Source: an uncultured Gammaproteobacteria bacterium
Lineage (GTDB): Bacteria; Patescibacteriota; Patescibacteriia; SG8-24; DYFX01
Assembly (NCBI GenBank): GCA_964532415.1
Contig: CAZHHN010000004.1
Coordinates: forward strand, 1-59,815
Length of the DNA: 59,815 bases
Direction of reading: 5' to 3'
This document shows, piece by piece, positions 1-59,815 of this stretch (its first letter is position 1; each line of letters starts with the position of its first letter). The translations under genes were made by a program, and so were the position numbers. The notes under the pieces are model-generated. The model worked only from the letters and a program-made list of their open reading frames with translations. It searched no databases and was not told the origin of the DNA.

Positions 1-506
1 GCGGCACCGTGTCGCTTCCTCATGGCACCGGTAAAACGAAGAAAGTCGCCGTGTTCGTGAGCGACGCCGAAAAAGAAAAAGAGGCGAAAGACGCCGGCGC
101 GGAGCTGGTCGGCGGCGAAGAACTCATCGCGCAGATCGCCTCGAGCGGCAAATGCGATTTTGAAATCGCCGTCGCGTCGCCGGACATGATGCCGAAGATG
201 GCCAAGGTCGCGAAGGTGCTCGGTCCGAAAGGCCTGATGCCCAACCCGAAATCCGAAACGGTCGGCACCAACGTCACCAAGATGGTCTCGGAGCTCAAGA
301 AGGGCAAGCTCGCCTTCAAGAACGACGACTATGGCATCGTCCACACCATTCTCGGCAAGGTTTCCTTCGATGCCAAACAGCTGGCCGAAAATTACGAAGC
401 GCTGCTCGAAGCCATTCGCAAGGCCAAGCCCTCGTCCTCGAAAGGCGTCTATCTGAAGAACGTCACCGTCGCCTCGACGATGGGTCCGGCCATCCGGACG
501 ATCTGA
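1..506 (+). CDS. rplA: 50S ribosomal protein L1, C-terminal part (5' end cut by window edge)
   Basis: The frame is open to the window edge. The translation (GTGKTKKVAVF...PDMMPKMAKVAKVLGPKGLMPNPKSETVG...VYLKNVTVASTMGP) matches the conserved L1 core. Stop TGA at 504-506. Confidence 0.9.
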   Translation, partial: GTVSLPHGTGKTKKVAVFVSDAEKEKEAKDAGAELVGGEELIAQIASSGKCDFEIAVASPDMMPKMAKVAKVLGPKGLMPNPKSETVGTNVTKMVSELKKGKLAFKNDDYGIVHTILGKVSFDAKQLAENYEALLEAIRKAKPSSSKGVYLKNVTVASTMGPAIRTI

Positions 507-512
507 ATGCGG

Positions 513-545
513 CGACCGGCCCGTGCCCCGGGCCGGTTTTCGTTC
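513..545 (+). terminator. Intrinsic terminator after rplA
   Basis: GC-rich hairpin GACCGGCCC/GGGCCGGT followed by TTTTCGTT. Confidence 0.6.
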
Positions 546-587
546 TCACTTGCGGGGAGCGCGCGGACACGTTAGGGTTGTAGCACT

Positions 588-1097
588 ATGAGCACCCACC
601 CGCAGCGTCCATCCTGGGACGACTATTTCATGAGCATCGCCAAGATCGTGGCGACGCGCGGCACCTGCAACCGGCTCCAAGTCGGGGCGGTGCTGGTCAA
701 GGACAAGCGCATCATCGCGACCGGCTACAATGGCGCGCCGCCCGGCATGCCGCACTGCGACGGTCCGGCCGGCCATCAGATGGAGGACAACCATTGCATC
801 CGGACGGTCCATGCCGAAGAGAACTGCGTCCTCCAGGCGGCCTTCATGGGCGGCTTCAGCACGGTCGGTGCCACGCTCTACACCACCCACTCGCCCTGCC
901 ATCACTGCTTCAAAGCGGTCGCTTCGGCTGGGGTCGCGCGCATCGTGGCCGGCGCCAACTACCAGTCCCCGGCCGTTCTCGAAGCGCAGGCATCCGCCAG
1001 GCTCGCTTTTGACTATTACCAGCCGCCGCGCGAATGGACCGAACGCTTGGCCGAAGCCTTCAGGACACCGCTCGAAAATTACGTTTCGCAGGCATGA
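588..1097 (+). CDS. dCMP deaminase (ComEB/CDA-fold zinc deaminase)
   Basis: Carries the HAE...PCxxC zinc-deaminase motifs (VHAEENCV, SPCHHCFKA). N-terminus SWDDYFMSIAKIVATRGTC is typical of dCMP deaminases. Confidence 0.85.
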   Translation: MSTHPQRPSWDDYFMSIAKIVATRGTCNRLQVGAVLVKDKRIIATGYNGAPPGMPHCDGPAGHQMEDNHCIRTVHAEENCVLQAAFMGGFSTVGATLYTTHSPCHHCFKAVASAGVARIVAGANYQSPAVLEAQASARLAFDYYQPPREWTERLAEAFRTPLENYVSQA

Positions 1098-1696
1098 ACA
1101 AGATCGTGATCGGCATCATCGGCAAGGCCGCATCGGGCAAAGGCACGGTCGGAAAGTATCTTGAAGATAAATACGGCGCGGTGCCGTTCGTGTTTTCGAA
1201 GTCGATGAAAGACTGCCTGAAAAGGCTGCATCTGCCGCTTTCCCGCGAGAACCTGACGGCCTTTTCGGAATTGACGCGCAAAACCTTCGGCGATGATCTC
1301 TATGCCAAAGTCATCGCCGAAGATTGCAAGGAGTCGGATGCGCCGATGGTTTCGGTCGACGGCATCCGCCGGATGACCGACATGACGATCCTGAAAACGC
1401 TGCCGGGCTTCCACACCATTTACGTGACGGCGCCGGTCGAGCTGCGCTGGCAGCGAGCGCGGGCGCGCGGCGAAAAGGCCAACGAGGCCAACATGACGCT
1501 CGAGCAGTTCAAAGCCGAGGAGCTGCTGCCGACCGAAGTCACGATCGGCCAGGTCGGCGATCGGGCCGAGTTCAGCGTCGTGAACGACGGCAGCTTCGAC
1601 GAGCTCTACACGTCCTTGGAATCGATCGTCGAATACATCAAAGCCGGCGATTTCGACCATCCGCATCCGCACCGGAATCGGCTGGATCCTCAATAG
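1094..1696 (+). CDS. P-loop nucleoside/deoxynucleoside monophosphate kinase-like protein
   Basis: The ATG at 1094 overlaps the deaminase stop (ATGA), suggesting translational coupling. Walker A motif GIIGKAASGKGT. Specificity is not assignable from sequence alone. Confidence 0.6.
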   Translation: MNKIVIGIIGKAASGKGTVGKYLEDKYGAVPFVFSKSMKDCLKRLHLPLSRENLTAFSELTRKTFGDDLYAKVIAEDCKESDAPMVSVDGIRRMTDMTILKTLPGFHTIYVTAPVELRWQRARARGEKANEANMTLEQFKAEELLPTEVTIGQVGDRAEFSVVNDGSFDELYTSLESIVEYIKAGDFDHPHPHRNRLDPQ

Positions 1697-1720
1697 AAGA
1701 TTATTCCGTTTACACGCTCC

Positions 1721-2356
1721 ATGCGCACACGACCGTTCGCGTATGCCTTGGCCGCGCTCGCCCTGATCGGCGCCGGCTGCCGGCCTGTCATTACGAGCCA
1801 GGTTCCTCCAGCACCCGAACCGGCGCCAGTCCAAGAAGGATATGCCGTATCCCCAGCCGCCTCGCAACCGCCCGCAGAACCGGTAACCGTCCCGCAGGCC
1901 GAAGAAAATTCGGGAACGTCCACGCGTGCTTTCGGCTTCATCAAGGCCATCACGCACGAGGAAGGAAAGACGTACGTCACGTTCGATAACGCCGAACTCT
2001 TCACGAATGAGTCAGCGGCCCGTGCCGCGCACGAAGACGGCAAGTGCACTGACGAGCAGTTCGCCTCCGGCAGTTGTTTCTCAGACAATGTGTATATCCG
2101 CGACAAGGACGCGTCAACGCAAAAGCTCGAGGTTTCCGCAATGGCGCAAGTTGTGACGTTGCATTACGATCCCTCGGGCCGCTATGAAGAAGCTGGTCGC
2201 CTAGTCGGCATCCGCGACGAGAAAACTGTTTCGTTCCGGGAGTTCGAGAAAATTTATGTCGGACTCGGGAATGGCGGGTATAATGTGGCCACTCCCTATC
2301 ACCTGACGATCAAGGAGGGAAAGGTCGTGAAGATTGAACAGCAATACGTCGCCTGA
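1721..2356 (+). CDS. Hypothetical lipoprotein
   Basis: Signal peptide with lipobox (ALALIGAGC) followed by a Pro/Ala-rich linker. No recognisable domain. Confidence 0.6.
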   Translation: MRTRPFAYALAALALIGAGCRPVITSQVPPAPEPAPVQEGYAVSPAASQPPAEPVTVPQAEENSGTSTRAFGFIKAITHEEGKTYVTFDNAELFTNESAARAAHEDGKCTDEQFASGSCFSDNVYIRDKDASTQKLEVSAMAQVVTLHYDPSGRYEEAGRLVGIRDEKTVSFREFEKIYVGLGNGGYNVATPYHLTIKEGKVVKIEQQYVA

Positions 2357-2359
2357 TCA

Positions 2360-2788
2360 ATGCGCGTCCGTATCTCCAAAACCCGGCCCGACGCGATCAT
2401 CCCCGACTACAAAACGCCCAGCGCCTGCTGTTTTGACCTGCATTGCCTCGAGGAGGCGACGCTCGCGCCCGGCGAGATCGCCGACCTGCCGACCGGCCTG
2501 ATCTTGGCCGTGCCGGAAGGCTACATGCTCATGGTCGCGCCGCGCTCTTCCACGCCGAAGAAAGGCGTGCACATGCCGCACGGCATCGGCATCATCGACC
2601 AGGATTTCTGCGGACCGGAAGACGAGCTGCGGGTGCGCGTCCGCAATTTCACCGATGCGCCGATCGAGATCCGAAAGGGCGACCGGCTCTGCCAAGCCGG
2701 CTTCGTCCGTGTCGATCGGGCCGAGTGGGAAGAAGGCCCGCCGCTCGCCTCCGCGAATCGCGGCGGCTTCGGATCGACCGGAAACTGA
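2360..2788 (+). CDS. dut: dUTP diphosphatase (dUTPase)
   Basis: 142 aa with dUTPase-like motifs (CFDL, APRSS, GIIDQDFCG, GGFGSTG at the C-terminus). Confidence 0.85.
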   Translation: MRVRISKTRPDAIIPDYKTPSACCFDLHCLEEATLAPGEIADLPTGLILAVPEGYMLMVAPRSSTPKKGVHMPHGIGIIDQDFCGPEDELRVRVRNFTDAPIEIRKGDRLCQAGFVRVDRAEWEEGPPLASANRGGFGSTGN

Positions 2789-2816
2789 AAAAATCGCTCT
2801 CCCGAGCGATTTTTTC
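2787..2816 (+). terminator. Intrinsic terminator after dut
   Basis: Hairpin AAAAAATCGCTC-TCCC-GAGCGATTTTTT, with A and T tracts on both sides. Confidence 0.6.
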
Positions 2817-2874
2817 ATCCACAGGCGCAGCCCACGCGATCGGGATAAGATTGGGACACTCATCCACACCCCCT

Positions 2875-4563
2875 ATGCCACGCTTCACCGACGAGGAGAA
2901 AGCCCTGCTCGCGCCGTATGTGACCGATACCGAGGGAGACATTTTCGCGGTGCAGAACCTGCAGGGCATCGTCGGCGCCGTCTACGCGCGCTACAGCCGG
3001 GCGCAGGGCGGCTTCCGGGAGACGCTCCTGAAGGAATTCGTGAAGGACGGCAACATCGACGTCAAAAAGGCCGGCGACCTGATCGAACGCGTGCTGATCG
3101 CCTTCGGCGACGATTCGGTCGGGGAACTTGAAGGCTTGCACGTCTCGTTCGAGAACATCTCGACCCTGGCAACCAAGGAAATCGAAGACCGGCGCATCGG
3201 CGGCTCCCCGATCGAACAATCCACCCGCTACGTCTTTTACGACATGCGCGGCGACGACGGCAACTTCCGCTATTACCGCGATCCGGCCGTCATGGCTTCG
3301 CCGCACGCCCAGACCTACGTCGAGACGATGGACTTCATCTTCGAGACGTACCGCGACCTGATCGAACCGATGAAGGCCTACTACCAAAACCTCAAGCCGC
3401 TCGAAGAAGCCGCCTACGACGTAGTCGGCGACGGGGTGAAACGCCGCTGGAGCGAGCTGACGGACGACAAGCATTTCAAGTCCTTCAAGATCACCTACGC
3501 CGCCGACATCCGCGCCAAAGCCTGCGACACGCTGCGCGCCCTGCTGCCGCTTGCCACGCTCACCAACGTCGGCATCTTCGGCAACGGCCGCTTCTTCCAG
3601 ACGGTGCTGACGCATTGCTATTCTTCGCATATCCCGGAAGTCCGCGGCATCGCCGAACGCACCCACGCGCAGCTCGAAAAGAGCATGCCGCACTACGTGA
3701 AGCGCGCCAAGCCGAATACCTACGCCACGAAGGTGCATGAGCAGATGGCCGCGCTCGCGACGCGCCTGTTCGCCGATGTCGCGCCCGAGCACGGAGCGGA
3801 CGTGGACTTGCTCGGCCGCGCCGTCTGCGTCATCGCCGAGGCGTGCAAGGACAAGCCCGGCGACGCGGATGCGCTCCACGCCGCCATGATGCACGAGGAG
3901 GACACGCTCACGATCGCGCAGATGCTCTATCCGTATCTTTCCCATCCGCTCAGCCAGATCCGCGGGAAGGTCCGCAGCCTGCCGGAAGAGGCGCGCCAGG
4001 AAATCATCGCCGCCTATCTCGGCGACCGCAAGACGCGCCGTGATCGTCCCGGTCGCGCGCTCGAATCGGGCTATCCGTACACCTTCGACCTGGTGGCCGA
4101 TTACGGCACCTATAAGGACCTGCAGCGCCATCGCATGCTGACGCAATCGCGCCAGGCCTTCACGCCCGAACTCGGTTTCCGGGTGCCGGAGGACTTGGTG
4201 CGGGCCGGCTTCGAAGCCCGCGCCCGGGAATGCGCCGAAAAATCGCTCGCCCTCTACCGTCTGCTGGAAAAGGATCTGCCGTCGGGCATCGCTTCGTATG
4301 CCGTGCTGCACGGTGCGGAGGTCCGCTGGTGCATCGGCATCAACGACCGGGCCCTGATGCATATGATCGAGTTACGCACCACGCCGCAAGGGCACCCTTC
4401 CTACCGCCGGCTCTGCCAGCAGATGCACAAAGCCGTCGCGGCCCGCAGCGCCTGGCGCGGCGAAGCCATGAAATTCGCCGATCACGGCGACTACTTCTGG
4501 AGCCGCGCCGATTCCGAAGCCAAACAGCGCGTCAAGGAAGCCGCGCTCGAGGCCAAAGCCTGA
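2875..4563 (+). CDS. thyX: FAD-dependent thymidylate synthase ThyX-like, long form (562 aa)
   Basis: Start chosen at MPRFTDEEK, in frame with the 2443 ORF, whose upstream part overlaps dut and the terminator. Has an RHR motif (LQRHRMLTQSRQ) and an N-terminal YARYSR motif. Sits between dut and tmk. Confidence 0.65.
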   Translation: MPRFTDEEKALLAPYVTDTEGDIFAVQNLQGIVGAVYARYSRAQGGFRETLLKEFVKDGNIDVKKAGDLIERVLIAFGDDSVGELEGLHVSFENISTLATKEIEDRRIGGSPIEQSTRYVFYDMRGDDGNFRYYRDPAVMASPHAQTYVETMDFIFETYRDLIEPMKAYYQNLKPLEEAAYDVVGDGVKRRWSELTDDKHFKSFKITYAADIRAKACDTLRALLPLATLTNVGIFGNGRFFQTVLTHCYSSHIPEVRGIAERTHAQLEKSMPHYVKRAKPNTYATKVHEQMAALATRLFADVAPEHGADVDLLGRAVCVIAEACKDKPGDADALHAAMMHEEDTLTIAQMLYPYLSHPLSQIRGKVRSLPEEARQEIIAAYLGDRKTRRDRPGRALESGYPYTFDLVADYGTYKDLQRHRMLTQSRQAFTPELGFRVPEDLVRAGFEARARECAEKSLALYRLLEKDLPSGIASYAVLHGAEVRWCIGINDRALMHMIELRTTPQGHPSYRRLCQQMHKAVAARSAWRGEAMKFADHGDYFWSRADSEAKQRVKEAALEAKA

Positions 4564-4565
4564 AT

Positions 4566-5255
4566 ATGCGCGGCACCTTCATCGCCATCGAAGGCGGCGA
4601 CGGCGCGGGCAAAGCGACCCAGACGAAACTCGCAATTGAACGTTTGCAGGGTTTGGGACATGCGGTTGCCGGACTCGGATTCCCCCGCTACGGACAGGGC
4701 TCGGCCGTGATGGTCGAGAAATTCCTCCGGGGGGAATTCGGTTCTCCCGCCGACGTCAGTCCCTATGCCATTTCAAGCTACTATGCGATTGACCGCTACG
4801 CGGCCGCTGCAGAAATACGCGCCCATCTCGCCTCCGGCACGATCGTCGTGACCGACCGCTATTGGATGTCGAACCTCGCCTATCAGAGCATCAAGGTTCC
4901 GGAAGCCGACCGGGAGTCGTTCGTCGCCTGGCTTGACGACTACGAATATATCCGCCTCGGGATTCCCCGACCGGACCTGACGATCGTGCTCGGAGCGCCG
5001 GTGGCTGCCCGCGATGCCAATGTGCTCAAAAAGGAAGACCGCGCCTATCTGCAGGGCGCCCGCCAGGACGTGAACGAAAAAGACGGAACGATGCAGGAAC
5101 GCGTCGAAGCCGCCTACCGGCACTACGCGCGGCGCCTGCCGAATCACGTGCTGGTCGACTGCTCCGCGCCCGACGGTGGTCTGCATCCCGTCGAAGTCTG
5201 CCACGATCTCGTCTGGACGGAAATTTCCAAAGCGCTCGAATGCCAACCCGCCTGA
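4566..5255 (+). CDS. tmk: Thymidylate kinase
   Basis: Start at MRGTFIAIEGGDGAGKATQ (P-loop), 2 nt after the thyX stop. DRY motif (VTDRYWMSNLAYQ). Confidence 0.9.
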   Translation: MRGTFIAIEGGDGAGKATQTKLAIERLQGLGHAVAGLGFPRYGQGSAVMVEKFLRGEFGSPADVSPYAISSYYAIDRYAAAAEIRAHLASGTIVVTDRYWMSNLAYQSIKVPEADRESFVAWLDDYEYIRLGIPRPDLTIVLGAPVAARDANVLKKEDRAYLQGARQDVNEKDGTMQERVEAAYRHYARRLPNHVLVDCSAPDGGLHPVEVCHDLVWTEISKALECQPA

Positions 5256-5263
5256 CCGAAACG

Positions 5264-5293
5264 GAAGCCCGGCCTTGACGGCCGGGCTTTTCT
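5264..5293 (+). terminator. Intrinsic terminator after tmk
   Basis: Hairpin GAAGCCCGGCC-TTGAC-GGCCGGGCTT followed by TTTCTC. Confidence 0.6.
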
Positions 5294-5330
5294 CATCCTA
5301 GGATGCGGCATCGCGATAAGGAGGTTCGTC

Positions 5331-5906
5331 ATGTTCCAAGCCCTGCTCTTTCCCTTACGGTGGCTGGATGCGTTCATCCAAAAGCGCTTCGATGCCGTCT
5401 GTTTCTTTTTGATGCGGCGTTTCGGCTGGCGGAAATCCCACATCCGCTACAGCCTCTACGCGCTGCTGACCACGAGCTCGGCGGCCCAGTACGTCATGGG
5501 GTTCGTCTGGGGCAGACGTGACCCGATTTCCGTTGTTTACACCATTATGATCATTGCCCTGTTCGTCTCCGTGCAGAATGGCCACCGACGGCAAGACGAG
5601 GCCGCGGAAGCCTCGCCTGGCACGATGCCGAGCACGGACAGCGACATGCTGAAAAATAGTGCCGTCTTCAAGCTTATGCTTGCCGCTGCGCTCGTCTACT
5701 TTGCCCTGCGCTTCGACGTGCCGTCGGAGGCGCAGATAAAGCTCGGTTGGACGGCTTCACAGACGAAGTTCGTCTCGGCCGGCGCGCTCGGCTTTTACCT
5801 TGCCCTGCTCCTTCTCGAGTATCTCATCCGTACTCCCATGAACCCTCCGGCTGAAAAGGCGCGTGACGCCGTTCTCGGCCCCAAGCCCACCCCCTCCGCC
5901 TCGTAA
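5331..5906 (+). CDS. Hypothetical multi-pass membrane protein
   Basis: Several hydrophobic segments. Followed by hairpin GCCTCG-TAAG-CCGAGGC plus a T7 tract at 5897-5923. Confidence 0.55.
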   Translation: MFQALLFPLRWLDAFIQKRFDAVCFFLMRRFGWRKSHIRYSLYALLTTSSAAQYVMGFVWGRRDPISVVYTIMIIALFVSVQNGHRRQDEAAEASPGTMPSTDSDMLKNSAVFKLMLAAALVYFALRFDVPSEAQIKLGWTASQTKFVSAGALGFYLALLLLEYLIRTPMNPPAEKARDAVLGPKPTPSAS

Positions 5907-5953
5907 GCCGAGGCCTTTTTTTATGCCCGAACGCCTGCTAGGATGGCCATACT

Positions 5954-7489
5954 ATGACCCTCGAGCCCGTCATCGGCCTGGAAATCCACGTCCAGCTCAA
6001 AACCGCATCGAAAATGTTCTGCGGCTGCGACAACCGCGCCGAGGACGCGCCGCCCAACACCGCCGTCTGCCCGGTCTGCATGGGCCATCCGGGCACGCTG
6101 CCGGTCGCCAACCGGCAGGCGGTCGGGTTCGGCGTGCTGGCATCGCTGGCGCTCGGCTGCCGCATCACTCCGCAGTCGAAGTTCGACCGGAAAAACTATT
6201 TCTATCCCGACCTGCCGAAGGGCTACCAGATTTCGCAGTTCGACCGGCCGGTCGGCACAGGCGGCCGCATCACGCTGGAGAACCCTTTCGCCGCCGATGG
6301 CGAACGGAAAACGTTCACGATCGGCATCACGCGCCTGCATCTCGAAGAGGACGCCGCCAAACTGCAGCACGCCGGCGACGGCCAGTCCTCGCTGGTGGAT
6401 TTCAACCGGGCCGGCACGCCGCTGGCGGAAATCGTGACTGAACCCGATTTCGCTTCCCCGTCCGAAGCCAAGGCCTTCCTGCAGGAACTCCGGCTGATCA
6501 TGCGCACGCTCGGCGTCTCGGACGCCGATATGGAAAAGGGCCATCTGCGCTGCGACGCCAACGTCAGCCTGCGCCAGGTCATCGACGATCCGGCCATCGA
6601 AACGGAATCGGTCGCGCGCTTCAATCCCAAAACCGAAATCAAGAATCTCAATTCTTTCAAGTCCGCCGAGCGCGCGCTGGAATACGAAATCCTGCGCCAG
6701 ACGAAGCTCTGGGAAGCGGGCGCGCCGCCGATGCAGACGACGACGCGGGGCTGGGACGACGGGCGACAGATCACGGTCGAGCAGCGCGTGAAGGAAGACT
6801 CGGCCGACTACCGCTATTTCCCGGAACCGGATCTGCCACCGCTCGAACTCGCCGGGATCGAGATGGCCGTCCGCCAGAAGATGCCGGAACTGCCCGAAGC
6901 CAGGCGCGCCCGCTTCCGTGAGGAGTACGCCTTCTCCCCCGCCGACGCCAAGCAGATCGTCGAGAATCCCTTTCTGGCCGGCTGGGTCGAACGGGTGATG
7001 TCCGAGCTGCGCGAATGGCTCGCCGCGACGGGTGAAAAGGAGGCCTGGGACGCCCACAAGCCGAAGTTCGCAAAATTGGTTTCCGGCTGGCTGCTCTCCA
7101 AGATGTTCGGCCTGATGGCCGAGATGGGCGCCGACATCCGCATCGCCAAGGTCACGCCCGAAAACTTCGCAGAATTCCTGACGCTGCTGCATCTCGGCAG
7201 GATCAACAGCACCGCCGCGCAGGAAGTGCTGCGTGCCATGCTCGAATCCGGACAGGATCCCTCGCAGATCGTGGACGAGCGCGGACTCGAGCAGGTGTCG
7301 GACGTGGGCGACCTGGAACTGGCCTGCGACAACGCCATCCTGGCGAACGGCAAAGTCGTCGCCGACTACAAAGCCGGCAGGCAAGCTGCTATTATGTTCT
7401 TGGTAGGCCAAGTCATGCGGGAAACCAAAGGCAAGGCCAAACCGGAGCTGGTCCGGGAAATCCTCGAGGCGAAATTGGGAAAACTTTAA
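5954..7489 (+). CDS. gatB: Asp-tRNA(Asn)/Glu-tRNA(Gln) amidotransferase subunit B
   Basis: N-terminus EPVIGLEIHVQLKTASKMFCGC and DFNRAGTPLAEIVTEPD are typical GatB. 511 aa. Confidence 0.95.
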   Translation: MTLEPVIGLEIHVQLKTASKMFCGCDNRAEDAPPNTAVCPVCMGHPGTLPVANRQAVGFGVLASLALGCRITPQSKFDRKNYFYPDLPKGYQISQFDRPVGTGGRITLENPFAADGERKTFTIGITRLHLEEDAAKLQHAGDGQSSLVDFNRAGTPLAEIVTEPDFASPSEAKAFLQELRLIMRTLGVSDADMEKGHLRCDANVSLRQVIDDPAIETESVARFNPKTEIKNLNSFKSAERALEYEILRQTKLWEAGAPPMQTTTRGWDDGRQITVEQRVKEDSADYRYFPEPDLPPLELAGIEMAVRQKMPELPEARRARFREEYAFSPADAKQIVENPFLAGWVERVMSELREWLAATGEKEAWDAHKPKFAKLVSGWLLSKMFGLMAEMGADIRIAKVTPENFAEFLTLLHLGRINSTAAQEVLRAMLESGQDPSQIVDERGLEQVSDVGDLELACDNAILANGKVVADYKAGRQAAIMFLVGQVMRETKGKAKPELVREILEAKLGKL

Positions 7490-7500
7490 CCAGAAACCGT

Positions 7501-8244
7501 ATGTGCGCCGCTTTCGAACAACCGCCCGTCAGTCTGTCAAAAAAACGCGGAGGAAATCCCCGTCCCGCTCGTCCCGTATCTTTAGCGGAGGGCAGCGGGG
7601 TGTGGGAGAAGCCCAAACCAACTCTTGAGGCTCCGGTGGAGCTGCACGAGGTGTTGGCGAATCTCGAAGATCAACGGCGGGGAACCGCAGCGCGGACCGA
7701 GAGGACGTTGGAACCGGCCCATTCCACACGCAAAACCGAAAAGATGGCAGCAGTCACTGGGATGGACGCACGGGAGGAAGAACCTCAGGCTTTGACGTCG
7801 GAAGCGCAATTGATTAAAAAGTCGCCCACGCTCGATGCCGCTCAGCATGCCGATCTCGTCGAGGCCGTTCACGCCGCCAACGCAGGAGCTGAGGTGCTCG
7901 GTGAAGACGATCTCGAAGAAATCACCGAAGGTGAAGCTCAAACGATCGAGGCCAAAAAAATCGTGGCGGACGTGAGCCATCGGGCCGCCGCCGAACGACG
8001 AGCAGACATCGAGGCCCGACATGCTGAAGGAGATCGGGCTTGGAAAGCGGAAACTGCCGCCTCCGGCCAAAATCAGCCGCTGCTAAGCACGGCCGAACGG
8101 CAACGCCTCGATGATTTCCGCACTCGGAGAACCGCACAGGCAGTAAGGGAGGCCGCGGTGACGCCGGCATCCGGCTCGGAACGACTGCCCGGGCAAAAGA
8201 AGAAAGCCAGCCTATTGAGCTGGGTAAGGAGTTGGTTCAAATAA
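7501..8244 (+). CDS. Hypothetical acidic, probably disordered protein
   Basis: Only long ORF here. Followed by a strong terminator. No recognisable domain, and the start is uncertain. Confidence 0.4.
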   Translation: MCAAFEQPPVSLSKKRGGNPRPARPVSLAEGSGVWEKPKPTLEAPVELHEVLANLEDQRRGTAARTERTLEPAHSTRKTEKMAAVTGMDAREEEPQALTSEAQLIKKSPTLDAAQHADLVEAVHAANAGAEVLGEDDLEEITEGEAQTIEAKKIVADVSHRAAAERRADIEARHAEGDRAWKAETAASGQNQPLLSTAERQRLDDFRTRRTAQAVREAAVTPASGSERLPGQKKKASLLSWVRSWFK

Positions 8245-8247
8245 ACA

Positions 8248-8282
8248 GGTAAACCCCGTTCGCAACCAGCGAACGGGGTTTT
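8248..8282. terminator. Bidirectional intrinsic terminator
   Basis: AAACCCCGTTCGC-AACCA-GCGAACGGGGTTT, flanked by A tract and T tract. Serves the plus-strand ORF 7501-8244 and the minus-strand sRNA candidate. Confidence 0.6.
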
Positions 8283-8407
8283 TCCGGCACAGGGCCGCAG
8301 GGGGTTACGGACGACCGTCCCGGCAAGCCGGAACGCCCATCCCTGAGAAAATTCCCTGAGGCGTGAGAAGTAGCCCTTGGAAACCCCCCTGCAGCCCTCT
8401 GCCGGAC
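8283..8407 (-). ncRNA. Candidate structured small RNA of unknown family
   Basis: The 5' and 3' ends form a 22-position helix: 21 pairs including one G-U, plus one G-G mismatch. Internal hairpins are CCGG-CUUG-CCGG, GGAC-GGUC-GUCC and ACGCC/GGCGU. It has its own promoter upstream and a terminator downstream, and no credible ORF. Confidence 0.45.
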
Positions 8408-8413
8408 TGGGGG

Positions 8414-8442
8414 ATTCTATCATCGCGGAAAAATATGGTCAA
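8414..8442 (-). promoter_or_regulatory. Sigma70-like promoter for the sRNA candidate
   Basis: On the minus strand: TTGACC (8442-8437), a 17-nt spacer, then TAGAAT (8419-8414). Confidence 0.5.
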
Positions 8443-8456
8443 TCGGACTTCATCCA

Positions 8457-8487
8457 CAAAAAATCCCGCCGAAAGGCGGGATTTTTT
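8457..8487. terminator. Bidirectional intrinsic terminator (ends the DUF5679-like gene)
   Basis: AAAAAATCCCGCC-GAAA-GGCGGGATTTTTT. Confidence 0.6.
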
Positions 8488-8494
8488 GGCCGAT

Positions 8495-8665
8495 TCAAGC
8501 GGTCTTGGACGGCAGGATCTTGAAGATACCCGTGCCACACTCCGCGCAGACGCCTTTGAGGGCCGGGCGCGTCTTGCCGCCCTTGGCCTTCATCTGGACC
8601 TCTTGGGCATCCTTGATTTCGCGCTTGGCCTTGCATTTGACGCAATACCCCGTAACGGGTTCCAT
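8495..8665 (-). CDS. Small zinc-ribbon protein (DUF5679-like)
   Basis: 56 aa, MEPVTGYCVKCKAKREIK...KGVCAECGTGIFKIL, with two CxxC pairs. Start taken at the internal ATG because the longer ORF overlaps the miaA 3' end. Confidence 0.65.
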   Translation of the reverse strand: MEPVTGYCVKCKAKREIKDAQEVQMKAKGGKTRPALKGVCAECGTGIFKILPSKTA

Positions 8666-8733
8666 ACGCTGAAGGTTAAGAATCCTGAGCCCATAGTAGC
8701 AAAAAATGTGCTTCTTGAAAAGGCCAGATCGCA

Positions 8734-9642
8734 CTATTCCGCTGATATAAGCCAATTTTTGGCATAACGTAGCGCGTTTCCGGAACGATCGAACCATTTC
8801 AGTTCCGGCAGGCGTTTCCACCACGTCCGCTGGCGCTTAACGTACCGTTCGGTTGACTGGATGACATCCTCCAAGCCGCGTGCAAGGCTTTTATGCCCGT
8901 CCAAAACCGGAAACAGCTCCCGGTAACCGATCGCCGTGTGGAGCGCCCGGGCCCTGTTCGGATCCGGATGGCGTTTCCTGAGCGCGCGTACCTCTTCGAG
9001 GAGGCCCGTGCGGACCATTTTCCGGACGCGCAGGCGGATACGGCGGCTGATCGCAGCTTTACCGGGATCGAGACCGATCATGAGCGTTTCGAAACGTCTC
9101 GGGCCTTTTCCCTGCTGGGCGCTGAAAGGCCGGCCGGTGGCGCGGATAACTTCGAGCGCCCGGGCGGCATAGCGCGGATTGGGTCCGATGCGCGCGGCGT
9201 AGGCCGGATCCAGCTTCCGAAGCCGCGCGAGCATCCAAACGGCGCCCCTGGACGCCAGAAAGGTACGGTAGGCCGGGTCCGGCGGCACTTCCGGAATCTC
9301 GAGATTCTCGACAAGCGCTTGAACGTACAAACCGGTGCCGCCGACGACGATCGGCACCCTGCCACGCCGCAGAATGCCGCGGATGGCCCGAAGCGCCCGG
9401 CGCTTGTATTCGGCCAAGGTCAGGATACCGGCCGGGGTCACGACATCGATCAGATGATGCGGGATGTCACCCCGCTCTTGCGGCGCCGGCTTGGCGGTGC
9501 CGATATTCATGCCGCGATAGAGCAGCCGCGAATCGGCCGAGACGATTTCACCGCCGATGTCCCGGGCCAGGCGCACGGCCAAGGCGGATTTTCCCGATGC
9601 GGTCGGACCGACGATGGCGATCAGGCGCGGGAGCGCGCGCAT
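8734..9642 (-). CDS. miaA: tRNA dimethylallyltransferase
   Basis: P-loop IAIVGPTASGKSALA, then SADSRLLYRGMNIGTAKP, typical MiaA. Confidence 0.9.
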   Translation of the reverse strand: MRALPRLIAIVGPTASGKSALAVRLARDIGGEIVSADSRLLYRGMNIGTAKPAPQERGDIPHHLIDVVTPAGILTLAEYKRRALRAIRGILRRGRVPIVVGGTGLYVQALVENLEIPEVPPDPAYRTFLASRGAVWMLARLRKLDPAYAARIGPNPRYAARALEVIRATGRPFSAQQGKGPRRFETLMIGLDPGKAAISRRIRLRVRKMVRTGLLEEVRALRKRHPDPNRARALHTAIGYRELFPVLDGHKSLARGLEDVIQSTERYVKRQRTWWKRLPELKWFDRSGNALRYAKNWLISAE

Positions 9643-9659
9643 GGAAAATGGCGTTCGCT

Positions 9660-11492
9660 TCAGGAGGCGAGGGTCCGGCCGGAAGATTCCCCGCGGAGGC
9701 GCGCGAGGAAATCGCCGAGCGGCATCTCGACCGCGTCCTTGGAACCGCGAACCCGCACGGACAATCCGGTGGCGTCATGCCAGTCCCCGTTCTCCGGAAT
9801 TTCCCTGTCGCCCAGCACCAGACTGTAGGGAATTTTCATCTTTTCGGCGTTGCGGACCTTTTTGCCGACGGAATCGTCGGATTCGTCGAGCCAGGGCCGG
9901 AGCCCGGCTTGGCGGAAACGCGTCTGAAGAGCGCGGCAGGCTTCGCGGTGCTTTTCCCCGACCGGCAGGAGGGCCACCTGTTCCGGCGCGAGCCAGAGAG
10001 GGAAAGCTCCGGCGAAGTGCTCGATCAGGACGGCCAGAAAACGTTCGATCGAACCCATGATGGCGCAATGGATCATCAGGATCGGTTCTTTCTCGCCTTT
10101 CTCGTTGACGCAGGCCAGTCCGAAATTGCGCGGCTGGTTGAAGTCGAGCTGGATGGTGGCGACCTGCCAGATGCGTCCGAGCGAATCCTCGGCCATGAAA
10201 TCGATCTTCGGGCCGTAGAAGGCCGCTTCGCCGGGGCCGTCGGTCCAGGCGGCGCCATACGCCTCCAAGATTTCCCGCAGGGCGGCTTCGGAGCGCTCCC
10301 ATTCCCCGGCGCTGCCGAGATACTTTTCGGGATGCCCGGGATCGCGTCGCGAAAGGCGCAGGCTGAGACTGAAGCCGAATGTCGTATAAAACGTCTCGAT
10401 GATCGACCAGACGCTTTCGGCCTCTTCGCGCACCTGCGATAGCCGGCAGAAAACATGGGCGTCGTCCTGGGTGATCGAAAGGACGCGCGACAATCCGGAA
10501 AGCTCGCCGGACTGTTCATCGCGGTAGACCATCGTGGTTTCTTCGTAGCGCTGCGGCATCTGGCGGTAGCTGCGCGGCTCGCTGGCGAAGATCTGCGCGT
10601 GATGCGGACAGTTCATCGGCTTCATGGCAAAGACATGGCCTTCGCGCGTCTCGATCCTGAAGAGGTCTTCGGCGAACTTCGCCCAGTGGCCGGAAGTTTC
10701 GTACAGGTCCTTCTTGGTGATGTGCGGGATGGTCACGCGCTGATACCCGCGCGCGCCGCGCAGTTCGTGCACGTAGCCGTCGAGCAGTTCGCGCAGCAGC
10801 GTGCCGCGCGGCGTCCAGAGCGGCAGCCCCGGACCGACCAGATCGGAAAAGACGAAGAGCCCCTGCTCCTTCCCAATTTTGCGATGATCGCGCTTCTCGG
10901 ATTCTTCCAGCATCTTCAGATGGGCGTCGAGCTCTTCCTGCGTCGCGAAAGCCCAGCCGTAGATGCGCTGCATCTGCGCGTTGTCCGGCTTGCCGCGCCA
11001 ATAGGCGCCGGCCACCGATTTGAGCCTGATCGCGCCGACGTCGCCGGAAGATTTCACGTGCGGTCCGCGGCACAGATCGACGAAGTCGCCGGTCCAATAG
11101 ACCGAAGCGGTCGCGCCGGCCGCCACGTCCTGCGCGTCTTCCTCTTTCAGGTTGGTGGTGCCGTGCGCCCTGAGGTCCGAGAGCAGGTCGACTTTGAATT
11201 CCTGGCCGCGCGCCCGGAAAAATTCGATGGCCTGATCGATCGGCATTTCCTCGCGCCGGAAGTCGAGATTTTCGGCCTTGAGGCCGGAAATCGCCTTTTC
11301 GATCGCCGGAAAATCCTCGGCCGTGAGCGGCCGGGGCGTCAGGAGGTCGTAATAGAAGCCGTGCTCGATGACCGGTCCGACGCCGAGTTTGGTGCCGGGA
11401 AACAGCCTGGCGACGGCGGCGGCCACGAGATGGGCGGCCGAGTGGCGCATGCGGTCAAGCTCGTCGTAGTCGGCAGGTTTTTTTGCGGGCAT
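9660..11492 (-). CDS. thrS: Threonine--tRNA ligase
   Basis: 610 aa. HSAAHLVA editing-domain motif, HRKIGKEQGLF, and class II core motifs. Confidence 0.95.
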   Translation of the reverse strand: MPAKKPADYDELDRMRHSAAHLVAAAVARLFPGTKLGVGPVIEHGFYYDLLTPRPLTAEDFPAIEKAISGLKAENLDFRREEMPIDQAIEFFRARGQEFKVDLLSDLRAHGTTNLKEEDAQDVAAGATASVYWTGDFVDLCRGPHVKSSGDVGAIRLKSVAGAYWRGKPDNAQMQRIYGWAFATQEELDAHLKMLEESEKRDHRKIGKEQGLFVFSDLVGPGLPLWTPRGTLLRELLDGYVHELRGARGYQRVTIPHITKKDLYETSGHWAKFAEDLFRIETREGHVFAMKPMNCPHHAQIFASEPRSYRQMPQRYEETTMVYRDEQSGELSGLSRVLSITQDDAHVFCRLSQVREEAESVWSIIETFYTTFGFSLSLRLSRRDPGHPEKYLGSAGEWERSEAALREILEAYGAAWTDGPGEAAFYGPKIDFMAEDSLGRIWQVATIQLDFNQPRNFGLACVNEKGEKEPILMIHCAIMGSIERFLAVLIEHFAGAFPLWLAPEQVALLPVGEKHREACRALQTRFRQAGLRPWLDESDDSVGKKVRNAEKMKIPYSLVLGDREIPENGDWHDATGLSVRVRGSKDAVEMPLGDFLARLRGESSGRTLAS

Positions 11493-11547
11493 ACGGGATG
11501 CGGGACGTATTTTACCGGTTCACCTTAGCATGGCCGCTCCGGAATCG

Positions 11548-11570
11548 AAAAGCCCCGCCGGGCGCGGGGC
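11548..11570 (-). terminator. Intrinsic terminator after the 11578-13080 gene
   Basis: On the minus strand: GCCCCGC-loop-GCGGGGC followed by CTTTTCG. Confidence 0.6.
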
Positions 11571-11577
11571 CGGACGG

Positions 11578-13080
11578 TCACTTTTGGATCTGGAAATCGA
11601 TGCGGTCGGGCAGGAGCGGCATGCGCTTGAGCCAGAACGGGCGGAACTTCACTTCGATCTTTTCCACGCCTTCAATGCCGTCGAAATAACCTTCGACGTC
11701 CTTGAGTCCAAGACCGCGGAGTTTGGAGGCGTCGAAGAGCGGGCCGGAGAGGGAGACCTGCGATTCCCCTTTCAGGCGCGCGTGCAGGCTGGCGGTGCCG
11801 GCTTTGGGATCGGCCGAGACGGCGTTGAGTTCGGCGTGCTCCGTGTCGACTCCGGTCAGCTCGCGCTCGGAGGTCAACCCGCGCTTCATGTCATCGACTG
11901 CGAGCGCGAGCGCCTTATCGCGGTCGAAATCGACGGAACGGACGCGGAGCGTCAGCCGGACGGTCACGCCGGAGGCCTCCTGTCCGGGCGCGGCGCTGAC
12001 GGAGCGGGTCATGGTCTCGGCGACCAGGCTGTGGCCCGTCCATTTCGGATCGGCGGTTTTGGCCAGCTCGTCTTCGGCCTGTCTGGTGAGTTGGTCGCGC
12101 AGGCCGTTTTCGGCCCGGTCGATGTCGGCCTGGGAGATGGTACCGCTCGAAACGACGCCGCCGGTCATGGCCGCATCGCTCGAGGCGTAAATCAGCTTCT
12201 GCAGATCGGCGCTCAGGCCGGGAATGGTGAAGGTGGTAGGGCCAATGTTGCCGCTCGCGCCGGGCCGATCGGCATAGGCGTCGGCGGCCACATGCCCGTG
12301 AGCCGGAACGTTCGCGCGGGACTTCAGCCGGAACAGGATGCCGTCCGACGTGAGCAGGCGCGTGGTGGCGACAAGCGTTTGGTCGTTCCCCGACCCGTTG
12401 ACGAGCGTCACGGTGCCGCGCGCCGTACCGTCGGTCGGGGTCGCCCCGGAAGGAGCCTCGGTCCGGTCTCCGCCGACCGTCACTTCGGCCACCTGGCCGG
12501 GCACGTCGCCCTCGCGGACGTCACCGGCGACCGAAAGGTCCTGCTCCGAACGGATTTCGGCTTTCTGCGGATAGACGAGCACCGTGGCATGGGCATAGAC
12601 CGCGTAGGCGACGGCGGCGCCGATGAGCAGCACCGGAACGGAAAATCCGAGCGCGATCTTCCGAAACAGTCCGGTGCGCACGTTCGGGCGCAGCCCTTCG
12701 CGGTCGCTTTCGTGCATGTCCTCAGGATCGTCCAGGGCGTCTTCCACTTCCTGCCGCGCGCCCTGGCGCTGAAGCAGTACACGGGGTGGCGACGAAAGAT
12801 CGGTGCCGCTCCGGGGAGCGGGCTTCCAGAATTCTTCAACTTCGCCATCAAGACGACGCTCCGGTTCGATGGTCATGCGCGGCGGCACCACGATCTGCGC
12901 CGGAATGGGCCTGATCGGAATCGAAACGGGCTGTCTGGGCGCGGGCGGCAGACCGGCGGACGCTTCCGGTTCGGTTACGACCTTCTTTCTGGAGGCGCGC
13001 GGTTTTTTCGGAGCAGCCTCAAGCCCGCCTCCGACAGGCGTTGTCTCTTCGTCGGCCCCCTTTTTCCTCCTGGGCGACAT
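11578..13080 (-). CDS. Hypothetical single-pass membrane protein with a large extracytoplasmic domain
   Basis: Basic N-terminus, one TM (IALGFSVPVLLIGAAVAYAVY), then a beta-rich region (GTVTLVNGSGNDQTLVATTRLLTSDGILFRL). From memory it resembles proteins auto-annotated as baseplate J-like in CPR genomes; this is unverified. Confidence 0.6.
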   Translation of the reverse strand: MSPRRKKGADEETTPVGGGLEAAPKKPRASRKKVVTEPEASAGLPPAPRQPVSIPIRPIPAQIVVPPRMTIEPERRLDGEVEEFWKPAPRSGTDLSSPPRVLLQRQGARQEVEDALDDPEDMHESDREGLRPNVRTGLFRKIALGFSVPVLLIGAAVAYAVYAHATVLVYPQKAEIRSEQDLSVAGDVREGDVPGQVAEVTVGGDRTEAPSGATPTDGTARGTVTLVNGSGNDQTLVATTRLLTSDGILFRLKSRANVPAHGHVAADAYADRPGASGNIGPTTFTIPGLSADLQKLIYASSDAAMTGGVVSSGTISQADIDRAENGLRDQLTRQAEDELAKTADPKWTGHSLVAETMTRSVSAAPGQEASGVTVRLTLRVRSVDFDRDKALALAVDDMKRGLTSERELTGVDTEHAELNAVSADPKAGTASLHARLKGESQVSLSGPLFDASKLRGLGLKDVEGYFDGIEGVEKIEVKFRPFWLKRMPLLPDRIDFQIQK

Positions 13081-13120
13081 AGTGGATCAAGTATAGCACG
13101 GGAGCTGACTGACGGTCATC

Positions 13121-15388
13121 TCAGGCCACCTTGTCGAGCGTTCCACGCGCCGCGATGATCTCCTGCCGGTCCGCCTCGGCCTGCGCATGATGACGGATGG
13201 CCTGCTCGAGTTGAGCCCGCTGTACCGCGTTCGCCTGCTCGAGCGTGTCGATGCGTCTTTGCAGCCTGGCGACATGGGCTTTGAGAAAAGACACTCTGGT
13301 CTCGGCGGCCAGCAAAACATCCAGAAACTCTTTCCGGTTCTTCTCCCGCGCCCGGACTTCTCCGACGGTCCTGAGGACGTAGTCCAAAACAGCCTCTTCG
13401 AGCACCTCGTTTTGCAACGACAGATCGGCCGCCAAATCGAGGAGATGATCGCGGCCGCCGAGTTCGGCGAAAATCGCCTTATTGGAGAAGTTGATCAGGG
13501 CCTCGACCTGCCTGGCACGCAGTCCGGGATCGGACGCTTCTTTCACGCCACGCAACGCCTCGATCAGCAACAGGAAGCGCGAATACGCTTTTTCATACTC
13601 GATGCCGGTATCGGCCGCGCGCGTCATCAGTTCCGCCTGCAGGTTGCGCAGCCTCCCTGGATCGGCCCGGTCCTCGTCGGTGATTTCGCCGCCGGCGACG
13701 GCAGCGGCATAGACCGCTTCGAGCATGGCGCGGTCGGCCAGGCCGCAATTGAACGAAAGTTTCGTCGGAGCGTATTCGGCCAGCGACTTCGGACCTTTCG
13801 GGATGGGGTCGGCCGCCACTTCCAGCGCCTTGAGCGCGGCGATGAAACGGTCGGCCGCGTCGGCGCCGCCTTCGACCTGGATGGTGAATTCGTCGCCGCC
13901 GTAACGATAGACCTCGCCTTCCAGCCCGGCGTTTCCGAGCGCCTGCTCCATCAGCAGCGCCGCGGTCTTGAGGGCGCGATCGCCGACGTCCGTGCCGCCC
14001 ATCTGATCGAAATACTTCAGGAATCCCATGTCGACGAAGACGACCGCGACGTCGCGGTTTCCTTCGATGGCCCGTTCGAGATCTTCATAGTGGGCGCCGC
14101 GGGCGAGAAGGCCCGTACCGCGATCGCGGCGGGCCGTTTCAAGCTGGTACTCCAGCCTGGCATTCTGGGCGCGCCGTGCCGCCAATCCGTCCTGCGGATT
14201 GGCCTTGGCGTCTTTCGCAAACGTCTCCATCCGGACGCGTTTGGCATCCAAGACCCGATCGCCTCCGGTCTGCAGCTTCCCCGGCAAGACGAATTCCCCG
14301 GCTTCGGGCAAAAGCGGCGGGATGCCGCGGGCCTTCACGCGCGCTTCGACGATCTCCTGAAACTGATCTTCGACGCGACGGCTTCCCGCGAAGCGCTTCT
14401 CGGCCGCCGCCAGCGCCATCTGTTGGACCGTTTCCGGAAAATCATCGGCGGCCTCACCCGTGACGGCCTTCTCAAAATCGTCAAATGTCGCCAGTGCGGT
14501 GCCCTGAAAGGCTTTTTTCAGGTAGTTGTCGAAAAACTCACGGGCTTCGGGATCCTGCGAGGCGATCTTCTCCCGCATGCGGTCGGCCCGTTGCCCGAGC
14601 TTGGCGGCTTCCATCTGCCAATCGGCCGCCCGCCGCAGGACCTCGACCAGTTCGCGGGCGGCTTCCTCGCCGGAATCGAGCTTGGCTCCGTCCGGCAACT
14701 CCGCCTGCAGATGGTTGAGCAGCGCCAGCGCATCGGCCATATCCACCCGGCCGACCGTAAGCGGCGCCGGTTCCCTGACGCCCTGAACCGAGGGCTGAGA
14801 TTCGCACAGGCGGACTTCGAGCGCGTACGCCTGTTCTTCGGAGATATCGGCGAGATCGATCAGGAAGGTGTTGCCGTCATAGCGGTAGACGGCGTGTTCC
14901 GCCCCGGAACCCGTCGCGCCTTTCAGGGCCGTACCGAGCGTCTGCTCGATCTGCTCTTCGGTGGCGGAAAGCGCCGCATCGCCGGCCGCATGCCCGCCGC
15001 CCTCCTTATTGAAGCGGTCGAGTTCGCCCATGTTGACGAGCAAGAAACGCCGGCGAGACTGCGATTCCGGCAGCACAAAACGGCCTCCGGCATCGGTTTC
15101 GACGGCGGCCCGCCCGTCCGGTCCGGTTTCAAACAGCTGCTGGATATGGCGGCCGAGCCGGTTGAATTTGAAGGCGCCGGTATTGTCGTGCTCGGCCTCG
15201 AACAACCGCTGTTCCAGGCGGACCATCTCGAGATCGAGCTTGGCCGTTTCATCGGTCGGATGCTCCCGGAAAACGGTCTCGGCGCGGAAGACGCGATCGG
15301 CCAGCGCGCTGATCTCCCGCACCCGCGCGTCCGCGGGATCGATCCGATCGCGCATTCGGAATTTTCCCGGCTTTCTGGGTATCGTCAT
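13121..15388 (-). CDS. Protein with two GGDEF/Palm-like nucleotidyl cyclase domains and a C-terminal coiled coil
   Basis: Domain 1 is LLVNMGELDRFNKEGGGHAAGDAAL...YRYDGNTFLIDL, with a degenerate signature. Domain 2 is VVFVDMGFLKYFDQMGGTDVGDRAL...YRYGGDEFTIQV, with an intact GGDEF. No TM or obvious sensor domain. Confidence 0.7.
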   Translation of the reverse strand: MTIPRKPGKFRMRDRIDPADARVREISALADRVFRAETVFREHPTDETAKLDLEMVRLEQRLFEAEHDNTGAFKFNRLGRHIQQLFETGPDGRAAVETDAGGRFVLPESQSRRRFLLVNMGELDRFNKEGGGHAAGDAALSATEEQIEQTLGTALKGATGSGAEHAVYRYDGNTFLIDLADISEEQAYALEVRLCESQPSVQGVREPAPLTVGRVDMADALALLNHLQAELPDGAKLDSGEEAARELVEVLRRAADWQMEAAKLGQRADRMREKIASQDPEAREFFDNYLKKAFQGTALATFDDFEKAVTGEAADDFPETVQQMALAAAEKRFAGSRRVEDQFQEIVEARVKARGIPPLLPEAGEFVLPGKLQTGGDRVLDAKRVRMETFAKDAKANPQDGLAARRAQNARLEYQLETARRDRGTGLLARGAHYEDLERAIEGNRDVAVVFVDMGFLKYFDQMGGTDVGDRALKTAALLMEQALGNAGLEGEVYRYGGDEFTIQVEGGADAADRFIAALKALEVAADPIPKGPKSLAEYAPTKLSFNCGLADRAMLEAVYAAAVAGGEITDEDRADPGRLRNLQAELMTRAADTGIEYEKAYSRFLLLIEALRGVKEASDPGLRARQVEALINFSNKAIFAELGGRDHLLDLAADLSLQNEVLEEAVLDYVLRTVGEVRAREKNRKEFLDVLLAAETRVSFLKAHVARLQRRIDTLEQANAVQRAQLEQAIRHHAQAEADRQEIIAARGTLDKVA

Positions 15389-15443
15389 AACGCACTCTGC
15401 ATGCTCTTTATACCACGCGCCTGCCGTCCGAAAAAAGCGGGGG

Positions 15444-18400
15444 TTATGCAGCCGGCTGCAGGACCCTGACGTTCCCCATCCCGACGTGTTTCTCGATGGC
15501 GGAAACGGCGTCGGCGGACGGATCGATCAGAAAGGACGTCTCGACGCGCTGCACGCCGCCTTCGGCGCGGACGTCGAGCGCCACCAACGCGCGACCGGGA
15601 AATTTGGCCAGGGTCGATTTCAGCGCCGCGACGGCGGACGGCGGCATTCGGGACGGCAGGCTGACGCGCACTTCCCCGGCGGTGGCGCGCGCCTTGGGCC
15701 GCTGCATCTGGAGCATCATCTCGGAACTGACTTCTTCGCCGCTGAAATGCTTCTTGTACACGGGGATGGTTTCGTCGGTCAGCGCCCAGCCGCGGTCGGC
15801 CAGGATCTTGGGTTCGTCGTCCTTGCGCGAAATTTTTCCGGTCACCGCCAGATTGGCGCCTTCGACCCAGACCGAGCCGTTCTCCTTGAAGACGCTCGGG
15901 AAAACCAGGCACTCGGCCGTGCCGCTCTGGTCGGTGATGGTGGCGAAGAGCATCGGCTCGCCGGTTTTTTTTGTGGTGATCTGCTTGACGGCCGTGACGG
16001 TGCCGCCGACCCTGACCGGCGCGCGTTCCTGAAAGGCCAGCGCTTTCGAAAGCGGCGTGAGCAATTCGCCGAATTGTTTGGAGACTTCCTCGAACGGGTG
16101 CGCGCTGACGTACAGGCCGAGCAGATCCTTTTCCCAGGCGAGCTTCTGCCGGCGCGTGGCCGGCGGAACGTTCCGCAACCCCAGCATCGGCACGAGTTCG
16201 GTGCCGGCCGGCACGACGAAGGCGAACAGGTTGGACTGCCCGTTCTCCCGTTCCCTGGCCATGTTCTTATTGTAGGTCGTGAGCACGTCGAGATTCTCGG
16301 CGATGCGGTTGCGGTCCTCGAAGGCGTCGAGCGCGCCGGACTTGGCCAGGCATTCGAGCGATTTCTTGTTGAAGGCCTTGCCGGAGATGCGGCCGGCGAA
16401 ATCGGCCAGGTCCCTGAAGGCGCCGCTCTGCCTGCGCTCGTCGATGATCGCCTTGACCGTATCGTCGCCCAGGCCCTTGATGGTGCCGAGTCCGAAGCGG
16501 ATGTGCGCGTCGTCAATATAGGTGAAGCCGGCCTCGGAGCTGTTCACGTCCGGGGGCAGCACTTCGATTCCCATCGTCCCGCACTCCTTGACCGCCAGCG
16601 CGACCGTGTCGAGATCGCCGGACTCGGCCGTCATGAGGGCCGTCATGTATTCGGCCGGGAAGTTGGCCTTCATGTAGGCGGTCTGGTACGCGACGATCGC
16701 ATAGGACGCGGCGTGCGCCTTGTTGAAGCCGTAGGCGGCGAACGGCTTGATCAATTCCCACAGCTCTTCGGCCTTGGCCTTAATCATGCCGTGCGCGACC
16801 ACGCCTTCCTTGAACTTGATCTCCTGCTTGGCCATTTCCTCCGGAATCTTCTTGCCCATGGCCTTGCGGAACTTGTCAGCCTCCAGCCAGTCGTAGCCCG
16901 CCAGGTTGATGGCGGTCAAGAGCACGTCGTCCTGATAGACCAGCATGCCGTACGACATCTGGAGATAGTCCTTCATGCGCGGATCGAGGTAGGCGATCAG
17001 CCGCGGATTGTGCTTGCGCTTGATGAAGTCCGGAATGATTTCGATCGGGCCCGGACGGTAGAGCGCCACCATGGCCATGATGTCTTCCAGCACCGTCGGC
17101 TTGAGCTGCATCAGGTACTTGGTCATGCCGTCGCCGTTCAGCTGAAAGAGGCCCATGGTTTTGCCGGCCGCCAGCATCTCGAAGGTCTTCCTGTCGTCGC
17201 GCTTCATGTGCACCAGGTCGATCTCGACGCCTTTGGTTTTACGGGCCAGCTCGATGGCGTATTCCAAAATCGAAAGGTTGCGGATGCCGAGGAAGTCCAT
17301 CTTGAGGACGCCGGCCGCCTCGACCGAGTTCATCTCGTACTGCGTGATGATCGCCTCGCCCCCGGATTCGCGCTGCAGCGGCGTGTATTCGACCAGCGGC
17401 TTGTCGGAAATCACAACGCCGGCGGCGTGCACCGAGCAGTGGCGCGCGTTGCCCTCGATCTGCCTGGCCAGCCCGATCAGGCGGCGCACTTCCGGCTCGC
17501 GGTCGTAGCGCGCTTTCAGCTCTGGCGTTTCCTTGAGCGCGCGGTCGATCGTCATGGCGAAGCCCTGCGAACCCATCGGGATCTGCTTGGCGAGCTGGTC
17601 GCAAAAGGCGATCGGATAGCCCAAAGCGCGGCCGGTGTCGCGCACCGAAGCGCGCGCCGCCATCGTTCCGAAGGTGCAAATCTGGGCGACGCGGTCAACG
17701 CCGTACTTGCCTTTCACGTACTCCAGCACCTCGCCGCGCCGGTGGTCGGCGAAGTCCATGTCGATATCGGGCGCGGAGGGACGCAGCGGGTTCAGGAAGC
17801 GTTCGAACGGCAGGTTGAAATCCAGCGGATTGACGGTCACGATGCCGATCGAGAAGGCCATCAGCGAGCCGGCCGCCGAGCCTCTGGTCGTCGAGATGAT
17901 CCCCTGCCCGCGCGCCCAGGAAGCGTAGTCGGCGACCACCAGGAAGTAGGTGGCGTAGCCTTTCTTCTCGACGATGTCCAGCTCATACGCCAAACGGTCG
18001 AGTTCGACTTGGTTCAGTTCGCGCTTCAGAAGCTGCGGCAGCCTCTCGTAGGAAATTTTTTTCAAATAGTCGATGGGCGTCAGGCCGTCGGGGATCTCGT
18101 AGATCGGAAAGTTCCATTTGCCGAGTTCGAGCTTCACGTCGCAGCGCTCGGCGATTTTGGCGTTGTTCTCGAGCGCCTCGGGGAGATCCCTGAAGGCTTC
18201 CTCGACTTCCCCGGGCGCGGACATCGAAAGGTCGTAGTCGGCGGTGACGGAGCGCTCGCGATCCTCGAGCGTGCGGTTGTCCTTGATGCAGAGCAGCAGA
18301 TTGCGCGCTTCGGATTCTTCTTCCTTCAGGTAGTAGACGTTGCGCGAAGCGACCACGCCGATGCCGAGTTCCCTGCCGAGCGCCACGAAGGCGTCGTTGG

Positions 18401-18959
18401 TTTCCTTCTGCGTCGGGTTGTCGGGCTGATGATCCAGCTCGAAGAAGAAATTATCCGCGCCCAAGATGCCGAGATATTCCCTGGCGCGCTCGCGGGCTTT
18501 TTCGACGTCGCCGTCCTTCAGCCACCTGCCGATGTCGCTGCGCGCGCCGGAGAGCGCGATCAGTCCCCCGCCGTGCTGGCGGAGCAAGTTGCGGTCGATG
18601 CGTGGGCGGTAGTAGAAGCCGTCGAGATACGCGACCGAAGCGAGCTTCATCAGGTTCTTGTAGCCCTGCATGTTCTCGGCCAGGAGCACCAGGCGCGTGT
18701 TCTTGTCGTCAACGCGGTGGCGCTTGAGATCGATGGTGTCGACCGCCACGAAGGCGTCGTAGCCGTAGATCGGCTTGATCTCGGACTTGGCGCACTCCTG
18801 CGCGAACTCGATCATGCCAAACATGTTGCCGTTGTCCGTCATGGCCAGCGCCGTCGCTCCCTGCGACTTGGCGAACTTCACCAATTTGTCCACCTGCGGC
18901 AAAGCCTCCAATAAGGAGTAGTGGCTATGGGTATGGAGGTGGGTGAAGCGGGGGGACAT
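15444..18959 (-). CDS. dnaE: DNA polymerase III subunit alpha
   Basis: Start taken at ATG 18959 (MSPRFTHLHTHSHYSLLEA, PHP domain). A TTG at 18986 is an alternative start. About 1171 aa with a conserved polymerase core. Confidence 0.95.
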   Translation of the reverse strand: MSPRFTHLHTHSHYSLLEALPQVDKLVKFAKSQGATALAMTDNGNMFGMIEFAQECAKSEIKPIYGYDAFVAVDTIDLKRHRVDDKNTRLVLLAENMQGYKNLMKLASVAYLDGFYYRPRIDRNLLRQHGGGLIALSGARSDIGRWLKDGDVEKARERAREYLGILGADNFFFELDHQPDNPTQKETNDAFVALGRELGIGVVASRNVYYLKEEESEARNLLLCIKDNRTLEDRERSVTADYDLSMSAPGEVEEAFRDLPEALENNAKIAERCDVKLELGKWNFPIYEIPDGLTPIDYLKKISYERLPQLLKRELNQVELDRLAYELDIVEKKGYATYFLVVADYASWARGQGIISTTRGSAAGSLMAFSIGIVTVNPLDFNLPFERFLNPLRPSAPDIDMDFADHRRGEVLEYVKGKYGVDRVAQICTFGTMAARASVRDTGRALGYPIAFCDQLAKQIPMGSQGFAMTIDRALKETPELKARYDREPEVRRLIGLARQIEGNARHCSVHAAGVVISDKPLVEYTPLQRESGGEAIITQYEMNSVEAAGVLKMDFLGIRNLSILEYAIELARKTKGVEIDLVHMKRDDRKTFEMLAAGKTMGLFQLNGDGMTKYLMQLKPTVLEDIMAMVALYRPGPIEIIPDFIKRKHNPRLIAYLDPRMKDYLQMSYGMLVYQDDVLLTAINLAGYDWLEADKFRKAMGKKIPEEMAKQEIKFKEGVVAHGMIKAKAEELWELIKPFAAYGFNKAHAASYAIVAYQTAYMKANFPAEYMTALMTAESGDLDTVALAVKECGTMGIEVLPPDVNSSEAGFTYIDDAHIRFGLGTIKGLGDDTVKAIIDERRQSGAFRDLADFAGRISGKAFNKKSLECLAKSGALDAFEDRNRIAENLDVLTTYNKNMARERENGQSNLFAFVVPAGTELVPMLGLRNVPPATRRQKLAWEKDLLGLYVSAHPFEEVSKQFGELLTPLSKALAFQERAPVRVGGTVTAVKQITTKKTGEPMLFATITDQSGTAECLVFPSVFKENGSVWVEGANLAVTGKISRKDDEPKILADRGWALTDETIPVYKKHFSGEEVSSEMMLQMQRPKARATAGEVRVSLPSRMPPSAVAALKSTLAKFPGRALVALDVRAEGGVQRVETSFLIDPSADAVSAIEKHVGMGNVRVLQPAA

Positions 18960-19006
18960 ATCAACAGTGTACCCGATATAACTCAAAGAGTAGGGGGCGA
19001 GGGCAA

Positions 19007-19846
19007 TTAAGGTGTTGAGATGGTGCCGCCGCCGGAAATCGTGCCCGTACCAGTAATGGAAGGTCCATTTCTACCCAGCTGTATAGTTCCTTGATTGAGG
19101 TTAATAGTTGGCATTCCATCAGATATGATTTTCAAATTTTTCTCCTGTGTATCTACCTGTAAAAAGGTATTAACAAATTCGCAGTTACTAAAAGTGGTCT
19201 GTTTTATGGCTCCATCGAATAGAATTCGAGCAGGCTCCAAAAGGAAGTTTTGACCTTTAAACCAAAGATTCCCGAATAGATCAACAGGTGATTTACGTGC
19301 ATCAACCTGTATTCCAATTTCACCCTTTTTGTATCTTAACTTAAGAAAATTGAGCGTAAACGAGATATCCCAAGCCAAATAATCACCGGATACCCATTCA
19401 TTGTCGATTATTTCTAGCGCTTTCCTATCCAGTTCATCATATAACCTTATGGATAAACTCAGACTACCTCCTGCATTTACCCTTAACGAAACGATAACTT
19501 CGTCATCAATTTTTAAAATCGCACCTTGTCTTTTAAATGTATTTCCACCGAGCCTAATGACCGGCACATCTTGAGGGATATGAAGATACCCTTCAACTTT
19601 ATTTGTTTGTTTGTTAACTGGGCTAGATTTTATTTCTCGTTGCTTATTTTCCTTGATAACTCTTATTTCAGTATGATGCGTGGGGCAAAGACACATCATA
19701 TCTTCTGGTCGATTATGGTGTTCTCGTTCCCAAGGAATAATATGGTGGTATTCAATAATTGGAATCCCGCATTTACAACAACCAAAACCAGCCTCTTGTC
19801 TGAGGATTAATTTTACATCTGATGGAATCTGTGGTCTGGTGCGCAT
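19007..19846 (-). CDS. HNH endonuclease with an unrecognised ~200-aa C-terminal domain, in an AT-rich cassette
   Basis: The N-terminus carries the HNH signature CCKCG...EYHHIIPW...HN...LCPTHH. The gene is far lower in GC than its flanks. Confidence 0.75.
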   Translation of the reverse strand: MRTRPQIPSDVKLILRQEAGFGCCKCGIPIIEYHHIIPWEREHHNRPEDMMCLCPTHHTEIRVIKENKQREIKSSPVNKQTNKVEGYLHIPQDVPVIRLGGNTFKRQGAILKIDDEVIVSLRVNAGGSLSLSIRLYDELDRKALEIIDNEWVSGDYLAWDISFTLNFLKLRYKKGEIGIQVDARKSPVDLFGNLWFKGQNFLLEPARILFDGAIKQTTFSNCEFVNTFLQVDTQEKNLKIISDGMPTINLNQGTIQLGRNGPSITGTGTISGGGTISTP

Positions 19847-19865
19847 CTCTATGCCTAGAGAAACA

Positions 19866-20006
19866 TTATTGCTGCTCCTGAATCATCTCTCTTCCACATT
19901 GTGAACACCTTGGCGCATCTCCTATCAATACACCAATAAGTAACCTTTCGTGATTTTGTGGACAAACCCATGAAGTCGGTCTTCCCGGATTAATTTGAAT
20001 CCCCAT
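19866..20006 (-). CDS. Possible 46-aa zinc-ribbon-like mini-protein
   Basis: Hand-translated as MGIQINPGRPTSWVCPQNHERLLIGVLIGDAPRCSQCGREMIQEQQ (CxxxH...CxxC). It ends 19 nt upstream of the HNH start, on the same strand and with the same AT-rich composition. No clear SD. Confidence 0.3.
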   Translation of the reverse strand: MGIQINPGRPTSWVCPQNHERLLIGVLIGDAPRCSQCGREMIQEQQ

Positions 20007-20180
20007 AGATTAAAAGCTGTCTGATTGCTTAGTGCAGCGTCGTTAGTTGTCCGATCTTACTGGATTTCAGGCGAACACGTAAACCCTTTCTTTTCAAGGG
20101 TTTGGCTGGGGATCAAAAAGACCATCTTTTGAGGCTTTGACGCGGCAAAATGCCCTTGGTTAGGCCGGCGGCCTGTTCAT

Positions 20181-20621
20181 CTATCTCACCACCCTGAACG
20201 AATCCGTCACCGAAAAAATCGCTTTGGCATCATATCGGCGCCAGTGATCGGTATTGAGGCGCTCGATGAGAATGAGGGTACCGGAGGCGGAAACGCGATC
20301 GCCGACCTTGTGGGGCGCGGGAGCTTCCGACATCAGGTTGAAATTGAGGGCATAGTTGGCGCCATCGTCGGCATGGAGGCCAGGAACGCATTCCTCGGCG
20401 GGCGGGTAGTCGGGCGCGGGCGGGAGACAGACGATCGTGCCGGAGAGGACGGCGCGTTGGGGTTGGTAGGCGGCGGGCGGGGTTGCGGTCGGCGGGGCGG
20501 ACGGAGTAAAGAGCGAGGAGCGGCCGCTCAGCCAGACGAGGAGCGGCAGGCCGAAAAAGAGAAGCAGCACCGTGGCGGCGCCGGACCAGTCTTCGGTTTT
20601 CCAGTCCTTGAAGGGTTTCAC
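20181..20621 (-). CDS. Hypothetical membrane-anchored protein
   Basis: Start moved to GTG 20621 (VKPFKDWKTEDW..., TM ATVLLLFFGLPLLVWL). The longer ORF would run through a strong hairpin and a tRNA-like gene. Confidence 0.5.
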   Translation of the reverse strand: MKPFKDWKTEDWSGAATVLLLFFGLPLLVWLSGRSSLFTPSAPPTATPPAAYQPQRAVLSGTIVCLPPAPDYPPAEECVPGLHADDGANYALNFNLMSEAPAPHKVGDRVSASGTLILIERLNTDHWRRYDAKAIFSVTDSFRVVR

Positions 20622-20635
20622 GGTTCCAGTGTAAA

Positions 20636-20663
20636 CGAAAACTCCCCCTTCGGGGAGTTTTCG
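20636..20663 (-). terminator. Strong hairpin with U-tract (terminator or leader element)
   Basis: 12-bp stem CGAAAACTCCCC / GGGGAGTTTTCG with a 4-nt loop. On the minus strand it is followed by TTTTCGTTT. Confidence 0.5.
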
Positions 20664-20738
20664 TCGGCTTTCGCCAAGCGGCCAGACTTGATACTGACGT
20701 AATGCTACGCCCTTCACCGCAAGTTTGTCAATCTGCGG

Positions 20739-20810
20739 TGGTGGACCGCCGGGGACTCGAACCCCAAGGCCAGGATTATCAGGTCCGTCTGCCGCCTCGG
20801 CTGACGGCCC
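20739..20810 (-). ncRNA. tRNA-like element (acceptor helix, T-arm and CCA; no canonical anticodon arm)
   Basis: Minus-strand RNA: GGGCCGU CA GCC-GAGGC-GGC A GACGGACCUGAUAAUCCUGGCCU UGGGG-UUCGAGU-CCCCG GCGGUCC A CCA. The acceptor helix has 7 bp with G3:U70. No 5-bp/7-nt anticodon stem-loop can be drawn. Confidence 0.5.
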
Positions 20811-20873
20811 ACGTCGGGGTCCTAACAAAGGCATGGTTTTTCACGCAGTCTGATGGGTTTTCGGACCATTTCC

Positions 20874-21488
20874 TCAGGCTCCGACCGTGCCCGTCTTCAA
20901 CTCCCCGGCCGGTTCGTACGTCCCGATCAGCACGCCGCTCGCCGAGACCTTGGAATCAACCATCTTCCAGCTGCGCGGCAGCGTTCCTTCGGCGAACAGC
21001 CGCTTCCCTTGCCCAATCGTCACCGGAAACGTCCAGATATGCATCCGGTCCACCAGCTCATTCTTGAGCAGCACCTGAATCAGGTTGCCGCTCCCGTGCA
21101 CCCACAAGTCCGGCGCGTCCATCGTCTTGAGCCTTTTGATCTCCGTCACCACGTCGCCGCTGATACATTCCGTATTCGCCCAGCTTGGCGTGAACGCCCC
21201 ATGCGACACAACGTACTTCTTGTTGGCATTGAACGGCGCCGCCACTTCCTGGTCGTTTTGGGCCGTCGGCCAGTACGAGGCGAAAATATCGTACGTCACC
21301 CGTCCGAGCAGCAGCTCGAACGGCATGTGCATGAAGTCGTTCATCATCTTGCCCATCATCTCATCCCATTCCTGATGTGCCATCCAGCCGCCGTATTCGA
21401 AACCTCCCGACGTGTCCTCCGCGGGCCCGCCGGGCGCCTGCATGACGCCATCGAGGGTGACGAAGGTCGTGGTAATGATCCTGCGCAT
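20874..21488 (-). CDS. Dihydrofolate reductase family protein (RibD C-terminal domain type)
   Basis: MRRIITTTFVTLDGVMQAPGGP...LLLGRVTYDIFASYWP...LWVHGSGNL is typical of the YyaP/RibD_C family. Confidence 0.8.
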   Translation of the reverse strand: MRRIITTTFVTLDGVMQAPGGPAEDTSGGFEYGGWMAHQEWDEMMGKMMNDFMHMPFELLLGRVTYDIFASYWPTAQNDQEVAAPFNANKKYVVSHGAFTPSWANTECISGDVVTEIKRLKTMDAPDLWVHGSGNLIQVLLKNELVDRMHIWTFPVTIGQGKRLFAEGTLPRSWKMVDSKVSASGVLIGTYEPAGELKTGTVGA

Positions 21489-21614
21489 ATGTCGGAATAG
21501 GTAATTAAAGCCTTGCAGTCACTCTAGACGCACTGAGTCGCCTTTTCTTTTCACAATGTTCTCATAACCCCATTTGTAGGTGGTTTTCACGGGATGCCGT
21601 GGATGAAGCGGGAG

Positions 21615-21971
21615 TTACGCGGCTTCACGTCCGGCGCGATGCGGACAGCCGGCCCAGCAGCACGGCCGGCGCATGCCGTCCTCCATTTTTGAACGCGCTT
21701 TCTCGATTCTGATCTTTCTCGTTTCCAGCTGCCTGGCGGAAGTGATCCAACAGATCCACTCGTTGCGCGCGAGGGGCGTGATGCCTTTCCAGACGGCCCG
21801 AGCCGCTGGTGTGGAGGCGAGCATCTTGCGCAGATCGGCCGGCATGCGGTGCACCGCGCCGGCGGCGGCTTCCGGCTTGCGCTTCTTGGCGCCGCCTGGC
21901 CAGCAGACCGGGCACGGGCCGCTGCCGGCGTAGCGATGCCCGCGAGAGCAGGTTTTTTTCTTCGATTCCAT
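21615..21971 (-). CDS. YdeI/OmpD-associated family protein
   Basis: Start taken at MESKKK. A Cys-rich N-terminus is followed by PADLRKMLASTPAARAVWKGITPLARNEWICWITSARQLETRKIRIEKA. Confidence 0.6.
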   Translation of the reverse strand: MESKKKTCSRGHRYAGSGPCPVCWPGGAKKRKPEAAAGAVHRMPADLRKMLASTPAARAVWKGITPLARNEWICWITSARQLETRKIRIEKARSKMEDGMRRPCCWAGCPHRAGREAA

Positions 21972-22234
21972 GCCTTCAGTATAACAAACCCTCGCTCTCC
22001 TACCCCCTCTTGCCATGTGGAGGTCGGTTCTGCCTAGGGTCCAGCAGGCGCCGATCCGAGGCGCGTAACCATTCTTATGGCCAATAGGCTCCGAAACGCG
22101 TGGAGTGCCGTGCGTGAATTCTTCGATCGCTGCCGTTGCGGCGGCACGTTCCTGGTCTGGGATGAAAAGCGGGCGTTCTGCGACCGATGCCACGGGAAGC
22201 AGTTCGAAAGGCGATAAACGCAAACTCCCGAATC

Positions 22235-23476
22235 TCAGATCGGGCAGGCGCTCTCCCCCGCCACGCGGCCCGCCGCCCAGGAAGCCTGCAGATTGAAACC
22301 GCCGGTGAAGCCGTCGATGTCCAGGATTTCTCCGGCGAAAAACAGGCCCGGGGAAATTTTCGATTGCATGGTGCGCGGATCGACGCCGGCCAAATCGACG
22401 CCACCGGCGGTTACGAACTCGTCGCCCGCTCCCCGGCCAACGATCCGGAGCGGCACGTCCTTCAGCCAGGCGACGGCGCGGCGCGCGTCTTTCCTGGAAA
22501 GTTCCACTGCGCGTAAAACGGGATTGAGCTCCAGTTCGCCGCAGAGCACCGTGGCCAGCGATTTCGACATCAGGAAATCCAGCACGTTAACAAGGCTCTT
22601 CTTCGGATGTTCGCGCAGCGCGCCTTCGAACTTTTTCAGCAAAGCTTCTTCTGCCTCGTCCGGGAAGAGATCGATGCGCAACTCCATCGGCTGGGCGGCG
22701 TCATACGTTTCAAACGCCACCAGACTGGAGAGCGCGAAGACGGCCGGTCCGCTCGCGCCGCGGTGCGTGAACAGGAATGGCCCGGTGAACTCGTACGTTT
22801 TTGAGAATTTTGCCCGCAGGCGCGCTTTTTCGAACGACAATCCGGAAACGTCCTTCGGCCACGTCTCGCGCGCAACAAAGGAATTGAGACCGGGCGCGAG
22901 CGGCGTGACGGCATGACCGAGCGCTTCGGCGAAGGCGTAGCCGTCGCCGGTCGAACCGGTATGGCGGAAAGCCTGACCGCCGGTCGTCAGGATGACGCGA
23001 TCGGCTTCCAGCGTCTGGCCGTCTTTGAAATGGAGGCGATAGCCTTCGGTCGTACGCTCGATTCGGACGACGTGATGATTGAGCAGAACGCGGATTTTTG
23101 ATCCGCAGAACAGGCGTTCGAACGCGCCGACCACGTCATGGCCGTCGTCGGACTGCGGAAAGACGCGCAGATCCTCCTCGGTCTTGAGCGGCACGCCATG
23201 CGCCTCGAACCAGGCATAGACGACCTCGGGCGGGAAGCGCCTGATCGCGGAATTCAGGAACTTGCCGCCGCGCGGATACTTCGAAAGCACCGCCCGGATA
23301 TCGCGCAGCCCGGTCGTGACGTTGCAGCGTCCCCCGCCGGAGATGATGACCTTCTTGCCCAAGCCGGCGTTCCGCTCGATCAGGAACGCTTCGGCCCCGG
23401 GGCAACGTTCATGGATGGCGGCGGCGGCCATCAACCCGGCCGCGCCGCCGCCGACGATGGCGATTTTCATGGGCAT
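22235..23476 (-). CDS. NAD(P)/FAD-dependent oxidoreductase, HI0933/BaiN family
   Basis: IAIVGGGAAGLMAA dinucleotide motif, ISGGGRCNVT, and C-terminal FAGEILDIDGFTGGFNLQ. Confidence 0.85.
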   Translation of the reverse strand: MPMKIAIVGGGAAGLMAAAAIHERCPGAEAFLIERNAGLGKKVIISGGGRCNVTTGLRDIRAVLSKYPRGGKFLNSAIRRFPPEVVYAWFEAHGVPLKTEEDLRVFPQSDDGHDVVGAFERLFCGSKIRVLLNHHVVRIERTTEGYRLHFKDGQTLEADRVILTTGGQAFRHTGSTGDGYAFAEALGHAVTPLAPGLNSFVARETWPKDVSGLSFEKARLRAKFSKTYEFTGPFLFTHRGASGPAVFALSSLVAFETYDAAQPMELRIDLFPDEAEEALLKKFEGALREHPKKSLVNVLDFLMSKSLATVLCGELELNPVLRAVELSRKDARRAVAWLKDVPLRIVGRGAGDEFVTAGGVDLAGVDPRTMQSKISPGLFFAGEILDIDGFTGGFNLQASWAAGRVAGESACPI

Positions 23477-23508
23477 AGCCTAGCACATTTTATAAAAACC
23501 GCGCCCTG

Positions 23509-24267
23509 TCAGAAGGCGCGGATGAGATCGGCGAGCTGCCGGACGCGGACGGGATCCAGTTCCGTATGGCTCAGGCTTATGCCAGTGGCGACGAGGAAGG
23601 CATCGACCATCGGCAGATAGGTCGCGACGTTTTCCGGCGTCATGCCGCTGGCGACGGCCAAGGGCTTTCCGCCGATCGCATCGCGCAACGTCCGAATCTT
23701 CAGGTAGGACGGCGGCTCGCCAGTCTGGGAGCCGCTGGTGGTTACGACATCCACGAATAGTCTGGCCACTCGTGCTTCTTCGGCGATGCTTGGGTGCTTC
23801 GGCTGGCCCTTGAAGGCCACGCCGCCGAAATGCAATCCGGACCAGTCGGGACCGAAGCGCTCTTCTCTCGCTTCCTGCATAAGCTCCGCCAAGACGGGAG
23901 ACGTCATGACGGAATGGAGACCGATACCGTCGGTCCAGATGCCAGACGCGTCCAATGGCAGCGTCTGGAAGGCGCGCCTTGGCGTGCGATCGAGGCGATT
24001 CAGACCAATCCACCAGTTCGGATGCGCGGCGCGGACTTGCGTGTAGATCGCATCGAGAGCGAGCGCCTCGATGGCATGATTGATCAGGAAGCCGCCATGC
24101 GCGCCGTTGTCGCGCGCGACGGCGACATTGCGAAGCGCCTGCTCGGCGCTTTCGACATGCACGACCGCCAGGAAGACGCGGCGACATTGAAAGATCTGGT
24201 GAAAGCGCTCTTCGGATTGCATGATACCTCCGTGTCGGAGGAAATCATACCAAGGTACAACTGTCAA
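23509..24267 (-). CDS. BtpA/SgcQ-family TIM-barrel protein
   Basis: C-terminal VVTTSGSQTGEPPSYLKIRTLRDAIGGKPLAVASGMTPENVATYLPMVDAFLVATGIS resembles BtpA. The start is uncertain (possibly MQSEERF at 24222). Confidence 0.6.
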   Translation of the reverse strand: MTVVPWYDFLRHGGIMQSEERFHQIFQCRRVFLAVVHVESAEQALRNVAVARDNGAHGGFLINHAIEALALDAIYTQVRAAHPNWWIGLNRLDRTPRRAFQTLPLDASGIWTDGIGLHSVMTSPVLAELMQEAREERFGPDWSGLHFGGVAFKGQPKHPSIAEEARVARLFVDVVTTSGSQTGEPPSYLKIRTLRDAIGGKPLAVASGMTPENVATYLPMVDAFLVATGISLSHTELDPVRVRQLADLIRAF

Positions 24268-24272
24268 GCGTC

Positions 24273-24297
24273 AAAAGCCGCCGGCCAGGCGGCTTTT
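24273..24297 (-). terminator. Intrinsic terminator after recQ
   Basis: AAAAGCCGCC-GGCCA-GGCGGCTTTT. Confidence 0.6.
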
Positions 24298-24318
24298 GCG
24301 AGATCACGAAGGCTTCCT

Positions 24319-25773
<1,455 letters not shown>

Positions 25774-25847
25774 GCGGCCGGAAATTGATGGATGAATGAT
25801 AGCGCCGCTCTACCCGAAGCCATTCGCGTCACGCAAGGCTCGCGGAC

Positions 25848-26180
25848 TCATCCCGCGATCGGATCCAGCACGATCTTCCTGAAATCGACGACCTTGTCGT
25901 TCTTGTCTATCTTGATGTTTTCTTTCCTGTAGAGCGCCAAGCGCTTGGCACGATGCGCGCGGTTCATCCAGACCCGGCCGTCGGCATAGACGATGCGGTG
26001 ATACGGGATGTTCTTCACGCCGCGCTGCTCGGCTTTCCAGAGGATCGAGGTGATGCTCTGCGACGCCATCGTGCCCCCGCCGGCGGCGCGGGCGATGCGT
26101 CCGTAGGTCGTCACGCGGCCTTTCGGAATCGAGAGCGCGATCTTCACGACCGCTTGGCTGAAGGCCTGCGGCTTTTTCAT
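25848..26180 (-). CDS. MGMT-family DNA-binding protein lacking the acceptor cysteine (alkyltransferase-like)
   Basis: Start at MKKPQAF. TTYGRIARAAGG...NIPYHRIV occupies the place of the PCHR active site, so Cys is replaced by Tyr. Confidence 0.7.
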   Translation of the reverse strand: MKKPQAFSQAVVKIALSIPKGRVTTYGRIARAAGGGTMASQSITSILWKAEQRGVKNIPYHRIVYADGRVWMNRAHRAKRLALYRKENIKIDKNDKVVDFRKIVLDPIAG

Positions 26181-26182
26181 GG

Positions 26183-26956
26183 CTAGGTGCGCATGCCGGT
26201 TCCCTTCCGGAGCAGGTGGAGGTTCACGGCGGCCAGCGCGACGATCACGCCGAACAGCAGCCAGGCGCTCCACCAGACCGAGAGGCTCGCCTGGCCGAAA
26301 AAGCCGTAGCGGAAGCCGTCGACCATGTAGAGGATGGGGTTGAAGCGCGACACCGCCTGCCAGACCGGCGGCAGCTGGGCGATCGAGTAGAAGATGCCGC
26401 CGAGATAAGTGAGCGGGATCAGCACGAAGGTCGAGAAGATGCTGATGTCGTCGAACTTCTTGGCGAAGATGGCGTTCAGGAAGCCGGCCAGTGAAAAGAG
26501 CAGGCTGGTGAGAAGAAGAAACAACAGGACGATCAAGGGATGCTCAATCGGCGGCCGGGCGAAAACCGCCGAGACAGCGTAGACCAGGGCGCCGGTGACC
26601 GTGCCACGGACGACACCGCCGGTCGTGAAACCCGCCAACATGACCCAATCCGGCGTCGGCGAAACCATGATCTCTTCGATGTGGCGGGCGAACTTCGCGA
26701 AGAAGAACGTGCTGACCACGTTGCTGAAACTGTTCTGGATGACGGCCATCAGCACCAGGCCCGGCACGATGAAAGCCATGTACGGCACGCCGCCGACCAG
26801 GCCGACGCGCGAGCCGATGAAGGCTCCGAAGATCAGGAAATAGAGCGATTGGGTGATGAGCGGCGGCAGGAGCGTCTGCATCCAGATGCGGAACATGCGC
26901 GACGTTTCCTTGCGGACGATGGTGAGATAGGCGTTCCAGGCGATCAGGCGGCGCAT
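26183..26956 (-). CDS. ABC-2 type transporter permease
   Basis: Start at MRRLIAWNAY. Six predicted hydrophobic spans. The stop lies 2 nt before the next gene's start. Confidence 0.8.
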   Translation of the reverse strand: MRRLIAWNAYLTIVRKETSRMFRIWMQTLLPPLITQSLYFLIFGAFIGSRVGLVGGVPYMAFIVPGLVLMAVIQNSFSNVVSTFFFAKFARHIEEIMVSPTPDWVMLAGFTTGGVVRGTVTGALVYAVSAVFARPPIEHPLIVLLFLLLTSLLFSLAGFLNAIFAKKFDDISIFSTFVLIPLTYLGGIFYSIAQLPPVWQAVSRFNPILYMVDGFRYGFFGQASLSVWWSAWLLFGVIVALAAVNLHLLRKGTGMRT

Positions 26957-26957
26957 A

Positions 26958-27863
26958 TTATTTGGAGAGCGTCGAAAGGTAAAGCTCCTCGACCCGGTTC
27001 TGGGCATGGGCGGCATCGAACACGCGCAGCCCGGCTTCGCGCACGCGTGCGAAGACGGCGTCCAGGTTTTCTCCCGAAGCGACCGAAACGGTCACGACCG
27101 CGCCTTTGACTTCCCCGGCTCCAATCGCCTTGGCTTGCGCCTCGGTCGGAACGGCGTCGAGTGTCAGGCGATAGCGCCGACCTTCCGCTTCAGCCAGCAG
27201 GCCGTGGACCGATCCGGATTTCACGACTTCGCCCCGCTGGATGATCGCCATGTTCCGGCAGAGCTGCTCGACTTCCTCGAGATAATGCGTCGTGAGCAGG
27301 ATGGTGGTGCCTTCGGCGTTCAGGCGACGCAGATAGTTCCACATGCCGCGCCGCAGTTCGATGTCGACGCCGGCGGTCGGCTCGTCGAGGATCAGCAGCC
27401 TGGGGCGGTGCACCAAGGCGCGGGCGATCATCAGGCGGCGCTTCATGCCGCCCGAAAGCGTCCGCGAGGGCACGGCGCGCTTCTCCCAAAGATCGAGTTC
27501 TTTCAGGAGCTCGTCGGCGCGGGTCTCAGCTTCCCGCCGCGGCATCCCGTAATAGCCGCCCTGCGTGGCGACGATGTCGCGGACGTTTTCGAAAATGTTG
27601 AAGTTGAATTCCTGGGGCACCACGCCGACCAGCGCTTTGGCGCCGTCCGGGTCCCGCTCGCGGTCGATGCCGAAGACCGCGACATCGCCCGCGCTTTTGG
27701 TCGTCAGTCCGACCACGATGTTGATGAGCGTCGTCTTGCCGGCGCCGTTGGCGCCGAGCAGCGCGAAGAAGTCGCCTTGCCCGAGGGAAAGGTCGACGCC
27801 TTTCAGCGCCTCGACGCCGCCGGCGTAGGTCTTGCGGAGACCGACGATCCTGAGCGCCTCCAT
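26958..27863 (-). CDS. ABC transporter ATP-binding protein (DrrA/NodI-like)
   Basis: Start at MEALRIVGL. Walker A GANGAGKTT, signature LSGGMKRR, Walker B LLILDEPT. Confidence 0.9.
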   Translation of the reverse strand: MEALRIVGLRKTYAGGVEALKGVDLSLGQGDFFALLGANGAGKTTLINIVVGLTTKSAGDVAVFGIDRERDPDGAKALVGVVPQEFNFNIFENVRDIVATQGGYYGMPRREAETRADELLKELDLWEKRAVPSRTLSGGMKRRLMIARALVHRPRLLILDEPTAGVDIELRRGMWNYLRRLNAEGTTILLTTHYLEEVEQLCRNMAIIQRGEVVKSGSVHGLLAEAEGRRYRLTLDAVPTEAQAKAIGAGEVKGAVVTVSVASGENLDAVFARVREAGLRVFDAAHAQNRVEELYLSTLSK

Positions 27864-27864
27864 G

Positions 27865-28470
27865 TCAGCCTTGCTGGGCCTTGACGTAGGCCGGACGGGC
27901 GGCACAGCGCGCCATCCAAGCCGTGACGGCCGGATACGGTGCGAGATCGACTTCGGCCATCTCGGCGTAATTGAAGCTGGAACGCGTCACGATATCCGTC
28001 ACGGTGAAGGCCTCTCCCAAGACATAGTCCTTGCCCGCGAGCTGGGCTTCAAAGACCGGGAGGTAGCGCTTCAGGGCCTCCTTGGCGGCCGTCTCGTTCT
28101 CCGCGGAGGCGGGATACCCCCACTTCTTCATGCAGAGCGTGGTGAAGTGCCTGTCGATGCTGAGCAGCACGAACAGCTGCCAGCGCAGCATGGTAGCGTG
28201 CGATTCGGGCGACTGCGGACCGAAAAACTTCGGATCGTACTTCTCGGCCAGGTAATGCACCATCGCGGCGGATTCGGTCAGGACAAAACCGTCGTGGACC
28301 ATGACGGGAACCTGGCCGGCGGGATTGATCGCCAGGAATTCCGGAGCGCGGTGAGCGCCGGCGGCCATATCGACCTCCTTGGTTTCATAGCTCAATCCGA
28401 GTTCGGCGAGCATCCAGTGCGGACGAAACGACGAGCCATGGCGGCCGCCGTACAGGGTAATGGAGGGCAT
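27865..28470 (-). CDS. Glutathione S-transferase family protein
   Basis: Start at MPSITLYGG. Thioredoxin-like N-domain (INPAGQVPVMVHDGFVLTESAAMVHYL) plus a helical C-domain. The stop lies 1 nt before the ABC ATPase start. Confidence 0.8.
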   Translation of the reverse strand: MPSITLYGGRHGSSFRPHWMLAELGLSYETKEVDMAAGAHRAPEFLAINPAGQVPVMVHDGFVLTESAAMVHYLAEKYDPKFFGPQSPESHATMLRWQLFVLLSIDRHFTTLCMKKWGYPASAENETAAKEALKRYLPVFEAQLAGKDYVLGEAFTVTDIVTRSSFNYAEMAEVDLAPYPAVTAWMARCAARPAYVKAQQG

Positions 28471-28669
28471 GATTTGAAGTTTAGGAATCAGCACCGGCCA
28501 TGGTATGCCGAATGCGCACGCGCGTCCAGGTTTTGCGCACGACTCTTGACAAACCGGCATTTTTAAGGTACACACGAGGAGCCACGCGGCATTCCGCCGC
28601 AGGGTAACTCCGGGGCCAATAGCGAGAGGCTAGCCCCAATTCTCCGCGAGAAGCGGAAGGAGAACGACG

Positions 28670-29272
28670 ATGAGCAGCAACCGGTTCCGTATTCAAACTT
28701 TCTTTCGGCAGTTCACGTTCCTGACCAAGGTTCGAACGGGCAAGGAGAGCGTCTTTTCCCATCAGAAGTGTGAGCATCCGGGCTGCGTAGAAGGCGCGAT
28801 GCACGATCATCCGACCTTCATCTCACCCTCCGCAACGGAAGAGGTGACGGTCATGCGCGTTTCCCCAGATTTGCTGGCACAACGCGCTTGGACGAAAAGC
28901 GCTTCTGGGTCACGGGTCGACATCTGTGACAGGACGCGGTTTTTTCTCCTCAATCAGCAAGGCGAGCTGCTGGCAGAGGTCCAGGACAGCCTGGATATTC
29001 TTCACCACGAAGCTCATACCGACAATGTGTACTGGGAAGCAGAGACGGTCGGTGAGGCTCTGCTCCGTCTCTCGAATCCTGACGAGGTGTATTACATCAT
29101 GTGCCTGCACACAGGATACAGGATCAAGAACCATGAGAGTGTCGGGGGATATGCCGTGACGCTCTACAAGCCACGGCAGGGATTCTCCCTCAACAATTGG
29201 GTCGCGAAGCAGATGGAGCTCGAACAGGCACGGCTGGCAGGCACCATCGCCGAGATCGACGCCGAAGCGTAG
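28670..29272 (+). CDS. Hypothetical protein (orphan, lower GC)
   Basis: The ATG is preceded by GGAAGGAGAACGACG, a strong SD at good spacing. No recognisable domain. Confidence 0.5.
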   Translation: MSSNRFRIQTFFRQFTFLTKVRTGKESVFSHQKCEHPGCVEGAMHDHPTFISPSATEEVTVMRVSPDLLAQRAWTKSASGSRVDICDRTRFFLLNQQGELLAEVQDSLDILHHEAHTDNVYWEAETVGEALLRLSNPDEVYYIMCLHTGYRIKNHESVGGYAVTLYKPRQGFSLNNWVAKQMELEQARLAGTIAEIDAEA

Positions 29273-29347
29273 GCCCCATCACTCTCCATCGGGTTCCGGC
29301 GATCTCATCGTCGGAACCCATTATTTTTTTTCACGATTTTTCCAGAC

Positions 29348-29373
29348 GAAAACTCCCCTTTCGGGGAGTCTTC
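29348..29373. terminator. Hairpin between convergent genes, related in sequence to 20636-20663
   Basis: GAAAACTCCCC-TTTC-GGGGAGTCTTC. On the minus strand it is followed by TTTTCGT. Confidence 0.5.
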
Positions 29374-29378
29374 CGTCC

Positions 29379-30104
29379 CTAGAACTTGTCCGGGAACTGC
29401 TTGATGATGCCGTCGGCCAGCATGCCGGACATCATGTAGATGTGATCCTTGACGGTATCGTAGTCCTGCGCGGACAAATCGTACTTGCCCGCCAGGTAAT
29501 CGCCGGCTTCGGCCAACGTCGTGTCGAGATGTTTTTTCATGCCGGCCTGCATCGCGGCAAGCGGCCAGTCGGCCGGATCGACGGCGCTGAGCAGCGCGGC
29601 GATGTCGTCACCGTTCTTCCGCCAGTCCGCGAGAGAACTGTTCAGTTTGGCCTGATCGCCGGATTTGGCCGCCGCCAGCACTCTGGTGGCGCCGTCGATA
29701 TGCACCTTGAGCAGGGCCGTGAGCTGCGTGCCGGTTCCCGAGCCGGCGTAGGCGCCGAAGGCGTTTCCGATAGCTTCTTGATTTTTCATCAGACGGGCGG
29801 CGACCGCGTCCGTATCCTTCAATCCGTTGGCCGCGCTGACGATATACAGACGCGTCCATGTGACGTGGTCTTCCCACAGGCGGTCCATCGCCTCGCGAAA
29901 GGCGAGCTGCTTGGCCCCCGAAACCGTCGTGCCGGCACCCATCTGTTCAGGAGGCGTCGGGGCGGCATATTCGCCGGCCGATCCCGGGGCGGAAGGGTTT
30001 TCCGTCATGCCGCCGTTCTGCGCGCAGCCCGCGCCCACGAGCAGAAGCAGCGCCAGTCCCGGTACGAGCCATCGAAGCGTTCGACCGTTTTTATGCGTCT
30101 CCAT
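29379..30104 (-). CDS. Hypothetical lipoprotein, helical
   Basis: Signal peptide with lipobox LLLLVGAGC. No recognised domain. Confidence 0.6.
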   Translation of the reverse strand: METHKNGRTLRWLVPGLALLLLVGAGCAQNGGMTENPSAPGSAGEYAAPTPPEQMGAGTTVSGAKQLAFREAMDRLWEDHVTWTRLYIVSAANGLKDTDAVAARLMKNQEAIGNAFGAYAGSGTGTQLTALLKVHIDGATRVLAAAKSGDQAKLNSSLADWRKNGDDIAALLSAVDPADWPLAAMQAGMKKHLDTTLAEAGDYLAGKYDLSAQDYDTVKDHIYMMSGMLADGIIKQFPDKF

Positions 30105-30297
30105 AGAAGCGTGATGAGAGGGATAAGACTATTCTCCGAACGACGCGCCGACCGGCATCTTCTTACCGGCTGCGCGTCCCGCCTTCATGCTGCCGATCAA
30201 CGCCGTAGAGCATCCCGAACGTTGTCATTCCGGGATTTTTCCTGCGTCATGCGGGAATGGTACCGCGCGACCCGCGCCGGCATCAAGCAGGTGAATC

Positions 30298-30322
30298 AAA
30301 AACCCCGCCGGATGGCGGGGTT
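30298..30322 (-). terminator. Intrinsic terminator after hup
   Basis: On the minus strand: AACCCCGCC-ATCC-GGCGGGGTT followed by a T tract. Confidence 0.6.
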
Positions 30323-30336
30323 CTCTGCCTCATGTC

Positions 30337-30618
30337 TCAGAGGACGGCGTCCTTCATCGCCTTGGCGAGGCGGAACTTCACGACCGTCTTCGCGGCGATC
30401 TTGACCGGCTGACCGGTGGCCGGATTACGGCCCATGCGCTCCTTGCGGTGCATCTTCACCAGCTTGCCGAAGCCCGGCAGGACGAACTCGCCGGCCTTCT
30501 TGACCTCGGTTTCGGCCAGCTTCGCCAGGTTCTCCAGGAACATGCCGGCATCCTTCTTGGACAGTCCGGACTTCTCGGCCATGGCGGCCACGACCTGGGA
30601 CTTGCTCATCTTCGCCAT
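30337..30618 (-). CDS. hup: HU family DNA-binding protein
   Basis: 93 aa; GFGKLVKMHRKERMGRNPATGQPVKIAAKTVVKFR is the HU beta-arm signature. Confidence 0.9.
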   Translation of the reverse strand: MAKMSKSQVVAAMAEKSGLSKKDAGMFLENLAKLAETEVKKAGEFVLPGFGKLVKMHRKERMGRNPATGQPVKIAAKTVVKFRLAKAMKDAVL

Positions 30619-30699
30619 ACGAACGCTATGTGGATAAGTCTTAGTACGCTAGGAAGTATAGCAACTTCCTTTTGAAGGGGCCAACGTTTACGGGGGTTT

Positions 30700-31170
30700 T
30701 CACATCAGCGGCTCGTCGTCGTTTCCCGGCTCGACATCGTCCTTGTCCTCGCCGTGCTCGCTCACGTCCTCGGCGATACCTTTTTCGAGTTCGGCGTCCT
30801 CCCGCAGATCGGCGATGTCCGGCTCGGCCGGCTTGCACCACTCATCGAAGCCGCCCAGAAGAAATTCGACGCGCGTATAGCCCTTGGCCTGCAGGTGTTC
30901 ATGTGTTTCCGGGGCCAGACCGCGCTCCTCGCCGATCACGATGACGTACTCGTCCTTGTCCGGCACCACGCCGTCGATGTTGGTTTCGAGTTCCCGGAGC
31001 GGAACGTGGATCGAGCCCTCGACATGGCCGGCTTCGTAGTCGGCCGCGTCGCGGACGTCGATCAGTACGTGCTTCTTTTCCTGGTCCTGGAGCCTGCGGA
31101 GGTCGCGGCAGCTGATGGCCGGCAATCCGTGTGTAGTCGTATCCATAGGATAAAGATGAATCTTGGCCAA
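30700..31170 (-). CDS. Rhodanese-homology domain protein with an acidic tail (no active-site Cys seen)
   Basis: LIDVRDAADYEAGHVEGSIHVP...YVIVIGEERG...GGFDEW. The catalytic-loop position has IGEERG rather than CxxxxR. Confidence 0.7.
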   Translation of the reverse strand: MAKIHLYPMDTTTHGLPAISCRDLRRLQDQEKKHVLIDVRDAADYEAGHVEGSIHVPLRELETNIDGVVPDKDEYVIVIGEERGLAPETHEHLQAKGYTRVEFLLGGFDEWCKPAEPDIADLREDAELEKGIAEDVSEHGEDKDDVEPGNDDEPLM

Positions 31171-31230
31171 AGGATAGCATACCCCGCAGAAAATACGGAA
31201 AGACCGCCCGATGGCGGTCTTGATCGTTCG

Positions 31231-31617
31231 TTACATCATGTCTTCCGACTCCTCCTCGTCCTCCAGCGCTTCTTCGACGCGCTTCCTGACCTTGGAGACT
31301 TTCTTCCTGATCTTCTCGGCGGCGACCTTCACCTTTTCAGCGGCTTTGCCTTTGCGCTTTTCCAGGTAGCTCCCGAGCATCCGGATGCCCGCGGCGGCCA
31401 CGCCGAACGAGCCGAAGGACGACTCGATTTTTTCCCTGGCCGCGTGCACGGCCCGGTCGATGGCCGAGATCTTCTCGTGGATCTCATGGATCACCCGTGA
31501 AGCGTCGCGCAGGATGCCGATGACGTACCACAGCAGCCAGCACACGAAAGCCGTGAACCACAGGGCGCAGAACGCCAGCACCAGATTCAAAATGTCTTTG
31601 GAGCTTTCGAGATACAC
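31231..31617 (-). CDS. Hypothetical membrane protein
   Basis: N-terminal TM (LVLAFCALWFTAFVCWLLWYVIGIL) followed by a charged helical tail. Confidence 0.5.
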   Translation of the reverse strand: MYLESSKDILNLVLAFCALWFTAFVCWLLWYVIGILRDASRVIHEIHEKISAIDRAVHAAREKIESSFGSFGVAAAGIRMLGSYLEKRKGKAAEKVKVAAEKIRKKVSKVRKRVEEALEDEEESEDMM

Positions 31618-31659
31618 ATTCCTCCTTTAATGCGTAATCCGTCTTCAGCGAAGAGTGTA

Positions 31660-31908
31660 TCACCTTTCAAGGCGGTCGGCCAGTGCCGTTTCCCGTTCGG
31701 CCAGATCCGAGAGCTGGTCGTCGTACTTGGCAAGATCCTCGTCATCGACCGCCAGCAGATTTTCCAGCGCCTCGAGCGCTTCCTCGGCGTCTTCCAGCAC
31801 GTCGCGCATCTCGTCGTCGGACGGCTCCTGTTTCAGGCGTTCCTCGGCGGAAGCGCGATGGGCCTGGAAGCGGTCGGAGAGTTCCTTGACTTCTTCGTGG
31901 GAGAGCAT
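31660..31908 (-). CDS. Hypothetical small acidic helical protein
   Basis: 82 aa, with its start 2 nt after the preceding gene's stop. No domain recognised. Confidence 0.4.
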   Translation of the reverse strand: MLSHEEVKELSDRFQAHRASAEERLKQEPSDDEMRDVLEDAEEALEALENLLAVDDEDLAKYDDQLSDLAERETALADRLER

Positions 31909-31910
31909 AC

Positions 31911-32195
31911 TCAGGCGAGCTGTTTCGCAAGCTCGATCTCCCTCTGCTGCCAGTCCTCGATCGTCTGGGCGTATTGGACGAGCTCCTCGGGATCGACGCC
32001 GGCGTTGTCGAAATCGGCCAGGACCGGTTCGAGCGCCGCCACGCCGGCGCGCGCCTCATCGAGCAGCGGCTGCCATTCCTCGGCCTCGCCGCCTTCCTGA
32101 AGCTTTTCCTCGAAACCCGGAACGTGCTGGCGGAGTTTTTCGAGCGTGTCGCGGACCTCGTCGTGCTGGCGCTGGACGAATTCGGATCGGTTCAT
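31911..32195 (-). CDS. Hypothetical small acidic helical protein
   Basis: 94 aa, starting 20 nt downstream of the pheT stop on the same strand. Confidence 0.4.
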   Translation of the reverse strand: MNRSEFVQRQHDEVRDTLEKLRQHVPGFEEKLQEGGEAEEWQPLLDEARAGVAALEPVLADFDNAGVDPEELVQYAQTIEDWQQREIELAKQLA

Positions 32196-32215
32196 AGAGG
32201 AGTGAGAAAAAAAAA

Positions 32216-34621
32216 TCAGGAACGAATTTCTGCCCCGAGGTCACGGGTGAGCAATAGGCGAATCGCCTCCATCACCCGATCGACCTCTTCGGCCTTGAGG
32301 GTGCGGTCATCGGCACCGAATTCGAGATGATAGGCCATGCTCTTTTTGCCTGCGCCGAGATTTCCGCCCTCGAAGACGTCGAACAGTTCGGCGCGCTCGA
32401 GCAGCGGATCGAAACCGGCGAGTTTTTGCGCGACGGCCGCGTGTTCGAGATGCCGCTCGACGACGAAAGCCACGTCGCGCTTGACGCGCGGAAACTCCGG
32501 GATCGGAACGTAGAATTTCGCCTGGCTGGCGAACGAGGCGAGCATCCGAAAATCCAGGCTGGCCACGGCCACGCGACGTTCAATGCCGAAGCGCTTGAGC
32601 AGCTCCGGATGGCATTCGCCGAAACCGCCGAGCATCTCTCCACCGAGCATGAGTGAAGCGCTGCGGCCGGGGTGCCAGAGCCCGTTGCCGCCGCCGCGTT
32701 CGATCCGCACGCCGCGGATGCCGAAGGCGTCGAAGAGCGCTTCAAACGCTCCTTTGAGCGCGGAGACGTCGCGGCCGTCGGCGTTCCGGCTCCAGGAAGC
32801 CGCGATTAGGCGCGGCAGCTCCTGCGGCAGATCGTTCTCGCGCGGCAGGTAGATGTTGGCCAGCTCGAAGGCGCGGCCTTCGACCGCTTCTTCCTGGTTT
32901 TTGGCGACGACGTTCAGGAGGCTCCCGATCAGGCGGTCGCGCAGATATTCGAATTCTTCCGAAAGCGGGTTGCTGACGCGTAGCATGTGTTGTGTCGGGC
33001 AGGCGCTCTTGTCGGCCAGTTCTTTGGAGATGAACGAGTAGGTCATCACTTCGGTGAAGCCCCAGTCCCTGAGCAATCGCTTGGCGCGGTCTTCCCAGGC
33101 GAAAATGGGATCGGGCGCGGCGAGCGGCAATGGCCCCGACGGGAGAACCGACGGCAGATTGCCGTAGCCGTGGACGCGCGCGACTTCTTCCACCAAGTCG
33201 CGCTCGCCTTCGATGTCGTGATCGCGCCAGAACGGGACGGTGACATTCCACTTCGCGCCGGAGCCCGTCACCTCGAAACCGAGCGCGACGAGAATGCGCC
33301 GCATTTCCCCGACCGGGATTTCGATGCCGACCAGTTCGGCGGCGCGTTCCGGCCGGAACGGGAACGCGAGCGGCCTGTAGGCGGCCGCGCGAACATCGAT
33401 GACCTTGGACGCGACCGTGGCGCCGGCGAGTTGGCCCGCCAGTTCGGCGGCGCGGTCGAGCGCCGGCGCGGTCGATTCGGTCGACAGGCCTTTTTCGTAG
33501 AGCTGCGAAGAATCGGAATGCAGGCCCAGCGCGCGGGCGGTACGGCGCACCGAAACCGCGTCGAATGTCGCCGATTCAAAGACGAACGTCTTGGTCGTTT
33601 CGGTCACGCCGGTCGTTTGCCCGCCCATGACGCCGGCGACCGCCACCGGGCGTTCGGCGTCGGCGATCACCAGCTGTCCCGCCTTCAGCTCGTAGGCGTT
33701 GCCGTCGAGCGCGTCCAGCTTCTCGCCCGCCTCGGCTTCACGCACGACGATTTTCTTCCCTTCGAGCTTCTCGTAATCGAAGACGTGCATCGGCTGGCCG
33801 AGCTCGAGCCGGACGTAGTTGGTGATATCGACCAGGTTGTTGATCGGACGGACACCGGACGAGAGCAGGCGCTCTTTCATCCAGGCCGGGCTCGGACCGA
33901 CCGCGGCGTTCGTCATGACGATCGCCTGGTAGCGCGGGCAGAGTTTTTTGGATTCAATCTTCACCTCGAGCGGGAGCGACTTGGCGCCCGCCTTCATCTT
34001 GGGCAGCTTGGCCGGTTTGGCGAGAAACGGCGCTTCTAAAATGGCGGAAGCTTCGCGCGCCATGCCAACGAGGCAGAAGGCGTCCGGACGGTTCGACGTC
34101 ACTTCGACATCGAACGTCACGTCATCCATTCCAAGCGCTTCGGCCAAGGGCGTACCCGGTTTCAGTTTCAGCGCCGTCAGATTGACGACTTCGCGTTCCC
34201 CCTGTTTCGGAAAGCGGTCGATCAGGCCGATCTCGTCGGCGCCGCAGATCATTCCGTAGGACGTCACGCCGCGCAGCGCCGCTTCCCTGATTTCGACCGG
34301 CTCGCCTTCCCCGTGCCACTTCACCCAGGAACCGGGCAGCGCCACGGCCACGAGCTGGCCTTCGGCGAGATTCGATCCGCCGCAGACGATCTCTCTCGTC
34401 ATGGTGCCGAGATCGGTCTCGACGACGCGCAGCTTGTCGGCGTTCGGATGCGGCCTGACTTTCAAAATTTTTCCGACGATCACCTTCTCCAAAGCCGCGC
34501 CCTGCGGATGAATGCGCTCGACCGACGGTCCGGAAAGCGAAAGCCGCGCCGCGAAATCCCTGGGCGACGCTTTCAGCTTGATGTAGTCTTTCAGCCAGTT
34601 GTAGGAGACGAGGAGGTTCAT
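32216..34621 (-). CDS. pheT: Phenylalanine--tRNA ligase beta subunit
   Basis: 801 aa. MNLLVSYNWLKDYI start, tRNA-binding OB domain, and B3/4 and B5 domains recognisable. Confidence 0.95.
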   Translation of the reverse strand: MNLLVSYNWLKDYIKLKASPRDFAARLSLSGPSVERIHPQGAALEKVIVGKILKVRPHPNADKLRVVETDLGTMTREIVCGGSNLAEGQLVAVALPGSWVKWHGEGEPVEIREAALRGVTSYGMICGADEIGLIDRFPKQGEREVVNLTALKLKPGTPLAEALGMDDVTFDVEVTSNRPDAFCLVGMAREASAILEAPFLAKPAKLPKMKAGAKSLPLEVKIESKKLCPRYQAIVMTNAAVGPSPAWMKERLLSSGVRPINNLVDITNYVRLELGQPMHVFDYEKLEGKKIVVREAEAGEKLDALDGNAYELKAGQLVIADAERPVAVAGVMGGQTTGVTETTKTFVFESATFDAVSVRRTARALGLHSDSSQLYEKGLSTESTAPALDRAAELAGQLAGATVASKVIDVRAAAYRPLAFPFRPERAAELVGIEIPVGEMRRILVALGFEVTGSGAKWNVTVPFWRDHDIEGERDLVEEVARVHGYGNLPSVLPSGPLPLAAPDPIFAWEDRAKRLLRDWGFTEVMTYSFISKELADKSACPTQHMLRVSNPLSEEFEYLRDRLIGSLLNVVAKNQEEAVEGRAFELANIYLPRENDLPQELPRLIAASWSRNADGRDVSALKGAFEALFDAFGIRGVRIERGGGNGLWHPGRSASLMLGGEMLGGFGECHPELLKRFGIERRVAVASLDFRMLASFASQAKFYVPIPEFPRVKRDVAFVVERHLEHAAVAQKLAGFDPLLERAELFDVFEGGNLGAGKKSMAYHLEFGADDRTLKAEEVDRVMEAIRLLLTRDLGAEIRS

Positions 34622-34622
34622 A

Positions 34623-34964
34623 TCATTTCGAGCGGACCAGCACGATTGCCGCGATGGCGAAGGCGATGCCGAAGCAGTTCTTCAGGGAAAGCTTGTCATG
34701 GAAGACCAGCACCCCGGCCGCGGCGGCCAACACGACACCGAAGACGCCGAGCAGGATGATGGTCCGTGAGAGTTCCAGCTTCGACATGGCGAACATCTGG
34801 AAGACGAAGCCGGTGCCGGAGACGAGCAGTGTCGCCAGGAAACCGAAGCTGAGCAGCGTGCGGACCGAGAAGCCCGCGCCGCCCAGCACTTTCTTCTGAA
34901 GGACGTCGGCGACCGTGTAGAACGCCTGTGCAACCAGGATGGCGAGAATAGCGGGCATGTTCAT
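34623..34964 (-). CDS. Small 4-TM membrane protein (SMR/EamA-like)
   Basis: 113 aa with four hydrophobic spans. The stop lies 1 nt before the pheT start. Confidence 0.6.
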   Translation of the reverse strand: MNMPAILAILVAQAFYTVADVLQKKVLGGAGFSVRTLLSFGFLATLLVSGTGFVFQMFAMSKLELSRTIILLGVFGVVLAAAAGVLVFHDKLSLKNCFGIAFAIAAIVLVRSK

Positions 34965-34967
34965 TCC

Positions 34968-35900
34968 TCAAGATTGCGGCGTTCGCGCTCCAGCAAGCCG
35001 CGGATGCGCATCAACTCCCCCGTCGTCGCGATACGGAATGCCGTCTTCGGCCCGTCGCCCCGCTTCACGTTCCAGAAACGAAGCCCGGTCGGCATGGCCA
35101 CCGATGACTCGATCCTGCTCCAATCCGCCGATCCGTTCGCGAAGCATCGAGAGGACGACGATATCGGTGAAAAGAGTGGGGTCCGCCTGGAACGCGAGCC
35201 TGAGGCAGGCCAGGGTATCGTCGGGAAACATATTTCGACCCGCCGTTTCGGCGGCGTAGATGACCGCCACTTCCTGTCGACTTTCAAGTGACCCCGAGCG
35301 GCCAACGACCGGGTCGGTAATGGGCATCGCCGCCATCAGGTAATCCTCCACGTCCCGCTTGAATGCCTCGTTCGGCTGGCCCGCCGTGGGCCAGGCTTCC
35401 CGCGCCATGGTTCGCAGCAAGCGCGTCCGCAGCAGGAGCTTGACCAGCGCCGCATAGTGCGCGTCGTCGAATGACGGCACGCCCTGAAGCGCATCCAATG
35501 TGACGCTTCGCTGAAGGAACTTCCGGCTTCCGAGCGACGTATCCTCATAACGCTCCCCAGCCGGGGCCACGAGCACCCCGACGGGCGCCTGCTCGTAAAA
35601 CTTCGCCTGCGCTTCCGGCGGAAGATCGCGAACGACGGCTTCCATGCCCTCCAGCACCGATTCGCCGATATAATGCGCGCGCGTCCATTCGATCAACTTC
35701 TCTTGCTCGCTCCAAAGCTCCTGCCGCCCCTTGTCCTGGTCCGCGAGCCGGCGCGCGCGTTCGACCGCTTCGGCATGGGTATCCGCTCCGCCTTCCATTT
35801 TTTTCAGCAGGTCCGCCTGCGCCAATTCCACGGCGCGTTCACGCTCCTGTTCCGAAGAACCCGTGTCCCGCATTGAAGCCTCAAAGAAACTCTTATTCAT
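34968..35900 (-). CDS. Hypothetical protein inserted between pheS and pheT
   Basis: 310 aa with no recognisable domain. There is a 7-nt gap after pheS and a 3-nt gap before the next gene. Confidence 0.5.
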   Translation of the reverse strand: MNKSFFEASMRDTGSSEQERERAVELAQADLLKKMEGGADTHAEAVERARRLADQDKGRQELWSEQEKLIEWTRAHYIGESVLEGMEAVVRDLPPEAQAKFYEQAPVGVLVAPAGERYEDTSLGSRKFLQRSVTLDALQGVPSFDDAHYAALVKLLLRTRLLRTMAREAWPTAGQPNEAFKRDVEDYLMAAMPITDPVVGRSGSLESRQEVAVIYAAETAGRNMFPDDTLACLRLAFQADPTLFTDIVVLSMLRERIGGLEQDRVIGGHADRASFLEREAGRRAEDGIPYRDDGGVDAHPRLAGARTPQS

Positions 35901-35907
35901 AAGAAGA

Positions 35908-36966
35908 TTAAAACTGCCTCAGGAACCGGAAATCGTTTTTATACAGGTGCCGGATATCGTCGAGCTTCAGACCGTCGCGCATCATCATGGTGCGCTCGAC
36001 GCCCCAGCCGAAAGCGAAGGCCGTCCATTCTTCCGGATCGATGCCGGTGGCCTCGAGGACGTTCGGATGCAGCATGCCGGCGCCGCCGAGCTCGACCCAG
36101 CCCTCTTTGCACACGCGGCATTTGGCGCTGCCGGCCATCCCGCTGCCGCCGCAGACTTCACAGCTGATATCGACTTCGAAGGATGGCTCGGTGAAGCGGA
36201 AGTGGAACGGGCGCAGCCGCGTCTTGCGGCCCGGGCCGAAGAATTCGCGGGCGAAGAAATCCAGCACGCCTTTCAGGTGCGTGATGGAGAGCCCGCGATC
36301 GACCATCAGGCCGTCGAATTGGTGAAACATCGGCACATGCGTGACGTCGCTCTGGCGGCGGTAGGTCTTGGAGATGTTGATGGCGCGCAGCGGCAGCTTT
36401 CCTTTCTGCAGTTCGCGCACGCTCCCCGACGTGGCATGCGGCGTCAGCACCATCTTGCCGAGCGCGGGATGTTCCGGCGCGTCGACGAAGAAAGTTTCCC
36501 ACTCGTCGCGGGCGGGATGGTCTTTCGGCATGTTGAGCGCCTCGAAGGCGTACCAGTCCCATTCGACTTCGGGGTGGCGCGCGCGCGTGAAGCCGATGCG
36601 CGAAAAAATTTCGCTGATGGAGGCGACGGCGTCGGTCACGAGATGCAGATGGCCTTCGGGCGGACGGGTGCCGGGCGCAGTCAGATCGATCCATTCGGAC
36701 GTCGCGATGGCGCCGAGCTTCTCCGCCTCCAATTCCCGGCGGCGTTCGGAGAGCGCCCGTTCGACGGCGATTTTCAGCTCGTTGGCCAGCTGGCCCATGA
36801 CCGGGCGTTCGTGCGGCGGCAAACCGGCCACGCCCTGCATGAGCGCGGCCACCTCGCCTTTACGGCCGAGATACCTGATTTCGATCGCCACCAACTCTGC
36901 CGCGTCCTTGGCGGCGGCAAAGGCGGCGGTCGCCTCGGTTTTGAGACGCTCCAAACGGTCTTTCAT
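35908..36966 (-). CDS. pheS: Phenylalanine--tRNA ligase alpha subunit
   Basis: 352 aa. HPARDEWETFF and FRFTEPSFEVDI class II motifs. Confidence 0.95.
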   Translation of the reverse strand: MKDRLERLKTEATAAFAAAKDAAELVAIEIRYLGRKGEVAALMQGVAGLPPHERPVMGQLANELKIAVERALSERRRELEAEKLGAIATSEWIDLTAPGTRPPEGHLHLVTDAVASISEIFSRIGFTRARHPEVEWDWYAFEALNMPKDHPARDEWETFFVDAPEHPALGKMVLTPHATSGSVRELQKGKLPLRAINISKTYRRQSDVTHVPMFHQFDGLMVDRGLSITHLKGVLDFFAREFFGPGRKTRLRPFHFRFTEPSFEVDISCEVCGGSGMAGSAKCRVCKEGWVELGGAGMLHPNVLEATGIDPEEWTAFAFGWGVERTMMMRDGLKLDDIRHLYKNDFRFLRQF

Positions 36967-37081
36967 GCGATTACTTTAAGGGAAACGCCCGATTTTGTCA
37001 CTTCTTCGTCAGGAATCAAAAAAGACTGCCGCAAAGCGGTCAGTCGTCGGAGGCCGTCGGATTTTGCCACCGCAGCGGCCA

Positions 37082-38203
37082 TCAGCTCACCCCAAACAAC
37101 CCCATGACTGCATGCACGATCTGCCCGCGGTAGCGGGCGATGTCGTGGAGCGTGACGATCAGCACCAAGCTGAGCAGCAGGAAGAAGGCCACGCGGTGGA
37201 TGACGGCTTCGACCAGAGGGCGCACGGAACGGCCGCGCAGTTTCTCGATAACGATGAAGAGCAGCCGGCCGCCGTCGAGCGCCGGGATCGGCAAAATATT
37301 GACAACGGCCAGGTTGACCGAAAGCAGCGCCGCAAATTGCAACAGGTAGAGGAAGCCGAGACGGGCGGCCTGGCCGGTCAGGACCGCGATGCCGACCGGG
37401 CCGGAGAGTTCGGTGCCGGGCTTCTGCCCGACGAACAGGCCTTTGATGAGATCGGCGAAGCTCAGAAAGATTTCTTTCACGTAAAAACCGGTGGCGGCGA
37501 TGCCGTGCCAGACGGCGGCATACCACGGCAGGGAAACGATGGCGGACTCGGCCAGCGCGACGCCCATCAGTTTTTTTCCGGAGTCGGGATCGACGACGGG
37601 CGTCAGCCGCACGTCGCGCATCGCTTTGCCTTCCTGAAGCCGGACGTCGACCGGCCCGGAGGCCGCGTTGATGTACGACTGGATATCGTCGATTTTGAGG
37701 AATCGCCGGCCGTCGATCGAAACGAGCGTATCCCCGACCATGAAGCCCGCCGCCCCGGCCGGCGAGTCTTTGAGCACTTCCACGATCTGCACGCGCGGAT
37801 CGCGGACGCGCGCGCCGGCCGGGAGGCCGCCCAGCGGCTGAGGGACGCCGATCCCGTAGCCGACAGCGAAAAGCGCCGAGGCGAGCACCAGGTTCATGAA
37901 AACGCCGGCGCAGATGACGACGGCGCGCGCCCAGGCCGGCGCGTGCGAAAAGGTGCCGGGTCCGGAGGCGGATGGATCGTCCTCGCCGCGGATCTTCACG
38001 AAGCCGCCGAGCGGGATCCAGTTGAGCGACCAGAGCGTCCGACCGCGGCGCACGCCCAGGGCACGCGGCGGAAAGCCGACGCCGAATTCCTCGACGTCGA
38101 TGCCGAACAGGCGCGCAGCCGCAAAATGGCCGAACTCGTGCGCGAGCACCAGCACGGCCAGGACGGCGGCGAAGATCAGGATCGTCAGGAGAAAATGCGG
38201 CAT
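37082..38203 (-). CDS. rseP: RIP (site-2) metalloprotease RseP family
   Basis: HEFGHF zinc motif in the first TM, a PDZ-like segment, and a C-terminal NLAVVNILPIPALDGG. Confidence 0.85.
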   Translation of the reverse strand: MPHFLLTILIFAAVLAVLVLAHEFGHFAAARLFGIDVEEFGVGFPPRALGVRRGRTLWSLNWIPLGGFVKIRGEDDPSASGPGTFSHAPAWARAVVICAGVFMNLVLASALFAVGYGIGVPQPLGGLPAGARVRDPRVQIVEVLKDSPAGAAGFMVGDTLVSIDGRRFLKIDDIQSYINAASGPVDVRLQEGKAMRDVRLTPVVDPDSGKKLMGVALAESAIVSLPWYAAVWHGIAATGFYVKEIFLSFADLIKGLFVGQKPGTELSGPVGIAVLTGQAARLGFLYLLQFAALLSVNLAVVNILPIPALDGGRLLFIVIEKLRGRSVRPLVEAVIHRVAFFLLLSLVLIVTLHDIARYRGQIVHAVMGLFGVS

Positions 38204-38215
38204 GCGGAAGGGATG

Positions 38216-39010
38216 TCAGGACGGAAGGCGGGCGGTGCGGGCGGAGACGTCCGCGCCGATCCAGGACGAACCGAGCGCCTCGAAGGCCGGCGACGGATCG
38301 GTCACGAAATAGGCGGCGGAACCGGACGCGTCCAACGAGGCGGCCAGCGCGGAATCTCTTCCGAGTGTAGCACAGAATTCGGCGACGACCGTTTCGGCCG
38401 AATCGATCAGGGCGACGCCCTCCCCCATCGCCGCCGCGATGCGCGCCTTCAGGATCGGATAGTGGGTGCAGCCGAGGATGAGCGTGTCGATTCCGGCTTC
38501 GCGCAGCGGCGCAAGATAGGCGGAGATGATGGAGCCGGTTTCCGGCCGATCGACCCAGTTTTCCTCGACGAGCGAAACGAGCAGCGCTGCCGGCTGCGCG
38601 CGGATTTCGATGAACGGATCGAGCCGCCGGAGTCCGGCTTCGTAGACGCCGCTGGCGACGGTGGCGCGCGTGGCGATCAGGCCGACGCGTTTATTTCGCG
38701 TCGCATGAACGGCCGCGCGGACGGCCGGGCCGATCACGTCGAAAATCGGCAGCGCGGGGTGGCGGGTCCGCAGATGGTCGGCCGCGAGCGCCGAGGCGGT
38801 GTTGCAGGCAACGACGATGGCTTCGGCGCCCTGCGCGCGCAAAAAGTTCACGGCCTCTTCGGCATAGCGGCGGATGGTTTCGGGACTTTTGCCGCCGTAC
38901 GGCCAGCGGGCGGTGTCGCCAAGGTAAACGTACGACAGGTCCGGCCGCGCGGACCGGAGCGCGCGCACGACCGTGAGGCCACCGACGCCGGAATCGAAGA
39001 TGCCGATCAT
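38216..39010 (-). CDS. murI: Glutamate racemase
   Basis: Start at MIGIFDSGVGGLTV. ACNTAS and GCTHYP catalytic-Cys motifs. Confidence 0.9.
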   Translation of the reverse strand: MIGIFDSGVGGLTVVRALRSARPDLSYVYLGDTARWPYGGKSPETIRRYAEEAVNFLRAQGAEAIVVACNTASALAADHLRTRHPALPIFDVIGPAVRAAVHATRNKRVGLIATRATVASGVYEAGLRRLDPFIEIRAQPAALLVSLVEENWVDRPETGSIISAYLAPLREAGIDTLILGCTHYPILKARIAAAMGEGVALIDSAETVVAEFCATLGRDSALAASLDASGSAAYFVTDPSPAFEALGSSWIGADVSARTARLPS

Positions 39011-39108
39011 ATGCTGGAGCCTAGCGCGCCGAAGCGCAAAAGGCAAAACTGAAAAAAGAAATCGACCCGGGAGCGGGTCGAAGGAGCCGACGGCGACAAA
39101 CTATCGCT

Positions 39109-39957
39109 TTAGGCAATGCGCTGCGCGGCGGGTTGGTTTGTATGATACGCACGCACGACCCGAGCCAATGAATCGTAGTTGTGCGTACTGAAACCCGGTG
39201 GCATGACCGTATCGGGTAAGCCGCAATGGGTGAAAAAGATCTGTACGTACCGATGCACGTTGGCCACGGTCGAGATGACGTCGTGCCAAATGGGCTTCAG
39301 CCGGCCGCCGGTCAGGCCAGCAAACTTCGCGCTGACGGTGATCAGCACCTGATCCGGTCCCAGCTCCACCACGCAGAGTTCGGGCGACGTCCGATCGTAC
39401 GCGTCTCGTGCGGAAATCCTGACGCCCGGGTGGGTGCCGGCGAAGAGGAAGGAGATCGCGCATCGATCCCAGTGCGCCTGACCCATCATCGCGCCGACCG
39501 ATGCCGGTTCATAGCGGAGGAGCCTGACAAAATCGTGATCGGCAGACGGGTTCCCGACGCCGAGTTCCGAGCACACCAGCCCTTCCAGTCGCTTGCAGCG
39601 CAGGCGGTTGCGCCGGTTGGCCTCGAAGAACAGACTCCATTCGCCCGTAACGTCGATGCCGTTGCAGGCGAGTTCAGCCTCCAAGCCGTGCGCGTAATGG
39701 AAGATGCGTTTCGGATCGGTAGTCTGTTGAACGGGACGCAATCCCATGTCGATCTGTCCCTCATGGGCGCGTTGGCCAGCCCACTTCATCTGCTCGAGCG
39801 GACTGAGCGTGAGAATTCCGTCGATGCCGGCATAAGCAATCTTGGCATCGTCTTGTACGCCGTCCGGCGCGAGGCAGATCGTCCATCCGTGCTGGAGGAG
39901 ATCGGCGACGTGCGCGGGTCCGAACTCCTTATGAAACTGTGCAGCGTCCTCGATCAT
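39109..39957 (-). CDS. Possible 2OG-Fe(II) oxygenase superfamily protein
   Basis: HWDRCAISFLF (HxD) and a distal GGRLKPIWHDV (His) resemble the facial triad. Start placed at the ATG preceded by GGAGG at 5-nt spacing. The assignment is tentative. Confidence 0.45.
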   Translation of the reverse strand: MIEDAAQFHKEFGPAHVADLLQHGWTICLAPDGVQDDAKIAYAGIDGILTLSPLEQMKWAGQRAHEGQIDMGLRPVQQTTDPKRIFHYAHGLEAELACNGIDVTGEWSLFFEANRRNRLRCKRLEGLVCSELGVGNPSADHDFVRLLRYEPASVGAMMGQAHWDRCAISFLFAGTHPGVRISARDAYDRTSPELCVVELGPDQVLITVSAKFAGLTGGRLKPIWHDVISTVANVHRYVQIFFTHCGLPDTVMPPGFSTHNYDSLARVVRAYHTNQPAAQRIA

Positions 39958-40087
39958 CGTAACCTCCATGCTCCATGCGATCGGAGCAACTGGAACTTAA
40001 CGGACCGCGGAACGCATCGCAATCGAAGTTATCCACATGCCTGTCAGGAAAAAGAAAAGGTTCCCGCATCCACCCGACCGGTGAACG

Positions 40088-40795
40088 TCACAGGAACCAT
40101 TGCGCGATTGCGTCCATCTGGAAGTCGCCGATGTTTTGCCCTTCCGGCATCACATAGTGCGCGATGCCTTCGAGCGTTTCGCGCGGCGAGAAGCGGTGCG
40201 GCACGCCGACGACGATCCAACCGGCTTCGCAGGCGGATATCGCACCGACTCTGGTGTCTTCAAAGGTGAAGCAACGACCCCTACGCGCACGGAGTTTTTC
40301 AGCAGCGAGCCTGTACGGCCTGGGATCGGGCTTGCGCAGGCCGTCGATTCCCGGCGTATCCGCGGTGATGATGCACTTGAAGCGACGGCGAAGATCGAGG
40401 GTATCGAGCATCGCGAAGGCATGCGCGTCGTGCGCGGAACTCACGAACGCCCGAGGAGCCCCGATCTTCCGGCACGTCTCGAACCACCGTTCGACGCCGG
40501 GCATGAGCGGCGCCTGCCGCATGCGCGGAGGGCCGAGACGCCGGCATTCCTCCAAAAAATCCGCCGGTTCTTCGTCGAGTCGAAACATACCGACAATGAT
40601 CCGGGCGACCTCGAGACCGGCCCTCCCGACGATCCGATGGTGATCGGCCTCAGCATATGCATGCCCACGTGCATGCAACATGTCGACATACAGCTCGAAT
40701 TGCAGGCGTTCGGTATCGTAGAGCGTACCGTCGCCGTCGGCTCCGATACCCTCGACATCGGGGTAGAGCGGACCGTACCCGTGGGGTTTGGCCAT
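40088..40795 (-). CDS. HAD-superfamily hydrolase (subfamily IA-like)
   Basis: DGDGTLYDT (DxDGT motif I), and later KPDPRPY and FEDTRVG motifs. Start taken at MAKPHGY. Confidence 0.7.
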   Translation of the reverse strand: MAKPHGYGPLYPDVEGIGADGDGTLYDTERLQFELYVDMLHARGHAYAEADHHRIVGRAGLEVARIIVGMFRLDEEPADFLEECRRLGPPRMRQAPLMPGVERWFETCRKIGAPRAFVSSAHDAHAFAMLDTLDLRRRFKCIITADTPGIDGLRKPDPRPYRLAAEKLRARRGRCFTFEDTRVGAISACEAGWIVVGVPHRFSPRETLEGIAHYVMPEGQNIGDFQMDAIAQWFL

Positions 40796-40892
40796 GGAGA
40801 AAGAACCTCGTCCACGCATGATCGCGTGAGCGAAATACTACAAGTTTCCTGCAAGAATGCAAGTTGTGGACGACGGGCGGCCAAGCCCCGGT

Positions 40893-42242
40893 TCAACCGC
40901 GGATAAGTGACGACAGTTCGCCCTTTTTCTGCTCCATCAGCTCCGGCGTGGCACCTTCGACGTTCAAGCGCAGCAACGGTTCGGTGTTGGAGGCACGGAC
41001 GGAGAACCACCAATCACCAAAGTCCATGCGCAGGCCGTCGATATCGTTCACCGAAGAGGCTTCCGAAATGAAGCGCTCGCGGATGGCCGCCATGCGCGCG
41101 TTCGCGTCACCGACCTGGAAATTGATCTCGCCGGAGTGGGCGTAGCGGCGCAGCCGCGCGGCCAGTTCCGAGAGCGGTTTCTTTTCGCGGGAAAGCAGCT
41201 GGAGCGCGAGCAACATCACGTAGTCGGTGTTTTCGGCGTCGAAGAATTCGCGGAAATAGAAATGGCCGGAAAGTTCCCCGCCGAAAAGCGCGTCATGCCC
41301 GCGCATGATCGGCTTGATGAGCGGACCGCCGGCTGGCGTGATGAGCGGCACGCCCCCGGCCGCCCGAATTTCCTCGGGCGCGACGTTGCCGCAGCTCACG
41401 TTGTAGGTGACGGTTTCGCCGGCATGGCCGGGCAGGAGCACGTGCGCCAGCATGCCGATGAGCTGATCGGCGCGGATGATTTCGCCTTTCTCGTCGACCA
41501 AGCCGATGCGGTCGGAGTCGCCGTCGAGCGCGATGCCGATGTCAGCGCCGACCTGGCCGATCTCGCGCTGGAGATCCCGAAGCGTCTCGGTTTTCAGCGG
41601 ATTGGCTTCATGATTCGGAAAGGTGCCGTCCGGTTCCCAGAACAGCCGGTGCACTTCGACGTTCGGCAGCCGTTCGAAAATTTTCGGCAGAATCACGCCG
41701 CCCATGCCGTTGCCGGCGTCGACGACGGCCTTCAGCCTCCCGATCGTTTCGGGCGGTACCAGCGCGAACAAGCGATCGAGATAGTCGGGCACGATGTCGG
41801 CCTGGACCAGCGTCCCCTCTTTGGCATCCGGAAAGGCGTTCGCCTCGACCAAAGATTTCAGCTCCTCCATGCCAGTGCCCCGACCGATCCGCGTGGCGTC
41901 GCCGCGCACCAGTTTGAAGCCGTTGTATTCGGCGGGATTGTGCGAAGCCGTGACCATGATGCCGGCGTCGTGGAGATCGTAGTCGGACACGGAAAAATAG
42001 AACATCGGCGTCGAAACCATGCCGATGTCGATCACGTCGGCGCCCTGTTTCATGATCCCGCTGCTCAGCGCCGCGAAGTAAGCGGGCGAGCTGCCGCGCA
42101 TGTCGCGGCCGGCCACCACGGTTTTGGCACGCGTCAGCAAAACGAAGGCGCGTCCGAGCGCCTCGCAGAAGGCGTCGTCGAAGTCCTGGCCGACCAGGCC
42201 GCGAATGTCGTAGGCCTTGAAAATCGAGGGATTGTAGTCCAT
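40893..42242 (-). CDS. Phosphomannomutase/phosphoglucomutase family protein
   Basis: IFKAYDIRG, the TASHNPAEYNGFK phosphoserine loop, and the DGDSDR metal loop. Confidence 0.9.
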   Translation of the reverse strand: MDYNPSIFKAYDIRGLVGQDFDDAFCEALGRAFVLLTRAKTVVAGRDMRGSSPAYFAALSSGIMKQGADVIDIGMVSTPMFYFSVSDYDLHDAGIMVTASHNPAEYNGFKLVRGDATRIGRGTGMEELKSLVEANAFPDAKEGTLVQADIVPDYLDRLFALVPPETIGRLKAVVDAGNGMGGVILPKIFERLPNVEVHRLFWEPDGTFPNHEANPLKTETLRDLQREIGQVGADIGIALDGDSDRIGLVDEKGEIIRADQLIGMLAHVLLPGHAGETVTYNVSCGNVAPEEIRAAGGVPLITPAGGPLIKPIMRGHDALFGGELSGHFYFREFFDAENTDYVMLLALQLLSREKKPLSELAARLRRYAHSGEINFQVGDANARMAAIRERFISEASSVNDIDGLRMDFGDWWFSVRASNTEPLLRLNVEGATPELMEQKKGELSSLIRG

Positions 42243-42267
42243 ACTGAGAGCAGCTTAACTCTTCTTT

Positions 42268-42840
42268 TTGGCGAACGCCACTATGATGGGAGTCTACGTC
42301 CTTCTCGGCATCGTCGTGCTGGCCGGCCTGTGGCTGTGGTCCGCCTACAACGGGCTCGTGACGCTGAACGTCCGCTCCGATGAAGCCTGGTCTGACATCG
42401 AAGTCCAGCTCAAGCGCCGCTACGACCTGATCCCGAACCTGGTCAATACGGTCAAAGGCTACGCCACGCACGAATCGGCTGCCTTCGAGAACGTCACCAA
42501 CGCGCGCGCCGCCGCCATGGGCGCCCAAACCCCGGCCCAGCACGCCGCCGCCGAGAACATGCTCTCGTCGACGCTCAAATCGCTCTTCGCGGTATCGGAA
42601 GCGTATCCGGACCTGAAGGCCAACCAGAATTTCCTCGACCTCCAGCACGAACTGACGGACGCCGAAGACAAAATCCAGGCGGCCCGCCGCTTCTACAACG
42701 CCAACGTGCGCGACCTGAACATCAGGCTGCAGGTGTTTCCGACCAACCTGATCGCCCAATCGCTCGGCTTCAAAAAGCGGGATTTCTTCGACCTGCCGGA
42801 CAACGACGCCGCCCAAAAGAATGTCGAGGTGAAATTCTGA
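42268..42840 (+). CDS. lemA: LemA family protein
   Basis: N-terminal TM, then YNGLVTLNVRSDEAWSDIEVQLKRRYDLIPNLV, typical LemA. Confidence 0.85.
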   Translation: MANATMMGVYVLLGIVVLAGLWLWSAYNGLVTLNVRSDEAWSDIEVQLKRRYDLIPNLVNTVKGYATHESAAFENVTNARAAAMGAQTPAQHAAAENMLSSTLKSLFAVSEAYPDLKANQNFLDLQHELTDAEDKIQAARRFYNANVRDLNIRLQVFPTNLIAQSLGFKKRDFFDLPDNDAAQKNVEVKF

Positions 42841-42850
42841 ACAAGGGAAC

Positions 42851-42878
42851 AAAAACAGCGGGTCGAACCGCTGTTTTT
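42851..42878 (+). terminator. Intrinsic terminator after lemA
   Basis: AAAAACAGCGG-GTCGAA-CCGCTGTTTTT. Confidence 0.65.
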
Positions 42879-42962
42879 GCATGGCGATGCTTGACTCCAA
42901 AGCTTTTTTATGCAACGATAACCGCATCCGAACGCTCATCGCAGGGACGAAAGGAACAAGCC

Positions 42963-43259
42963 ATGCTGGCGCAACATGTCCAGGCTCTCGAAGTGATCTC
43001 TCGCATCATGTCCGTTTGCGGCATCGGGTGCGTTGCCTGCCTGATCATCCATCTGTACTGCGGGCCGAGCCGGTGTCGCCTGGAGACGCGGCTCTGGCCA
43101 ACCGGTCAGAAGCCGAAGGACGGAGCGCGTGAGCGAGCGGAGAAAATGCGGCGCCACGGCCAGCTGGAGTTCGTGGAGCATGCCAGCATGAAACTCACGT
43201 CGATACTGGGGTTCCTCGCCGTGTTCTTGGCGGCCATCCTGCTGATTTGGAGACATTGA
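42963..43259 (+). CDS. Hypothetical small Cys-rich two-TM protein
   Basis: Start at the ATG preceded by AAAGGAACAAGCC. Followed by hairpin ACCGCCGG...CCGGCGGT plus ATTATTGT at 43275-43308. Confidence 0.4.
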   Translation: MLAQHVQALEVISRIMSVCGIGCVACLIIHLYCGPSRCRLETRLWPTGQKPKDGARERAEKMRRHGQLEFVEHASMKLTSILGFLAVFLAAILLIWRH

Positions 43260-43501
43260 CGGATCTCCCCTGCAACCGCCGGTTGATCTTCTCCGGCGGT
43301 ATTATTGTACGCGGGCGTTTGCGTCCGTTTCAAAAATCAGATCGGTTCCGGCTCCGAGACCGTACAGATCGTGCTCACCGGAACGAACCTAGCGCATTGC
43401 GCCGGAAAGCTCAACAGAGAACAACGGCGCTGCTGTTCAATGAAAAGAACGCATCCGATCGGGAGCCGCGGATGGACTCTCTGCCGAAATGCGTTCGCGC
43501 T

Positions 43502-44371
43502 TCATTTATGAAGCCAGACGGGGCTCATGCCCAGGTGTTCTCTCCAAGAGTTCCCCCAGAGCTGCTCGCGTCGGGCGCGGAGGCGTTCGAAGGTGGCGAT
43601 CTGCTGACGCGCGTCTTCGATATTGTGGAGCAGCGCCTGCAGAGCATCGACCTCATCCGGCGTGAACCATTGCTTCCAGTCTTCGGTCAGGCGTCCGTGC
43701 CCCGCGCGCATGCTCTTCTGCCAGCGCTGGTACGCGGGAGCGATGAGCACGGCCAGCAGGGTGCCGCACAGCATGACGCCGAGGATCAGGAGCTGCCTGA
43801 ACCAGATGCCGCTGCCGGCGCCGAGGAACAGTCCGACGACTGCGGTAAAGACCGCCGCGCCGACCAGCCCGCCGACGTAGTCGAACGGTATCGGTCCGAT
43901 CCACCTGCGATGCCAGCGGATTTCGCCCCTGCAGAAGCGCTTGATCCCGAAGTACGGGTTCAGCGGGAACCACATGAAGTCCCAGTCGACGGACAGCATC
44001 AGGTACCACGAGAGCATCTCCCCCGCGTGCCGCAGGCTCGCCAGCCGCCACGCACCGCTCCAATAACGGTCGAAAATGAACGTGCCGAGCATCAGGAAGA
44101 TCGGGAGCAGGAACATGATCGCGTGGTAGCCGGTCAGCTCCTTGCCGCTCATGAGACGGCTATACCATGGCGATTGCTTCCTCCAGGTCGGGAAGGCGAG
44201 CGCCCAACCGACCGCACCGTCCGTCTGGACTTCGAGCAGGGCGTACAGAAACGCCCAGAAGAAGAGAAACGCGCCGACCAGAATCGCGCCTGTCAGATCT
44301 CCGCCCATGACGGGCCTCCTTGGAAAGTCGAATGACCACTCCGATGCAGGCAGGGTTATCATCACACACAC
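43502..44371 (-). CDS. Hypothetical multi-pass membrane protein
   Basis: Several Trp-rich hydrophobic spans. No domain recognised. Confidence 0.55.
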   Translation of the reverse strand: MCVMITLPASEWSFDFPRRPVMGGDLTGAILVGAFLFFWAFLYALLEVQTDGAVGWALAFPTWRKQSPWYSRLMSGKELTGYHAIMFLLPIFLMLGTFIFDRYWSGAWRLASLRHAGEMLSWYLMLSVDWDFMWFPLNPYFGIKRFCRGEIRWHRRWIGPIPFDYVGGLVGAAVFTAVVGLFLGAGSGIWFRQLLILGVMLCGTLLAVLIAPAYQRWQKSMRAGHGRLTEDWKQWFTPDEVDALQALLHNIEDARQQIATFERLRARREQLWGNSWREHLGMSPVWLHK

Positions 44372-44394
44372 CGTCTGTCAATGTTCTTGGAAAG

Positions 44395-44420
44395 AAAAAC
44401 CGCCGGGAGTTTTCGGCGGT
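44395..44420 (-). terminator. Intrinsic terminator after the 44429-45289 gene
   Basis: On the minus strand: ACCGCCG-loop-CGGCGGT followed by a T tract. Confidence 0.55.
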
Positions 44421-44428
44421 GCGGCGCT

Positions 44429-45289
44429 TCATTTTCGACCTGCGGTCGTCCCCGCTTTCACCACGGATGGCGCTTCGAAGCGCAGGAGTGCGCGCGGAAT
44501 GACCTGACGGCCCAGGACCACATCCATGTGTCTGAGGCGCCTATCGATGGCGACCGCACAACGCGCTCGCAAAGCGGGCCGGGAGTACGGCTCCGCCGGG
44601 CCGGCGAGGCGCAGGCAGCCGAGACGCTTTCCCATCCGCGCGGTCGCGTAGGAGACGCCTTCCGCGCCGATCAGCGTCAGGCGATGCGCGAACGAAGCCC
44701 TGAACCACTCCGGCAGCGGACGGAGCGCGCGCCGGTAGACCGCGTCGAGCGCGATCAGGTGCCGGACGCATGGACTGTCGAGAAACGCCAGCCCGGTGAA
44801 AATGCCGCCGCTGTGCGCCACGACCGTCACGTCGCAGTTAGGCGCCGTGCCGATCCGTTCACCGATCCCGTCGAGCAGGTCGTCCAGCGATTCCCAGAGC
44901 GGTTCGCCCGGATCGCCGGTCGGTCCCGCGACCGCCACGAACAGGGCATTCAGGCCGCTCTCGGCGAATTGCCGGGCAAGATGATGCCGTTCCCAGGCGC
45001 AATCGACGTAGTCCTGATTCGCACAGCCATCCGCACCGAGGCCTTCATCTCCCACCTGCCGATCGTCGCCATCCAGATTGTAGCCGTGAATGTACACGAC
45101 GGTTTGAGCCGTGGCGGCCTCGAAGGCTCCGGGCATCCAAAGATGCACGTGACCCTGGGGACCGGCATCGAAACAGGTATGGATTCCGCCTTCCTCTGAG
45201 GCCGGCGCAGACGGACAGTCCGCCCAGGCCTGGGCAAGACCGAAACACCATGCCGCCAGCGTGGCGGATACGAAGAACACGTGTCGCAT
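44429..45289 (-). CDS. Hypothetical secreted protein (possible alpha/beta-hydrolase-like)
   Basis: Start at MRHVFFVSATLAAWCF (signal peptide). VVAHSGG resembles a nucleophile elbow. The assignment is tentative. Confidence 0.4.
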   Translation of the reverse strand: MRHVFFVSATLAAWCFGLAQAWADCPSAPASEEGGIHTCFDAGPQGHVHLWMPGAFEAATAQTVVYIHGYNLDGDDRQVGDEGLGADGCANQDYVDCAWERHHLARQFAESGLNALFVAVAGPTGDPGEPLWESLDDLLDGIGERIGTAPNCDVTVVAHSGGIFTGLAFLDSPCVRHLIALDAVYRRALRPLPEWFRASFAHRLTLIGAEGVSYATARMGKRLGCLRLAGPAEPYSRPALRARCAVAIDRRLRHMDVVLGRQVIPRALLRFEAPSVVKAGTTAGRK

Positions 45290-45390
45290 GACCGCCTCCG
45301 AAAAGACCTGCTGGCAGCTTAACGTCATGGTTATCCAATTGTCCATCGTCCTGAAAATTGCTACGCTCTCTGCATTCCCGACGCACAGGC

Positions 45391-46281
45391 ATGTATTCCC
45401 AAATCACGTCCAACAAGCGGAGAAGCTGGGTGCTGATCGTCGCGTTCGTGGCGGTCGTGCTTGGGCTCGGCTGGCTGATCGACCGGTATTACGAAGCCGG
45501 CGGGTCGATCCTCGTCATCGCGCTGATCTATGCGCTTTTCACCGCCGCCTTCTCGTACTTCGCGGGCGACAGGATGGCACTCTGGAGCGCGCGGGCAAAA
45601 GCCGTCTCGAAACAGGACATGCCGGAGCTTTACCGCGTCGTCGAAAATCTTTGCATCGCCGACGGCTTGCCGGTGCCGAAAATCTACGTCATCGACGATC
45701 CCGCGCCGAACGCGTTCGCGACCGGACGCACGCCGGAACTCGCCTCGATCGCCTTCACGACCGGCCTTTTGGAACGCCTCGACAAGGCCGAGCTCGAGGG
45801 CGTCGCCGCGCACGAACTTTCCCACGTCAAAAACTACGACACGCGCCTGATGGCCGTCGTGGCGGTCCTGGTCGGCGTGGTCGCCACGCTCGCCAACCTG
45901 TTCCTCCGTGCCTCGATGTTCGGCGGCGGACGGCGGCGCGACGATCGCGAAGGCGGCGGAGTGCTGCTGATCCTCGGGATCGTCGGGATGATTTTGGCAC
46001 CGATCGTCGCTTCGCTGATCCAACTGGCAATTTCGCGGCGGCGCGAATACCTGGCCGACGCTTCCGGCGCGCTCGTGACCCGGTTTCCCGAGGGCTTGGC
46101 GCGCGCGCTCGAAAAGATTGCCTCTTACGGAGCGCCGATGCGGCACGCCTCGACCGCGACCGCGCACCTCTACATCTCCAGCCCGTTCGGCGCAGGCCAT
46201 CGCCTGACGAATCTTTTCTCGACCCATCCGCCGATCCAGGAACGCGTCAGGGCGCTGCGGCAAATGGAGATCACGACGTAA
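45391..46281 (+). CDS. htpX: Zinc metalloprotease HtpX
   Basis: Start at MYSQITSNKRRSW. HELSHVKNYD zinc motif and a C-terminal STHPPIQERV. Confidence 0.9.
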   Translation: MYSQITSNKRRSWVLIVAFVAVVLGLGWLIDRYYEAGGSILVIALIYALFTAAFSYFAGDRMALWSARAKAVSKQDMPELYRVVENLCIADGLPVPKIYVIDDPAPNAFATGRTPELASIAFTTGLLERLDKAELEGVAAHELSHVKNYDTRLMAVVAVLVGVVATLANLFLRASMFGGGRRRDDREGGGVLLILGIVGMILAPIVASLIQLAISRRREYLADASGALVTRFPEGLARALEKIASYGAPMRHASTATAHLYISSPFGAGHRLTNLFSTHPPIQERVRALRQMEITT

Positions 46282-46305
46282 GTCATCTAACGGCGCGCGC
46301 CGCCT

Positions 46306-48864
46306 ATGAACCCGGACATTCTCGATAAATTTTCGACCCATCTCAAGAACGCGCTCGTGCGCGCCTACGCTTTGGCGCAGGAGCTGCACCAGCCGTCGAT
46401 CGAGCCGGCGCACCTGCTCTTCGCGCTCGCCGCGCAGAAAGGCTCGCTGGCGTCGGAAGTGCTGGCTAAACTCGGACTTTCGCCCGAGGATCTCAAGCGC
46501 TTCGTGTCCGACGTGACCAACGCGGCGGCCGGCAGGAAAATCCGGATCGACGCCGCCGGCGCCGAGGCTTCGCCGAAACTTTCCGCCGCCTCGAAACGCG
46601 CCATTGAAAAATCGGTCCTGACCGCCAACCTGCACGAGCACAAATACGTCGGCACGGAACACCTGCTTTCGGCCGTGCTGCAGGTCGACGGTTCCGGACT
46701 CGAACCGTACTTCGATTCGCGCGGCGTGCCGCTCAAAGCTGTCAGCGAACAGGTGGCCGGCGTGCTGAAGTCGACCTCGAAGTTTCCCGACATGACGGAA
46801 ACCTTCGAAGAGAAAAAAGACGGGGTCGCGGACGCCAAAAAGGACGCGCGCGGCAAAGCCAAGGCGGCCGCCAAAGCGGCCAAAACGCCGGCGCTCGACT
46901 GCTTCGGCGTCGACATGACCGCCAAAGCGTTCGTCGACAAAGTCGAGAACGTCGTCGGGCGCGAGAAGGAAGTCGAGCGGATGATCCAGGTGCTCTGCCG
47001 CAAGACCAAGAACAATCCGGTGCTGCTGGGCGAGCCGGGCGTCGGCAAAACCGCCATCGTCGAGGGGCTGGCCAAGAAGCTGGCCGAAGGCCGGGTGCCG
47101 CCGGCGCTCGAGGGCAGGCGCATCATCTCCGTCGACCTCGGACTGATCATCGCCGGGACCATCTACCGGGGCGAATTCGAGTCGCGCCTCAAGCAGATCA
47201 TCGACGAGGCTAAGAGCCACCCCGAGATCATCCTGTTCATCGACGAGCTGCACATGATCATGGGCGCTGGCGCCGCCTCCGGCTCGATCGACGCCGCCAA
47301 TATCCTGAAACCGGCGCTGGCCCGCGGCGAAATCCGCTGTATCGGCGCGACCACGCTGGCCGAATACAAGAAGCACATCGAGGCCGACGGCGCGCTCGAC
47401 CGACGTTTCCAGCCGATCCAGGTTGCCGAGCCGACGCCCGAACAGGCCGCCCATATCCTGCGCGGCCTGCGCGAGTCGTTCGAGAACTTCCACGGCGTGA
47501 AGATCAGCGACGGGGCGATCGAGGCCGCCGTCCAAATGTCGGTGCGCTACGTCCAGGACCGCTTCCTGCCCGACAAGGCCATCGACTTGGTGGACGAAGC
47601 CGCCGCCATGCTGCGGGTGAACGACGGCCAGAGCGCCGCCGCCAAAGCCGCCCGCGAGATGGAAGGCAAGCTCGGGGAGGTCCGGACGCGCAAGCAGCAG
47701 GCCGTGATCGGCGAGAACTTCACCGAAGCGCTGGCGCTCAAAGAGCACGAGAAGGCGCTCCAGAAAAAGATGGAGGCCTTCGGGCACGGGGAACGCCCGG
47801 GGACCGGCATCGAGGTCGGCGCCGCCGACATCGCCCGGGTGCTGGCGCGCTCGACCGGCATTCCGGTCGAAGAGCTGGTGTTCGAAGAAAAGCGCCAGCT
47901 GGTCGATCTCGAGCGGAAGCTGCGGGAGCGCGTCATCGGCCAGGACGAGGCGGTCAAAACCGTCGCCGAAGCGATCCGGCGCGCCCGGCTCGGCCTCGCG
48001 CACCCCAACCGCCCGCTCGCCTCGTTCCTGTTCATGGGCCCGTCCGGCGTCGGGAAAACCGAACTGGCCAAGGCGATCGCCGAGACGGTTTTCCGCGACC
48101 GGGAAGCCTTCATCCGCGTCGACATGTCGGAATTCACCGAGAGCTTCAACATCTCAAAGCTGATCGGCTCGCCCGCCGGCTACGTCGGGTATCGCGATTC
48201 CAACAAGTTCGCCGACGCCGTCAAGCGCCGCCCCTATTCGGTCGTGCTCTTCGACGAGCTCGAAAAGGCGCACCCGGACGTCCTCAATCTCTTCCTGCAG
48301 ATTTTCGAGGACGGGCACCTGACGGACGCGACCGGCAAGAAAATCAATTTCAAGAATACCGTCATCGTCATGACCTCGAACGTCGGGTCGGAACACCTCC
48401 GCACCGCCACGGTCGGTTTCGGCACGGCCGGGAGCAAAAGCGAGTCGGTGCGCGACAAGTTCGAGGAAGCCAAAGGCGCGATGCTCCAGGAGCTTGAACG
48501 CCACTTCAAGCCGGAGTTCGTGAACCGCATCGACAAGGTCGTGCTCTTCCGCCCGCTCGGCCTCGAAAGCCTGCAGAAGATCGTCAGCCTGCATTTGAAC
48601 GATCTCAACCGCCGGCTCGAAACCGAACACCGCATCAGGGTGGCGCTGGGTCCGGCCGGCCAGAAGCTGCTGGCCGAACGCAGCTTCATTCCGCTTCAGG
48701 GCGCGCGTGGCGTCCGCAAGACCATCCAGGAAATGGTCGAGAACCTGGTGGCCGAAAAGCTGCTTTCCGGCGCATATTCGGCCGGAGAAACCGTGCGCCT
48801 GACGGTCAAAGATGATACGCTGGTGGCATGGCCGACTTCGCTTCCCAGGAAAACACGCGACTGA
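46306..48864 (+). CDS. clpC: ATP-dependent Clp protease ATP-binding subunit ClpC-type (Clp/Hsp100)
   Basis: Clp_N repeats, two AAA modules (GEPGVGKT and GPSGVGKT), and a VGF loop (ATVGFGTAG) consistent with ClpP docking. Confidence 0.9.
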
Positions 48865-49484
48865 GGCTGGAAGAAGCGCGCCGCAACGCCTCAGCGGAAA
48901 ACGCGGAGGGCGTTTCCATGGATGCGGGCGCCTTGAACGTGCCGTTCCTGGGAAATCGCGCGCTCGATCTTGCCAATCAAGGCAAAGTAAACCTGGAGCG
49001 GCCACAGATATCGGCCGGCGCCATGGATCAGATCGCCCAGCGCTCGGGCCGGATGGAAGCGATGCGACTCGCCCTGTCGCGGGCGCGCTCCGGCAAATTT
49101 TCTCCCGAAGAACGGGAAGGGAAGAAAAGCGACGCGCCCAATCCATTGCAGCAGTCGACGCGCCTGATGATGAACGGCTTCATCCGCGCCTGCTGGAGCA
49201 CGCTCTGGATTACGCTCGGGCATTCGGTCTATCTTCTCGACATCGTCTTTATCGCCGGAGCGGGCTCAAGCCGCCTGCGCCAGTACGTTCCGGCCGTCGG
49301 CGAGGAGTGGTTCGCGCCGCAGATGCTCCAACGCCTGCCGAAATCGGCGATCCTGCCGATCAAGTTCGGCGAGATCTGCGCCTTGGCCGTCCTGACCGGC
49401 CTGATCTTCCTGATCGATCTCATCCTGTTCGCGGCCATCGCCCTGATCGTCACCGTCATCGGTTCGATCGTCTCCCATTTGTAA
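48828..49484 (+). CDS. Hypothetical membrane protein
   Basis: The C-terminal half has hydrophobic spans. The start is uncertain: the ORF overlaps the clpC 3' end by 37 nt, and an alternative ATG lies at 48918. Confidence 0.45.
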   Translation: MADFASQENTRLRLEEARRNASAENAEGVSMDAGALNVPFLGNRALDLANQGKVNLERPQISAGAMDQIAQRSGRMEAMRLALSRARSGKFSPEEREGKKSDAPNPLQQSTRLMMNGFIRACWSTLWITLGHSVYLLDIVFIAGAGSSRLRQYVPAVGEEWFAPQMLQRLPKSAILPIKFGEICALAVLTGLIFLIDLILFAAIALIVTVIGSIVSHL

Positions 49485-49500
49485 CGCCTGCGCGCGCCGT

Positions 49501-50715
49501 ATGTTCAAGAAAATCGCCCTGATCGCCGTCTTCGTCGCCGTCACCGTCGGAGTGGCGTATCTGCTCTACCGCTTTTTCTTCGCGCGACCGCCCGTCGCGC
49601 TTCCCCCGACCGGCGGCGGAACGACAACCGTACCCGGCGGCGGGCTGCCGGGTTCCGGAAGCGCGCAGCCCGGCGGCAACGTTCCACCAAACGGCGGTAG
49701 CGGGCTGCCCGCCGCCAATCCGCTCCCGACCGTCGCTGCGGGCGGACCGACCGCCAGCCCGCAGGTGACGCCGGACACGGTGCTGCAGCCGCGCGCCGCA
49801 GCGGGCGGAAGCCTGAACGTTTACGATCAGAACGACGGACACTTCTACCGGATCCTGCCGGACGGCAGCAAACAGGCGCTCTCGCAACAAAGCTTCGCCG
49901 CCGCCAAAAACGTCGAATGGGCGCCCAAGGGGGACAAGGCCATCATTGAGTTTCCGGACGCCTCGAAAGTGCTGTACGACTTCAACACCCAGCGGCAGCT
50001 GACGATCCCGGGCCACTGGGCCGATCCCACCTTCAACGGCGACGGCTCGGCCGTCATCGCGAAGTCGATCGCGCTCGATCCGGACAACCGCTGGCTGGTG
50101 GCGATGGCCGCCGACGGCTCCGGTACCCGGCTGCTCGAACCGCTCGGCGACAACGCCGATAAGGTCACGGTCTCCCCCTCCCCCGACAGCGCCATCGTCG
50201 CCTTCTCCGACACCAGCCTGCCGGTCGGCTTCGATACGCGCGACCTGCTGCCGGTCGGACAGAACGGCGAAAACTACAAGGCGCTGCGCGTCGAAGGCTT
50301 CGGCTTCCAGCCGGTTTGGTCGCCGGACAACACGCACATCCTCTACAGCTCCGCTTCGCAGCAGGATTCCTATCTGCCGTCGCTCTGGTTCGTCGGCGCG
50401 AACGGCGACGCGATCGGCTCGGGCCGGACCGATCTCAACATCCACACCTGGGCCGACAAATGCACCTTCGCCGACGCCGCGACGGTCTACTGCGCCGTGC
50501 CGGAAAGCCTGCCGAACGGCGCCGGGCTCCAGCGCGACATCGCCGACGGCGTGCCGGACCATATCGTGCGGATCGATCTCACGAACGGCAGCGCGCGCAC
50601 GGTCGGTCGGCCGGAAACCGACATGACCATCCAGACGCTGACGGTTTCCTCCGACGGTTCGATCTTGTATTTCTCCGACGCCGCCGGACACCTGCGGCAG
50701 ATGCGCCTGCGCTGA
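49501..50715 (+). CDS. Membrane-anchored beta-propeller-like protein (TolB/PD40-like repeats)
   Basis: N-terminal TM and a Gly/Pro linker. WAPKGDKAII and WSPDNTHILYSS are PD40-like repeats. Confidence 0.55.
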   Translation: MFKKIALIAVFVAVTVGVAYLLYRFFFARPPVALPPTGGGTTTVPGGGLPGSGSAQPGGNVPPNGGSGLPAANPLPTVAAGGPTASPQVTPDTVLQPRAAAGGSLNVYDQNDGHFYRILPDGSKQALSQQSFAAAKNVEWAPKGDKAIIEFPDASKVLYDFNTQRQLTIPGHWADPTFNGDGSAVIAKSIALDPDNRWLVAMAADGSGTRLLEPLGDNADKVTVSPSPDSAIVAFSDTSLPVGFDTRDLLPVGQNGENYKALRVEGFGFQPVWSPDNTHILYSSASQQDSYLPSLWFVGANGDAIGSGRTDLNIHTWADKCTFADAATVYCAVPESLPNGAGLQRDIADGVPDHIVRIDLTNGSARTVGRPETDMTIQTLTVSSDGSILYFSDAAGHLRQMRLR

Positions 50716-50716
50716 T

Positions 50717-51373
50717 ATGCGGTGGCAGCGCGCGACGCTCATCCTGACGGCCCTGCTGATCGGCGCGGGCGTGCTGGGGTTTTACTGGAAAGTCATCCAG
50801 GCCACCCAGCATCCGCCGGCGCCCGAAACGGCGGCACAGTCTTCGACGGCCCGCCATCTGACCGCGCCGGAAATCACCTTCGTCGACCCGTCGCTCGGTC
50901 CGAAGGATGCGCGCGTCACGGTCGTCGAATTCGGCGACTATCTCTGTCCGTTCTGCCGCGACAGCTCCGATGCGATCGATCAGCTGCTGAAACAGCATGC
51001 GCGGGACGTGCGTTTCGTCTGGAAGAACGACCCGAGCCCGCTGCACGCCGGCGCCGATCAGGCTTCGGAAGCGGCCATGTGCGCCGCCCAGCAGAACGCC
51101 TTTTGGCCCTACCATCGGCATCTGATGACAGGGCAGCAATCCACGTATGATCAGGCCGCACTGACGCTTGCCGCCGGCGACCTCGGGCTCGACACCGGGG
51201 CGTTCGGCACCTGCCTCGCGTCGCACGGCGCCAAGCCGCTGGTCGACCGGACGCTCGACGAAGCCCGGGCGCTGGGCATAACGGCCCTGCCGACCTTTTT
51301 CATCAATGACACGCGCTACGAAGGCCAGATGACGTATGCACAACTTGAACAAGCCCTCACGACATCCCCGTAA
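50717..51373 (+). CDS. DsbA-family thiol:disulfide oxidoreductase
   Basis: N-terminal TM and a CPFC active site (FGDYLCPFCRD). Confidence 0.8.
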   Translation: MRWQRATLILTALLIGAGVLGFYWKVIQATQHPPAPETAAQSSTARHLTAPEITFVDPSLGPKDARVTVVEFGDYLCPFCRDSSDAIDQLLKQHARDVRFVWKNDPSPLHAGADQASEAAMCAAQQNAFWPYHRHLMTGQQSTYDQAALTLAAGDLGLDTGAFGTCLASHGAKPLVDRTLDEARALGITALPTFFINDTRYEGQMTYAQLEQALTTSP

Positions 51374-52622
51374 AGTCCGCGGAAGCCGCCTGCGGCAGCT
51401 CCTGTTTTTGGTCGTCTTCGCCTGCCTGTCCGCCGCGGCAGGCAGCGCTCTGGCCGCCGATACGACGCTCGTCGCGCCGAAGGCGCCGAAGCTCGAGATC
51501 CCCATTCCGAACGTCAATTTGACCGAGCCGCTGAACGAGGCCGGCTACCTTTCCCTGCCGTGGCTCGGGCAGTACATCTCGGGCGTGTACCGATTCATGA
51601 TCGGCATCGTCGGCATGGTCGCGGCGATCATGATGGTCGTCGGCGGTTTTCAGTACATCACCTCGGCCGGCGACAAGGGGAAGCTGGCCGCCGGAAAAAA
51701 ACGCATCACCGACGCCTTCATCGGCCTGGTGCTGGCGCTCGGCTCGTACGTGATTTTGTACGCCATCAACCCGAACCTGGTCGAATTCAAGGCGCTGCAG
51801 ATCAGCACGGTCCAACCCGATCTCTACACGACGCTGGGTACGACCAAAGTCGCCACCGCCGAAGACGATCCGAACGGAGGCGCGGCCAACACCTACGGAG
51901 GCGGCACGGTCGGCGGCCATCCAGCGACTTCGGTCACCTGTCCGCTGACGCTCACCCAGACCGCCATCAGCCAAAGCCGCGTCGAGTTCCGCGATAAAAT
52001 GGGAAGCGCCGTCACGGCCGCTTCCCCCCGCGAGCGGGTGGTGCAGATCGCCGACTTGGCTGACGCCTGCGACGTCAACTGGGGTTCCTGCGGGGAAACG
52101 GCCGGAAGCATCACCGCACTGGCCGGCATCGGACAGACGGGCTGCCTGTCGTCGACGGCCGGATCGGCCTGCAACGACAACGGCCACGGACGCGAACTCT
52201 GGGCGCTGCCGAGAACCCAGCGCGACAACCTGCTCGCCCGTCGCTGCGGTCTCGACGCGGACGCCCACCGTCCGGATCGGCCCGACTGCTTCAGCACGGC
52301 CATGGACGCCACCAAATTCGCCAGCGCCTACCTGCTGGCGGAACGCGCTGCGGGGCGGCTGCCGAAAGACTGGCCGGACGGCGTGGCCGACCGCCTGCAG
52401 CCGGGCGATCGCGTCAACATCTATAACGGCAATCCGGACTTGACCGGCTCGCACGCCGTGATCTTCATGGGCTGGAAAGCCGACGGCGTCATGCAGGTCG
52501 TGCAGGGTGGCGCCGGAGGCTCTGGCCACGATGCCAACCGGGCGCGGCCAGGCGTCTGGTGCGTCAAGACGCTCTGCAAGGAGTGGATGGTACCGATCGT
52601 CAAAATTTGGTCGGCGGATTGA
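51336..52622 (+). CDS. T4SS-pilin-like (TrbC/VirB2-type) membrane protein with a Cys-rich C-terminal domain
   Basis: Signal peptide, then two TMs flanking ITSAGDKGKLAAGKKRITDA, as in CPR pilin-like proteins (recollection). The C-terminal ~250 aa has a possible papain-like pattern (SCGETAGS ... GDRVNIYNG...GSHAVIFMGW). Confidence 0.6.
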   Translation: MHNLNKPSRHPRKVRGSRLRQLLFLVVFACLSAAAGSALAADTTLVAPKAPKLEIPIPNVNLTEPLNEAGYLSLPWLGQYISGVYRFMIGIVGMVAAIMMVVGGFQYITSAGDKGKLAAGKKRITDAFIGLVLALGSYVILYAINPNLVEFKALQISTVQPDLYTTLGTTKVATAEDDPNGGAANTYGGGTVGGHPATSVTCPLTLTQTAISQSRVEFRDKMGSAVTAASPRERVVQIADLADACDVNWGSCGETAGSITALAGIGQTGCLSSTAGSACNDNGHGRELWALPRTQRDNLLARRCGLDADAHRPDRPDCFSTAMDATKFASAYLLAERAAGRLPKDWPDGVADRLQPGDRVNIYNGNPDLTGSHAVIFMGWKADGVMQVVQGGAGGSGHDANRARPGVWCVKTLCKEWMVPIVKIWSAD

Positions 52623-52655
52623 CAGGTTCGCCGCCGGATCGGGTACACTTCCGGC

Positions 52656-53966
52656 ATGACCACGGCCGCCAAAACCCTGTTCGTCTGCTCCGCCTGCGAC
52701 GCCCAATCCACCAAATGGAGCGGGCGCTGCCTGGAATGCGGCGGCTGGGGCACCGTCGCCGAAGCCGGCACGGTGCCGCAGGCGAAAAAATCGTCCGCCG
52801 CCCCGACCGGGCGGCCCGGCAAAACGTTTTCGTTCAGTGAATTGAAGAGCGGCCGGACGCTTCACCGTCCGACCGGCATCGGCGAACTCGACCGCGTGCT
52901 TGGCGGCGGCATCGTCCCGGGATCGCTGACGCTGCTCTCGGGCGAACCGGGCATCGGGAAATCGACCCTGCTCCTGCAGGTGGCCGCCGCCGTGCCGAAC
53001 GTCCTGTATGCCTCCGGGGAGGAATCGGCCGAGCAGGTGGCGCTCCGTTTCGAACGCCTCGGCCTGGCCGCGCCAAATCTGAAATTCCTGGCCGAGACCG
53101 ATCTCGACACCGTGCTCGCCACAATCGAAGCGGAAAAACCGGCGCTGGCGATCGTCGACTCGATCCAAACGCTCTCCTCCCCCGAAGCCGGCGGCAGCCA
53201 GGGCGGCGCGACGCAGGTCCGGGCGATCACCGCGCAGCTCATGGACTACGCCAAACGCAGCGGCGTGCCGATGCTGATCGTCGGCCAGGTCACCAAGGAC
53301 GGCGACGTGGCCGGGCCGAAGACGCTCGAGCACCTGGTCGACGTGGTGGTGTCGTTCGAAGGCGACCGCTCCTCTAACTATCGCCTGCTCCGTACCGCCA
53401 AAAACCGTTTCGGTGCGACCGACGAAGTCGGCGTCTTCGAAATGACCGCCGCCGGACTGAAGGAAGTGCCCAATCCTTCTTCCTTTTTCCTGCATGACCG
53501 CTCAAAAGACGTTCCGGGTTCGGTCGTAACCTGCCTGATGGAAGGCACGCGCCCGATCCTCGTCGAAATTCAGGCGCTCGCTTCCCGCACGACCTTCGGC
53601 TATCCGCAGCGGCGCGCTTCCGGCTTCGATGCCAACCGGCTGCAGGTGCTGCTGGCGGTGCTCTCCGAACGCCTGGGCGTGCCGACCCAGACGCACGACA
53701 TTCACCTGAATGTCGCCGGCGGCTACCGGGTGAAGGAACCGGCGGCCGACGCCGCGGTCGTACTGGCGGTCGTCTCGGCGCTTTCGGGCAAGCCGCTGCC
53801 GGCGACGCTGGCGGCCTTCGGCGAAGTCGGCCTGGGCGGAGAGCTGCGGGCGGTCGCGATGCTCGACAAGCGCGAAGCCGAGGCCAGACGGCTGCAGTTC
53901 ACGCAAGTCGTCACGCCCAAGAATACGCCGCATTTGAAAGACGCGATCAAGAAACTTTTTCCCTGA
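52656..53966 (+). CDS. radA: DNA repair protein RadA/Sms
   Basis: N-terminal zinc finger CSACDAQSTKWSGRCLECGGWGT, Walker A GEPGIGKST, KNRFG motif, and a Lon-like C-terminus. Confidence 0.95.
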   Translation: MTTAAKTLFVCSACDAQSTKWSGRCLECGGWGTVAEAGTVPQAKKSSAAPTGRPGKTFSFSELKSGRTLHRPTGIGELDRVLGGGIVPGSLTLLSGEPGIGKSTLLLQVAAAVPNVLYASGEESAEQVALRFERLGLAAPNLKFLAETDLDTVLATIEAEKPALAIVDSIQTLSSPEAGGSQGGATQVRAITAQLMDYAKRSGVPMLIVGQVTKDGDVAGPKTLEHLVDVVVSFEGDRSSNYRLLRTAKNRFGATDEVGVFEMTAAGLKEVPNPSSFFLHDRSKDVPGSVVTCLMEGTRPILVEIQALASRTTFGYPQRRASGFDANRLQVLLAVLSERLGVPTQTHDIHLNVAGGYRVKEPAADAAVVLAVVSALSGKPLPATLAAFGEVGLGGELRAVAMLDKREAEARRLQFTQVVTPKNTPHLKDAIKKLFP

Positions 53967-53971
53967 TCCCT

Positions 53972-54385
53972 ATGGCAGACGAACGCGGACCCGACCTGCG
54001 CAGAATCAACGATACCATCGCCGAAAAATGGCTGCGCGACTGCGAACAGGGAGCCTATCCCGTCCTTGCGCACATGGATAACCAGGAAACGCGCGAACAT
54101 TTCCATCAAACGCATGCGTTCCTGCATTTGTCGAAACGGCTCGGCCAACTGGGTCTACTGATCGAGCCGATCGGTCATGGGCGGAAACTGTCCCCCGAAC
54201 AGCGTCTTGCGCATCTCGAAACGATCGCCAAATTGATCGGCGACGCGGTCGCCTACGCGCGCTTCAGCGGCTTCACCATCGAAGAACTCGAAAACGCGCT
54301 GGAAGGACTGTGCGCCAAAGTTGCATCTGAAGTCACGACTCCTCCGAATGCCGCCGCCGCGCCGGAAACCTGGCCCGCGGCTTGA
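53972..54385 (+). CDS. Hypothetical helical protein (possibly MazG-like all-alpha fold)
   Basis: 137 aa, starting 6 nt after radA. Its helical pattern with a conserved acidic residue spacing is only weakly suggestive. Confidence 0.5.
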   Translation: MADERGPDLRRINDTIAEKWLRDCEQGAYPVLAHMDNQETREHFHQTHAFLHLSKRLGQLGLLIEPIGHGRKLSPEQRLAHLETIAKLIGDAVAYARFSGFTIEELENALEGLCAKVASEVTTPPNAAAAPETWPAA

Positions 54386-54417
54386 CTCCAAATCCGCCAT
54401 GGCCGCATGATGCCCGC

Positions 54418-54963
54418 ATGCACCTTAACGGATTGATCGATCGCATTCGCAGGGAACTTTCCTGGTGGACACGGTATCCGAACCTGGATACGGGCGATCC
54501 CCATTCGGCCCGACGCGCCCATACGCTTGCCCGTGTCACGACCTCGCTGGGCCGTCTGATGGAAATCCATACAGACCACGTCGAGGATTGGCGGTTCAGC
54601 CCCGAGCGCCACAAACAGCACGCGACCGAACTGCTCGCCGCCGCGCTGATGCTGGCGGCATGCGAATCCACGGACGAGCCGTTGCTCTGGTACAGGGTGG
54701 ATGAGGCCCGGGAAACCGAGGTTCTTCATCCCGATTCCATCGCCAGGCGGCGTTGGATGGTCGTGGACATCCTGGCGGCAGCGGGCGCATACGCCCAGTG
54801 CTTCCAACGGCGTTTCGCCGGAGGCCGGACCGAAGGCGAAGATTTCGTGATTGCCGTCGTCCGCCTCCTGCGTGCCGCCCGGCGGCTGGCCGTCTTCGAA
54901 GAGGTCAAAGATGCCGCGATTCAGGCGGCACTCGAACGCCTCTTCGTACCCGAACCCGCGTAA
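54418..54963 (+). CDS. Hypothetical helical protein, possible paralogue of the preceding gene
   Basis: ATG at 54418. An in-frame TTG at 54382 would overlap the upstream stop (TTGA). No domain recognised. Confidence 0.45.
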   Translation: MHLNGLIDRIRRELSWWTRYPNLDTGDPHSARRAHTLARVTTSLGRLMEIHTDHVEDWRFSPERHKQHATELLAAALMLAACESTDEPLLWYRVDEARETEVLHPDSIARRRWMVVDILAAAGAYAQCFQRRFAGGRTEGEDFVIAVVRLLRAARRLAVFEEVKDAAIQAALERLFVPEPA

Positions 54964-55255
54964 TTCCCCGAGCACGCTCTCCCTCGGCTCATAAGGCCGG
55001 GATTTTTTATCGAGATTTTGATGATTTCCCCTGTATAAAAATCCCCCGCGAGGAAAACCGTCAGCGGAGGAGCAGACCTGAACCGAACGAGGTGAACCAG
55101 AAGGCCCAGACCCAGACGGACCAGCGGTGAAAGCGCGCTTCATGGCGGGGCGCGAAGGCGGAAGCGATCGCCCATCCGCAGTGCACGACCATGATCCCGA
55201 GCGAAAGGAAGATGGAAATGTAGCGGGTCCGAAGCGGCGCGTCAACCGCGAAGCG

Positions 55256-57286
55256 TCATTCCAAATGCGCTGCCTCGGCTTCGGCCGAGATTTTTTTTCT
55301 CAGAAACAGGTGCGCGGAGAGATCCGGATCGGAGCTGAGCAGCGCCTGCGCGGCGACTTTGGTTTCTTCAATCAGGCCCGTATCGCCCGGACGGAAACGC
55401 CGGAGTTCGGCGAAACCAGACTGTTCTGCGCCGAACAGGCTGCCGGGACCGCGGAAACGCAGGTCGAGTTCCGAGAGCTCGAAACAGTCGCGCGCCCGGA
55501 TGAACTCCCGCAGCCGTCCGACGGCCTGAGGCGCGGCGTGCGAAGGCGCAAGGTAGCAGCGCGCCGGGAGCGCGCTCCGGCCGACCCGGCCGCGCAGCTG
55601 GTGCAATTGTGCCAGACCGAAACGTTCGGCGCCTTCGATGACCATGACGGTGGCTGCCGGCACGTCAACGCCGACCTCGATGACCGTCGTCGAAACGAGC
55701 AGATGCAAATTCCCGTGCGCGAAACGTTCCATCACGGCGCGTTTTTCCTGCGCTTTCATCCGGCCATGCAGCAGGCCGATCTCCAAGCCGGGCAATTCGG
55801 CCCGCAGGCGACCGGCTTCCTCTTCCGCCGACTTCACGCCGAGCGCGTCGGACGCCTCGATCAACGGACAGACGACGAACGTCTTGCGTTCCGCTTCGGC
55901 TTCCCGACGGACGTGCGCGAGCATCTCGCGGCGATCCGCTTCATGCATCAGTAGGCGCGTTTCGACCGGGCGGCGGCCGGGCGGCAATTCCCGGAGCGCC
56001 GAGAAATCGACATCGCCGTAAAGCGCCAACGCCAGCGAGCGCGGAATCGGTGTGGCGGTCATCGAAAGGAAGTGCGGGATCTCCCCCGCTCCGTCGGACG
56101 GCAGCCCGGCCAGCAGGTTCTGGCGCTGCGAGACGCCGAAGCGGTGCTGCTCGTCGACCACCACGAGCGCGACATGCCTCGGCGCGAAACCGCGCGAAAG
56201 CAGCGCATGCGTGCCCACGACGATCGCGGCGCCCTGATGATCGTCCTTGCGCGAGGCGGTCCGGAGCGCGGCTCGAAAGGGCGTGCCGGAGAGCAGCTTT
56301 GAAACGGTGGCGTGGTGCTGCTCGGCCAGAATCTCGGTCGGCGCCATCAGCAAACTGCGGTAGCCGGAGAGTGCGCAGGCATGCATGGCCATGGCGGCCA
56401 CGACCGTCTTGCCGCTGCCGACATCGCCCTCGACCAGCCGCTGCATCGGCCGGCCCGCTCCCAAATCCTGCAGGATGCGCCAGGCGACGCGCTTTTGGTC
56501 GCCGGTCAGCGCGAACGGCAGGGCCGCCACGAACGCGCGGGTTGCAGCTTCATCGAACGGGATCGCCACCGCACGCCTGCGATCGAGCGACCGGCGTGCC
56601 CAGGCGCCCCGTAGATGGAAGAAAAATAATTCCTCGAACCGGAAGCGCCGGTCGGCCGCTTCGGCCGCTTCCATCGTTTCGGGAAAGTGGATGGCACGCA
56701 GGGCATCGCCGATCTTCGGCAGGTTGTGCGTTTCCCGCACCGACGGCGGCAGCGTCTCTTCCATTCCATCGGCGGCCGGCAGCGCCGCATGCAAAACGGC
56801 GCGCAGCTGTTTGGGCGTCAGATCGCCGGAAACGGAATAGACCGGCACCAGGCGTCCCGTATGGACCGACGAAGCCGTTCCTTCCATCTCATAAACGGGA
56901 TTGAGTATCTCGAGGCCCCACGGCGTGGTCTCGAGCTTGCCGGAGAGCCGTACCCGAACGCCGGGCTTCAGCACCTTCGCGATGTAGGGCTGCCGGAACC
57001 AGACGATTTTGGCCGTGCCGGTTTCATCGGACACGGTTGCCTCGGTCAGCAGCATATTGCGCTTGGCGGAACGGCGCGTACGGATCAGGTCAATGCGGAC
57101 CGAAACCGTGATGGTCCCTTCGGAAGGCCCGGACAGCGAGGCGGTACGGCTCAGGTCCTCATATCGAAACGGCAGATGCCGGAGCAAATCTCCGGCGATC
57201 GCGAATCCCATTCCCTTCAGTCGTTTGGCCAGCCGGGCACCCAGAAAACCCAGGTCGGCAACAGGCGTTTCCGGAGAAATTCCCAT
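55256..57286 (-). CDS. recG: ATP-dependent DNA helicase RecG
   Basis: Start moved to MGISPETPVADLGFLG, because the longer ORF overlaps tRNA-Arg. LLRHLPFRYEDLS wedge region and VVDEQHRFGV. Confidence 0.9.
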   Translation of the reverse strand: MGISPETPVADLGFLGARLAKRLKGMGFAIAGDLLRHLPFRYEDLSRTASLSGPSEGTITVSVRIDLIRTRRSAKRNMLLTEATVSDETGTAKIVWFRQPYIAKVLKPGVRVRLSGKLETTPWGLEILNPVYEMEGTASSVHTGRLVPVYSVSGDLTPKQLRAVLHAALPAADGMEETLPPSVRETHNLPKIGDALRAIHFPETMEAAEAADRRFRFEELFFFHLRGAWARRSLDRRRAVAIPFDEAATRAFVAALPFALTGDQKRVAWRILQDLGAGRPMQRLVEGDVGSGKTVVAAMAMHACALSGYRSLLMAPTEILAEQHHATVSKLLSGTPFRAALRTASRKDDHQGAAIVVGTHALLSRGFAPRHVALVVVDEQHRFGVSQRQNLLAGLPSDGAGEIPHFLSMTATPIPRSLALALYGDVDFSALRELPPGRRPVETRLLMHEADRREMLAHVRREAEAERKTFVVCPLIEASDALGVKSAEEEAGRLRAELPGLEIGLLHGRMKAQEKRAVMERFAHGNLHLLVSTTVIEVGVDVPAATVMVIEGAERFGLAQLHQLRGRVGRSALPARCYLAPSHAAPQAVGRLREFIRARDCFELSELDLRFRGPGSLFGAEQSGFAELRRFRPGDTGLIEETKVAAQALLSSDPDLSAHLFLRKKISAEAEAAHLE

Positions 57287-57309
57287 AGCAGGAGCAGTAT
57301 AGCAGAGGA

Positions 57310-57338
57310 TTGACAGCCGGGAGGCTTTCCGGTATCCT
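57310..57338 (+). promoter_or_regulatory. Sigma70-like promoter upstream of tRNA-Arg
   Basis: TTGACA (57310-57315), a 17-nt spacer, then TATCCT (57333-57338). Confidence 0.4.
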
Positions 57339-57425
57339 GAACCTGTTCCGCCCGTTTCTGTATCACGAGCGAAGCGAGTGAAGAGGAGCGGCGGGTGCGC
57401 GCAAGCGCATCCGGCAAGCGACAAG

Positions 57426-57502
57426 GAGCCCATAGCTCAGCTGGATAGAGCGCAACCCTGCGGAGGTTGAGGCCGGACGTTCGAATCGTCCTGGGCTCAC
57501 CA
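57426..57502 (+). tRNA. tRNA-Arg, anticodon GCG by hand fold
   Basis: 77 nt. Acceptor GAGCCCA/TGGGCTC, D-arm GCTC-AGCTGGATA-GAGC, anticodon arm CAACC-CTGCGGA-GGTTG, T-arm GGACG-TTCGAAT-CGTCC, A73, encoded CCA. Confidence 0.85.
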
Positions 57503-57505
57503 TGG

Positions 57506-57532
57506 AAAAACCGGCCCATCAGGCCGGTTTTT
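57506..57532. terminator. Bidirectional intrinsic terminator
   Basis: AAAAACCGGCC-CATCA-GGCCGGTTTTT. Confidence 0.65.
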
Positions 57533-58038
57533 CAGAGCTTGAGGACGCGACCGAGCAGGTCGGCCAACGACTCCTGTTCCTGGTTCGGTTCTTCGCGCAG
57601 GAAGCTCAGGAGCGAAGCGCGGATCTCGACGGGATCCTGCTCTTCGAGCGAGATCTTGAGATGCGGGGTGATCGGATTGCGGAAGTCGATGTAGAGATTC
57701 TTCAGATGCGGAGGTTCGTAAAGGATCCAGAAGCTTTTCAAATCCTTATAGGGAAGGAATTCGCGTCCGAGACCCACGCCGCGCGTGGTCATCTGAAAGA
57801 GGACGCGCCGGGGCTCGCGCAGCGTCGAAAGGCCGATGATCACCCCGGCCATGATAATGATCACGGCGAACAGGAAGTTCTGCGTGATCATGGCATAGAG
57901 GATCAGGCTCACGCCGACGACAAAGGCGATCGCGTACCACACGGGCCCGCGCTCATGCCGTTCATATTCGTCGACCGTCCAGCTGAAGATCGGTTCGCCC
58001 TGATAGGTCAGGGCCTGGCGCTGCTCCTCTTCGGTCAT
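57532..58038 (-). CDS. Hypothetical two-TM membrane protein
   Basis: Start at MTEEEQRQ. TM pair (VWYAIAFVVGVSLILYAMI, FLFAVIIIMAGVIIGL). No domain recognised. Confidence 0.6.
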   Translation of the reverse strand: MTEEEQRQALTYQGEPIFSWTVDEYERHERGPVWYAIAFVVGVSLILYAMITQNFLFAVIIIMAGVIIGLSTLREPRRVLFQMTTRGVGLGREFLPYKDLKSFWILYEPPHLKNLYIDFRNPITPHLKISLEEQDPVEIRASLLSFLREEPNQEQESLADLLGRVLKL

Positions 58039-58058
58039 ACAGGGCGAGTATAACACGC

Positions 58059-58087
58059 TTTACAGCTGCCCGGAAATGGCTTAGGAT
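58059..58087 (+). promoter_or_regulatory. Sigma70-like promoter upstream of tRNA-Ser
   Basis: TTTACA (58059-58064), a 17-nt spacer, then TAGGAT (58082-58087). Confidence 0.45.
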
Positions 58088-58201
58088 GGGGCTGGCATGA
58101 AGGTTTGGAATGCGGGCGTAGCAAGCAAGCGGAGCGGCGCCCGCGCACCGGTGAAGGCAGGCTTGGCCTGTCTGAACGTCAGCGCGGGCGGAAAGCGACG
58201 A

Positions 58202-58290
58202 GGAGGGTTGCGCCGAATGGTAAGGCAGCAGTTTGCTAAACTGCGACCGGGCAACTGGTCTTGTGGGTTCGATCCCCACACCCTCCGCCA
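58202..58290 (+). tRNA. tRNA-Ser, anticodon GCU by hand fold (class II, long variable arm)
   Basis: 89 nt. Acceptor GGAGGGT/ACCCTCC, D-arm GCC-GAATGGTAA-GGC, anticodon arm GCAGT-TTGCTAA-ACTGC, variable arm GACC...GGTC, T-arm GTGGG-TTCGATC-CCCAC, G73, CCA. The junction between acceptor and D stem has one more nucleotide than I expected. Confidence 0.8.
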
Positions 58291-58365
58291 GACAAGACAC
58301 ATCACGCGAGTGGTGTGTTTTGCTTTGTAACGAAAGGGTAAAAAAGAATCGGACGGAAAGAGTTT

Positions 58366-59475
58366 TTAAAGTGCTTTCGGCCGGATTTCTCCGGCGCTGT
58401 CCGCCGGCTGTCCAAACCGCTTCATTTCACGTTGCTCTGCGGCAAGAAGCAGCGCTACGAAGCTTTGGTGTGCTGCCGGGGTCAGGTGCGCGTATCGGGC
58501 CGTCATCTGCGGTGTCGAATGCCCTAAGAGGTCTTGGATGGCCCTCATTGGCGCTCCCTCGGTGGCCAGTTGCGAGGCGAACGTGTGTCGGAGCGCGTGC
58601 CAGCCAAGCGGCCGGAGGCCCACCCGCTTGCAGTGCCGGAGGATGGCGTTTCTTGCGGTGTTTTGCGCCAGCGGCTTGCCGTCGTGGCGTGGGAACACCA
58701 GCCCTTCTTTCTTGCGGCGATAGGCCAAGGCGGCGCACACTTCATCGGTAATCGAAACGACCCGCGTGCGATTGTTCTTCGGAGAGCCGACGTGACCTTT
58801 GACGATGGATTGCCGAACGATGATCAAGCGGCGGTCGAAATCGATTGCCGACCAATCGAGGCCGATCAATTCGCCAAGCCGCATACCCGTACGAAGCGCG
58901 ACCAGCAGCATTTCGTGCCATTTCGGCTCTTCCTTGTCTTGCAGAAGTAACGCGCTCTCGTACGAAGTCAGGAAGTCGAAACGCTGGGGCGGCACGCGCA
59001 GCATTCTGATGCGCGGAACAGTTGCGATCAATCCCCACTCCTGAGCATCACGCAAGCATTTAGAGATGATGCACAGATGGTTGTTGATCGTTTTAGGCGA
59101 CAGGGCGGTTTTCTGCTTTGCAGCCTTGTATTCCTCGATTTGGGCCGTCGTGATTTTCTCCAGCGGATAATCGCCGAAGACCGGCAGCAAGTGAATGCGG
59201 ATACTGCTTGATTTCGATCTCTGTTCGGACGGCTTATTGTTGGTGACAACGTACGTCGTGAACCAACGCGCCACAAAGTCTTTGAAGAGACAGACCGGGG
59301 CTTTTTCCACGGGCTTGGGCGGTTCCAGCGATTCGCCGCGCGCGAGCTTGTACCGGATCAGTGCCTCGTATGCCAAAGCGCCAGCCCGGCTGTTCTCAGG
59401 ACTTCTCTTTCGGTAGCGGACGCCCGCATGGCGGACACTGACCCACCAGCTTTTACGATTCTTGCCTACTCCCAT
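58366..59475 (-). CDS. int: Tyrosine-type site-specific integrase
   Basis: RTGMRLGEL, HALRHTFAS and LLGHSTPQMTARYAH catalytic motifs. Start probably at MGVGKNRKSWWV (59475); the ORF is open to 59532. Confidence 0.85.
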   Translation of the reverse strand: MGVGKNRKSWWVSVRHAGVRYRKRSPENSRAGALAYEALIRYKLARGESLEPPKPVEKAPVCLFKDFVARWFTTYVVTNNKPSEQRSKSSSIRIHLLPVFGDYPLEKITTAQIEEYKAAKQKTALSPKTINNHLCIISKCLRDAQEWGLIATVPRIRMLRVPPQRFDFLTSYESALLLQDKEEPKWHEMLLVALRTGMRLGELIGLDWSAIDFDRRLIIVRQSIVKGHVGSPKNNRTRVVSITDEVCAALAYRRKKEGLVFPRHDGKPLAQNTARNAILRHCKRVGLRPLGWHALRHTFASQLATEGAPMRAIQDLLGHSTPQMTARYAHLTPAAHQSFVALLLAAEQREMKRFGQPADSAGEIRPKAL

Positions 59476-59686
59476 AATCCGTTGTTCCCGATTCGACCCG
59501 ACAACCCCGGAGGTAGGTTTGAACGTCCTCACGATGGAAGCGGAGACCCCTAGGGAGCCGATGAAAAGCGATTTGTCGCCTTTCGATCAGCCGATAGACG
59601 CTGGCTTTGGAAAGCCGAAGCAAGGCCGCCAATTCATCGACGGTGAGGAATTCGTGCCCCGGATTGTTCGGGAACGAATCGGACAT
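59453..59686 (-). CDS. xis: Excisionase/AlpA-type helix-turn-helix DNA-binding protein
   Basis: 77 aa. LTVDELAALLRLSKASVYRLIERRQIAFHRL is an HTH_17/MerR-like excisionase motif. It overlaps the integrase start. Confidence 0.75.
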   Translation of the reverse strand: MSDSFPNNPGHEFLTVDELAALLRLSKASVYRLIERRQIAFHRLPRGLRFHREDVQTYLRGCRVESGTTDYGSRQES

Positions 59687-59815
59687 ATTCAGTTGTTAAG
59701 GAACAACGGCCGGTGAAGGATTATCCGAATCCCCCATCGTGGACGCGGGCACAATAACACTTGGTTCAAGACTAGGACAGCTCGCCCGAGGAGCTATACT
59801 AGCCTTGTATGGCCG

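Follow-up and report, generated by a model that had tools for sequence, protein, structure and literature searches.

A 72-nt gene with the acceptor end of an alanine tRNA and no canonical anticodon arm raises the question of what such an RNA could do. The gene lies in the window, i.e. the whole 59,815-nt stretch of patescibacterial DNA analysed here, and the sequence-only reading had offered three options for it: an alanine-chargeable, non-decoding tRNA-like RNA, a mistranslating or non-canonical tRNA, or a decayed tRNA at an integration site. Based on the comparative data reported here, we favor, on balance, a reading in which the gene encodes a putative alanine-accepting, non-decoding tRNA mimic with a private, co-evolving antisense small RNA.

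The tRNA-like gene and the small RNA beside it

The minus-strand letters of the gene, read directly, are exactly those that the sequence-only reading had written out, and the parts that it had named are all there. The acceptor helix GGGCCGU/GCGGUCC (positions 1-7/66-72) comprises 7 bp with G3:U70 and is followed by A73 and a genomically encoded CCA; the T-arm (UGGGG-UUCGAGU-CCCCG) is canonical; and the mini D hairpin (GCC-GAGGC-GGC) bears the GG dinucleotide. The identity set of AlaRS at the acceptor end consists of G2:C71, G3:U70 and A73. The element has all three together with the CCA, i.e. the sequence marks predicted for an AlaRS substrate. The absence of a canonical anticodon arm was also borne out: no arm with a 5-bp stem and a 7-nt loop forms in the window copy, where the sole pairing of the arm is GGA/UCC, closing CCUGAUAA. 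By cloverleaf, anticodon stem, loop size and RF00005 score, the element is not a canonical tRNA. In the window, ARAGORN calls tRNA-Arg and tRNA-Ser only, Rfam at gathering thresholds gives no match at the element, and RF00005 (cut-off 29 bits) leaves it unmatched both at gathering and at E<=10, tRNA-Sec being the best of the clan. In the permissive mode of Rfam, the best matches are tRNA-Sec with 18 bits (cut-off 47) and mascRNA with 17.9 bits. Thus, neither program calls the element a tRNA.

The surroundings are those described before, with an AT-rich cassette side and an accessory block: positions 19001-20000 have 39% GC, compared with about 62% elsewhere, and a RibD_C/YdeI/HI0933/RecQ block lies upstream of the element. 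The genome has 45 tRNAs, among them Ile-GAU, Ile-UAU and Ala-UGC/CGC/GGC. This separate set, the presence of which the sequence-only reading had left to be checked, rules out that the element is a divergent copy of a missing tRNA. The genome also encodes a CCA-adding enzyme family and RNase III; an RqcH/NFACT alanine-tailing partner was not found in it. A FemAB homolog is present.

The unit of promoter and terminator directly 3' of the CCA, which had been recorded in a separate note, is predicted to yield a small RNA that can pair with the anticodon-type arm (Table 1); the sequence-only reading of the gene had missed this key feature of the locus. P1 ends 8 nt before G1, and its layout (TTGCGT/TTGCAT-N17/18-TGCTAGGAC, ~8 nt to G1) precedes nearly all copies in the genus with spacers that vary; it is a putative promoter of the tRNA-like RNA by consensus match only. 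P2 matches the consensus at 10 of 12 positions (0.1 expected in shuffles) and is nearer to it than P1; its hexamers TTGACA and TAnnnT are kept across genus copies, again with varying spacers. The arm segment is complementary to the start of the small RNA except for a single C·A mismatch, and one of the pairs is G·U.

Table 1. Features of the locus, in positions of the window
Feature	Position	Strand	Basis or detail
72-nt alanine-identity tRNA-like RNA	20739..20810	-	comparative; covariance models R1 and R2
Promoter-like P1 of the tRNA-like RNA	20819..20848	-	consensus match; CTGCGT (20848-20843), 18-nt spacer, extended -10 TGT-TAGGAC (20827-20819)
Arm segment CGGACCUGAUA (nt 24-34 within the tRNA-like RNA)	20777..20787	-	complementary to the small RNA 5' end
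Promoter-like P2, abutting the CCA end	20702..20731	-	TTGACA, 18 nt, TAGCAT
Predicted partner small RNA, ~60 nt	20633..20696	-	start site inferred from P2
Partner 5' seed UAUCAAGUCUG	20693-20683	-
Partner GAAA-tetraloop hairpin	20677-20664	-
Partner intrinsic terminator, stem	20663-20636	-	followed by a U-tract

The sequence of the partner RNA is kept up to the terminator in four other genomes of the genus (G001, G007, G008 and G011) and diverges immediately afterwards. It contains no stop codon before the terminator and no conserved frame, which rules out a tag ORF. The hairpin that separates the seed from the terminator varies among family copies and is missing from some. The terminator hairpin ACTCCCCGAAAGGGGAGTTTT is generic and ends ordinary genes in the same genome, which rules out a module-specific protein-binding hairpin. 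The sole conserved property of the partner is that its 5' end can pair with the loop of the arm and with one of the two stem strands. Because the small RNA conserves nothing beyond this seed, we read it as a private antisense mask. When the genome was searched for other targets of the seed as 12-mers, allowing one mismatch, the matches were scattered at chance level only, and the real tRNA-Ile and tRNA-Gly match seeds over the 6-8-nt loop only.

The arm and its partner co-evolve in a widespread but patchy module

Two covariance models describe the family: R1 finds 27 distinct copies in the genus, and R2 gives 48 distinct copies from many families. In the R1 set, G3:U70 is present in 27/27 copies, pairing fills 93% of the structure cells, and covariation scores 0.44 compared with 0.15 in shuffles. 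In R2, all 48 copies have G1:C72, G2:C71, G3:U70 and A73, 93% of the cells are again paired, and the score is 0.58 compared with 0.16 in shuffles, so that the covariation in homologs that the earlier reading had asked about is present. The acceptor helix is 100% paired in the 48 copies with pairs 4:69 to 7:66 covarying freely (pair 6:67 is GC in 19, CG in 18, UA in 7 and UG in 4), and the CCA is encoded in about 28 of them, the window copy included. The family also keeps a T-loop UUCRA and a GG-containing D loop, i.e. the kit for an L-shape, and the D arm is reduced to a 3-5-bp hairpin in the genus copies. The anticodon-position arm evolves freely; it usually has a 6-bp stem, often bulged in the genus, with an 8-10-nt loop, and this intramolecular stem is 82-84% paired with compensatory changes. 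The window element scores 62.1 bits with R1 and 56.1 bits with R2, compared with at most 42 bits for genuine tRNAs of the genus with R2, and is 81-86% identical to its orthologs in G011, G007 and G008. For the family, an integration scar or decayed ordinary tRNA is ruled out by the covariation, the invariant identity elements, the promoters and the wide conservation; that option of the sequence-only reading partly fits the window copy, the arm of which has drifted relative to its own stem as well as to its partner.

Next to each copy lies a predicted RNA of ~60 nt with a promoter and a terminator of its own. The arm and the partner co-evolve, and pairs within one genome are largely orthogonal. 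The contiguous complement between the arm and the 5' end of its cognate partner extends over 11-18 nt in 26 of the 27 genus copies, and its sequence varies by copy (e.g. CUGCAAU/AUUGCAG versus CUGCUAU/AUAGCAG). Among the genus copies, the median cofold gain is -14.8 kcal/mol for cognate and -1.8 kcal/mol for non-cognate combinations, and in within-genome matrices the diagonal lies between -11 and -27, while most combinations off the diagonal stay above -8. Interior mismatches, read on the promoter/terminator strand, comprise 10 G·U versus 1 A·C. Moreover, the partner is not always downstream: at L097 it is on the opposite strand and convergent with the tRNA-like gene, and at L102, L106 and L112-L114 it is upstream with its own promoter and terminator. 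These gene orders give direct, not inverted, DNA repeats. The G·U bias and the upstream and convergent partners therefore argue that the pairing is RNA-RNA and occurs in trans.

Copy numbers within the genus range from 0 to 6 per genome; 12 of 13 genomes have the module, and the complete genome G002 has no copy. In the sister family, 0 of 24 genomes have it, and every best match examined there is a genuine tRNA. Beyond the genus, at least 21 other genomes in the class sample, from many families, and at least six genomes of other Patescibacteria classes have the module, which is thus widespread but patchy in Patescibacteria. The source genome has a second, intact copy on another contig (C5:40696-40766). 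A scan of viral contigs for the layout T-arm-CCA-TTGACA gave 0 matches.

By its invariant marks, T-loop and variable arm, and by the adjacent P2, seed and terminator, the window copy belongs to this module. It is, however, the weakest of the 27 in its cognate pairing: the complement comprises 11 pairs including one G·U and is interrupted by one C·A, and the cofold gain is -6.6 kcal/mol compared with -16 to -17 in three orthologs and a non-cognate median of -4.2, while the orthologs pair with their partners over 15-17 nt free of mismatches. The arm has drifted and has an A·G mismatch in its stem, while the seed is unchanged relative to G007. By nearest-neighbor energies, which ignore tertiary contacts and modifications, the cloverleaf of the window copy is 7.7 kcal/mol less stable than its minimum-energy fold, whereas the ortholog in G007 does fold as a cloverleaf; the fold z-score is only -1.1, and the model score is the lowest in the ortholog group. 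In G001, P1 is lost and the 5' acceptor strand is broken, while the complementary small RNA is intact. The window copy is probably a weakened, possibly decaying, member of the module and may be inactive. That it is outright decaying or non-functional, i.e. a pseudogene of the module and not of an ordinary tRNA, we consider possible but doubtful; the locus retains an undamaged acceptor helix, D hairpin, T-arm and CCA as well as both promoters and the terminator, and a duplex of eleven pairs interrupted by a single mismatch is still possible.

A model for the module and its alternatives

In the model that we favor, RNA 1, the tRNA-like RNA, would be charged with alanine and would not decode. The single-stranded 5' tail of RNA 2 would dock on the anticodon-like U-turn loop of RNA 1 and invade the stem, much as a loop meets a 5' tail in IS10 RNA-IN/RNA-OUT and in type I antisense pairs. 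This pairing would open the arm and, in some relatives, also part of the D arm, and this opening would mask or inactivate the mimic, or expose the duplex to RNase III. With the gene order in the window, each P1 transcript would also carry its own antisense and P2 would be the better promoter; therefore, the mimic would be mostly masked. Candidate activities to be gated in this way are the occupation of tRNA-binding machinery, the donation of alanine outside normal decoding, and the action of an RNA toxin. Masking and an obligate two-piece RNA predict identical covariation, and the intramolecular arm stem is the sole argument for a free closed state. Among the options of the sequence-only reading, an alanine-chargeable, non-decoding RNA gives the best comparative fit, with the identity set constant in 48/48 copies and the triplet unstable; charging itself is predicted from the identity set. 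More tentatively, we suggest that the module could represent a new riboregulatory class, in which an alanine-chargeable tRNA mimic gated by antisense would serve in toxin-antitoxin or as a switchable alanine carrier or decoy for the ribosome machinery.

A special case of this model is an all-RNA toxin-antitoxin or addiction module, in which the free alanine-charged mimic would be harmful, e.g. because it would tie up EF-Tu, the ribosome, AlaRS or the rescue machinery, and the antisense, as the more strongly transcribed RNA, would neutralize it. The closed co-evolution of two partners, the orthogonal pairs in one genome, the spread of 0-6 copies among species of one genus and patchily across the phylum, the antisense promoter that is closer to consensus, and the earlier decay of the tRNA-like side (in G001 and in the arm of the window copy) would all fit such a module. 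However, synteny of the window copy is kept in four species, so that it does not look mobile, and the maintenance of at least one copy in nearly all genomes of the genus would equally fit a useful function; we regard the special case as rather unlikely. A tRNA that reads non-alanine codons as alanine, its mistranslation being regulated by the small RNA, should not, if under selection, tolerate the change of the "anticodon" triplet between close orthologs (GCA versus GCU). The 6-bp, often bulged stem, the 8-10-nt loop and the truncated D arm in the genus, and the Ile-GAU and three Ala tRNAs already encoded in the genome, also speak against such a decoder, which we hold to be improbable in spite of the family loop motif Y-U-U-G-N-C-A that resembles an anticodon loop. 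Streptomyces has natural mistranslating tRNAs (the tRNA-ProX family), and five relatives (L103, L105, L107, L112 and L113) are near-canonical: they score 38-53 bits with Rfam tRNA, are called tRNA-Ser(tga) by ARAGORN, have G3:U70 and are without the long variable arm. Because these five are good canonical cloverleaves for both programs, decoding is possible for them, although they would bear C at position 37. The mistranslating or non-canonical tRNA of the sequence-only reading is thus unlikely for the window copy and possible for these relatives.

Like the tRNA-like domain (TLD) of tmRNA, the element would be a small (~65-75 nt), non-decoding tRNA mimic of alanine identity, and it has G3:U70, A73 and the T-arm in common with that domain. 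A tag-less, TLD-only tmRNA relative could act with SmpB on stalled ribosomes or compete with tmRNA, with the intermolecular helix replacing tmRNA helix 2. CDS-less or TLD-only tmRNAs of ~65 nt are on record from jakobid mitochondria, some plastids and mycobacteriophage DS6A, the DS6A form inhibits tmRNA in E. coli, and the tag frame may be missing in one bacterial group, 9FT-COMBO-53-11 (PMC11915505). The paralog on contig C5 is the best sub-threshold match to RF00023 in the genome (29.7 bits; cut-off 47), but ordinary tRNAs score similarly (e.g. tRNA-Lys with 26 bits), and the window copy is absent from the matches. We give little credence to this relationship; the genome already has a standard tmRNA beside smpB (C3:3765-4176, 85 bits), and tmRNA is without the D hairpin and the anticodon-type arm that the element has retained. 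The element being 72 nt long and its partner RNA having no stop codon before the terminator, tmRNA proper is ruled out. We consider it very improbable that the locus is a single long cis-acting leader, such as a T-box-like attenuator, or a DNA inverted repeat, such as an invertible promoter. In the genus, the start codon is often 14-18 nt past the terminator (16 nt in the window), the genes at two other loci being those of IleRS and ArfB, and P2 lies between two complementary segments. Yet the genes downstream of module copies are unrelated to one another, sometimes another promoter or a convergent gene follows, and 61 ORFs flanking 21 copies have no common Pfam family beyond one matched by 2 ORFs; with unrelated downstream genes, the module is therefore not the leader of one fixed gene. 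By eye, neither a UGGU box nor an alternative helix with the terminator was seen at the window locus, and the partner RNAs have no antiterminator and no UGGN box for the ACCA end; Rfam gives no T-box match (20650-20900, E<=10). We rejected a T-box or attenuator because of the unrelated genes and the other gene orders, and an invertible promoter or inverted repeat because of the G·U/A·C asymmetry and the direct-repeat geometries. Overall, the alternative gene orders largely refute a leader or invertible promoter.

Relation to known RNA systems and implications

The antisense-gated tRNA mimic that we favor resembles several known systems in part. The acceptor helix of the element is almost identical to that of the organism's own tRNA-Ala genes (GGGCCGU...ACGGUCC-ACCA in tRNA-Ala(GGC)), and the T-loop and the D-loop GG are identical; tRNA-Ala is likely the ancestor of the tRNA-like RNA. 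In contrast to tRNA-Ala, the element is without an Ala anticodon, has a truncated D arm and a non-standard, hypervariable arm, is uncalled by ARAGORN and Rfam tRNA in the window, and has a dedicated complementary small RNA. Compared with the TLD of tmRNA, it differs in the two retained arms, and its RF00023 similarity is no better than that of ordinary tRNAs; we know of no tmRNA with a private antisense RNA. In IS10 RNA-IN/RNA-OUT, hok/sok and other type I pairs, linked small RNAs have extended complementarity, and in loop/5'-tail antisense pairs a U-turn-type loop meets a free 5' end and co-evolution is rapid. Such antisense pairs and the type VIII (CreTA) systems have in common with the module linked complementary RNAs, orthogonal copies and a patchy spread. 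However, the RNAs of the module are usually on the same strand and trans-encoded rather than cis-antisense, no toxin ORF is evident, and one partner is a tRNA mimic with AlaRS marks. What the module has in common with the T-box (RF00230) is a tRNA-shaped RNA whose anticodon region is paired to another RNA and, in the genus, a terminator behind it, but the pairing covers 11-18 nt and not a codon, Stem I, the NCCA-pairing T-box sequence and the antiterminator are lacking, the tRNA partner is private, and the downstream genes are unrelated. Finally, the TMERs of MHV68 and MALAT1-mascRNA also combine a tRNA-like fold with a directly attached small RNA, with probable processing by tRNA enzymes; these are, however, eukaryotic or viral, and their tRNA-like part is neither aminoacylated nor complementary to its neighbor.

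In the literature on tRNA-like RNAs in Patescibacteria/CPR/Parcubacteria or with antisense RNAs, we found no description of the module, which is apparently undescribed. Only the tmRNA database paper touches on tag-less forms (PMC11915505). Relatives are now annotated as tRNA-Ser(UGA), "tRNA-Asp" etc., or are possibly listed among the tag-less forms of the tmRNA database, and members of the family should be left out of tRNA complements and of the evidence for recoding. The orthogonal, compact RNA-RNA pairs on a tRNA scaffold could also serve synthetic biology.

The AlaRS marks are frozen in all 48 copies while the features of a decoder drift, so that the family is a natural experiment on tRNA identity. 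This pattern therefore points to selection for alanylation, or at least for AlaRS binding, outside decoding. CPR bacteria have ~1-Mb genomes and little is known about their regulation. For such genomes, up to six copies of the module are a large investment and point to an unknown process that touches the tRNA or translation machinery.

The tRNA-like element and its relatives

The sequence-only reading had described a tRNA-like gene with an alanine-type acceptor helix, and on re-reading the minus-strand sequence and its tRNA-like parts match exactly (table). The acceptor helix GGGCCGU/GCGGUCC has 7 bp with G3:U70 and leads into A73 and an encoded CCA, the D hairpin has 3 bp with GG in its loop, and the T-arm is the textbook UGGGG-UUCGAGU-CCCCG. 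The claim that this copy has no canonical anticodon arm is also correct, as the sole pairing in that region is GGA/UCC closing CCUGAUAA. Neither ARAGORN nor Rfam at curated cut-offs calls the element a standard tRNA; across the window, both return only a tRNA-Arg(GCG) and a tRNA-Ser(GCU). No Rfam family matches the element, the best scores in permissive mode being 18 bits for tRNA-Sec (cut-off 47) and 17.9 bits for mascRNA. Its single-sequence fold is unremarkable (z = -1.1), and the cloverleaf is 7.7 kcal/mol worse than its own minimum-energy fold.

A covariance model, built at first from 13 copies and then from 33, gathers 48 distinct elements. G1:C72, G2:C71, G3:U70 and A73 are invariant (48/48), while pairs 4:69 to 7:66 show compensated variation (6:67 is GC in 19 copies, CG in 18, UA in 7 and UG in 4). 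The acceptor helix is 100% paired, the T-stem is 98% paired and UUCRA is fixed in the T-loop. Homologues carry compensatory changes, with a covariation score of 0.58 versus 0.16 in shuffles and at most 0.14 for slid partners. Alanyl-tRNA synthetase (AlaRS) has a well-established acceptor-end identity set, and at the level of sequence the frozen positions are this set. CCA is encoded in about 28 of the 48 copies, and a gene for the CCA-adding enzyme is present in the window's own genome, G000. In the anticodon position, the family has a stem of 5-7 bp (82-84% paired, compensatory changes present) and an 8-10-nt loop with a loose anticodon-loop-like motif, Y-U-U-G-N-C-A. Because the "anticodon" triplet varies even among orthologs, the D arm is truncated and the stem is over-long, the comparison argues against a decoding role in this genus. 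Good cloverleaves are seen in five distant relatives (Rfam tRNA, 38-53 bits), which ARAGORN calls tRNA-Ser(tga) though they lack the long variable arm; the family thus ranges from near-tRNA to mimic.

The G000 assembly (1.12 Mb, 62% GC, 99% complete) encodes 45 ordinary tRNAs, among them a separate normal tRNA-Ile(GAU), Ile(UAU) and Ala(UGC, CGC, GGC), as well as a standard tmRNA (85 bits) adjoining smpB. This full set rules out that the element replaces a missing tRNA or tmRNA. In the window copy, the acceptor helix is nearly identical to the one in the tRNA-Ala genes of G000. Since tRNA-Ile(UAU) is present and there are only two CAU tRNAs genome-wide, the probable reader of AUA is the UAU anticodon rather than a CAU tRNA carrying lysidine. 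The genome also encodes a FemAB-family homolog (aminoacyl-tRNA-dependent peptidoglycan bridge).

Positions of features in the window and on contigs (C) of G000
Feature	Position	Strand	Remark
P1 of window copy, promoter-like	window 20848-20819	minus	before the tRNA-like gene
tRNA-like element	window 20739-20810	minus	72 nt; sequence identical to the earlier reading
P2, promoter-like, TTGACA-18 nt-TAGCAT	window 20731-20702	minus	directly 3' of the CCA
Small-RNA terminator, 12 bp	window 20663-20636	minus	closes ~60-nt predicted transcript after P2
146-aa ORF	window 20184-20621	minus	GTG start 16 nt past module terminator
Hairpin motif AAACCCTTG...GGGTTTACGTGTTCGCCT	window ~20069-20110	minus	also in loci L056, L085, L086
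Island	window 19001-20000		39% GC
AT-rich 279-aa ORF	window 19007-19846	minus	weak HNH_2 match (E 5.6e-4); between dnaE and module region
dnaE	window 15444-18986		
Second tRNA-like gene	C5:40696-40766 (L032:1501-1571)	minus	just downstream of groEL terminator
AAAACTCCCCGAAAGGGGAGTTTT-type terminator sites	C1:598, C2:55790, C4:29369, C7:15187, C15:24349, module 20636-20663		
tRNA-Ile(UAU)	C14:26023-26097		
FemAB-family homolog	C16:~6683-7309	minus	beside tRNA-Arg(CCG)

A small partner RNA complementary to the arm

In nearly all genus copies, the tRNA-like gene is preceded by P1 with the layout TTGCGT-N17/18-TGCTAGGAC, ending ~8 nt before G1. The 5' end (seed) of the small RNA predicted to start after P2 is complementary to the 5' strand and loop of the tRNA-like arm, and side-by-side copies demonstrate that both change together (CCAGACCTGCAAT with ATTGCAGGTCTGG, GGCCAGACCTGCTAT with ATAGCAGGTCTGGCC, GGCCGGACTTACCAT with ATGGTAAGTCCGGC, CCGAAATCGCCAT with ATGGCGATTTCGG and AAACCTGGTTAGCCAC with GTGGCTAGCCAGGTTT). 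Among the 27 distinct genus copies on which the pairing figures rest, 26 have a cognate contiguous complement of 11-18 nt, and the median predicted cofold gain is -14.8 kcal/mol for cognate versus -1.8 kcal/mol for non-cognate combinations. Within genomes that have several copies, the module pairs are largely orthogonal.

Read on the promoter/terminator strand, the interior mismatches of the complement comprise 10 G·U and 1 A·C. A repeat at the DNA level would give both types equally, and the G·U excess therefore argues for pairing at the RNA level. Gene order varies in other families: in five loci (L102, L106, L112-L114) the small RNA precedes the tRNA-like gene and has a promoter and terminator of its own, and in L097 it is on the opposite strand, convergent, with a bidirectional terminator common to both. 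Given the upstream and convergent orders, neither a single folded transcript nor an invertible DNA segment can explain the module in general. The predicted arm-seed pairing is thus an RNA-RNA interaction in trans.

In an alignment with four relatives, the small RNA is kept as far as the terminator with divergence straight after. Conservation within it is confined to the seed, the seed-terminator hairpin being variable or missing. Unrelated genes throughout G000 end in a near-identical terminator, AAAACTCCCCGAAAGGGGAGTTTT, with GTTTACAC or GGTACACTG often coming next; this suggests a repeated terminator element in this genome. Because only the seed is conserved and the terminator sequence also ends ordinary genes, the small RNA appears to serve the tRNA-like RNA as a dedicated partner rather than to act as an effector on targets of its own.

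The window copy and the distribution of the module

The window copy is probably a weakened member of the family. Compared with three orthologs, its arm has five substitutions, while its seed is unchanged from that of the ortholog in G007. The arm stem contains an A·G mismatch, and arm and seed are mismatched at one C·A. The predicted cofold gain is -6.6 kcal/mol versus -16 to -17 kcal/mol in the orthologs, and the cloverleaf is no longer preferred in the predicted fold. Its acceptor helix, D hairpin, T-arm and CCA remain intact, as do both promoters and the terminator. The second module of G000 is intact, with loop CUUGCCAG, partner seed CUGGCAAGGUC and strong predicted pairing (-18.5 kcal/mol). 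In the orthologous tRNA-like gene of G001, P1 is lost and the 5' acceptor strand is broken; the small RNA is intact.

One to six module copies are present in 12 of the 13 genomes of the genus; G002, a complete single-contig genome, has none. The module was found in 0 of 24 genomes of the sister family, where the best hits examined were all genuine tRNA-Ala, tRNA-Glu or tRNA-Arg. The class sample yielded confirmed modules in at least 21 other genomes, and other classes of the phylum in at least six. Genuine tRNA-Ala genes in L059 (genome G024) and L098 (G070) have part of their 3' half (T-arm to CCA) duplicated behind them; on sequence these look like classic integration scars, unlike the window's element.

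At different loci the module is followed by unrelated genes (an alkyltransferase-like protein, RibD_C, ArfB, IleRS and, in the window, the 146-aa ORF), and 61 ORFs around 21 other-family elements share no common Pfam family beyond one matching 2 ORFs. Gene order around the window copy is shared with the orthologs in G007, G008 and G011, with a YdeI/RibD_C or DUF1801 gene upstream, dnaE downstream and variable cassettes between. The 146-aa ORF has no Pfam match and is missing from this site in the orthologous loci; with an N-terminal hydrophobic segment and a Pro-rich linker, its product is predicted to be membrane-anchored. The HNH_2 ORF looks like a recently acquired cassette. It separates the AAACCCTTG...GGGTTTACGTGTTCGCCT hairpin from dnaE; this hairpin is conserved downstream of modules in several genomes. 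In G008 it precedes the dnaE PHP domain by ~700 nt, and it may mark a cassette boundary or act as a leader of dnaE. A palindromic motif, CCCTTTGGTACCAGGTACCGATA, recurs downstream of modules in L003, L028 and L085 (G011, G004), close to a TTGACC promoter-like site; none turned up in G000.

Possible functions of the module

Full-text searches of the literature found no description of the module. Among published RNAs, the tag-less tmRNAs of ~65 nt in a 2025 tmRNA database paper come closest; there, a phage tag-less tmRNA inhibits tmRNA and one bacterial group may be without a tag frame in tmRNA (PMC11915505).

The comparisons show two linked small genes with co-evolving complementarity at the level of their predicted RNAs, together with invariant AlaRS identity elements and a conserved tRNA elbow kit. 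We suggest a model in which the tRNA mimic would be alanylated and non-decoding. The free 5' tail of the partner would dock on the U-turn-type loop and then invade the arm stem, and this pairing would mask the mimic or render it sensitive to RNase III, an rnc homolog being present in G000. In the window's gene order, transcripts from P1 would carry their own antisense. The free mimic, in turn, could act as a toxic RNA, serve as a decoy or rescuer in the manner of tmRNA, donate alanine outside decoding or cause regulated mistranslation.
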